Source: Escherichia coli
GTDB lineage: Bacteria; Pseudomonadota; Gammaproteobacteria; Enterobacterales; Enterobacteriaceae
Strand: one strand, 5' to 3'
NCBI RefSeq assembly: GCF_003334255.1
Contig: NZ_QOWU01000087.1
Length of the DNA: 9,590 nt
In this document: positions 1 through 9,590 of the stretch, one piece after another
How the letters are laid out: the number at the start of each line of letters is the position of its first letter
How positions within the stretch are numbered: the first letter of the stretch is position 1
Notes under the pieces: model-generated
What the model was told of the DNA's origin: nothing
What the model saw: only the letters and a program-made list of their open reading frames with translations
The model's database searches: none
Made by a program: the position numbers and the translations under genes

Positions 1-79
1 AGTTATCGTGAGAGTAATTCATCGGCACGTTAAATCATATCAGGCGTAATACCACAACCCTTAAGTTAGCGCTTATGGG
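1..79. repeat. Left terminal inverted repeat, 79 bp, exact reverse complement of 9512-9590
   Basis: Reverse-complementing 9512-9590 by hand reproduces bases 1-79 with no mismatch. The match breaks at position 80 (g on the left, t at 9511 on the right). Beyond that there is a weaker imperfect match (left gtaaaacccc versus the reverse complement of right gggggttttt). Confidence 0.93.
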
Positions 80-109
80 GTAAAACCCCGCGTACTGAAT
101 TGTGATGGT

Positions 110-260
110 TTGGTCTCCTGCACCCTTTTTTAATTTATATTGTTTATGTGAATATTATGCCTATGTTTATTATTCATATATATTACGGATGAAAATTATT
201 TGATTATTCATAATGTAAATATTTTATTGAATGATATATATCACAGATAATTTTTAATAT
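110..260 (+). promoter_or_regulatory. AT-rich region upstream of cas3, putative promoter and possible nucleoid-protein binding region
   Basis: A long, very AT-rich run (ttttttaatttatattgtttatgtgaatattatgcc...cacagataatttttaatat) lies directly 5' of the cas3 ATG and contains several TATAAT-like hexamers. No specific -35/-10 pair can be assigned with confidence. A regulatory role is inferred by analogy to H-NS-silenced cas promoters in Enterobacteriaceae. Confidence 0.4.
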
Positions 261-2960
261 ATGCGTAAATATCCTTTAAGTTTACTGAAGGATAAAAATA
301 TTGTGACTTTTTTTGATTTCTGGGGAAAAACCCGACGCGGCGAGAAAGACGGGGGCGACGACTATCACCTTCTTTGCTGGCATTCGCTGGATGTAGCCGC
401 GATGGGCTATTTAATGGTTAAAAGAAATTGCTTCGGGCTGGCTGATTATTTTCGTCAATTAGGGATTTCTGACAAGGAACAGGCGGCTCAATTTTTCGCC
501 TGGTTGCTGTGCTGGCACGATATTGGAAAATTTGCCCGCTCTTTTCAACAACTTTACCTGCCCCCTGAACTCAAGATTCAGGAAGGTGCCAGAAAAAATT
601 ACGAAAAAATCTCTCATTCAACGCTGGGCTACTGGTTGTGGAATCATTATTTAAGTGAATGTCAGGAGTTACTTCCTTCATCTTCGCTCTCTCCGCGCAA
701 ACTTAGGCGAGTGATAGAAATGTGGATGCCCGTGACGACAGGGCATCATGGTCGGCCCCCTGATCGTATGGATGAATTGGATAATTTTCTGCCTGAAGAC
801 AAAGCTGCAGCACGAGATTTTCTCCTTGAAATCAAACCACTGTTTCCGCTCATAGAGATCCCCGCATTCTGGGATGATGATGAGGGCATTGAACTTATAA
901 AACACCTTTCCTGGTATATCTCTGCAACCGTCGTGCTCGCAGACTGGACGGGTTCGTCAACGCGATTTTTTCCACGCGTCGCACACCCAATGGATATTAA
1001 AGGTTACTGGCAGAAAACTTTAATTCAGGCTCAAAACGCCTTAACCGTCTTTCCTCTAAAAGCAAAAGTCGCGCCTTTCAACGGAATTAATACGCTGTTT
1101 CCTTTTATTGAGAATCCGACACCGTTACAGCAAAAGGTGCTGGATCTGGATATCAGCCAGCAAGGACCGCAGTTATTTATTCTGGAAGATGTGACTGGCG
1201 CAGGTAAAACAGAAGCGGCGCTTATCCTGGCGCACAGGTTGATAGCTGCGGGGAAAGCTCAGGGGCTGTTTTTTGGTCTGCCAACAATGGCAACGGCCAA
1301 TGCCATGTACGATCGGCTGGTCAAAACCTGGCTTGCTTTCTATTCGCCAGAATCCCGCCCCAGCCTGGTGCTGGCACATAGTGCCCGCACATTAATGGAC
1401 CGCTTTAATGAATCACTCTGGTCTGGTGATTTAGTCGGGTCAGAAGAACCGGATGAACAAACGTTCAGTCAGGGATGTGCGGCCTGGTTTGCCGACAGTA
1501 ACAAGAAGGCGTTGCTGGCTGAAATTGGCGTCGGCACGCTGGATCAGGCGATGATGGCGGTGATGCCGTTCAAACATAATAATCTGCGGCTTCTGGGGCT
1601 GAGTAACAAAATCCTGCTGGCTGATGAGATCCACGCCTGTGACGCTTACATGTCGTGCATTCTTGAAGGGTTGATCGAGCGGCAGGCGCGTGGCGGAAAC
1701 AGCGTTATTTTGCTTTCTGCCACGTTATCTCAACAGCAGCGCGACAAACTCGTCGCTGCCTTTGCGCGGGGTACAGAGGGCCAGCAAGAAGCTCCGTTCC
1801 TGGAAAAGGATGATTACCCCTGGCTGACGCATGTCACGAAATCCGATGTGAACTCACACCGGGTAGCGACGCGCAAAGACGTTGAGCGTAGCGTCAGCGT
1901 GGGTTGGCTTCATAGTGAACAAGAGTGTATTGCGCGTATCGAATCGGCGGTAAGTCAGGGGAAATGCATCGCCTGGATCCGGAATTCTGTCGATGACGCT
2001 ATTAAGGTTCATCGTCAGCTGCTTGCCCGCGGCGTCATTCCTGCTTCCAGCCTTTCACTTTTTCATAGCCGCTTTGCTTTTAGCGATCGCCAGCGAATTG
2101 AAACGGAAACGCTGGCACGCTTTGGTAAATATTGTAGTTTACAGAGAGCGTCGCAAGTCATTGTTTGTACACAAGTAATTGAGCAAAGCGTGGATATTGA
2201 CCTGGACGAAATGATCTCCGACCTGGCCCCTGTTGATTTGCTGATTCAGCGAGCAGGACGATTACAGCGGCATATCCGCGATATTAATGGTCAGTTAAAG
2301 CGTGACGGAAAGGACGAGCGTTCCCCCCCTGAATTGCTGATTCTGGCTCCCGTCTGGGACGACTCTCCTGGCGACGAATGGTTTGGCAGTGCCATGCGTA
2401 ACAGTGCATTTGTCTATCCCGATCATGGGCGAATCTGGCTGACGCAGCGTGTGCTGCGTGAGCAAGGTGCTATTCAGATGCCACACGCAGCCCGGCTTCT
2501 TATTGAATCCGTCTACGGTGAGGACGTGGTAATGCCGGAAGGATTTGCCCGCAGCGAGCAGGAGCAAGTGGGCAAATATTACTGTGATCGCGCAATGGCT
2601 AAAAAGTTTGTGCTGAACTTCAGGCCCGGCTATGCCGCCAATATCAACGATTACCTCCCGGAAAAACTGTCGACACGTCTGGCTGAGGAGTCTGTTTCCC
2701 TGTGGCTGGCTACCTGTATTGACGGTGTGGTGAAGCCTTATGCCACCGGTGCTCACGCATGGGAAATGAGCGTTGTCAGAGTGCGCCGGAGCTGGTGGAA
2801 AAAACATCGGGATGAGTTTTCTTTACTGGAGGGAGAGGCGTTCAGGCTGTGGTGCATTGAACAGCGACAAGATCCGGAGATGGCAAACGTGATTTTAGTC
2901 AACGATGACGAAAGTTGCGGGTATTCGGCTACGGAAGGATTGATTGGCAAGGTTGGTTGA
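261..2960 (+). CDS. cas3: Cas3, type I HD-nuclease / SF2 helicase
   Basis: 899-aa ORF. The N-terminal HD domain shows HLLCWHSLDVA and CWHDIGK (HD motif). Helicase motifs follow: Walker A TGAGKTEAA, motif II LLADEIHACD, SAT, and motif VI QRAGRLQRH. It sits at the head of a cas operon. The start at 261 has no obvious Shine-Dalgarno, so the start codon is less certain than the stop. Confidence 0.93.
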   Translation: MRKYPLSLLKDKNIVTFFDFWGKTRRGEKDGGDDYHLLCWHSLDVAAMGYLMVKRNCFGLADYFRQLGISDKEQAAQFFAWLLCWHDIGKFARSFQQLYLPPELKIQEGARKNYEKISHSTLGYWLWNHYLSECQELLPSSSLSPRKLRRVIEMWMPVTTGHHGRPPDRMDELDNFLPEDKAAARDFLLEIKPLFPLIEIPAFWDDDEGIELIKHLSWYISATVVLADWTGSSTRFFPRVAHPMDIKGYWQKTLIQAQNALTVFPLKAKVAPFNGINTLFPFIENPTPLQQKVLDLDISQQGPQLFILEDVTGAGKTEAALILAHRLIAAGKAQGLFFGLPTMATANAMYDRLVKTWLAFYSPESRPSLVLAHSARTLMDRFNESLWSGDLVGSEEPDEQTFSQGCAAWFADSNKKALLAEIGVGTLDQAMMAVMPFKHNNLRLLGLSNKILLADEIHACDAYMSCILEGLIERQARGGNSVILLSATLSQQQRDKLVAAFARGTEGQQEAPFLEKDDYPWLTHVTKSDVNSHRVATRKDVERSVSVGWLHSEQECIARIESAVSQGKCIAWIRNSVDDAIKVHRQLLARGVIPASSLSLFHSRFAFSDRQRIETETLARFGKYCSLQRASQVIVCTQVIEQSVDIDLDEMISDLAPVDLLIQRAGRLQRHIRDINGQLKRDGKDERSPPELLILAPVWDDSPGDEWFGSAMRNSAFVYPDHGRIWLTQRVLREQGAIQMPHAARLLIESVYGEDVVMPEGFARSEQEQVGKYYCDRAMAKKFVLNFRPGYAANINDYLPEKLSTRLAEESVSLWLATCIDGVVKPYATGAHAWEMSVVRVRRSWWKKHRDEFSLLEGEAFRLWCIEQRQDPEMANVILVNDDESCGYSATEGLIGKVG

Positions 2961-3057
2961 GATGTCTGCGACAGGACTCTCTGAATAGTTGATACACCGA
3001 AAAGGATGGAAAGATGGACAACCGACCTGGGATGGTCTTTTTTACGAGAGGATGCGT

Positions 3058-4620
3058 ATGAACTCGTTTTCACTTCTGACAACCCCGTGGTTGCCCGTTC
3101 GTTTTAAAGACGGAACGACAGGCAAACTGGCGCCAGTCGATCTGGCGGATGAAAATGTTGTCGATATTTCTGCGCCGCGGGCAGATCTCCAGGGTGCGGT
3201 ATGGCAGTTTTTGCTGGGGCTACTACAAACCAGCTTCGCGCCAAAAGATCATCGTCGTTGGGATGATATCTGGGAAGACGGACTGGAAGCTGAAAAGCTA
3301 CGGGAAGCATTGCAGTCATTAGAACATGCTTTCCAGTTTGGGCCAGATTCCCCTTCATTTATGCAGGATTTCGAGGCGCTCACCGGAGATAAAGTTCCGG
3401 TCGCTTCGCTACTGCCTGAGATTCCCGGCGCTCAAACAACGAAGTTTAATAAAGACCACTTTATCAAGCGTGGTGTAACGGAATACCTGTGCCCACATTG
3501 TTCTGCGTTAGCTCTGTTCTCCCTACAGTTGAATGCGCCGTCAGGTGGCAAAGGCTACCGCACCGGTTTACGCGGCGGTGGGCCGATGACCACTCTGATT
3601 GAATTACAGGAATATCAGGGTAATCAACAAACTCCCTTGTGGCGCAAACTGTGGATCAATGTCATGCCGCAGGATGAAGCCGATTTACCGCTACCCAAAA
3701 AATTTGACGATCTGGTTTTCCCCTGGCTTGGCCCGACGCGCACCAGCGAACTGGCCGGTGCGGTGGTAACCGATGAGCAGGTCAATAAACTCCAGGCGTA
3801 CTGGGGAATGCCTCGCCGTATTCGTATTGATTTTAATACCACGACAGTCGGCAACTGCGATATTTGCGGTGAGCAGAGCGACGCGCTCCTGAGCCTGATG
3901 ACGACCAAAAATTACGGTGCGAATTATGCCATGTGGCAGCATCCCTTAACGCCTTACCGTGTACCACTTAAAGAGGGTGGCGAGTTTTACTCCGTTAAAC
4001 CACAACCGGGCGGTTTAATCTGGCGTGACTGGTTAGGCCTTATCGAAACGGGTAAATCAGAAAACAATACGGAACTTCCCGCGCTGGTGGTGAAACTCTT
4101 CAATGCCAGCAGTCTCAAGCAGGCAAAAGTGGGCCTGTGGGGATTTGGCTATGATTTCGACAACATGAAAGCGCGCTGTTGGTACGAACACCATTTCCCG
4201 CTGCTGCTCGATAAAAAAGAAGGTCAGATACCGAAGCTGCGGCTGGCTGCGCAAACAGCTTCACGGATTCTAAGTCTGTTACGGAGTGCATTGAAAGAAG
4301 CATGGTTCTCCGATCCAAAAGGTGCAAGGGGTGATTTTAGTTTTGTGGATATCGACTTCTGGAACAAAACTCAGCATCGCTTTCTGAGGTTAGTGCGCCA
4401 AATTGAAGAAGGTCAGGATGCGGATGAATTACTCAGCAAATGGAATAAGGAAATTTGGTTATTCGCACGTCAGGATTTTGACGAGCGTGTATTCACCAAT
4501 CCTTATGAGCCCGTTGATCTGGAACGCGTCATGACCGCGCGCAAGAAATATTTTACAACATCGGCGGAGAAGCAAAGTGCTAAAGCCGCCAGGGAGAAAA
4601 AGCAGGAGGCTGCTGAATGA
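3058..4620 (+). CDS. casA: Cse1/CasA, large subunit of the type I-E Cascade complex
   Basis: A large ORF immediately after cas3 and before cse2, in the conserved I-E order. I chose the ATG at 3058 (MNSFSLLTTPWLPVRF...) because GAGAGG lies 7 nt upstream as a Shine-Dalgarno. The ORF-track start at 2989 lacks one. The stop TGA at 4618-4620 overlaps the casB ATG. Confidence 0.88.
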   Translation: MNSFSLLTTPWLPVRFKDGTTGKLAPVDLADENVVDISAPRADLQGAVWQFLLGLLQTSFAPKDHRRWDDIWEDGLEAEKLREALQSLEHAFQFGPDSPSFMQDFEALTGDKVPVASLLPEIPGAQTTKFNKDHFIKRGVTEYLCPHCSALALFSLQLNAPSGGKGYRTGLRGGGPMTTLIELQEYQGNQQTPLWRKLWINVMPQDEADLPLPKKFDDLVFPWLGPTRTSELAGAVVTDEQVNKLQAYWGMPRRIRIDFNTTTVGNCDICGEQSDALLSLMTTKNYGANYAMWQHPLTPYRVPLKEGGEFYSVKPQPGGLIWRDWLGLIETGKSENNTELPALVVKLFNASSLKQAKVGLWGFGYDFDNMKARCWYEHHFPLLLDKKEGQIPKLRLAAQTASRILSLLRSALKEAWFSDPKGARGDFSFVDIDFWNKTQHRFLRLVRQIEEGQDADELLSKWNKEIWLFARQDFDERVFTNPYEPVDLERVMTARKKYFTTSAEKQSAKAAREKKQEAAE

Positions 4621-5153
4621 GTATTGTAAAAGAGGAGCACAAAGCCACGCTGCGCAAATGGCACGAGGAATTGCAGGAGAAACGTGGCGAACGTGCCAGT
4701 CTGCGGCGTAGTACGACGGTTAATGATGTTTGTCTGACGGATGGATTTCGCCTGTTTCTGAAGAACAGACAAATAAAGTGGCAGGATGAACCTGAGTGGC
4801 GTATCACCGCACTGGCGCTGATAGCCGCAGTTAGCGCCAATGTTAAAGCTATTGATGAACGGCAGCCTTTTGCCGCGCAGCTGGCGGCGGTAATGTCAAA
4901 GGGGCGTTTTACTCGTCTGTCGGCAGTAAAAACACCGGATGAATTACTGCGCCAGTTACGCCGCGCAGTCAGATTATTAAACGGTTCCGTCAATCTTGAC
5001 TCTCTGGCAGAGGGGGTCTTCCGTTGGTGCCAGGAGAGCGACGACCTGCTCAATCATCACCGCCGCCAGCAGCGGCCAACCGAATTTATCCGTATCCGCT
5101 GGGCGCTGGAATATTACCAGGCTGGCGACGCCGATAACGAACAAAATCAATAA
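4617..5153 (+). CDS. casB: Cse2/CasB, small subunit of Cascade
   Basis: 178-aa ORF in the expected position between cse1 and cas7. AGGAGG lies at 4604-4609, and the ATGA overlap with the casA stop indicates translational coupling. The assignment rests mainly on size and synteny. The sequence is not close to K-12 CasB as I recall it. Confidence 0.8.
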   Translation: MSIVKEEHKATLRKWHEELQEKRGERASLRRSTTVNDVCLTDGFRLFLKNRQIKWQDEPEWRITALALIAAVSANVKAIDERQPFAAQLAAVMSKGRFTRLSAVKTPDELLRQLRRAVRLLNGSVNLDSLAEGVFRWCQESDDLLNHHRRQQRPTEFIRIRWALEYYQAGDADNEQNQ

Positions 5154-5164
5154 AGGACTATCTC

Positions 5165-6220
5165 ATGACAACATTTATTCAGCTTCATTTGTTAACCGCT
5201 TACCCTGCTGCCAACCTTAACCGTGATGATACCGGTGCGCCAAAAACTGTGGTGCTGGGTGGAGCAACGCGTCTGCGCGTTTCCTCGCAAAGTCTGAAAC
5301 GTGCGTGGCGCACTTCTGCACTTTTTGAACAGGCACTGGCGGGCCATATTGGTATTCGCAGTGGGCGTATTGCGCGTGAGGCGGCAACTATCCTGATTGA
5401 GAAAGGAATCGAAGAGAAAAAAGCCATCGAATGGGCGGCAAAAATTGCAGATTATCTTGGGAAAGCTAAAAACGACAAAAAACCAAAAGATCCGCTCACT
5501 AACGCCGAAACTGAACAGTTAGTCCATATCAGCCCGGCAGAATTTGACGCCGTAAAAGTGCTGGCCCATCAGCTTGCAGAAGAAAAGCGCGCGCCAAAAG
5601 AGGAAGATCTCGCGTTGTTACGCAAAGACCGTATGGCGGTAGATATTGCCATGTTTGGTCGTATGCTGGCGAATAAACCCGAGTTTAATGTTGAAGCCGC
5701 CTGCCAGGTAGCGCACGCATTTGGTGTCAGTGAAACGATTGTCGAAGATGATTTTTTCACCGCCGTTGATGATTTGCGCCAGGCTTCTGAAGATGCCGGT
5801 GCCGGGCATCTTGGTGAAACCGGATTCGGTTCTGCACTGTTCTACACCTATATCTGCATTGATAAAGATCTGCTGGTCGAAAACCTTGGCGGTGACGAAG
5901 CGTTAGCTAATCAGACCATACGTGCCTTTACGGAAGCCGCACTTAAAGTCTCCCCAACCGGCAAACAGAACAGCTTTGCCAGCCGTGCCTACGCCTCCTG
6001 GGCGCTGGCAGAAAAAGGCACCGATCAACCGCGTTCTCTGGCGGCAGCTTTCTATGAACCCATTAATGGCACCCGTCAGTTAGAGGTGGCGGTGCAGCGT
6101 ATTACAACTCTTCGCGAAAATATGAATACGGTCTACGAACAGAAGACCGATTACGCAAGTTTTGACGTGATGAACAAACAGGGAAGCATGAAGGACGTGC
6201 TGGACTTTATCTGCGCGTAA
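5165..6220 (+). CDS. casC: Cas7e/CasC, Cascade backbone subunit
   Basis: 351 aa. The N-terminus (LLTAYPAANLNRDDTGAPKTVVLGGATRLRVSSQSLKRAWR) matches the conserved Cas7e N-terminal motif (..LNRDD...GG.RR.R.SSQSLKRA.R). AAAGGA lies upstream as a Shine-Dalgarno. Confidence 0.92.
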   Translation: MTTFIQLHLLTAYPAANLNRDDTGAPKTVVLGGATRLRVSSQSLKRAWRTSALFEQALAGHIGIRSGRIAREAATILIEKGIEEKKAIEWAAKIADYLGKAKNDKKPKDPLTNAETEQLVHISPAEFDAVKVLAHQLAEEKRAPKEEDLALLRKDRMAVDIAMFGRMLANKPEFNVEAACQVAHAFGVSETIVEDDFFTAVDDLRQASEDAGAGHLGETGFGSALFYTYICIDKDLLVENLGGDEALANQTIRAFTEAALKVSPTGKQNSFASRAYASWALAEKGTDQPRSLAAAFYEPINGTRQLEVAVQRITTLRENMNTVYEQKTDYASFDVMNKQGSMKDVLDFICA

Positions 6221-6230
6221 GGGGCGGCTT

Positions 6231-6977
6231 ATGAGCCAATATCTGATTTTTCAGCTTCATGGGCCGATGGCGTCCTGGGGTGTCGATGCTCCAGGTGAAG
6301 TTCGTCATACCCATGAACTTCCTTCGCGCTCAGCATTGCTGGGGCTACTGGCTGCCGGGGTAGGGATTCGGCGTGATGATACCGAACGCTTAAACGCGTT
6401 TAATCGCCACTATTCACTGGTGGTTTGCGCCAGCCGTAACCCGCGCTGGGCACGGGATTATCACACGGTCCAGATGCCAAAAGAGGTGCGTAAAGCACGT
6501 TATTTCAGCCGTCGCGAAGAGTTGAGCGACCCTGAGCTTTTGAGCGCGATTATCTCCCGGCGCGACTACTACACCGATGCCTGGTGGATGGTGGCGGTGG
6601 CAACAACCCCCGATGCGCCTTACAGCCTCGAACAGTTGCAGGACGGTTTACGCCATCCGGTTTTTCCGCTTTATCTGGGGCGAAAAAGTCATCCGCTGGC
6701 GTTACCACTTGCGCCGTTACTGCTCGAAGGCAACGCGTCTGATGTCTTACGTAACGCATACCAACAGTATCAGGATCGTTTCCGCGAACTGAAAGTCTCA
6801 CTCCCGAAACTTCAGGATGAATGCTGGTGGGAAGGGGAGCACGATGGTTTGGTCGCAAGCAAAATATTACGCCGCCGGGATGTTCCTTTAAATCGTCAGC
6901 AGTGGCTGTTTGGGGAACGCACCATCAATCAGGGGCCGTGGCTCAGCAAGGAGGAACCATGTACCTCTCAAGAATAA
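6231..6977 (+). CDS. casD: Cas5e/CasD, Cascade subunit
   Basis: 248 aa. The N-terminus (YLIFQLHGPMASWG...SALLGLLAAGVGIRRDD) closely parallels the K-12 CasD N-terminus as I recall it (YLILRLAGPMQAWG...SGLLGLLGACLGIQRDD). It sits in the correct operon position. Confidence 0.92.
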   Translation: MSQYLIFQLHGPMASWGVDAPGEVRHTHELPSRSALLGLLAAGVGIRRDDTERLNAFNRHYSLVVCASRNPRWARDYHTVQMPKEVRKARYFSRREELSDPELLSAIISRRDYYTDAWWMVAVATTPDAPYSLEQLQDGLRHPVFPLYLGRKSHPLALPLAPLLLEGNASDVLRNAYQQYQDRFRELKVSLPKLQDECWWEGEHDGLVASKILRRRDVPLNRQQWLFGERTINQGPWLSKEEPCTSQE

Positions 6978-7605
6978 CCTTACATACCGGCCAGCTTTCG
7001 CCTGCGCAGTTGCTGCATCTGGTGGATCGCGGTGAATATGTGATGCATCAGTGGTTGTGGGATCTCTTCCCTGGCGGCAAAGAAAGGCAATTTCTTTATC
7101 GTCGGGAAGAACTCCAGGGCGCGTTTCGCTTTTTTGTCCTCTCGCAGGAACGCCCGGCGGAAAGTGAAACTTTCACCATCGAATGCCGGTCATTTACGCC
7201 CGAGCTGAGTACCGGACAACAACTTTGTTTCAACCTGCGGGCGAATCCAACAATCTGTAAAGCGGGCAAGCGCCACGATCTGCTGATGGAGGCGAAACGG
7301 CAGGTGAGGGGACAGGCGGAAGGAAGTGATGTCTGGTTGCATCAACAACAGGCGGCGCTGGACTGGCTGGCAGCGCAGGGGGAAAGAAGTGGTTTTACAC
7401 TACTGGATACCTCGGTTGATGCCTACCGACAACAACAACTCCGGCGGGAAAACTCCTGGCAACTGATCCAGTTCAGTAGTGTGGATTATACGGGGATGCT
7501 TACGGTCACCGATCCTGGGTTATTTCTGCAACGTCTCAGTCAGGGGTATGGCAAAAGCCGGGCGTTCGGTTGTGGTCTGATGCTGATCAAACCTGGAGCA
7601 GAGGC

Positions 7606-7609
<4 letters not shown>
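6959..7609 (+). CDS. casE: Cas6e/CasE, pre-crRNA endoribonuclease
   Basis: I chose the internal ATG at 6959 (MYLSRITL...), which has AAGGAGG at 6948-6954. Cas6e proteins begin MYLS.., and this gives about 216 aa rather than the 262-aa track ORF. The C-terminal glycine-rich motif GYGKSRAFGCGLM is typical of Cas6e. The gene overlaps the casD 3' end by 19 bp. Confidence 0.88.
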
Positions 7610-8819
<1,210 letters not shown>

Positions 8820-8915
8820 GTTATCCGTTCTTTAAAAATAAGGAAATGTTTTAATTTAGTTGGTAGATTGTTGATGCGGAATAAATTTGTTTAAAAACAG
8901 TTATGTATGCTTAGT
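8820..8915 (+). promoter_or_regulatory. CRISPR leader, AT-rich, expected to hold the pre-crRNA promoter and integration signals
   Basis: A 96-bp AT-rich stretch between the cas2 stop and the first repeat (ttatccgttctttaaaaataaggaaatgttttaatttagttggtagattgttgatgcggaataaatttgtttaaaaacagttatgtatgcttagt). Its position and composition are typical of I-E leaders. No individual promoter or IHF site is assigned. Confidence 0.75.
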
Positions 8916-9493
8916 GTGTTCCCCGCGCCAGCGGGGATAAACCGAACATTAAATTGCCGTGCTGGATGAATCGCGGGTGTTCCCCGCGCCAGCGGGGATA
9001 AACCCTGGATCAGCTGGTTCAATCGTTTACAGCACTGGTGTTCCCCGCGCCAGCGGGGATAAACCGTCGTTCGAGGCGTTTCGCGCCTGGGCGATTATGT
9101 GTTCCCCGCGCCAGCGGGGATAAACCGTCGAAAAACTTCGTCCTGAAAAAATTCATCATGTGTTCCCCGCGCCAGCGGGGATAAACCGGCAGTAAATTAT
9201 TTGACCTCGTTGATAATCCCGTGTTCCCCGCGCCAGCGGGGATAAACCGCCGGTGCAACTGATATTGATAAACGTCGACTCGTGTTCCCCGCGCCAGCGG
9301 GGATAAACCGACACCCGACCGCTAACCGATTTCGTTACAGTAGTGTTCCCCGCGCCAGCGGGGATAAACCGACGTCTATCATTTTCAGTACAAGCTGGGT
9401 TTTGTGTTCCCCGCGCCAGCGGGGATAAACCGCCGGTGTAATCAAAGAGAAAAATCGCCTTTTTGTGTTCCCCGCGCCAGCGGGGATAAACCG
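8916..9493 (+). CRISPR. CRISPR array, 10 direct repeats of 29 bp (GTGTTCCCCGCGCCAGCGGGGATAAACCG) and 9 spacers of 32 bp
   Basis: Repeats start at 8916, 8977, 9038, 9099, 9160, 9221, 9282, 9343, 9404 and 9465, a strict 61-bp period. The repeat carries the palindromic core CCCCGCG..CGCGGGG characteristic of Enterobacteriaceae I-E repeats. Repeat 2 ends in C rather than G. The leader is on the cas2 side, so transcription is on the + strand. Confidence 0.97.
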
Positions 9494-9511
9494 AGTTAAG
9501 AGGGGGTTTTT

Positions 9512-9590
9512 CCCATAAGCGCTAACTTAAGGGTTGTGGTATTACGCCTGATATGATTTAACGTGCCGATGAATTACTCTCACGATAACT
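9512..9590. repeat. Right terminal inverted repeat, 79 bp, exact reverse complement of 1-79
   Basis: See the left copy. It begins 18 nt after the last CRISPR repeat. Confidence 0.93.

Follow-up and report, generated by a model that had tools for sequence, protein, structure and literature searches.

The window analysed here, a 9,590-nucleotide stretch of Escherichia coli DNA (NCBI RefSeq assembly GCF_003334255.1, contig NZ_QOWU01000087.1), carries a type I-E CRISPR-Cas locus enclosed between two short inverted arms. Eight intact cas ORFs lie between the arms, all on the + strand: cas3 (261..2960; 899 aa), located by ORF call, by models for the Cas3 core and HD domain and by RefSeq; casA/cse1 (3058..4620; 520 aa), supported by TIGR02547 at 610 bits and by RefSeq coordinates from a related complete genome; casB/cse2 (4617..5153), cas7e/casC (5165..6220), cas5e/casD (6231..6977) and cas2e (8526..8819), each from ORF call, RefSeq and NCBIfam; and cas6e/casE (6959..7609) and cas1e (7606..8529), from RefSeq and NCBIfam. 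Cse1, Cse2, Cas7e, Cas5e, Cas6e, Cas1e and Cas2e score above the cut-off of their own NCBIfam I-E models, and Cas3 does so with the NCBIfam models for its core and HD domain, which, together with repeats of 29 nt and spacers of 32 nt, gives the full set of type I-E characters with all eight Cas proteins. The K-12-specific NCBIfam models for Cas3 and CasA were not passed, and the operon is therefore a non-K-12 cas variant of E. coli; because of its association with hok, it would correspond to the 'cas-E1' variant of Almendros et al. 2014 (mBio 5:e00767-13, PMC3903273).

Upstream of cas3, the native intergenic region (88..260, +) runs directly into cas3 in every related genome, and probably matches the IG3/IG4 regions of the same study. 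Downstream of the operon, the 96-nt stretch from the cas2 stop codon to the first repeat (8820..8915, +) is, by its position, the putative CRISPR leader, and is followed by a leader-proximal array (8916..9493, +) in which a repeat search found 10 repeats (GTGTTCCCCGCGCCAGCGGGGATAAACCG) separating 9 spacers of 32 nt. The next 20 nt (9494..9513, +) are the beginning of a 32-nt spacer (AGTTAAGAGGGGGTTTTTCCCCACCGTTCAGG) that is intact in other genomes and is here split by an insertion sequence. The spacers in the window are drawn from a single series common to all genomes in which insertion sequences bracket the locus. The initial description of the system as complete and self-contained does not hold for the array, which is cut by the right-hand insertion and continues in complete genomes with 2-5 further spacers beyond it.

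Positions 1-79 and 9512-9590 of the window are exact reverse complements, as the sequence-only reading had noted and sequence comparison confirmed, and an exact inverted match of 79 nt within 9.6 kb rules out chance. With a repeat search the pair grows to 94 nt (95% identity), 10 of the next 15 inward positions matching. Each arm consists of the first 77 nt of the insertion sequence IS421/IS186 plus the "GG" of the IS186 target motif GGGG(N6)CCCC, with IS positions 1-77 identical to the reverse complement of window 1-77 and also to window 9514-9590. By this identity, the arms are the inner, transposase-start ends of a left IS copy (1..77, -) and a right IS copy (9514..9590, +), each cut by the window edge. 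The IS tip, the 23-bp terminal inverted repeat CATAAGCGCTAACTTAAGGGTTG expected of IS186/IS421, matches positions 55-77 (-) of the left arm and 9514-9536 (+) of the right arm; the transposase start codon lies at 22-20 (-) in the former, and the ORF starts at 9569 (+) in the latter, as annotated by RefSeq in complete genomes. The first 22 nt of the transposase ORF (ATGAATTACTCTCACGATAACT) are contained in each arm (22-1, -; 9569-9590, +), with the remainder just beyond both window edges. The earlier remark that no transposase is present is therefore literally true of the window, but 22 nt of one are found at either end of it.

Complete genomes supply the rest of the element. IS421/IS186 belongs to the IS4 family and is 1,339 bp long with perfect 23-bp terminal repeats, and its product is named 'IS4-like element IS421 family transposase' by RefSeq at the position of the arms. 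The window arms hold nt 1-22 of the ORF; the full ORF from complete genomes encodes a 370-aa IS4-family DDE transposase that scores 133 bits against NCBIfam NF033592 (IS4 family; cut-off 115) and also matches PF01609. In every complete genome examined, the inverted identity runs outward through whole 1,339-bp IS copies, and the two copies within one genome differ by 0-3 nt of 1,339. Both transposase genes at the arms of the window are directed away from the cassette. The arms are the cassette-facing ends of two complete, autonomous IS421 elements and not a terminal repeat specific to the cassette. A query with a 100-mer matched the IS421 end in 2,192 of 5,426 complete genomes, at a median of 4 places per genome and up to 24. 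The refuting case named with the initial reading, a common dispersed repeat not associated with cas loci elsewhere, accordingly applies by half: the 79-mer is abundant, yet it recurs next to these cas genes, since two IS186 target motifs are available there.

The order of the locus in complete E. coli genomes is cysH-hok-[IS421]-cas3..cas2-leader-array-[IS421]-rest of array-iap, with one insertion site between hok and cas3 (site A) and the other inside one old spacer (site B). IS186 is known to target GGGG(N6/N7)CCCC in either orientation (Lee et al. 2016, PMC5009759), and both sites carry this motif, as GGGG-GTAAAA-CCCC at site A and GGGG-GTTTTT-CCCC at site B. Each IS is flanked by its own 10-bp target-site duplication. 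For the left IS, upstream of cas3, this is GGGTAAAACC, the inner copy of which lies at 78..87 (no strand assigned) within the site A motif, while the outer copy was found at 2730-2739 of a fetched complete-genome locus. For the right IS, it is GGGTTTTTCC, inside the spacer, with the inner copy at 9504-9513 (+) from a reading of the junction in complete genomes. These duplications are counted as 10 bp with the IS tip at CATAAG; assigning the flanking GG/CC to the element gives the 6-bp core of PMC5009759. Matched GGGTAAAACC and GGGTTTTTCC duplications are present in the 15 native-orientation genomes whose junctions were read. Furthermore, each site also exists without an insertion: uninterrupted site A (CACGCGGGGGTAAAACCCCGCGTACTG) is present in four fetched loci, and empty site B is an intact spacer between two repeats, for instance in strains C10, OSUCMP42NDM and NCTC9041. 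Site A is occupied in about 500 of the 5,426 complete genomes, with the IS facing one way in 328 and the opposite way in 175. Separate duplications and separate empty sites for the two copies mean that they were inserted independently at GGGG(N6)CCCC hot spots, and do not form one mobile unit.

Both IS copies occur in inverted orientation in 23 of the 5,426 complete genomes, with the segment between them in its native orientation in 16 and flipped in 7. Orientation was confirmed by gene order in 16/16 native and 5/7 inverted genomes. The 7 of 23 inverted genomes have the adjacency iap-array remainder-IS-cas3. Five of them were read base by base, and 64EVA, G1/2 and 52F4 show duplications re-paired between the two IS copies; in ECCHD184, re-pairing was seen at one IS, as the right IS alone lay inside the fetched locus, and MLI104K2 has a mismatched duplication pair with a third site on the right side. 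Both orientations of the segment thus exist among natural genomes, the flanking markers having been swapped from one repeat to the other, in agreement with the initial suggestion of an inverted duplication that would allow inversion by recombination. The spacer subsets differ among the inverted genomes, which suggests several independent flips of the cassette. Inversions between IS copies are invisible to short reads (PMC5009759), and some of the inverted assemblies might have been mis-joined across the 1.3-kb repeat if long reads were sparse; this is unlikely, because the seven inverted genomes come from at least five studies. The counts of flipped and native cassettes refer to complete genomes; the window by itself is compatible with either orientation in its source genome.

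A synthetic query consisting of hok/flank A-IS-flank B/array remainder-iap detected a single-IS deletion scar in 277 of the 5,426 complete genomes, some of them matching the full 3,039 nt as a single alignment at 100%, and the IS pair in direct orientation is still present in two genomes, HSP425 and AF58. One finding weighs against the overall explanation given below: an identical internal cas deletion occurs in four genomes whose array IS copies nevertheless face opposite ways, an unexplained combination that would need either repeated insertion at the hot spot or a flip in place.

Taken together, the window is almost certainly a native chromosomal E. coli type I-E locus with a non-K-12 cas variant, lying between two full-length inverted copies of IS421/IS186. 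Near-identical copies of 1.34 kb are substrates for homologous recombination, presumably dependent on RecA for both outcomes. Recombination between inverted copies flips the cas operon, the leader and the proximal array; with the array copy the other way round, the two are direct repeats, and recombination deletes the system entirely, so that a single IS stays behind, flanked by one half-site of each insertion. A more elaborate account, in which selection could act on a switch between the two orientations (for example through cas/crRNA expression or replication collisions), with the inverted repeats guarding against deletion, or in which the 12.1-kb unit transposes in the manner of Tn10 and carries the I-E system to new replicons, seems to us very unlikely.

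The possibility that the 12.1-kb IS421-cas-IS421 unit is an active composite transposon like Tn10 or Tn5, moving the whole I-E system by its outer IS ends, is extremely unlikely. Such a unit would have the components at hand, in that two inverted IS4-family copies with intact 23-bp terminal repeats flank a cargo, the transposase is intact in many genomes, and IS186 is transpositionally active in E. coli (PMC5009759). However, the outer flanks are different half-sites in every native-orientation genome with junctions read, each IS having its own matched duplication, and there is a separate empty site for each IS. In place of one duplication shared by the outer ends, the unit has GGGTAAAACC at one outer flank and GGGTTTTTCC at the opposite one. 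Nor do the inspected loci and PLSDB reveal multiple locations or plasmid copies. The inspected loci are all situated between cysH-hok and iap, with hydN/hypF replacing hok on one side in MLI104K2. No genuine plasmid in PLSDB carries the whole cassette, the matches with at least 80% coverage being records of 4.8-4.9 Mb and so evidently chromosomal; pIOMTU792, the sole true plasmid there to have cas genes, has a fragment with iap and without the IS421 flanks. The proposal of a mechanism for horizontal movement of the system as a unit accordingly finds no evidence in complete genomes or PLSDB.

It is just as hard to credit that the arrangement is purely an artefact of assembly, that is, a chimeric or hairpin contig, or one IS end attached to both sides, in a source without an array IS. 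The window ends fall symmetrically inside a multi-copy repeat, as is typical of graph-based contigs, but the left junction, from the IS to the region upstream of cas3, is found base for base in 328 finished genomes, and 23 genomes match the right junction, which runs from a repeat through the half spacer into the IS, at 99-100% across 126 nt. Moreover, the half spacer stops exactly at the GGGG(N6)CCCC motif, with the expected duplication present. The suspicion of an artefact is nevertheless apt for one property of the arms, since the window edges fall symmetrically within the two IS copies. Because the window halts at these mirror-image points, the 79-nt length of the arms and their placement at the exact window ends would reflect truncation inside the IS copies, most likely by a contig break: a de Bruijn-graph assembler would be expected to break inside the IS where a unique segment is joined at both ends to a multi-copy element. 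The repeat itself is real. Finally, two of the initial readings, a MITE-like non-autonomous element with 79-bp terminal repeats (mobilised in trans, here by IS186 transposase) and a linear replicon that ends at the arms, have virtually no likelihood, as nothing favours them beyond the look of the window itself, whereas the inverted identity passes 79 nt and continues through complete 1,339-bp IS copies with their own transposase, duplications and empty sites on both sides, the outward-facing window ends are mid-IS with the true 23-bp termini facing inward to the cassette, and all related records are circular chromosomes.

IS4-family elements are the flanks of well-known composite transposons, namely Tn10 (IS10) and Tn5 (IS50). 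The resemblance of the E. coli locus to these is one of architecture only, two inverted IS4-family copies bracketing several kb of cargo; unlike in Tn10 and Tn5, the IS copies arrived separately, and there is no shared outer duplication, second location or plasmid copy. In CRISPR-associated transposons (CAST), which are Tn7-like, CRISPR systems that lack nuclease and adaptation functions are co-opted for targeting and are accompanied by Tn7-type ends and genes. The present locus likewise has a CRISPR-Cas module between transposon ends, but the system is a full I-E one that includes cas3, cas1 and cas2, its IS4-family flanks are unrelated, and it is not a member of CAST. The closest parallel in mechanism is that of Lee et al. 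2016 (NAR, PMC5009759), where inverted IS copies invert a segment and direct copies delete it; the difference is that the segment here is a complete CRISPR-Cas system, and only 9.4 kb.

IS186 insertions at the E. coli CRISPR-I locus (iap-cysH) were described by Almendros et al. (PMC3903273) as arrangements D-G and I, with hypothetical arrangements AH1 and AH2. The IS, the locus and the upstream site (their 'IG2-IG3 boundary') are the same as here, IS186 was also found within the CRISPR array, and GC-rich hot spots were invoked. The array site differs, in that it is here a particular spacer with GGGG(N6)CCCC and not a repeat. For their case G, they proposed that recombination between two IS copies takes out the leader and the cas genes together with some of the array, which corresponds to the 277 deletion-scar genomes. 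The two-IS intermediate was hypothetical in that study, and is observed here in 23 inverted-copy and 2 direct-copy genomes. The words 'inversion' and 'inverted' are absent from PMC3903273, and it contains no description of a cassette that is flipped and has re-paired duplications. Thus, the placement of IS186 and the deletion product are already published and the arrangement was largely anticipated there, and what is added to the published model is small, namely the inversion polymorphism and the occurrence of two-IS intermediates in actual genomes.

The locus also carries a caution, as a unique segment between inverted multi-copy IS elements can yield a short-read contig with perfect "terminal inverted repeats" of one k-mer, and such repeats at contig ends can pass for a novel mobile cassette. 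For E. coli, the observed intermediates back the model of Almendros et al. (PMC3903273) of IS186-driven loss, and the inversion polymorphism is a variation that lies beyond the sight of short-read surveys. The locus shows cleanly, in a natural setting, how two IS186 hot spots govern what becomes of the type I-E system in E. coli.

The two arms of the window (1-79 and 9512-9590) are exact reverse complements, as direct comparison confirmed, and the imperfect inward continuation noticed earlier was recovered by repeat finding as a 94-nt pair at 95%, with 10 of 15 inward positions matching. Checking the copy number of the arm sequence showed it to be a dispersed repeat, a 100-nt probe cut from the left end matching 2,192 of the 5,426 complete genomes of E. 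coli at a median of 4 and a maximum of 24 places per genome, with 822 of its places plasmid-borne. These places are annotated as 'IS4-like element IS421 family transposase'. The full IS421 is 1,339 bp long, has perfect 23-bp terminal repeats (CATAAGCGCTAACTTAAGGGTTG), and carries a 370-aa ORF that scores above the cut-off of an IS4-family transposase model; its first 77 nt are window 9514-9590 and the reverse complement of window 1-77. The end present in both arms is the one at which the transposase gene begins, and the statement that the window contains no transposase is correct for a whole gene, but each arm does hold the first 22 nt of the transposase ORF. The bases beyond the element (78-79 and 9512-9513) are identical, and 10 of the next 15 match, because both derive from the motif GGGG(N6)CCCC, a highly specific target of IS186 (Lee et al. 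2016, PMC5009759). The insertion point between hok and cas3 (site A) reads GGGG-GTAAAA-CCCC, and the one inside a spacer of the array (site B) reads GGGG-GTTTTT-CCCC. A 16-nt match (94%) between window 4419-4434, in the terminal part of casA close to where it overlaps casB, and positions 12-27 and 9564-9579 of the arms is most likely due to chance.

In strain ETEC4090 the gene order is cysI-cysH-hok, IS421 (minus), cas3 to cas2, array, IS421 (plus), four further spacers, iap and cysD, which places the cassette at the native iap-cysH CRISPR-I locus. Copies of GGGTAAAACC stand on either side of the left IS, and copies of GGGTTTTTCC on either side of the right IS, which interrupts the 32-nt spacer AGTTAAGAGGGGGTTTTTCCCCACCGTTCAGG; these matched pairs recur in each of the 15 genomes of native orientation in which the junctions were read. 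Furthermore, site A is empty in four other genomes encoding the identical Cas3 protein, and site B is empty, with the spacer intact, in C10, OSUCMP42NDM and NCTC9041, among others. With its own duplication and its own empty site for each IS, the locus did not arise by insertion of one bracketed unit: the left and right IS are two separate hot-spot insertions. Among complete genomes, site A is occupied in the ETEC4090-like orientation in 328 and in the opposite orientation, with the duplication unchanged, in 175, and occupancy in either orientation matches the IS186 hot-spot behaviour reported by Lee et al. (2016, PMC5009759).

Between the arms lie eight intact ORFs, seven of which score above the curated cut-offs of NCBIfam type I-E models, Cas3 passing both the Cas3 core and HD domain models. 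Neither Cas3 nor CasA reaches the K-12-specific models, and the system is therefore the other E. coli I-E variant. A 96-nt leader separates the cas genes from the CRISPR array (8916-9493; 10 repeats, 9 spacers). The description of a self-contained I-E system is thus accurate for the cas genes, leader and array, but the array is truncated, its last spacer being represented by just the initial 20 nt (9494-9513). The junction of spacer 8, repeat and spacer 9 had no match in IMG/VR or JGI metagenome contigs.

Of the readings offered for the inverted arms, the one that fared best is that inverted copies permit inversion of the intervening segment. The exact junction of array and IS occurs in 23 complete genomes, and inverted adjacency was found in seven of them (64EVA, 52F4, MLI104K2, G1/2, G6/7, G8 and ECCHD184). 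Gene order was checked on fetched loci for five of the seven inverted and all 16 native genomes, and junction duplications were read by script for the same five inverted and for 15 native genomes. Native double-IS genomes were counted from loci fetched singly, as a cas1-to-iap query at a coverage of at least 80% undercounts them, spacer variation dropping true positives below the threshold. In 64EVA the order is iap, array remainder, IS, cas3 to cas2, array, IS, hok and cysH, and the cassette is flipped with respect to the flanking genes; at the left IS the outer flank is the site-B half-site and the inner flank the site-A half-site, and the right IS shows the converse. The duplications are therefore re-paired as predicted for homologous recombination between two IS copies. 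The arrays of the double-IS genomes all go back to a single spacer series that lost different internal spacers, and the subset retained varies among the inverted genomes, which argues for several independent flips. Extra leader-proximal spacers are found only in 64EVA and ET846, and a duplicated spacer in 160-11H1 and TO6; the array sequences suggest that there has been little recent spacer acquisition at double-IS loci. MLI104K2 has a right IS421 (12611-15801 of its locus) with the array half-site inside and, outside, an unrelated third flank by hydN/hypF (GGATTTCTCACC...), implying that this flank was exchanged with a third IS421 site near hydN, beyond simple inversion of the cassette.

Many IS-bracketed loci are also decaying. 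In 52F4, cas7 is missing; in LZHX12 the loss extends from the 3' part of casA through cas7; the array of ECCHD184 contains an IS66 element; and ES4 has a cas3 truncated by IS1 and an ISVsa5 in its leader. In 160-11H1, a single 3,291-nt ORF annotated as casA (4257-7547; equivalent to window 261-4620) runs from the start of cas3 to the stop of casA, and is apparently an in-frame cas3-casA fusion created when about 1.07 kb was deleted.

An artefact of assembly was a second reading, and it survives in part: the repeat is real, but its 79-nt length and terminal position reflect truncation inside two ordinary IS copies. In every complete genome examined the inverted identity spans the full 1,339-bp IS, and the copies within one genome differ by 0-3 nt, leaving no special meaning for perfect identity over 79 bp. 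The window ends are mirror-image positions within the two IS copies, and an arbitrary cut would have about a 1 in 1,339 chance of placing the second end at the exact mirror position. In a de Bruijn-graph assembly, a unique edge would stop at the first k-mer common to another path; since the two copies in one genome have 79 nt in common (the GG and 77 nt of IS), an overlap of 79 in the graph is implied. A k of 77 was dropped as the source of the truncation, a 79-nt overlap meaning k=79 or k-1=79. We infer that the symmetric truncation is a de Bruijn-graph contig break inside the IS copies. The exact Cas3 protein occurs in 11,878 collection blocks, and in 3,629 of these the longest contig carrying it measures only 5-10 kb, which would fit frequent short-read assembly breaks at IS copies flanking the cassette on either side.

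Mobility of the cassette as a unit bounded by terminal inverted repeats was not supported. The architecture resembles that of Tn10 and Tn5, but the tests that define a composite transposon failed: a shared target duplication at the outer ends was absent from the junctions read, and in the loci inspected the unit sits at its native place between cysH-hok and iap, the exception being the extra rearrangement in MLI104K2. No genuine plasmid with the whole cassette was found in PLSDB; matches covering at least 80% of it were discounted, as the records, at 4.8-4.9 Mb, are evidently chromosomes filed as plasmids. The one real plasmid found with related cas genes is pIOMTU792 (LC542972.1), a conjugative IncHI2A plasmid on which 5001-12326 holds the 3' part of casA, casB to cas2, a CRISPR array and iap at 93.7% identity to the window. 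It lacks cas3, and the fragment, which lies about 2 kb from ISEcp1-blaCTX-M-15 without IS421 flanks, looks like a captured piece of chromosome. Another IncHI2A plasmid, MN732922.1, carries at 2719-4799 hokE and 358 nt of the upstream region and 5' end of cas3 (window 78-436, 93.6%), followed by IS421. Linear replicon ends, MITEs and CASTs were considered and rejected.

Presence/absence polymorphism of the system does arise, but through a sister arrangement with direct repeats and not through a mobile cassette. Should the array IS point the opposite way, the pair would be directly repeated, and recombination between the copies would remove the whole intervening segment. A synthetic query was assembled from the hok-side flank of site A, a single IS and the iap-side flank of site B; it matched 277 complete genomes, several at 100% over the whole 3,039 nt in a single piece. 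The direct-repeat precursor remains in two genomes, HSP425 and AF58, in both of which the cas operon is already degenerate; in ES4, the array IS has the direct-type orientation and the 5' end of cas3 is lost to IS1. The counts (2 direct, 277 product and 23 inverted genomes) fit a scheme in which direct repeats would be unstable and inverted repeats would form a stable, flipping state. BS74R-D, IAL7250, HSP425 and AF58 share an internal casA'-cas2 deletion with the same junction, and their spacer sets are similar, with the array IS421 in plus orientation in two and minus in two, at the same 10-bp duplication (equivalent to window 9504-9590). The opposite orientations would be due to repeated insertion at the hot spot once the deletion had occurred, to the IS flipping in place, or to strains exchanging the region.

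Neither the system nor the mechanism is new. Almendros et al. (2014, PMC3903273) proposed that IS-IS recombination in a hypothetical intermediate (AH1/AH2) removes the cas genes together with the leader and a portion of the array to give arrangement G, and invoked the GC-rich target preference of IS186; inversion is unmentioned in that paper. Lee et al. (2016, PMC5009759) noted that short reads are blind to inversions between inverted IS copies. Beyond these two papers, nothing relevant was found in the literature on IS421 and CRISPR or on inversion of the cas operon in E. coli. The additions made here are incremental: two-IS intermediates of the predicted kind do occur, in 23 genomes with inverted and two with direct copies; the array insertion site is one particular motif-bearing spacer; and flipping of the inverted-copy version occurs in nature.

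Follow-up and report, generated by a model that had tools for sequence, protein, structure and literature searches.

A contig of Escherichia coli (NZ_QOWU01000087.1, assembly GCF_003334255.1), all 9,590 nt of which are referred to here as the window, carries a type I-E CRISPR-Cas system between two inverted IS ends. This raises the questions of which E. coli locus it represents, how complete the locus is and what part the ISs play in it. An earlier note on the sequence had described a complete, undecayed type I-E system with a uniform nine-spacer array.

The window is almost certainly the chromosomal CRISPR-I locus of E. coli, in the cysH/hok–iap interval, and carries the prevalent cas-E1 variant of type I-E. 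At least 80 % of it is present in 2412 of 5426 complete E. coli genomes (~44 %), it shares 99–100 % identity with many RefSeq genomes, and its positions 1–9371 match the ETEC strains ETEC4073 and ETEC1706 at 100 % identity. The neighbourhood in RefSeq relatives is cysI-cysH-hok-IS421-cas3...cas2-CRISPR-iap; a Hok/Gef gene is annotated upstream in these relatives, and hok itself lies outside the window. Plasmid 'hits' (H65–H67) were discarded because the records, at 4.8–4.9 Mb, are chromosomes filed as plasmids. The locus is thus already known, being the common and well-described non-K-12 cas-E1 type I-E CRISPR-Cas, and the low novelty assigned to it previously was appropriate. The exact combination of nine spacers after internal deletions and both IS copies was absent from the 5426 complete genomes searched, and metagenomes scanned for exact copies of the junction peculiar to the window (spacer 8-repeat-spacer 9) gave no match. 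As exactly 77 nt of IS are present at either end, the window probably represents a complete contig of a short-read assembly, ending at a repeated IS.

The cas genes and the intervals next to cas3 are as follows.

78 to 260, plus strand: upstream region of cas3, AT-rich (25 % GC), presumed promoter/regulatory region
261 to 2960, plus strand: cas3 (899 aa), fusion of an HD nuclease and an SF2 helicase; TIGR01587 and TIGR01596 above cut-offs, best PADLOC match Cas3e
2961 to 3057, plus strand: cas3-casA gap, 97 nt
3058 to 4620, plus strand: casA/cse1/cas8e (520 aa), large Cascade subunit; TIGR02547, full length, 610 bits against a cut-off of 70; PADLOC Cas8e
4617 to 5153, plus strand: casB/cse2/cas11e (178 aa); TIGR02548, 99 bits against a cut-off of 28.5; PADLOC Cas11e
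5165 to 6220, plus strand: cas7e/casC (351 aa); TIGR01869, 445 bits
6231 to 6977, plus strand: cas5e/casD (248 aa); TIGR01868, 160 bits
6959 to 7609, plus strand: cas6e/casE (216 aa), pre-crRNA endoribonuclease; TIGR01907, 289 bits
7606 to 8529, plus strand: cas1e (307 aa, GTG start); TIGR03638
8526 to 8819, plus strand: cas2e (97 aa); TIGR01873

All eight ORFs are unbroken, each having a length divisible by 3 and one terminal stop, and they lie in the I-E order cas3-cse1-cse2-cas7-cas5-cas6e-cas1-cas2, followed by the leader and array. Each protein scored above the curated cut-offs of I-E-specific NCBIfam models and had an I-E model as its best PADLOC match, and for Cas3 both the HD model (TIGR01596) and the helicase core model (TIGR01587) exceeded their cut-offs. 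The earlier note's account of the genes, their order and their subtype was therefore upheld, and the overlaps it listed were exact (ATGA at casA/casB, 19 bp at cas5/cas6e, GTGA at cas6e/cas1 and ATGA at cas1/cas2). Shine-Dalgarno-like motifs precede seven of the eight cas starts, with none seen upstream of the cas3 start. The note had named substitutions in catalytic residues as a possible sign of inactivation, and none was found at the residues checked. Cas3 retains HDIGK86, GHHG161, GAGKT313, DEIH455 and QRAGR663 (HD and helicase motifs I, II and VI), Cas1 retains the active-site residues E141, H208, D218 and D221, and His30 of Cas6e is the counterpart of the catalytic His20 of K-12 CasE in an alignment to 4qyz_K.

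The cas-E1 system at CRISPR-I (cysH-iap, CRISPR2.1) was defined by Almendros 2014 (mBio, PMC3903273), and an O157:H7 study is available (Diez-Villasenor 2013, PMC3737337). The K-12 system (cas-E2; structures 4TVX, 4QYZ and 5H9F, and 4P6I and 5DS4 for Cas1-Cas2) has the same subtype, gene order and chromosomal locus as the window, the same catalytic residues and a nearly equal repeat (GTG... here, GAG... there). Cas1 and Cas2 are 85 % and 86 % identical to those of K-12 (Cas1 structures 3nkd/4p6i), whereas Cas3 and the five Cascade proteins share only 21–35 % identity. The cas genes of K-12 have 44–51 % GC, and its Cas3 and Cascade genes have 44–48 % compared to 50–55 % here. The 97 nt cas3-casA gap is 414 nt in K-12, where it is the site of the H-NS-controlled Cascade promoter, and the window also differs in having more gene overlaps and in the presence of ISs, none being found at the K-12 locus. 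Mean GC has been reported as 53.5 % for E1 and 45.6 % for E2 (PMC3903273), and the 51 % of the cas operon in the window is close to the E1 mean. Locus, gene set and gene order are those of cas-E1, and a variant leader (L1) unlike the L2 of K-12, hok upstream (seen in the relatives) and AWG (CWT) PAMs all fit. As in cas-E1 (PMC3903273), IS186-family insertions are present both upstream of cas3 and within the array, at GC-rich sites. Hence, the divergence of Cas3 and Cascade from K-12, the higher GC content and the leader all place the window in cas-E1, from which nothing substantive sets it apart.

The second question is whether the locus is complete, and the answer depends on the array.

8820 to 8915, plus strand: CRISPR leader, 96 nt, 26 % GC, 'L1' type paired with cas-E1
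8916 to 9493, plus strand: CRISPR2.1 array, leader-proximal part, ten 29-nt repeats GTGTTCCCCGCGCCAGCGGGGATAAACCG and nine 32-nt spacers
9494 to 9513, plus strand: first 20 nt of a tenth spacer, interrupted by an IS; intact form AGTTAAGAGGGGGTTTTTCCCCACCGTTCAGG

The leader is identical in six chromosomal relatives, consistent with its description as conserved, and the K-12 leader agrees with it at 74 of 96 positions (for the L1/L2 concept see PMC3903273). The repeat period is 61 nt and, as reported earlier, all nine spacers are exactly 32 nt. The final base of repeat 2 is C and that of the other repeats G. The repeat is palindromic and folds as a 7-bp hairpin (−15.2 kcal/mol, z = −3.2); an Rfam scan of the window returned no family at gathering score, which says little about the repeat. 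A scan for consensus promoters and terminators was uninformative: shuffled sequences gave more sites, and neither the region upstream of cas3 nor the leader had one on the plus strand.

The array continues beyond nine spacers. An IS421 copy lies within the tenth and separates the nine from the older part of the array. In ETEC4090, TO6, LZHX12, X14-3, UMNF18 and BS74R-D, the remaining 12 nt of the tenth spacer, following the second copy of a 10-bp duplication, and the next repeat are found beyond the outer end of this IS. The set of nine is itself derived by deletion from longer arrays of the kind seen in relatives. The description of a complete system with a nine-spacer array is thus not supported, and of the claim that the locus is intact and undecayed the part concerning genes and catalytic motifs stands, while the array is split by an IS, the spacers are derived by deletion and the cassette is bracketed by ISs. 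The IS421 ends at 1–77 and 9514–9590 and the cut tenth spacer had been overlooked. Since an IS splits the array and only its nine leader-proximal spacers are in the window, spacer counts or strain typing from this contig alone would mislead. The arrays of relatives differ from that in the window by internal deletions only and all have the leader-proximal spacer in common; for this reason the comparison shows no sign of recent spacer acquisition.

The ISs at the ends of the window raise the further question of whether they carried the locus to its present site.

1 to 77, minus strand: left IS421/IS186-family copy, inner (5') end, from the RefSeq annotation of identical sequence in relatives
78 to 87, no strand assigned: 10-bp target duplication of the left IS, GGGTAAAACC, inner copy; the same 10 bp recurs at the outer end of the IS in N18-04097 and ETEC4090
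9514 to 9590, plus strand: right IS421/IS186-family copy, inner (5') end, inverted relative to the left copy

The left IS is 183 bp upstream of cas3 and has a 23-bp terminal inverted repeat at 55–77 and a transposase ATG at 22–20 on the minus strand (MNYSHDN...). The right IS has its terminal repeat at 9514–9536, its transposase ATG at 9569 and the inner copy of its 10-bp target duplication, GGGTTTTTCC, at 9504–9513 within the tenth spacer. The 23-bp terminal repeats (CATAAGCGCTAACTTAAGGGTTG) and the MNYSHDN N-terminus are those of IS186/IS421 of the IS4 family, and the 10-bp duplications in G-run/C-run targets (GGGTAAAACC and GGGTTTTTCC) resemble its GGGG-N-CCCC-type targets. The terminal inverted repeats, the GC-rich duplications and the IS4-type transposase together identify the ISs from the first 77 nt of each copy, which is all that the window includes; the RefSeq name is 'IS4-like element IS421 family transposase'. 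Some IS copies in relatives are frameshifted.

As near-identical inverted IS ends bracket the cassette exactly, in the classical layout of an IS-bracketed module, the two copies and their contents might be a composite transposon that moves a complete I-E system as a unit, and cas-E modules of E. coli are known to be exchanged, with IS186 implicated (PMC3903273). However, in relatives a separate 10-bp direct duplication accompanies each of the ISs (GGGTAAAACC or GGGTTTTTCC) and no single duplication surrounds the unit, while the rest of the array and iap lie beyond the right copy. The left IS by itself occurs, upstream of cas3, in 326 genomes, whereas both copies are present in only ~25 (the junction of IS and tenth spacer was found in ~23–27 genomes). 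Outside cysH-iap the unit was not found, and none of the plasmids searched had the IS-bracketed cassette, the sole plasmid copy of the system having been moved by ISEcp1 without cas3. We consider a composite transposon extremely improbable. The window ends pair as a 79-nt perfect inverted repeat, and a reading of these repeats as termini of a discrete mobile element was likewise rejected on the evidence of the target duplications. Because each IS has its own duplication in relatives, the ISs are best read as two independent simple insertions at the ancestral locus.

These two insertions have had consequences for the locus. Among nine relatives with both ISs that were examined, three (ECCHD184, G1/2 and 64EVA) have the entire cas segment flipped between the IS copies, with chimeric IS flanks, and hence both orientations of the 9.4-kb segment occur in natural isolates. 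Since the two copies are inverted, recombination between them flips the cas operon together with the proximal array. IS copies around the locus lead to real inversions as well as to assembly breaks. The words 'inversion' and 'inverted' occur 0 times in Almendros 2014 (PMC3903273), and an IS-mediated flip is unmentioned there. The idea that this flipping segment, comprising the cas-E1 operon and leader-proximal array between the inverted IS421 pair, serves as an IS-built switch for immunity strikes us as a long shot.

The targets of the spacers bear on what the system has met. The earlier note had suggested that targets would indicate what the cassette has encountered and that self-targeting would point to a regulatory use; the question is now answered in part. 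Credible targets were found for five of the nine, four in P2-like phages and one in a lambdoid phage, all of them temperate, and the PAM directly upstream was AAG or ATG in all five protospacers. This AWG corresponds to CWT, the motif established for the non-K-12 variant (PMC3737337). For spacers 5 and 7 the match is 32/32 with ATG PAMs, the two targets lying 827 bp apart on P2-like viral contigs, and spacer 8 likewise has a 32/32 match and an ATG PAM, its target being a terminase gene of the P2 family. Spacer 3 (31/32, AAG PAM) matches a lambdoid nin-region gene, and spacer 4 (27/32, AAG PAM) a prophage that also holds the spacer 8 target. Exact scans for spacers 1, 2, 4, 6 and 9 in IMG/VR gave no match, and none was obtained for the ten spacers in 72,556 plasmids at E<=1. 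A match of spacer 9 to Pectobacterium/Dickeya phages (29/32, E=0.05) was set aside as probably due to chance, since ATT, the adjacent triplet, is no PAM and the mismatches fall out of codon phase.

All five matched spacers correspond to phages of a kind often resident as prophages in E. coli, and the spacer 3 target is found at 31/32 in ~445 complete E. coli genomes, so that the spacers might serve self-regulation by targeting the host chromosome or resident prophages. Against this, the array was the sole matching place in the spacer-bearing genomes sampled, e.g. Res13-Lact-ER02-39 (nine spacers) and ETEC1716 (eight), and among the matches sampled the genomes bearing protospacers were without an array carrying these spacers. 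Outside the array no spacer matched anywhere in the window, with up to 8 mismatches allowed. No self-targets were thus seen in the close relatives sampled, and a self-regulatory role is very improbable.

The final question is whether the system is active. How it would work can be drawn from the well-studied K-12 and Thermobifida systems. By analogy, the array would be transcribed from the AT-rich leader and cleaved by Cas6e at the hairpin base of each repeat to yield 61-nt crRNAs; Cse1, Cse2, Cas7, Cas5 and Cas6e would assemble with a crRNA into Cascade, which on DNA with an AWG (AAG/ATG) PAM would recruit the Cas3 HD-helicase for degradation of the target; and Cas1-Cas2 would extend the array at its leader end by further spacers of 32 nt. 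Given their tight overlaps, the genes for Cascade and for adaptation are likely to be co-translated. Expression in laboratory conditions is probably low, as for the H-NS-silenced K-12 system.

Whether the locus is instead intact in sequence and yet a silent relic, repressed, no longer adapting and kept by drift or a non-immune role, deserves serious attention, though we do not favour this view. Variation of the arrays by deletion only, with a first spacer common to all, speaks against adaptation in the recent past and is in keeping with a silent system, as is the splitting of the array by an IS. Sister strains with both ISs are damaged: ETEC4090 has a frameshift in cas3, BS74R-D a deletion of casA-cas2 and ECCHD184 an IS66 insertion. 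Moreover, in K-12 derivatives grown in the laboratory the system is almost completely silenced, and its role in the immunity of E. coli has been called 'not evident' (PMC3903273). However, the same authors warn that conclusions from K-12 may not hold for cas-E1. All eight genes and every catalytic residue checked are intact, several strains share the sequence at 100 % identity, and spacers have targets with correct PAMs in real temperate phages, the match being perfect for three of these spacers. We therefore prefer to regard the locus as an intact cas-E1 system, probably little expressed in the laboratory.

As a textbook example of the I-E (cas-E1) locus of E. coli, identical or nearly so in many sequenced strains, it is of little import beyond bookkeeping. 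Those of its spacers that could be identified record past contact with temperate phages of the P2-like and lambdoid kinds, and their PAMs agree with the acquisition motif of the non-K-12 variant. If the flip between the IS copies recurs and alters cas or crRNA expression, it would constitute an IS-built switch for CRISPR immunity, possible routes being the uncoupling of the distal array, the direction of the operon relative to replication and read-through from neighbouring genes. The flip may also be an observable intermediate toward the loss and replacement of cas modules that has been proposed for E. coli.

The eight cas genes lie on one strand, as recovered from the ORF table and by our own parsing of the window:

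261-2960, plus strand, cas3
3058-4620, plus strand, casA
4617-5153, plus strand, casB
5165-6220, plus strand, cas7
6231-6977, plus strand, cas5
6959-7609, plus strand, cas6e
7606-8529, plus strand, cas1 (GTG start)
8526-8819, plus strand, cas2

All eight have a length that is a multiple of three and a single stop codon, located at the end, as expected from an earlier note, made from the sequence alone, that described eight uninterrupted type I-E genes. The overlaps it listed are also exact, namely ATGA at casA/casB, 19 bp between cas5 and cas6e, GTGA at cas6e/cas1 and ATGA at cas1/cas2. A purine-rich Shine-Dalgarno-like motif precedes seven of the eight starts, the exception being cas3.

Profile searches assigned all eight proteins to I-E-specific NCBIfam models above the curated cut-offs (TIGR02547, TIGR02548, TIGR01869, TIGR01868, TIGR01907, TIGR03638 and TIGR01873), with both the HD and helicase-core domain models also passing for Cas3, and the best PADLOC matches were Cas3e, Cas8e, Cas11e, Cas7e, Cas5e, Cas6e, Cas1e and Cas2e. 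Alignment to solved structures (4q2c and 4qqw/6c66) revealed that Cas3 retains HDIGK (86), GHHG (161), the Walker A motif GAGKT (313), DEIH (455) and QRAGR (663). Cas1, which is 85% identical to the K-12 protein (3nkd/4p6i), retains E141, H208, D218 and D221. In the Cas6e alignment, the catalytic His20 of K-12 CasE has its counterpart in His30. Neither assignment to a different subtype nor an inactivated catalytic residue, the two outcomes the earlier note had named as counting against it, was found and, judged from its sequence, the operon is intact. In contrast, several close relatives that share both insertion sequences described below bear inactivating lesions, namely a frameshift in cas3 (ETEC4090), a deletion from casA to cas2 that fuses the remnants (BS74R-D) and an insertion of IS66 at the array (ECCHD184).

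At least 80% of the window is present in 2412 of 5426 complete E. coli genomes (megablast), and over positions 1-9371 the identity to both ETEC4073 and ETEC1706 is 100%. The RefSeq context, cysI-cysH-hok-IS421-cas3...cas2-CRISPR-iap-cysD, is that of the classical CRISPR-I locus. The system belongs to the cas-E1 variant, which Almendros et al. 2014 describe as the primary and prevalent form in E. coli, K-12 carrying the minority cas-E2 (PMC3903273). Though Cas1 and Cas2 share 85-86% identity with those of K-12 MG1655, Cas3 and the five Cascade proteins share only 21-35%, and the GC content of their genes is 50-55%, compared to 44-48% in MG1655. The gap between cas3 and casA (2961-3057) is 97 nt, compared to 414 nt in K-12, where it holds the H-NS/LeuO-controlled Cascade promoter. 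Given this difference, the K-12 promoter arrangement cannot simply be assumed for cas-E1, in which transcription from the 25%-GC region at 78-260 may extend through cas3 into the Cascade genes.

The window ends (1-94 and 9497-9590) are inverted repeats, 79 nt of which are perfect. Each comprises the initial 77 nt of an IS421/IS186 copy, the two copies being inverted relative to each other, together with a similar G-run/C-run target, and in relatives the annotation places here the 5' ends of transposase genes of the 'IS4-like element IS421 family'. The left IS, upstream of cas3, ends at position 77. The right IS begins at 9514, so the sequence preceding it is part of a further spacer:

9494-9513, plus strand, first 20 nt of the tenth spacer

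As the IS portion at each end is exactly 77 nt, the window is probably an entire short-read contig broken at the repeated IS (k = 77), which would be why its boundaries resemble terminal inverted repeats. The IS bracket had gone unremarked in the earlier note.

In ETEC4090, the left IS is flanked by a direct 10 bp target duplication, GGGTAAAACC, and the right IS by another, GGGTTTTTCC. Beyond the second copy of the latter lie the last 12 nt of the tenth spacer, more array and iap. Both targets are G-run/C-run sites and fit the reported preference of IS186 for GC-rich targets (PMC3903273). Transposition of an IS-cas-IS unit as a composite is largely ruled out by each IS having its own duplication, and these duplications, together with the array and iap that follow the right copy, point to two independent simple insertions. 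The IS upstream of cas3 was found in 326 genomes and the junction within the spacer in about 23-27.

Recombination between two such inverted copies would be expected to flip the segment they enclose, and in three of the nine two-IS genomes examined (ECCHD184, G1/2 and 64EVA) the whole cas operon and proximal array are flipped. There hok-cysH lies beyond the array-side IS, in place of the distal array and iap, and the IS flanks are chimeric, GGGGGTTTTTCC | IS | GGTTTTACCCCCGCG, the second flank matching the left outer flank in reverse complement. The remaining six (TO6, LZHX12, ETEC4090, X14-3, UMNF18 and BS74R-D) have the ancestral orientation. The window, which runs from inner junction to inner junction, is compatible with either orientation of the host locus.

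The array comprises ten 29-nt repeats, GTGTTCCCCGCGCCAGCGGGGATAAACCG, at 8916-9493 with a spacing of 61 nt, and the nine spacers between them are each exactly 32 nt. The repeat folds into a 7-bp hairpin. The leader (96 nt, 26% GC) is identical in six of six chromosomal relatives and matches that of K-12 at 74 of 96 positions. Uniform spacers and a conserved leader had been described correctly; however, the nine-spacer array is not complete, as the right IS cuts a tenth spacer and the array has been shortened by deletion. Longer arrays of relatives contain spacers 1-9, numbered from the leader, in unchanged order. Compared to the 23-spacer array of Res13-Lact-ER02-39, which includes all nine, a single unit is missing from the window between spacers 7 and 8, and eleven are missing between 8 and 9. 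Spacer 1 is leader-proximal in every relative in which the leader end was captured and, with the order shared, array variation is attributable to internal deletion; the parsed arrays of relatives gave no indication that spacers were gained after these strains separated.

Repeat 2 (8977-9005) ends in C and the window's other repeats in G. The C-ending repeat accompanies spacer 2 in all four relatives with that spacer, accounting for the 4 C against 95 G among 99 repeats counted. The last repeat base is known to be co-acquired with the spacer, hence spacer 2 probably derives from a protospacer with an atypical PAM.

The nine spacers and the tenth, reconstructed from relatives, were searched against phages, plasmids and E. 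coli genomes, and spacers 1, 2, 4, 6, 7 and 9 also as exact patterns in IMG/VR. Five of the nine have credible phage or prophage targets:

spacer 3, 31/32, PAM AAG, lambdoid nin-region gene (phrog_319, RefSeq DUF1367) in phage vB_EcoM-705R4 and about 445 E. coli genomes
spacer 4, 27/32, PAM AAG, P2-family prophage of strain ZF8-1, also the target of spacer 8
spacer 5 (9189-9220), 32/32, PAM ATG, gpW-like baseplate gene of P2-like viral contigs
spacer 7 (9311-9342), 32/32, PAM ATG, gpJ-like baseplate gene of the same contigs
spacer 8, 32/32, PAM ATG, large-terminase gene of the ZF8-1 prophage

The protospacers of spacers 5 and 7, at 3693-3724 and 4520-4551, are 827 bp apart on the same strand. 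For the spacer 4 match, we estimate about 6e-8 expected by chance in a 12-kb locus. The AAG and ATG PAMs correspond to the CWT motif defined for the non-K-12 variant (PMC3737337). In these searches, including the exact IMG/VR patterns, no credible target was found for spacers 1, 2, 6 and 9, a 29/32 match of spacer 9 to Pectobacterium phages being attributed to chance (flank ATT, E = 0.05), and none of the ten had a plasmid target. Self-targeting, raised in the earlier note as a possible sign of regulatory use, was not seen; the array was the sole matching place in sampled genomes with these spacers, and the window held no match outside it.

Parts of the locus also occur on IncHI2A plasmids. 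In MN732922, positions 5001-5358 hold hok together with the region upstream of cas3 and the gene's first ~176 nt, at 93.6% identity to window 78-436, and an IS421 copy lies about 270 bp beyond; the stretch is a piece of this chromosomal locus. The conjugative plasmid pIOMTU792 (LC542972) carries a 12,017-bp ISEcp1 transposition unit (9001-21017) in a split DUF6012 gene, flanked by the 5-bp duplication TCCCA. It includes ISEcp1, blaCTX-M-15, wbuC, iap, the CRISPR array, cas2 to casB and a 3' piece of casA, and is without cas3. As this plasmid itself carries the array, its listing as a 'plasmid origin' of CRISPR2.1 spacers in a 2023 survey (PMC10101085) is probably an artefact.

Gene content, order and integrity, the motifs, the hairpin repeat, the PAMs and the phage origin of spacers are established by sequence, and the mechanism proposed here follows the K-12 and Thermobifida literature. 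The leader would drive pre-crRNA transcription, Cas6e would cut at the hairpin base of the repeat, and Cascade would assemble and recognize the PAM, then recruit Cas3 to degrade the target, while Cas1-Cas2 would integrate new spacers at the leader end. No normal crRNA can come from the tenth unit, and 1.3 kb of IS lies between the leader and the distal spacers or, if the segment is flipped, these spacers lie across the locus. The K-12 system is silenced by H-NS, though it was cautioned that this may not transfer to cas-E1 (PMC3903273); the 25%-GC region upstream of cas3 would be a plausible H-NS target.

Hence, the system is already known and of a known arrangement class, cas-E1 with IS186-family insertions, its array split by an IS and shortened by deletion and the system itself intact in sequence. 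Only mildly new are the inversion documented here for the segment between the IS copies, of which the 2014 paper (PMC3903273) makes no mention at this locus, and the concentration of spacers on P2-like phages, a clustering on one family such as would result from primed adaptation or repeated exposure.

Follow-up and report, generated by a model that had tools for sequence, protein, structure and literature searches.

A short cas3-cse1 spacer and an AT-rich region upstream of cas3 in the commoner type I-E CRISPR-Cas cassette of Escherichia coli

Introduction

From where are the type I-E cas genes of E. coli transcribed when cas3 is followed by cse1 after only a short intergenic spacer? The regulation of type I-E systems in E. 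coli is known almost wholly from strain K-12, including the roles of H-NS, LeuO, CRP, SlyA and LrhA, the limiting level of Cas3, and a CreR-type mini-array. In K-12, cas3 is transcribed from a promoter of its own, and Cascade relies on Pcas, a second promoter controlled by H-NS, LeuO and CRP, together with the CreR-type mini-CRISPR. The stretch of E. coli DNA analyzed here, 9,590 nucleotides in length and hereafter called the window, carries a cassette in which the DNA between cas3 and cse1 is short and of ordinary composition. The original prediction, made from the sequence alone, was that cas3 and the Cascade and adaptation genes might form one transcription unit read from an AT-rich region upstream of cas3, or that this variant might be regulated differently, and it proposed a comparison with the corresponding intergenic regions of K-12 and Salmonella. 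This comparison gave an AT-rich gap of 414 bp for K-12 and a gap of 11 bp for Salmonella.

The second type I-E cassette of E. coli has already been described as a variant (PMC12736100; PMC2886076). The layout itself is also known, being that of a typical type I-E operon, and in published surveys loci of this kind are termed contiguous, or typical type I-E (PMC7712790; PMC10120712). The slow evolution of the cas3-cse1 spacer, as judged by sequence comparison, is the new detail reported here.

Results

Gene map and prevalence of the cassette

The window matches the chromosome of E. coli strain 720632, with an identity of 100.0% over 1-3400. The gene order in the matching E. coli record is cysH, hok/gef, IS421, cas3, casA-casB-cas7e-cas5e-cas6e-cas1e-cas2e, CRISPR and iap, and its RefSeq annotation gives the same coordinates for cas3 and cse1 (100.0% over 1-3400; 99.8% over 2761-3257). 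The typical type I-E gene set is complete, from cas3 (HD and helicase) through cse1/cas8e to cas2e, followed by an array of 29-nt repeats with a period of 61 nt. The eight cas genes are co-oriented, with junctions of 97, -4, 11, 10, -19, -4 and -4 bp (Table 1). Among NCBIfam models, cas3_core and cas3_HD match cas3, and casA_cse1 matches cse1 at 610 bits over residues 5-509.

With presence defined as at least 80% coverage, the cas3-cse1 junction of the window was detected in 2424 (about 45%) and the K-12 junction in 1127 (about 21%) of the 5426 complete E. coli genomes. Of the two type I-E cassettes in E. coli, the window carries the more frequent one, which is related to cas-STM of Salmonella. 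A search of the plasmid collection with the junction returned only three E. coli records, all of chromosome size (4.8-4.9 Mb). A 7-kb contig of a Collinsella metagenome-assembled genome (MAG) carries cas3-cse1 97-98% identical to E. coli with the 97-bp gap, and is most likely misbinned E. coli DNA.

Table 1. Location of features within the window
Feature	Position	Strand	Remarks
IS421 (IS4-family) end	1..76	-	transposase start codon at 22; transcription away from cas3; RefSeq annotation
hok/gef 3' flank	77..132	+	half GC hairpin, then run ending CCCTTTTTT; pi 0.024
AT-rich block	133..302	+	GC about 0.15-0.2; sole candidate place for a cas3 promoter; probable H-NS target
cas3	261..2960	+	as annotated, 899 aa; likelier start GTG 303, with AAGGA 289-293
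cas3-cse1 spacer	2961..3057	+	97 bp; ordinary composition; purifying selection
Weak promoter-like match TTGATA-15 nt-(TGg)AAAGAT	2989..3015	+	sole match in spacer; about chance level
8-bp tandem duplication GATGGAAA	3005..3012	+	in E. coli; missing in E. albertii and Escherichia sp. MOD1
Motif CC(A/T)GGGATGG	3026..3035	+	recurs 25-60 nt before cse1 in five other genera
Shine-Dalgarno GAGAGGA of cse1	3046..3052	+	5 nt before ATG 3058; invariant
cse1/casA	3058..4620	+	520 aa; ATG start
cse2, cas7e, cas5e, cas6e, cas1e, cas2e	4617..8819	+	overlaps or at most 11 bp between them
CRISPR leader	8820..8915	+	AT-rich, GC 0.26; 29-nt repeat array from 8916

Composition and content of the cas3-cse1 spacer

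The gap had been described as 97 bp of ordinary composition with no obvious promoter-like AT-rich block, and the description holds in every part. The annotated cas3 ends at 2960 and the ATG of cse1 is at 3058. The GC content is 0.474, against 0.506 for the window, and the composition is ordinary because 22% of all 97-nt windows are equally or more AT-rich. In promoter scans with a position weight matrix (PWM), the stretch 2700-3065 scored no better than chance, in contrast to many sites within 130-260. No site matching the sigma-70 consensus at 9 or more of 12 positions was found on the plus strand of 1-3400, although consensus scans of this kind are blind to non-canonical and activator-dependent promoters.

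Other signals were also looked for. No terminator-like site was found within 2961-3057, the RNA fold of 2940-3075 gave no signal (z = -0.03), and an Rfam scan of the whole window gave no match. For CRISPR repeat-like sequence outside the array, the best ungapped match was 17/29, against 16-19 in shuffled sequences, a level at which gapped or very degenerate copies could escape; by the same scan, repeat-like sequence is absent from both 77-302 and 2961-3057. The scan was positive elsewhere, giving 19/29 in K-12 and 21-26/29 in three relatives. Since neither the spacer nor the region upstream of cas3 carries repeat-like sequence, a CreR-type autoregulatory element is absent from the window.

The size of the gap depends on the start of cse1. 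An open reading frame extends upstream from cse1 to an in-frame TTG at 2989, and a start there would reduce the real gap to 28 bp and make the 97 bp an artefact of annotation. We consider this hardly credible, and rejected the TTG as a start: ATG 3058 is preceded by GAGAGGA 5 nt upstream, the homologues in all genera start at the equivalent ATG with similarity from residue 1-4, the casA_cse1 model covers residues 5-509, and the 8-bp indel in E. albertii would shift the upstream frame. A 15-codon open reading frame (MDNRPGMVFFTRGCV) from ATG 3014 to TGA 3061 was likewise rejected as a gene, as it is not kept in other genera. Its TGA overlaps the ATG of cse1 (ATGA) and an AAGGA lies 7 nt upstream of it, probably by chance.

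The AT-rich region upstream of cas3

The claim that the only strongly AT-rich 5' region lies upstream of cas3 was confirmed. The GC content is 0.211 in 100-260 and 0.153 in 130-260, with a minimum of 0.14 in 80-nt windows, and the one other strongly AT-rich block is the CRISPR leader downstream of cas2. Compared with the GC content of cas3 (0.50), at least 100 bp of this DNA are far more AT-rich than the surrounding genes.

The start of cas3 is probably GTG 303 rather than the annotated ATG 261, and 261-302 is likely 5' untranslated. ATG 261 lacks a Shine-Dalgarno sequence, GTG 303 is preceded by AAGGA at 289-293, the similarity to all relatives begins at 303, and GTG 303 corresponds to the called GTG start of the 887-aa Cas3 of Salmonella. 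The segment 261-302 is invariant in 10 E. coli sequences (0/42 columns variable), and E. albertii diverges across it, with a frame break. With the start of cas3 at 303, the AT-rich upstream block therefore extends to about 133-302. Upstream of the invariant segment, 133-260 is hypervariable, with a diversity at least that of synonymous sites.

Among the promoter-like sites picked out in the AT-rich block by the PWM are TTAATT-17-TATTAT (130-158) and TTTATT-17-GATAAT (223-251), and many such matches are expected in any AT-rich DNA. H-NS prefers AT-rich DNA, and because of this preference and the composition of the block, the region before cas3 is probably bound and silenced by H-NS. The 10-mer nucleation motif of H-NS, TCGATAAATT, with up to 2 mismatches gave 14 matches against 10.4 expected, which is the chance level; one of them is located at 221-230.

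The hok/gef 3' flank is also kept in strains without cas genes, and folding it showed no structure besides the known GC hairpin. In other genomes the match to the window starts at position 77. IS421 is inserted 184 bp upstream of the annotated cas3 start, inside the loop of the GC hairpin that follows hok (CGCGGGGGTAAAACCCCGCG), with a 12-bp target duplication, GGGGTAAAACCC, at 6728-6739 of the fetched locus L001 and at 77-88 of the window. The insertion leaves the AT-rich block beside cas3 intact. The IS/flank junction is identical in E. albertii NBRC 107761, which suggests either an insertion hotspot or common ancestry of the segment.

Conservation of the spacer in Escherichia

The gap is exactly 97 bp in 10/10 E. 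coli (the window and nine genomes that span the range of identity). In E. albertii and Escherichia sp. MOD1, which lack the 8-bp tandem duplication, it is 89 bp. Diversity was determined for a sample of 12 distinct Escherichia sequences. In the spacer, pi is 0.046 and 15/89 columns are variable, while the 4-fold sites of cas3 and cse1 show a pi of 0.13-0.14 and 260/657 variable (Fisher p = 2e-5). The spacer also differed from local 4-fold sites (p = 1.4e-4) and within E. coli alone (13/97 columns variable vs 182/657 at 4-fold sites; p = 0.003). The spacer thus evolves about three times more slowly than synonymous (4-fold) sites, and purifying selection covers the whole of it, beyond the last 15 nt. 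This slower evolution indicates that the spacer carries a selected element in addition to the ribosome-binding site.

The longest invariant run of the spacer, 3029-3053, includes the Shine-Dalgarno sequence and a part of the CC(A/T)GGGATGG motif. This motif is found near the cse1 ribosome-binding site in six genera, with gaps of 97 to 862 bp that cannot be aligned elsewhere.

One way to account for this conservation is an internal promoter in the spacer or at the end of cas3, by which the Cascade and adaptation genes would be expressed at least partly independently of cas3, as in K-12, but from a compact promoter that is not AT-rich. The purifying selection, the fixed length in E. coli and the motif conserved near cse1 across genera would all fit such a promoter, and the spacer does contain TTGATA at 2989-2994 followed by an extended -10-like TGgAAAGAT at 3007-3015 (TGgAATGAT in some strains). 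The PWM score of this match, 7.03, exceeds the 99.9th percentile of the window (5.95), but among about 1800 tests in the scanned stretch such a score is expected by chance about once; the two elements are separated by only 15 nt and the -10 matches the consensus at 3/6 positions. In addition, the -10-like element arose from the E. coli-specific duplication and is missing in E. albertii and Escherichia sp., the related cassettes of Salmonella, Citrobacter and Phytobacter have only 11 bp at this junction, and the sigma-70 consensus scan found nothing. On this evidence an internal promoter is the chief rival to the operon reading favored below, with perhaps a one-in-four standing in our judgement.

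A broader proposal is that the spacer is a selected control element, acting either as a compact internal promoter or post-transcriptionally through CC(A/T)GGGATGG, and that it determines how much Cas3 is made relative to Cascade, whatever the activity of the AT-rich promoter upstream. We hold this to be speculative and somewhat less probable still. If it were correct, the spacer would stand in for the Pcas/CreR circuitry of K-12 by a mechanism so far undescribed.

The cas3-cse1 gap in relatives

The gap was surveyed by a Cse1 scan of species-representative genomes together with two Salmonella contigs. It is 11 bp in Salmonella enterica (cas-STM, beside sopD), Citrobacter youngae and Phytobacter, and -4 to 24 bp in distant Methanosarcinales relatives; gaps of these sizes are too short and therefore cannot hold a promoter. 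Longer gaps were found in Klebsiella indica (151 bp), Intestinirhabdus (176 bp), K. spallanzanii and Atlantibacter (about 500 bp each) and Chimaeribacter (862 bp). In the short-gap loci an AT-rich stretch is located upstream of cas3, with a minimum 80-nt GC of 0.14-0.25 against 0.50-0.54 for the genes. In the long-gap Atlantibacter and Chimaeribacter, the AT-rich stretch is within the gap; the upstream region of K. spallanzanii is cut by the contig end.

In the Methanosarcinales and Methanoperedenaceae genomes and MAGs, Cse1 is 35-40% and Cas3 36-39% identical to those of the window's cassette, and in the contigs that include cas3 this gene directly adjoins cse1. The similarity suggests inter-domain transfer of this I-E lineage. 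In Gilliamella of the bee gut, Cse1 is 43-46% identical and no cas3 was detected up to 5 kb upstream (tblastn E <= 1e-5); its cas3 is elsewhere in the locus, or too divergent for detection at that threshold.

In K. spallanzanii, Atlantibacter and Chimaeribacter, which have the three longest gaps, the gap opens with a strong hairpin at the cas3 stop, after which come antisense degenerate type I-E repeats. E. coli has neither such a strong hairpin nor an AT-rich stretch in its gap. The mini-array loci are located at 2165-2290 of L007 (K. spallanzanii), 4500-4710 of L010 (Atlantibacter), 4140-4475 of L011 (Chimaeribacter) and, for K-12, 9357-9571 of L002. A site matching the spacer-like segment is present within the same gap in Atlantibacter and Chimaeribacter, next to an AAG PAM and mismatched at positions 6 and 12 alone. 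The seed run measures 13 nt in Atlantibacter, where the maximum among 200 shuffles was 9, and 11 nt in Chimaeribacter, where shuffles reached 11 once. As a positive control, the same test recovered the published target of K-12; no mini-array target was found in K. spallanzanii. Judged by sequence, the mini-arrays of Atlantibacter and Chimaeribacter, and probably that of K. spallanzanii, belong to the CreR/regulatory class that Shmakov et al. (2023, PMC10120712) and Liu et al. (2023 preprint, 10.1101/2023.03.10.532045) described from the spacers between cas3 and cas8e.

K. spallanzanii and Atlantibacter also carry a conserved 32-aa basic/hydrophobic open reading frame (MEEKPNRYKRLFCRLMIRLGNKLSVSFQLSVR and MNIITPTYKRFICKLMFRLGSKLLLQFEFSIN), located after the mini-array and before cse1. 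Its sites are L007 2513-2611, L010 4845-4943 and L024 4878-4946, the copy in K. indica being truncated. The small open reading frames of the relatives gave no match in NCBIfam or PADLOC. The position resembles that of the creT toxins paired with creA.

These long gaps raise the possibility that the 97 bp in E. coli, except for the ribosome-binding site, is a functionless leftover of a longer regulatory spacer with a promoter, an antisense mini-CRISPR and a small open reading frame. Both ends of the spacer resemble, by eye, the ends of the 176-bp Intestinirhabdus gap, with a 15-nt blastn match of 93% at the 3' end. Only a degenerate version of the strong hairpin of the long-gap relatives follows the cas3 stop, and no repeat-like remnant is kept. 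A functionless leftover should not, however, show purifying selection over its entire extent, beyond the last 15 nt, nor an invariant length in E. coli, and the closest outgroups, Salmonella and Citrobacter, have 11 bp, so that the change could have been a deletion here or an insertion elsewhere. We regard this origin as improbable.

By blastn-short, 133-302 and 2961-3057 gave only chance AT-rich words (E >= 0.3) with the K-12 gap, and apart from the 15-nt stretch of Intestinirhabdus, no homology was detected between the AT-rich block or spacer and the Salmonella upstream region or the gaps of relatives.

Discussion

Transcriptional organization of the cassette

Based on these observations, we infer that the cassette is read as a single operon from cas3 to cas2, with its promoter or promoters in the AT-rich block; this is the reading we favor, with somewhat better than even confidence, because the gap is without a terminator, a fold signal, repeat-like sequence or a promoter above the chance level, and because related cassettes with short gaps likewise have their AT-rich DNA before cas3. 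cas3 would be the first gene of one cas3-cse1-cse2-cas7-cas5-cas6e-cas1-cas2 transcription unit. One or more promoters in the block of 85% AT that separates cas3 from the hok flank (about 133-302) would direct this unit, and H-NS most likely would bind and silence the block. RNA polymerase would read through the 97-bp spacer, which would form an intercistronic segment of the mRNA with another conserved element besides the ribosome-binding site of cse1. The genes for the nuclease, the surveillance complex and adaptation would then come on together. One point against the operon reading is that plain read-through needs no spacer evolving more slowly than 4-fold sites.

As for the original proposal of a single unit transcribed from upstream, it is still the best-supported reading and the contrast with K-12 is real, but its framing must be reversed, because the layout of the window is the usual one for type I-E systems and for E. 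coli, and K-12 belongs to the minority (the prevalence given above; PMC10120712).

Published observations that bear on co-transcription come from Salmonella and are indirect. Kushwaha et al. (2020, PMC7712790) describe the cas-STM genes as contiguous and give cas-STY a gap of 357 nt. In S. Typhimurium, cas3 is said to belong to the cas operon (bioRxiv 10.64898/2026.02.26.708173), and work on Salmonella treats it as the operon's first gene, whereas in S. Typhi cas3 is an independent unit (PMC8039139). In S. Enteritidis, replacement of cas3 increased the expression of cse1 by 20-fold and that of the other cas genes by about 8-9-fold (PMC7168661), in a different genus with an 11-bp gap and with possible read-through from the resistance cassette. 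A paper on H-NS and imipenem in K. pneumoniae is silent on operon structure, and our literature search found no transcript mapping of the E. coli variant carried by the window.

If co-transcription is true, the separate control of Cas3 known from K-12 need not hold for the majority of E. coli in nature, nor for non-typhoidal Salmonella. The regulatory rules of K-12 (Pcas, LeuO, CreR and a separately limited Cas3) should not be assumed for the commoner cassette, which, at about 45% of complete genomes, is entirely without the K-12 regulatory gap. This is a reason for caution in extrapolating from K-12, but it follows, as expected, from a known layout, and is not the description of a new kind of system.

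Comparison with known systems

The statement in the original prediction that the K-12 gap spans several hundred bp proved correct: the cas3-casA gap of MG1655 is AT-rich and, at 414 bp, not similarly short. It contains Pcas, an antisense promoter, sites for H-NS, LeuO and CRP, and a degenerate antisense mini-CRISPR (Pul et al. 2010 and Westra et al. 2010, as cited in PMC10120712). Both of the K-12-type features looked for in the window, a long AT-rich gap and homology to the Pcas region, are missing. The distribution of AT-rich DNA is reversed between the two: in K-12 it is inside the gap and the DNA upstream of cas3 is ordinary, whereas in the window it is upstream of cas3 and the gap is ordinary. 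The proteins are also far apart, with identities of 29% for Cas3 and 21% for Cse1. The two loci nevertheless share the chromosomal site (cysH ... iap) and the order of the type I-E genes, and each has, in one place or another, AT-rich promoter DNA that is presumably prone to H-NS binding. The CreR and mini-array systems involve the same junction of the locus, at which the window carries no such element.

The closest likeness is to cas-STM of Salmonella, with a Cse1 identity of 74-75%, the same gene order, cas3 directly before cse1, and a gap that is not AT-rich. The AT-rich regions upstream of cas3 show no homology, the neighbouring genes are different, being sopD in Salmonella and cysH-hok in E. 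coli, and the gap is 11 bp in Salmonella against 89-97 bp with extra conserved sequence in Escherichia. As in the window, however, the AT-rich DNA of cas-STM is located upstream of cas3, with a GC content of 0.32 and a minimum of 0.18-0.21.

Follow-up and report, generated by a model that had tools for sequence, protein, structure and literature searches.

[quoted passage not shown] The same study argued for replacement of the whole of E1 by E2, leader included. The two variants have also been named EO and EK, and their spacer-acquisition motifs differ (Diez-Villasenor et al., 2013; PMC3737337). In a 2025 survey, comparison of UPEC var. B-8552 with var. K-12 gave identities of 73% (DNA) and 84% (protein) for cas1 and of 75% and 86% for cas2, with the remaining proteins 23-32% identical (PMC12736100). 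[quoted passage not shown] Where the available portions of PMC12736100 and PMC7712790 explain the contrast, they invoke purifying selection or whole-locus transfer; these portions contain no cross-genus phylogenetic test of Cas1-Cas2 against the effectors, no border map and no hybrid. More broadly, adaptation and effector modules are held to shuffle and to evolve semi-independently (Koonin and Makarova, 2019; PMC6452270). That concept spans types and subtypes, whereas the exchange considered here lies within one subtype, with a shared repeat and with defined borders, one within cas3 and one where cas6e ends.

The window, which is the whole 9,590-nt stretch of E. coli DNA analysed here, contains a complete type I-E CRISPR-Cas operon on the plus strand, and none of its eight cas reading frames is broken (Table 1). 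The genes stand in the type I-E order, cas3-cse1-cse2-cas7-cas5-cas6e-cas1-cas2, followed by the leader and an array of 29-nt palindromic repeats (GTGTTCCCCGCGCCAGCGGGGATAAACCG, ten copies) and 32-nt spacers, which is the type I-E pattern. All eight proteins score above the curated NCBIfam cut-offs for type I-E. Cse1 reaches 610.6 bits against TIGR02547 casA_cse1 (cut-off 70) and Cse2 reaches 99 bits against TIGR02548 casB_cse2 (cut-off 28.5), while Cas7e, Cas5e, Cas6e, Cas1e, Cas2e and Cas3 pass TIGR01869, TIGR01868, TIGR01907, TIGR03638, TIGR01873, TIGR01587 and TIGR01596, with Cas3 reaching both the cas3_core and the cas3_HD cut-offs. Two further models are missed, as Cas3 scores 425 bits against the PRK09694 cut-off of 569 and Cse1 scores 111 bits against the cut-off of 576 of a second Cse1 model, PRK09693. 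These two are probably K-12-type models, to judge by a locus distantly related to the K-12 class (L072), which scores 971 and 549 against them, respectively.

Table 1. Features of the 9,590-nt window; identities to K-12 are for protein unless stated otherwise.
Feature	Coordinates	Strand	Remarks
IS421 (IS4-family) terminal part	1..91		query 1-91 96.7% identical to IS421
AT-rich stretch 5' of cas3	92..260	+	GC ~0.35
cas3	261..2960	+	E1 class; HD nuclease + helicase; 31.6% identical to K-12 Cas3
cse1/casA (cas8e)	3058..4620	+	E1 class; 24.1% identical to K-12
cse2/casB (cas11)	4617..5153	+	E1 class; ~24% identical to K-12; no tblastn match
cas7e/casC	5165..6220	+	E1 class; 33.1% identical to K-12
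cas5e/casD	6231..6977	+	E1 class; 35.0% identical to K-12
cas6e/casE	6959..7609	+	E1 class; 31.2% identical to K-12; last gene of the proposed exchangeable interference cassette
Module junction	7606..7639	+	cas6e/cas1 overlap to start of blastn homology
cas1e	7606..8529	+	vs K-12: 84.6% protein, 73.8% DNA; synonymous sites saturated
cas2e	8526..8819	+	vs K-12: 86.2% protein, 76.4% DNA
CRISPR leader	8820..8915	+	96 nt
CRISPR array	8916..9493	+	10 repeats (GTGTTCCCCGCGCCAGCGGGGATAAACCG) + 9 spacers; 61-nt period; cut off by IS421
Second IS421 terminal part	9500..9590	inverted orientation	sits in the array; left boundary approximate

Both ends of the window consist of IS421 sequence: positions 1-79 are the exact reverse complement of positions 9512-9590, a perfect inverted terminal run of 79 nt, and in the nearest genome an IS421 transposase adjoins cas3. 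The insertions hide the flanks of the operon; its probable position, between cysH and iap, is that of the locus of E. coli N18-04097, which is 99.6% identical to the window and sits between cysH/hok and iap. The IS421 pair was considered as a vehicle of exchange and dropped, as the copies enclose the entire operon and some of the array and do not mark the borders of the cassette described below. Bases 77-132, which run from the insertion sequence into the AT-rich stretch, are found at 100% identity even in E. coli genomes that have no other match to the window.

The window is an ordinary E1/EO locus, collinear with the E1 loci of E. albertii, Salmonella and Citrobacter. It shares with the published cas-E1/EO (PMC3903273, PMC3737337) its gene order, a GC content near 53.5% (the cas genes lie mostly at about 0.50-0.58) and its status as the majority variant. 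There is no essential difference between them; the window has IS421 5' of cas3 and a second copy that cuts the array after ten repeats. Its repeat, which starts with GTG, was read as the published 'type A' repeat tied to cas-E1/EO, while the K-12 repeat starts with GAG. Of 5,426 complete E. coli genomes, 2,412 carry 80% or more of the window, and O157:H7 Rafaela_II matches 94% of it at 94.6% identity. The E1 junction of cas6e and cas1 was found in approximately 2,650 of these 5,426 genomes and the E2 junction in approximately 717. Compared with the cas-E2/EK locus of K-12 (YgcB, CasABCDE, YgbT and YgbF), the subtype and gene order are the same, as is probably the chromosomal site, and the repeat differs by one base. 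In K-12, however, casE and cas1 are 15 nt apart, where those of the window overlap as GTGA, and the leader has 105 nt instead of 96 nt.

The gene-by-gene alignment used the K-12 MG1655 locus (NC_000913.3; L001) as reference. When E. coli genomes were searched with the window by megablast, K-12 was matched in the array alone and not in cas1-cas2, and direct alignment was used instead. In global alignments, Cas3 and the five Cascade subunits are 24-37% identical to their K-12 counterparts, and their DNA has no detectable similarity to K-12 anywhere 5' of the cas1 start; from the cas1 start codon on, DNA similarity is about 75-80%. In segments of 40 residues, the effectors are at or below 55% everywhere, while Cas1 lies at 82-95%, apart from 48% over its last 27 or so residues, and Cas2 lies at 78-90%. 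The step falls between adjacent segments, 35% for the last of Cas6e and 88% for the first of Cas1. A reading of the sequence alone had flagged a sharp change in relatedness at the casE/cas1 junction, around 7570-7620, with effectors divergent from K-12. Both points were borne out, as the identity plot is far from uniform along the operon and the step lies exactly at the GTGA overlap of the cas6e stop (7607-7609) with the GTG of cas1 (7606); blastn homology to K-12 begins at 7639. The similarity step at the cas6e/cas1 border is thus real, and it is already published: the contrast between Cas1/Cas2 and the effectors, including its per-gene identities, is the known difference between E1/EO and E2/K-12, and the figures of PMC12736100 are those of the window against K-12.

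The sequence-only reading had also placed Cas1 and Cas2 close to K-12. This holds for the proteins (84.6% and 86.2%) but not for the DNA, which is just 73.8% and 76.4% identical, with pS of 0.84 for cas1 and 0.75 for cas2, values that amount to saturation. Synonymous sites between the window and K-12 are in fact saturated in all eight genes. A Cas1 search with one genome per species gave 80 loci, whose hosts span Enterobacterales, Oceanospirillales, Methylophaga, Shewanella, Parasutterella and Bordetella. In each of these loci, Cas1 and Cas2 have 75-99% identity to the window and likewise to K-12, so a Cas1 identity of about 85% lies near the background of the family. Estimates of omega are 0.014-0.059 for Cas1-Cas2 (with a cas1 dN of 0.009-0.13) and 0.045-0.25 for the effector genes, showing that Cas1-Cas2 is under very strong purifying selection. 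The K-12-like appearance of Cas1 and Cas2 in the window therefore comes mostly from strong constraint. As the divergence of Cas1 is near its plateau, the pair of window and K-12 alone cannot separate a difference in rate from exchange, and it was rejected as proof of recombination; the case rests instead on trees and on those pairs of loci that differ in effector class yet have Cas1 proteins 88-95% identical.

Within E. coli, E1 and E2 differ by replacement of the entire operon, together with cas1-cas2 and the leader, in agreement with PMC3903273, because the synonymous sites of cas1-cas2 are saturated while the flanks of an E1 strain and K-12 are 98% identical, with a dS of about 0.05 in cysD/cysN. 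It follows that the junction in the window is inherited and old and is not a fresh breakpoint. Against E. albertii, dS is 0.18-0.47 and roughly uniform over all eight genes. Among relatives with E1 effectors, the identities of Cas1 and Cas7 to the window drop together with distance: 98% and 95% in E. albertii, 96% and 85% in Salmonella diarizonae, 93% and 85% in Klebsiella and Citrobacter, 87% and 72% in Atlantibacter, and 84% and 56% in Pectobacterium.

In a comparison of 78 type I-E loci, the effector genes sorted into discrete classes (bootstrap 100): E1, with 61 loci and Cas7 at least 47% identical inside the class; E2, with 13 loci including K-12; and four others. Cas7 is 25-35% identical in all 793 cross-class pairs. 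Cas1, on the other hand, is up to 95% identical across classes, with 19 pairs at or above 88%, and within a class it falls to 67-78% in pairs whose Cas7 is still at least 47% identical. The Cas1 of K-12 is 91-95% identical to those of E1-effector loci from UBA5654, Citrobacter portucalensis, Raoultella and Pluralibacter and just 78-86% identical to those of other E2-class loci. The set of 80 loci is a biased sample, since it was made up of those whose Cas1 best matches that of E. coli.

The same conflict appears in bootstrapped neighbour-joining trees built on simple distances from MAFFT alignments and rooted on the Bordetella locus for display only. In the Cas7+Cas5+Cas6e tree, E1 and E2 are each monophyletic (bootstrap 100 and 100), whereas support for their monophyly in the Cas1+Cas2 tree is 0 and 0. 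At least 12 changes of class are needed on the Cas1+Cas2 tree, compared with 2 on the effector tree. The Cas1+Cas2 tree mixes the effector classes and follows the host genus, with same-genus loci of different classes as sisters in Marinomonas (bootstrap 100), Oceanospirillum (100) and Citrobacter (97-100), and K-12 is nested in a 12-member clade of E1-class loci from Enterobacterales (bootstrap 89). The repeat, too, tracks the host and the adaptation block and not the effector class, as GTGTTCCCCGCGCCAGCGGGGATAAACCG is common to most E1-class loci and to three of the four E2-class loci of Enterobacterales. The leader is 96 nt long in most of the loci closest to the window (the E1a group) and 105 nt long in K-12 and in one further locus (L017). 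The trees support separate histories for an adaptation block (cas1-cas2-leader-repeat) and an interference block (cas3 to cas6e), which are joined at cas6e/cas1.

Pairs of loci from the same genus with different effector classes allowed the borders of the interference block to be mapped. In the Oceanospirillum (O. maris and O. linum), Citrobacter (sp. 18056 and C. amalonaticus) and Methylophaga pairs, the two loci share one site in the chromosome, as do those of an Alteromonas MAG and Marisediminitalea. In the three same-genus pairs, homology of the 5' flank ends 40-112 nt into cas3, past the motif YWGK...HLLxYHCLDVAA, and returns exactly at the cas1 ATG; in same-genus pairs that carry a gene for a KilA-N-domain protein between cas6e and cas1, it returns directly after the cas6e stop. 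The borders of the cassette are thus codons 15-40 or so of cas3 and the cas6e stop or cas1 start. In the Oceanospirillum pair, the dS of cas1, 1.18, lies among the values of the flanking genes, which run from 0.40 to saturation; this fits a retained adaptation block and a replaced internal cassette. The Citrobacter case is less clean, because the synonymous sites of cas1 (pS 0.76) are more diverged than those of the flanks (0.50-0.57).

A present-day hybrid was found when synthetic chimeric queries were searched against the 5,426 complete E. coli genomes. A chimera of K-12 cas6e and window cas1 was matched end to end by one genome, at 94.2%, and by all other K-12-type genomes at 84.8%. The reverse chimera, E1 cas6e with K-12 cas1, had no such match among the 5,426 genomes, its best matches being ordinary E1 loci at 85%. 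The matching genome is that of strain BS-04 (NZ_CP172819.1; assembly GCF_044648255.1), whose genes from cas3 to cas6e are of K-12 type. The sequence stays 100% K-12-type for the first 30 nucleotides of cas1 and is then 88-100% window-type through the remainder of cas1, cas2 and the leader. Its informative sites run as 47 of K-12 type followed by 33 that are mostly of window type. The crossover corresponds to positions 7635/7636 of the window, in the first patch of cas1 common to both variants. The exact 36-mer of the BS-04 junction is absent from metagenome contigs, and the exact hybrid Cas1 is encoded in the BS-04 assembly alone. BS-04 is probably a natural hybrid and, as a single genome, less probably an assembly chimera.

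In the sequence-only reading, the step would indicate a recombination breakpoint at cas6e/cas1. That claim stands in part: the two modules do have different histories, as the trees and BS-04 show, but the uniform dS speaks against any recent breakpoint in the window. A recent crossover at about 7606 in the lineage of the strain itself, joining K-12-derived cas1-cas2 to a foreign interference module, would explain why the protein step falls exactly on a gene border, and BS-04 shows that such events are possible. K-12-derived genes would nonetheless hardly differ so much from K-12 in DNA (74-76% identity), nor be saturated at synonymous sites beside flanks at a dS of 0.05, and the same arrangement and sequence occur in approximately 2,400-2,650 genomes of E. 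coli as well as in E. albertii, against which dS is uniform on both sides of the junction. This makes such an event exceedingly improbable. A difference in rate, under which the operon has one history, Cas1-Cas2 merely evolves more slowly than Cas3 and Cascade, and recombination is unneeded, has more in its favour. It is the explanation given earlier for E. coli and Salmonella (PMC3994646), it agrees with the lower omega of Cas1-Cas2, with Cas1 identities of at least 75% in all 80 loci and with synonymous saturation in all eight genes, and it can account for the pair of window and K-12 taken alone (85% versus about 31%) without exchange. Within classes, however, the ratio of dN(cas7) to dN(cas1) is just 2.1-3.1, and a single history sits poorly with Cas1 at 95% beside Cas7 at 31% across classes when pairs of one class combine Cas1 at 67-78% with Cas7 at or above 47%. 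With class monophyly at 0/100 on the Cas1+Cas2 tree and a hybrid in BS-04, the pattern of trees and pairs goes beyond what a pure difference in rate can produce, and we consider rate by itself an improbable explanation.

The reading that we favour, and regard as quite probable, combines strong constraint on Cas1-Cas2 with old classes of interference cassette that have been exchanged repeatedly beside resident cas1-cas2, leader and repeats, the junction in the window being inherited. There are at least two old and discrete classes of cassette, each spanning cas3 from about codon 15-40 to the cas6e stop, namely E1 (as in the window) and E2 (as in K-12). The tree conflict, the homology of the flanks and the one hybrid indicate that these cassettes were swapped repeatedly next to a resident adaptation block. 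Exchange would proceed by homologous recombination through short conserved patches, one probably at the 5' end of cas3 (YWGK...HLLxYHCLDVAA) and the other near the start of cas1 (PIPLKDRxSMIF), in neighbouring genes or within the CRISPR repeats. The direction may also have been the opposite, with cas1-cas2 replaced or homogenised instead of the cassette. Whole type I-E loci of either class would then arrive by transfer, and the resident or locally common version would overwrite or homogenise their cas1-cas2-leader, no other part being similar enough to recombine. Such mobility of the adaptation block would suit the finding that Cas1-Cas2 and the repeats follow host taxonomy and not effector class, and the repeats and cas1-cas2 are also the only places where DNA homology between the classes is detectable; the pattern in BS-04 is compatible with both directions. 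In Oceanospirillum, Citrobacter and Methylophaga, however, the paired loci also share the 5' chromosomal flank and the first codons of cas3, for which in-place replacement of an internal cassette is a better fit than replacement of a 3' block, and DNA identities of 74-78% are low for efficient homologous recombination. A mobile adaptation block is therefore an unlikely account of the pattern, though a more credible one than rate alone.

For the window itself these results have little consequence, as it is a common E. coli I-E variant whose contrast with K-12 is already in the literature; the pattern of exchange at the level of the family is of greater interest than the step in the window. The K-12 model system carries the minority interference module (approximately 717 versus 2,650 of 5,426 complete genomes), so results obtained with K-12 Cascade and Cas3 may not transfer to most E. 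coli, while those obtained with K-12 Cas1-Cas2 probably do. Recurrent swapping of cassettes is supported by the present data. It is possible, if somewhat doubtful, that the divergent cassettes persist as a long-lived polymorphism across Gammaproteobacteria, swapped in place, with pressure from anti-CRISPRs keeping both classes; the anti-CRISPR cause and the function of hybrid loci are conjectural. If this were true, a swap would change every protein surface open to phage anti-CRISPR proteins and would preserve the stored spacers, since a single repeat serves the two classes. The recurrent exchange of cassettes with defined borders thereby offers a testable picture, in which type I-E systems may change their effectors without losing their spacer memory.

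The operon in the window, a type I-E system with the E1 class of interference cassette, lies between two copies of IS421, an IS4-family element (see table), whose termini show exact complementarity over 79 nt. The left copy is located upstream of cas3, while the right copy interrupts the CRISPR array after ten repeats. Because the copies are inverted and occupy both ends, they bracket the operon as in a composite transposon. Another possibility is that the window represents a contig from a short-read assembly, ending in IS repeats. Just inside the left IS end, the 56 nt at positions 77-132 carry no annotated feature and are 96-100% conserved in E. coli genomes that otherwise lack matches to the window, for example O127:H6. 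It possibly represents what is left of the sequence preceding cas3.

Within Cas1, the C-terminal tail is the sole part that is poorly conserved relative to K-12, as the last ~27 codons (8449-8529) share 48% identity in comparison to 82-95% elsewhere in the protein. Two I-E loci (L004 and L080) on short contigs of metagenome-assembled genomes (MAGs) labelled Bacillota and Collinsella encode a Cas1 99% identical to that of the window, and these host labels most likely reflect mis-binning or contamination with Escherichia DNA.

Features of the window and of compared I-E loci
Feature	Locus	Coordinates	Remark
IS421 (IS4-family) terminus, left end	window	1-91	inverted relative to right copy
IS421 (IS4-family) terminus, right end	window	about 9500-9590	inverted relative to left copy
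Natural hybrid I-E locus	L084 (E. coli BS-04, NZ_CP172819.1)	9916-11219	
Type I-E cassette, permuted gene order	L072 (Marisediminitalea aggregata)	2545-9156	
Extra cas6e-cas1 gene	L038	9172-9990	
Extra cas6e-cas1 gene	L073	9177-9998	
Extra cas6e-cas1 gene	L072	9171-9998	

A natural hybrid is found in E. coli BS-04, where cas3 to cas6e are K-12-type, and cas1 from nt 31, cas2 and the leader are E1-type. Only one of the 5,426 complete E. coli genomes searched is of this kind, and no second assembly on record encodes the hybrid Cas1 protein. Downstream of cas2, the first repeat begins after 84 or 96 nt in most other Enterobacterales loci and after 105 nt in both K-12 and Enterobacteriaceae UBA5654, whose Cas1 proteins are 95% identical. 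This common distance hints that the K-12 leader moved along with cas1-cas2.

In M. aggregata, the cassette is ordered cas3, cas6e, a small unassigned ORF (possibly cse2), cas7, cas5 and cse1. Its Cas3 and Cse1 both score high on the NCBIfam models PRK09694 (971 bits) and PRK09693 (549 bits), respectively. The Cas1-Cas2 block shares 87% DNA identity with that of an Alteromonas MAG, though the cassette of the latter is of the ordinary E1 class. In several marine gammaproteobacterial loci, including this one, an extra gene of about 272 amino acids separates cas6e from cas1, and the L038 copy contains a KilA-N domain (Pfam E = 1.4e-17). Similar cas6e-cas1 gaps occur in L067 and L064, and shorter ones in L050 and L056. 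When effector classes are swapped, the extra-gene stretch stays conserved along with cas1-cas2, and the gene is therefore part of the adaptation-side block.

Follow-up and report, generated by a model that had tools for sequence, protein, structure and literature searches.

Probable insertion of IS186/IS421 into the tenth spacer of a type I-E CRISPR array of Escherichia coli, with a second copy between hok and cas3

The abrupt end of the CRISPR array at the right edge of the window (i.e., the whole 9,590-nucleotide stretch of DNA analyzed here) is best explained, with a probability that we put at roughly 0.9, by two copies of one insertion sequence (IS): an IS186/IS421 copy that split the array in its tenth spacer and a second copy at the hok-cas3 site. 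By its gene content and surroundings, the window is identified as the chromosomal type I-E (cas-E1) CRISPR-Cas locus of E. coli, located between cysH/hok and iap. Positions 1-9493 share up to 99.6% identity with E. coli chromosomes in a search of complete genomes, and the order annotated in the matching chromosomes is cysH-hok-IS421 transposase (on the minus strand)-cas3...cas2-CRISPR-iap. The annotation of the cas operon was carried over from N18-04097 with a constant offset of 3000, and every cas ORF in the ORF list of the window is full length. The features are as follows.

1-77, minus strand: transposase-proximal end (called IRL) of an IS186/IS421 copy between hok and cas3, running on past the left edge of the window
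78-95, no strand: half of the hok-cas3 IS186 target site, consisting of the 10-bp target duplication GGGTAAAACC and then CCGCG
261-2960, plus strand: cas3, 899 amino acids, ORF intact (ORF call; Cas3 annotation in a 99.6% identical locus)
3058-8819, plus strand: casA(cse1)-casB-cas7e-cas5e-cas6e-cas1e-cas2e, type I-E "E1" operon (ORFs and N18-04097 annotation)
8820-8915, plus strand: CRISPR leader, AT rich, 96 nt, from cas2 to repeat 1 (sequence and related arrays)
8916-9493, plus strand: leader-proximal part of CRISPR2.1 (CRISPR-I), with 10 repeats and 9 spacers of 32 nt
9494-9513, plus strand: IS-interrupted spacer AGTTAAGAGGGGGTTTTTCCCCACCGTTCAGG, 5' part, 20 nt long or, with CC counted toward the IS, 18 nt
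9514-9590, plus strand: second IS186/IS421 copy, again the IRL end, inverted relative to the first (terminal repeat at 9514-9536)

With its 29-nt repeats, 32-nt spacers, a leader beside cas2, and a type I-E cas operon, the array belongs to the CRISPR2.1/CRISPR-I class of type I-E arrays. The ten 29-nt repeats span positions 8916-9493 with a period of 61 nt, and the 34 nt preceding repeat 1 were identical in all related arrays compared. Only repeat 2 deviates from the consensus, GTGTTCCCCGCGCCAGCGGGGATAAACCG, with C rather than G as its last base. This repeat (8977-9005) ends in ...GATAAACCC, and since the variant is found at the equivalent repeat in relatives (N18-04097, LZHX12, 52F4, ECCHD184, and NCTC9041), it was evidently inherited. 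In type I-E arrays, the last base of a repeat is copied from the protospacer side, a base other than G being the trace of a "slipped" acquisition (i.e., one with a non-AAG PAM), and we assume that the terminal C of repeat 2 could be such a trace. All nine spacers of the window, the ninth of which starts with CCGGTGTAATCAAAGAG, were found in related E. coli arrays with their relative order kept. The common series reads 1-7, 10, 8, 11...28, 30, 31, 9, 38, and the series in the window (1-8, 9, stub) is a shortened form of it, consistent with ordinary internal repeat-repeat deletions. The adjacency of spacer 8, a repeat, and spacer 9 was absent from the metagenome contigs scanned and from complete genomes, the best genome match being one of 94% in two pieces.

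Repeat 10 (9465-9493) matches the consensus without a single mismatch and is followed by 18 nt (9494-9511, AGTTAAGAGGGGGTTTTT), after which positions 9512-9590 are the exact reverse complement of positions 1-79. A previous reading of this DNA, made from the sequence only, had reported the perfect repeat, the 18-nt tail, and an inverted repeat starting at 9512, all of which proved accurate when the sequence was reread. In a repeat search, the inverted arms reached 1-94 and 9497-9590 at 95% complementarity; this lengthening to 94 nt arises because both flanks are similar IS186 target sites (78-94 versus 9497-9513), the element itself being no longer. The inverted repeat is identified as the transposase-proximal end of IS186/IS421 (IS4 family), present at both ends of the window. 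The 23-nt terminal repeat CATAAGCGCTAACTTAAGGGTTG occupies 9514-9536 and, reverse complemented, 55-77, and the first 7 codons of the transposase gene (ATGAATTACTCTCACGATAACT), all that the window holds of it, lie at 9569-9590 and 22-1, with the left-copy ATG at 22 reading leftward (MNYSHDN...) and the right-copy ATG at 9569 reading rightward, codirectionally with transcription of the array. In relatives (N18-04097 and ETEC4090 included), this 7-codon start continues into a gene annotated in RefSeq as "IS4-like element IS421 family transposase," and the full element, 1338 bp with CATAAGCGCTAACTTAAGGGTTG at each end, was found in ETEC4090 (12756-14093 of L001) and others. Terminal repeats of 23 bp on an element of ~1.34 kb are what defines IS186/IS421, and the window shows one end of it per copy. 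PGAP labels the element IS421 or IS186B; IS186 and IS421 designate one and the same element (PMC12844343). The IS boundary is ambiguous by 2 nt: when the IS end is set at the terminal repeat, the spacer remnant is 20 nt long and the target duplication 10 bp, whereas assigning the flanking CC to the IS (start at 9512) leaves a remnant of 18 nt and a duplicated core, GTTTTT, of 6 bp, in line with the definition used in PMC5009759. A separate similarity, between a 16-nt stretch of casA (4419-4434, TGCGGATGAATTACTC) and the IS186 transposase start region (12-27 and 9564-9579), which agree at 15 of 16 positions, is most likely due to chance.

The window stops 77 to 79 nt inside each IS copy, and three metagenome contigs of the same locus start and end 51 to 53 nt inside IS186. 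De Bruijn assemblers break contigs at multicopy repeats, and, judging from this break signature, the window is probably a whole short-read contig broken at a multicopy IS. Since its edges look like contig breaks at a repeat, one might suppose that the tail and the inverted repeat are either the unrelated flank of a natural array end or the product of an assembly mis-join. The tail itself argues otherwise. In ETEC4090, the junction is identical (repeat-AGTTAAGAGGGGGTTTTTCC, followed directly by the IS), and GGGTTTTTCCCCACCGTTCAGG and a normal repeat come, in this order, after the other IS end; in silico removal of the IS together with one copy of the 10-bp duplication GGGTTTTTCC yielded the 32-nt spacer AGTTAAGAGGGGGTTTTTCCCCACCGTTCAGG. 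This spacer lies uninterrupted between two repeats, at 100% identity, in 9 complete genomes (among 5426 from E. coli), directly after spacer 9 of the window in OSUCMP42NDM and followed in NCTC9041 by the older spacers that are found past the IS in ETEC4090. Comparison of the tail with known spacers, a check proposed in the sequence-only reading, therefore shows the 18 nt to be the 5' portion of a genuine spacer, 32 nt long, that is intact elsewhere. Moreover, the window junction recurs, base for base, in 23 of the 5426 complete E. coli genomes, many of these closed genomes being long-read assemblies that span the IS, as well as in 3 metagenome contigs, and a junction so widely repeated is not a chance feature. 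Of the marks of a natural leader-distal terminus, neither a degenerate last repeat nor non-CRISPR DNA of the iap side is present at the array end in the window; the genuine terminus in relatives, GAGTTCCCCCGCCCCTGCGGTAGAACTCC, shares 16 of 29 positions with the consensus and adjoins iap. Insofar as relatives can show, a natural end or a chimera is thus refuted, and we attach virtually no probability to it. By comparison with these arrays, repeat 10 is undegenerate simply as an internal repeat.

What lies beyond the IS could be followed in the relatives. According to BLAST coverage tables (sequence checks covered 10 of the 26 genomes in which AGTTAAGAGGGGGTTTTTCCCCACCGTTCAGG carries an IS, i.e., these 23 and the 3 with an opposite insertion described below), the order array-IS-rest of the spacer-distal array-iap is found in 17 of the 23 genomes, and an inverted state is found in 6. 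The outer IS end was read in 7 of the 23 (among them ETEC4090, LZHX12, X14-3, G1/2, 64EVA, and 52F4), each time with a distal array behind it. There, the IS is followed by the 10-bp target duplication, the spacer remainder, and 3 to 6 repeats, with one C-to-T change in the penultimate distal repeat and, where read, the older spacers in conserved order; the degenerate terminal repeat beside iap was read explicitly in ETEC4090. Another 15 of the 23 have, according to the search table, either annotated CRISPR sequence or complete query coverage flanking the IS on both sides; the normal-order genomes known from the table alone number 14, with CRISPR on both sides in 13 and near-full coverage in MLI104K2. 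The distal part was not seen in ECCHD184, for which the fetched stretch ended short of it. In HSP425 and ES4, which carry the IS in the opposite orientation, the distal array likewise lies past the outer IS end. Among the relatives searched, none had the tail followed by unrelated, non-IS sequence.

As judged from these comparisons, then, the array in junction-bearing relatives is split by the IS insertion rather than truncated. The sequence-only reading had proposed a truncation at the junction, and part of this stands: the window does not show a natural array end, related arrays do continue past this point, and the boundary of the inverted repeat does mark a rearrangement that cut the array, namely, the insertion of IS186 into a spacer. 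The degenerate leader-distal repeat that it expected exists as well, at least 1.3 kb further on in relatives. The supposed loss of distal spacers and terminal repeat, on the other hand, is contradicted by relatives with the same junction that keep both past the IS (7 read, 15 by table). A true truncation, in which the event that brought the inverted-repeat sequence also deleted the distal spacers and terminal repeat so that the array ends at repeat 10, can still draw on the window showing nothing past the IS end and on IS186-associated array deletions that do exist at this locus (AR_0019 and the ~270 genomes with a cas-less junction, two of which were checked and lack cas). Nevertheless, the spacer remainder, the matching duplication, and the distal array are retained behind every outer IS end that was read (in 7 of 23 genomes and in 2 of the 3 that have the IS the other way round), with table evidence of a distal array in 15 more, and the deletions observed take the leader-proximal side and cas, exactly the side that the window still has. 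We therefore regard a true truncation as improbable. From 22 of the 23 junction relatives and 2 of the 3 opposite-orientation genomes, we infer that the source genome also keeps its distal array; IS-adjacent deletions occur at the locus, and the source strain may have lost the distal part secondarily.

Both insertion sites have the sequence of an IS186 target. The spacer contains GGGG(GTTTTT)CCCC, a perfect match, and the hok-cas3 site could be reconstructed as GGGG(GTAAAA)CCCC, the 10 bp of GGGTAAAACC also being present on the hok side of the IS in ETEC4090, N18-04097, LZHX12, and X14-3. The target motif is thus accompanied by duplication of its core, which in relatives is seen at both IS ends, the duplication of the right-hand copy lying outside the window. 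Among 69 distinct spacers in the loci examined, AGTTAAGAGGGGGTTTTTCCCCACCGTTCAGG was the only one to contain GGGG(N6/N7)CCCC, and no other intact GGGG(N6/7)CCCC site was found within the window. In the 5426 genomes, AGTTAAGAGGGGGTTTTTCCCCACCGTTCAGG is far more commonly interrupted (23 + 3 genomes with cas and ~267 in which the remnant GGGTTTTTCCCCACCGTTCAGG lies beside a single IS) than intact (9 genomes). A search for the protospacer of AGTTAAGAGGGGGTTTTTCCCCACCGTTCAGG in a phage collection gave one weak partial match only (20 nt, E=3), and a scan of viral contigs with the spacer stub gave no match.

Two inverted copies of an IS4-family element flanking a 9.4-kb cas-plus-array cargo also bring to mind a composite transposon, a Tn10/Tn5-like unit that would have imported the CRISPR-Cas system. 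The duplications speak against such a unit: that of the hok copy is GGGTAAAACC, that of the spacer copy is GGGTTTTTCC, and none is shared around the pair. Furthermore, IS186 is found beside hok in 842 genomes and in this spacer in only 26; N18-04097, which was read, combines the hok-side copy with an uninterrupted array; array sequence lies on both sides of the right-hand copy; and the locus is always situated between cysH and iap. A plasmid search for the cas-plus-array segment returned Mb-sized records (presumably chromosomes) and partial matches of lower identity, with no IS-flanked module apparent in the matched stretches themselves. With a separate duplication for each copy, a fixed cysH-iap site, and no IS-flanked copy found on plasmids, the pair does not qualify as a composite transposon, an origin that we consider barely conceivable.

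Two separate insertions of IS186, as in the preferred reading, leave a pair of inverted copies around the cas-plus-array segment, and in 6 of the 23 genomes (G1/2, G6/7, G8, 52F4, ECCHD184, and 64EVA) this segment is inverted, the array-side IS being followed by hok and cysH. In the 5 of these in which the far side was covered, the full order is iap-distal array-IS-cas3...cas2-proximal array-IS-hok-cysH, and in the six inverted genomes the distal array is ~10 kb away. The flanks have been swapped accordingly: next to the array, the IS now leads into the hok flank in reverse complement, and the cas3-side IS is preceded by the reverse-complemented spacer remainder, a pattern that we read as the mark left when two inverted IS copies recombine reciprocally. 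Proximal spacer sets differ among the four inverted strains that were read in sequence, so the flip may have occurred more than once. The inner junctions, which are all that the window holds, are identical in both states, and the window alone therefore fits the normal and the inverted orientation equally.

A second outcome is tied to the orientation of the IS. In 3 complete genomes, the match stops precisely where the 23-nt terminal repeat ends, as expected for an insertion in the opposite orientation. The junctions were read in two of them, ES4 and HSP425, and show the IS at the same spacer position, in the opposite orientation and with the same duplication; the end point of the match suggests that the third, NZ_OZ547038.1, likewise carries an opposite-orientation insertion. 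Such an insertion at the same spacer site was also read in metagenome contig L014. For both orientations to occur at one site, the IS must have transposed independently at least once. HSP425 carries its two IS copies as direct repeats; ES4 has a rearranged hok side, on which no IS copy was seen.

On the basis of HSP425, we constructed the predicted product of recombination between direct copies, i.e., hok flank, IS, and GGGTTTTTCCCCACCGTTCAGG-distal array, in this order, and this product was matched with 100% coverage and 99.9 to 100% identity in many genomes. By BLAST coverage tables, a deletion-type junction is present in 270 of the 5426 genomes (~5%), a count obtained with a query dominated by array sequence, as a 180-nt query was unspecific, with any GGGG-flanked IS186 reaching 80% coverage; 3 of the 270 should be of the cas-containing, direct-repeat type. 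B-1109 and 300709, the 2 of these ~270 genomes that were checked in sequence, lack the cas genes, the leader, and the proximal array. Hence, as far as these junctions show, the rearrangement that truly truncates this array removes its leader-proximal rather than its distal side. AR_0019 (L012, 6003-7341) has a second kind of cas-less hok-IS-array junction, at another array site, GGGGATAAACCCCC, where the target consists of a repeat end and a spacer starting with CCC, from which it follows that repeat-spacer junctions can create IS186 targets.

Further IS copies and deletions were encountered in this part of the chromosome. NCTC9041 (L007, 5285-25239) has a different IS186 copy in a repeat of CRISPR-II (queE/ygcF-ygcE), at the junction GGGGATAAACCG-IS, and this copy has recombined with the hok-cas3 copy, such that ~18 kb (cysH...ygcE) is inverted and the IS flanks are swapped. 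Independent IS186 insertions were found in a CRISPR-II repeat end in 2018-11-3CC (L010, 12775-14113; duplication GGATAAACCA) and at the leader/first-repeat junction (GGGGGAGTTCCCC) of the cas-E2 strain MS15047 (L011, 12505-13843). Other elements are present in ECCHD184 (L003, 8853-11331), whose array contains an IS66-family element between spacers 5 and 7, and in ES4 (L017, 1949-2654 and 10630-11838), with ISVsa5 between cas2 and the array and an IS1 truncating cas3. Several strains with an IS in the array have internal cas deletions, in contrast to the operon of the window with its full-length ORFs: LZHX12 (L005, 7899-8953) is without casB and cas7, 52F4 (L009, 9134-9187) is without cas7, and HSP425 (L018, 11153-11797) and metagenome contig L014 have a casA-to-cas2 deletion in common. 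NCTC9041 (L007, 25423-28705) carries a cas3/casA deletion.

In the mechanism that we propose, one IS186 copy would have come to lie in GGGG(GTAAAA)CCCC between hok and cas3, and another would have transposed into the tenth spacer, AGTTAAGAGGGGGTTTTTCCCCACCGTTCAGG, at GGGG(GTTTTT)CCCC. This insertion would have cut the spacer and duplicated the target, leaving a proximal array that ends in an internal repeat and a stub of 18 to 20 nt, with the spacer remainder, the older spacers, and the degenerate terminal repeat beyond the 1.3-kb element. Homologous recombination between the inverted IS copies would then be able to flip the whole cas3-to-array segment; with the IS in the other orientation in the same spacer, the copies would be direct and recombination would delete cas, leader, and proximal array. 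As is established for type I-E systems, processing by Cas6e needs a downstream repeat to yield a mature crRNA, and spacer 10, which has none, is presumably functionally dead. The distal spacers, for their part, appear to be uncoupled from the leader promoter by the IS or, in inverted strains, by the whole locus. Since the transposase gene starts 55 nt into the IS and is codirectional, pre-crRNA transcription may read through into it.

We lean slightly toward a wider reading of these observations, in which the spacer-borne target and the resident hok IS186 would together decide the fate of the whole system. A single acquired spacer with GGGG(N6)CCCC would have made the array a recurrent landing site for IS186; in the orientation seen in the window, the cas-plus-array module would become an invertible cassette (flipped in 6 of 23), and in the other orientation it would be primed for loss of cas-E1, leader, and proximal array (~5% of genomes carry the junction). 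If so, the extant genomes with two IS copies would represent intermediates that Almendros et al. (mBio 2014, PMC3903273) only hypothesized, and the cas-less arrangement G of that article would trace back to a spacer rather than a repeat. For annotation, an array that breaks off at a contig edge after a perfect last repeat would point to an IS break rather than a truncation, and short-read spacer counts in such strains would miss the distal part.

The presence of IS186 at this locus has been described before (PMC3903273), and the present case is a refinement of a known phenomenon. That article reports IS186 both in the CRISPR cassette and beside hok/sok, at the boundary of IG2 and IG3, an affinity of the element for GC-rich sequence with targets mostly in repeats, and a loss of cas-E1 that goes through the hypothetical intermediates AH1 and AH2 when equivalent IS copies recombine. 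Arrangements D to I, as given there, share with our case the element, the iap-cysH locus, the upstream site, and an IS186 in the cassette. Case G, in which the leader, cas-E1, and part of the array are lost, matches the hok-IS-distal array genomes found here, the letter being mapped by inference. There are also differences from what that article describes: its two-IS intermediates are hypothetical, whereas ours are extant genomes with both orientations, and the array target here lies inside a spacer with the consensus motif, in contrast to targets mostly in repeats. In addition, inverted copies of the window type give inversion, not deletion; the words "inversion" and "inverted" are absent from the text of PMC3903273.

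The sites themselves agree with those of Lee et al. (NAR 2016, PMC5009759), who cite SaiSree et al. 2001 for the target specificity of IS186 and describe a target 5'-GGGG(N6/N7)CCCC-3' whose core is duplicated, with insertion in either orientation and recurrent hot spots. Both sites of the window fit GGGG(N6)CCCC with a duplicated N6 core, and insertion in both orientations at one site parallels the hot spots fimA and menC; unlike the fixed genomic sites of that study, the array target here was imported as a spacer by CRISPR adaptation. The general mechanism of IS-mediated inversion (PMC5009759) is the same as well, with 1.3-kb inverted copies flipping 9.4 kb here, and, as in IS inversion generally, local IS-flank junctions are unchanged while pairs become unmatched; the only particular is that a complete CRISPR-Cas operon is flipped together with its leader and the proximal part of its array. 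In summary, the findings belong to the known theme of IS186 shaping, inverting, and deleting the dispensable type I-E system of E. coli and point to no new kind of system. Their modest addition would be that the IS186 target was supplied by a spacer and that a common cas-less arrangement goes back to the same site.

Follow-up and report, generated by a model that had tools for sequence, protein, structure and literature searches.

[quoted passage not shown] The array lies in a 9,590-nucleotide stretch of E. coli DNA, the whole of which was analyzed and is referred to here as the window. The effective PAM of spacer 2 was AGC, and a canonical AAG was found exactly one base upstream of the expected register. 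The initial annotation of the window had proposed that the C was copied from a base flanking the protospacer and marked either a non-canonical PAM or a slipped acquisition, and the C indeed proved to be the −1 base of the protospacer with AAG one base further upstream. The AAG thus stands in a register that accounts fully for the C, and not in one that would leave it unexplained.

The array follows a complete type I-E cas operon and its leader, and the full cas-E set was recovered with 8 of 8 products passing the NCBIfam type I-E cut-offs. The features upstream of the array are as follows.

261 to 8819, plus strand: complete type I-E cas operon, eight ORF products above the NCBIfam type I-E cut-offs
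261 to 2960, plus strand: cas3 ORF
2989 to 4620, plus strand: cse1 ORF
4617 to 5153, plus strand: cse2 ORF
5165 to 6220, plus strand: cas7 ORF
6231 to 6977, plus strand: cas5e ORF
6821 to 7609, plus strand: cas6e ORF, true start probably near 6959
7570 to 8529, plus strand: cas1e ORF, true start probably near 7606
8526 to 8819, plus strand: cas2e ORF
8820 to 8915, plus strand: AT-rich leader of 96 nt between cas2 and the first repeat, where new spacers enter the array

The segment from cas6e through cas2 and the leader was 99.95% identical to that of E. coli TO6, and the final 60 nt of the leader were the same as the leaders of annotated E. coli cas-adjacent (CRISPR2.1) arrays. Spacers of the window array were also found in many complete E. 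coli genomes, where the array sits between cas2 and iap. Because strains CFSAN061761 and H7 carry one additional spacer at the leader side, the leader end was taken as the newest end of the array.

All ten repeats begin with GTG, the repeat type called "CRISPR-A," and the adjoining cas genes are unlike the K-12 set. A non-K-12 variant was assigned because the window's products scored below the cut-offs of the K-12-specific models for Cas3 (NF007248) and CasA (NF007247). Judged by repeat type and by these model scores, the locus is predicted to be the non-K-12 "cas-EO / CRISPR-A" type I-E variant, for which, with leader A, the acquisition motif is AWG, that is, AAG or ATG (Diez-Villasenor 2013, PMC3737337). 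Like the loci described in that study, the window has the repeat GTGTTCC... (A-type in their orientation) in an array beside cas2, and its protospacer PAMs are ATG and AAG, which correspond to CWT on the other strand; here ATG was found for spacer 1 and for two other control spacers. No difference from the published variant was found, with membership judged from repeat type and model scores.

The array comprises ten 29-nt repeats that match GWGTTCCCCGCGCCAGCGGGGATAAACCG (29 nt), with 32-nt spacers between them and a 61-nt period, at positions 8916 to 9493 downstream of the AT-rich leader. Its parts, and the sequence that follows it, are as follows.

8916 to 8944, plus strand: repeat 1, the newest repeat, ending in G, which is the −1 base of the ATG PAM of the spacer 1 protospacer
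8945 to 8976, plus strand: spacer 1, the newest spacer, matching the start of a tail/baseplate gene of a P2-family phage, PAM ATG
8977 to 9005, plus strand: repeat 2, ending in C, which corresponds to position 1344 of prophage locus L030
9006 to 9037, plus strand: spacer 2, TGGATCAGCTGGTTCAATCGTTTACAGCACTG, from a capsid scaffold (gpO-family) gene of a P2-family prophage, very probably in a +1-slipped register
9038 to 9493, plus strand: repeats 3 to 10 with spacers 3 to 9, every repeat ending in G
9494 to 9513, plus strand: first 20 nt of spacer 10 (AGTTAAGAGGGGGTTTTTCC...), interrupted by an insertion sequence
9514 to 9590, plus strand: left end of an IS421/IS186-family (IS4-like) element, starting CATAAGCGCTAACTTAAGGGTTG; the window ends inside it

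Nine of the ten repeats read GTGTTCCCCGCGCCAGCGGGGATAAACCG and end in ...AACCG. Repeat 2 reads ...GATAAACCC and ends in ...AACCC, the last C being position 9005. Extraction of the repeats and spacers thus bore out the initial annotation on the C of repeat 2, the G of the other nine, and the sequence of spacer 2. By established Cas6e processing, crRNA 1 takes its 3′ hairpin from repeat 2, and crRNA 2 takes its 5′ handle, AUAAACCC, from it as well. Functionally, repeat 2 consists of 28 nt copied from the older repeat and a last base of phage origin.

A search of 5,426 complete E. coli genomes found spacer 2 in 45 cas-adjacent arrays, and the terminal C preceded it in every one of them (45/45). 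Over the stretch that was compared (21 repeat bases and the spacer), 43 of the 45 arrays were identical to the window, and the remaining two, from strains CFSAN061761 and H7, had an extra C-to-T change at repeat position 28 while keeping the C at position 29. A base-calling error at position 9005 is excluded because the same C stood in all 45 arrays, which settles a doubt that the initial annotation had raised. [quoted passage not shown] Repeat 1 ends in G although the older repeat 2 keeps its C, and the deviant base was therefore not passed to the newer repeat. Spacer 2 comes first in the array of strain 210221272, and the leader-adjacent repeat there ends in C.

Spacer content varied among related arrays. 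Spacer 1 was found in 51 E. coli arrays, 7 of which have lost spacer 2, and one array, that of strain 210221272, had spacer 2 without spacer 1. The spacers between 9038 and 9493 also occur in cas-adjacent arrays of other E. coli, and comparison with strains Res13 (L001) and TO6 (L036) showed internal deletions; the window array has several internal deletions relative to other lineages. A 31-nt spacer, CCGCGCAAATCCAGCGAGCCGCCGACGCTCA, is common to several arrays (L001 3102 to 3132), and in TO6 one repeat-spacer unit is tandemly duplicated (L036 2607 to 2728), with ACACGCCCTGCTGTATTTACTGACGCGCAGGA occurring twice.

The protospacer of spacer 2, whose flank the initial annotation had singled out for inspection, was found in a P2-family prophage as AAG, then C, then a 32/32 match. 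Among complete E. coli genomes the sole match outside an array was to a P2-family prophage of strain N1420, which agreed at 31 of 32 positions within a gene annotated "GPO family capsid scaffolding protein." The flank there reads GGC AAG T followed directly by TGGATCAGTTGG..., such that AAG lies one base upstream of the normal register and the −1 base is T. N1420 differs from the window in that T at −1 and in having T rather than C at spacer position 9, and both differences are synonymous (TTG/CTG leucine codons). The exact donor was reached from N1420 by way of the 90%-identity protein cluster of the scaffold protein and the contigs that encode each of its members.

In the prophage of E. coli GCA_054858535.1 (L030), the P2-family capsid scaffold gene reads GGC-AAG-C-TGGATCAGCTGG...CACTG, or in full ggc-AAG-C-TGGATCAGCTGGTTCAATCGTTTACAGCACTG-acaggc, which places AAG at −4 to −2. 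The AAG occupies L030 positions 1341 to 1343, the C position 1344, and the spacer 2 match positions 1345 to 1376. Spacer 2 alone matched at 32 of 32 positions and the C together with the spacer at 33 of 33. Spacer 2 also matched 32/32 at L028 10761 to 10792, at L011 and L012 2261 to 2292, and at L029 4378 to 4409, with AAG-C preceding it each time; the independent assembly from run ERR1622260 (L012 and L029) reads the same AAG-C-spacer sequence. The protospacer lies in frame within ...EGKLDQLVQSFTALTGE..., the site in the scaffold gene includes GGCAAGCTGGATC, and the gene carries the Pfam domain Phage_GPO_N.

The donor genotype is a minority among sequenced prophages. The exactly matching genotype was found in two samples only (GCA_054858535.1 and ERR1622260), and 14 of the prophage loci that were fetched, N1420 among them, had T both at −1 and at spacer position 9. 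Across the 19 prophage loci examined, the −1 base at the protospacer was C or T in every case and G in none. The common prophage genotype differs from both spacer 1 and spacer 2, and its PAM for spacer 2 is AGT, which the literature rates as non-functional. We considered these differences as escape mutations and rejected that reading, as the mismatches (2/33 and 2/32) were not clearly above background divergence, which for the common variant was 1.4% and 5.5% in the two genes and 8.5% over the whole prophage.

Spacer 2 matched no isolated phage genome, and its matches to plasmids were chance matches of at most 28 nt. Scans for exact and codon-degenerate protospacer patterns gave none in IMG/VR viral contigs, GTDB species-representative genomes, or JGI metagenome contigs, and a locus search of GTDB genomes seeded with the scaffold protein gave no confirmed relative. 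Among isolated phages, the best agreement was about 75% identity, and it extended over about 7% of the scaffold and capsid genes. Standard phage-database searches fail because the target phage is without a close isolated relative.

The targeted element (N1420; L018 and L019; NZ_CP176489.1, about 1933300 to 1966500) is a P2/HP1-like prophage of about 33 kb beside a cluster of tRNA-Gly, tRNA-Cys, and tRNA-Leu genes. It is rare: the 5,426 complete E. coli genomes contain one close copy and seven distant ones. E. albertii carries it too. The prophage that matches both spacers exactly (GCA_054858535.1) encodes a protein with an AcrVA2-like Pfam domain (PF26125; L028 5362 to 6303) beside its replication genes.

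In E. coli type I-E adaptation the last repeat nucleotide is derived from the PAM (Swarts 2012, PMC3338789). The end of the repeat was the same as the −1 base of the protospacer in 6 of the 6 units with identified protospacers, one as C with C and five as G with G. Datsenko 2012 and Goren 2012 reportedly also deal with the PAM-derived last repeat nucleotide. The five G-ended units, which served as controls, had protospacers in this same phage family with an NNG PAM in 5/5, three ATG and two AAG. ATG preceded the protospacers of spacer 1, of spacer 10 of strain Res13 (L001), and of the spacer beyond the insertion sequence in TO6 (L036), the last on the opposite strand; AAG preceded those of two spacers of strain N96 that belong to its other array, with GAG-type repeats. 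For cas-adjacent GTG-repeat arrays, the tally in this phage family was therefore ATG three times plus spacer 2, slipped from AAG. The initial annotation had equated the last repeat base with the G of an AAG PAM. The copying rule stood in all six units, and the motif needed widening, since in this variant it is AWG, either AAG or ATG (PMC3737337). Eight related arrays contain 40 distinct repeat-spacer units between them, and in these 36 spacers stand behind a G, two behind a C (spacer 2 and its point variant), one behind an A, and one behind a T.

The same protospacer was acquired independently, in the canonical AAG register, by strain N96. N96 carries it in the other of its type I-E arrays, between queE and ygcE and with GAG-type repeats, where the 33-nt spacer TTGGATCAGCTGG...CACTG comes after a repeat with the end ...CCG. 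This spacer, which begins TTGGATCAG... and ends CACTG, lies at L005 1493 to 1554 (NZ_CM169999.1) and shares its PAM-distal end with spacer 2 of the window. Because N96 took the protospacer in the canonical register, the AAG is a site really used by the adaptation machinery. The shared AAG argues that the window spacer arose from an imprecise cut at a genuinely recognized PAM and not from a random non-PAM choice.

N96 carries other spacers of interest. An adjacent, newer spacer (L005 1461 to 1492) matches this phage family in the region of its replication genes (L028 3698, three mismatches, PAM AAG, same strand). Two more spacer-preceding repeats of the N96 array (L005 1310 to 1399) end in A and T (...CCA and ...CCT), and the last repeat of the array ends in A. 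The A- and T-ended repeats may mark other non-canonical or slipped acquisitions.

The steps that would give the observed sequence can be set out from the known course of E. coli type I-E adaptation. Cas1-Cas2 would capture a 33-bp prespacer from the capsid scaffold gene of the P2-family temperate phage. Adaptation duplicates only 28 nt of the repeat, and position 29 receives the PAM base next to the protospacer, which is normally the G of AAG or, in this variant, of ATG. If the cut fell one base downstream of the register that AAG sets, the next base, C, would take repeat position 29 and the spacer would gain one base at its PAM-distal end. The resulting crRNA, with 5′ handle AUAAACCC, would then meet its target with the off-register PAM AGC, which in the K-12 system allows intermediate interference and efficient priming. 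The enzymatic cause of the slip was presumably imprecise trimming of the 3′ overhang on the PAM side. By analogy with K-12, we infer the functional consequences of an AGC PAM for this cas variant.

Shifts of 1 to 2 nt away from AAG have been described (Shmakov 2014, PMC4027179), and the most frequent class of non-AAG events, at 37%, is that of +1 slips, which give AGN PAMs (bioRxiv 10.1101/2020.02.10.942821). A minor class of 34-bp prespacers, with AAG as PAM and a further base at the distal end, is also known (bioRxiv 10.1101/2020.02.10.942821), and slipped spacers in type I-F are reported by Jackson et al. 2019, as cited in PMC6568314. Spacer 2 resembles the published slipped spacers (PMC4027179; bioRxiv 10.1101/2020.02.10.942821) in starting one base past the AAG register, in its AGN PAM, in keeping 33 bp, and in belonging to the most frequent (+1) class. 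The published spacers are deep-sequencing statistics from induced K-12 cultures, whereas here one slipped spacer has become fixed in nature, and strain N96 still carries the canonical-register sibling of its protospacer as a 34-bp AAG prespacer. The case also resembles those of Swarts 2012 (PMC3338789), in which a deviant PAM goes with a deviant repeat end (CCT with AAT and CCA with CGA there, CCC with AGC here) and the deviation is not passed to the next new repeat. Those cases were K-12 laboratory plasmid-curing clones, whereas here the array is a wild one of a non-K-12 variant, the target is a prophage, and the deviant base has been inherited across many lineages.

An acquisition that never involved the AAG would leave the same sequence. 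If spacer 2 had been taken directly from an AGC-flanked protospacer by low-fidelity PAM choice during naive adaptation, its product would be indistinguishable from that of a slip, and naive adaptation in E. coli does take many non-AAG protospacers (63%, as quoted in PMC4027179). The AAG upstream would then be a coincidence, and the chance expectation for AAG at exactly the +1 offset is about 1/64. Against a direct choice of AGC there is also the canonical-register acquisition in N96, in which AAG was recognized at the same site, as well as the rank of +1 slips as the largest class (37%) of non-AAG acquisitions. We regard a direct AGC choice as improbable.

Still less credible is that the C arose as a G-to-C point mutation after a canonical acquisition or that it is a sequencing error, and we give this little weight. 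Repeat polymorphisms do occur in these arrays, such as the C-to-T change at position 28 in CFSAN061761 and H7 and GTGTTCACC and CGCGTCAGC in other repeats. However, with C or T at −1 in 19 of 19 prophage loci, a canonical G could never have come from the target, and a mutation would have had to strike, by chance, just the position at issue and produce just the base that the phage has there. For a sequencing error, the C would have to be wrong in 45 independent assemblies. We conclude that the capture of spacer 2 one base downstream of a recognized AAG remains by far the most probable origin of the C.

Spacer 1 came from the same phage. It matched 32/32 at L030 11513 to 11544, and also L033 and L034, and it matched the N1420 prophage at 30 of 32 positions. 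Its protospacer is on the same strand as that of spacer 2, 10,168 nt downstream in L030. The ATG PAM of spacer 1 is the start codon of a phage tail/baseplate gene and, because it is that start codon, should be hard for the phage to mutate. The ATG PAM was also considered as a sign of naive adaptation, and this was rejected, as ATG is canonical for this cas variant. The newest spacer of CFSAN061761 and H7 had no match in this phage.

One extension of the slip explanation is that spacer 2, with its AGC PAM, interfered weakly and primed the acquisition of spacer 1, with its functional ATG PAM, from the same phage; we put the chance of this a little short of even. The two spacers are adjacent, they are the two newest, and both are exact to the L030 genotype on the same strand, 10.2 kb apart. 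The array of strain 210221272, with spacer 2 but not spacer 1 at the leader end, is compatible with acquisition in the order 2 then 1, but that array could equally have deleted spacer 1. In K-12, an AGC PAM gives intermediate interference and is proficient for primed adaptation, AAGC context included, and slipped spacers have been explicitly proposed to seed priming (Musharova 2019, PMC6568314). Multiple acquisitions from the same strand are a hallmark of priming (PMC3338789), but only one pair of spacers is at hand and the same strand is expected by chance in 50% of cases. Two separate naive acquisitions, made while a common prophage was met repeatedly, would leave the same picture. Repeated encounters took place in any case, as these arrays also contain older spacers that target the phage family, one of which matches the opposite strand.

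The initial annotation had also suggested that spacer 2 might interfere poorly yet still prime, and this agrees with the K-12 data and with the origin of spacer 1 from the same prophage and strand. The behavior reported for AGC by Musharova 2019 (PMC6568314) is that proposed for spacer 2. That study used Cascade, Cas3, and Cas1-Cas2 of K-12, whereas the window encodes another E. coli variant, known here from its sequence. Pairing at −1 is dispensable for interference (Westra 2013, PMC3764190), and for that reason the altered base of the 5′ handle alone should not matter. Tentatively, and at somewhat less than an even chance, the two leader-proximal spacers may record an "error then repair," in which a +1-slipped spacer with a weak PAM primed the acquisition of one with a canonical PAM, after which the C and the pair were inherited by dozens of lineages. 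If true, this would count as evidence from nature that priming in E. coli is seeded by slipped spacers. The CRISPR system of E. coli is often regarded as largely silent. Spacers 1 and 2 offer a concrete pair for testing slip-driven priming.

The mechanism itself is already known from Swarts 2012, Shmakov 2014, and Musharova 2019, with the AWG motif from Diez-Villasenor 2013, and no new mechanism is involved. The contribution of the case is a clear natural instance in a non-K-12 variant, for which the donor sequence is identified and a canonical-register sibling spacer is known from another strain. It confirms in a natural isolate and a less-studied variant two rules from K-12 in the laboratory, namely that the 29th repeat base is borne by the spacer and that off-by-one acquisitions occur and persist. 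A non-G repeat end is thus a reliable flag for a non-canonical or slipped acquisition, and it fixes the register in searches for protospacers and PAMs. Moreover, a P2-family prophage is identified that CRISPR arrays of E. coli have targeted repeatedly.

Repeat 10 is not the last of the array, as the window stops within an IS421/IS186-family element inserted in spacer 10. The same junction between spacer 10 and the element was found in at least eight complete E. coli genomes, in which the element carries the annotation "IS4-like element IS421 family transposase." Beyond the element, the TO6 array continues with a target duplication of 10 bp, GGGTTTTTCC, by which a spacer of 32 nt is restored, and the insertion target there is a site made up of a G run, a T run, and a C run.
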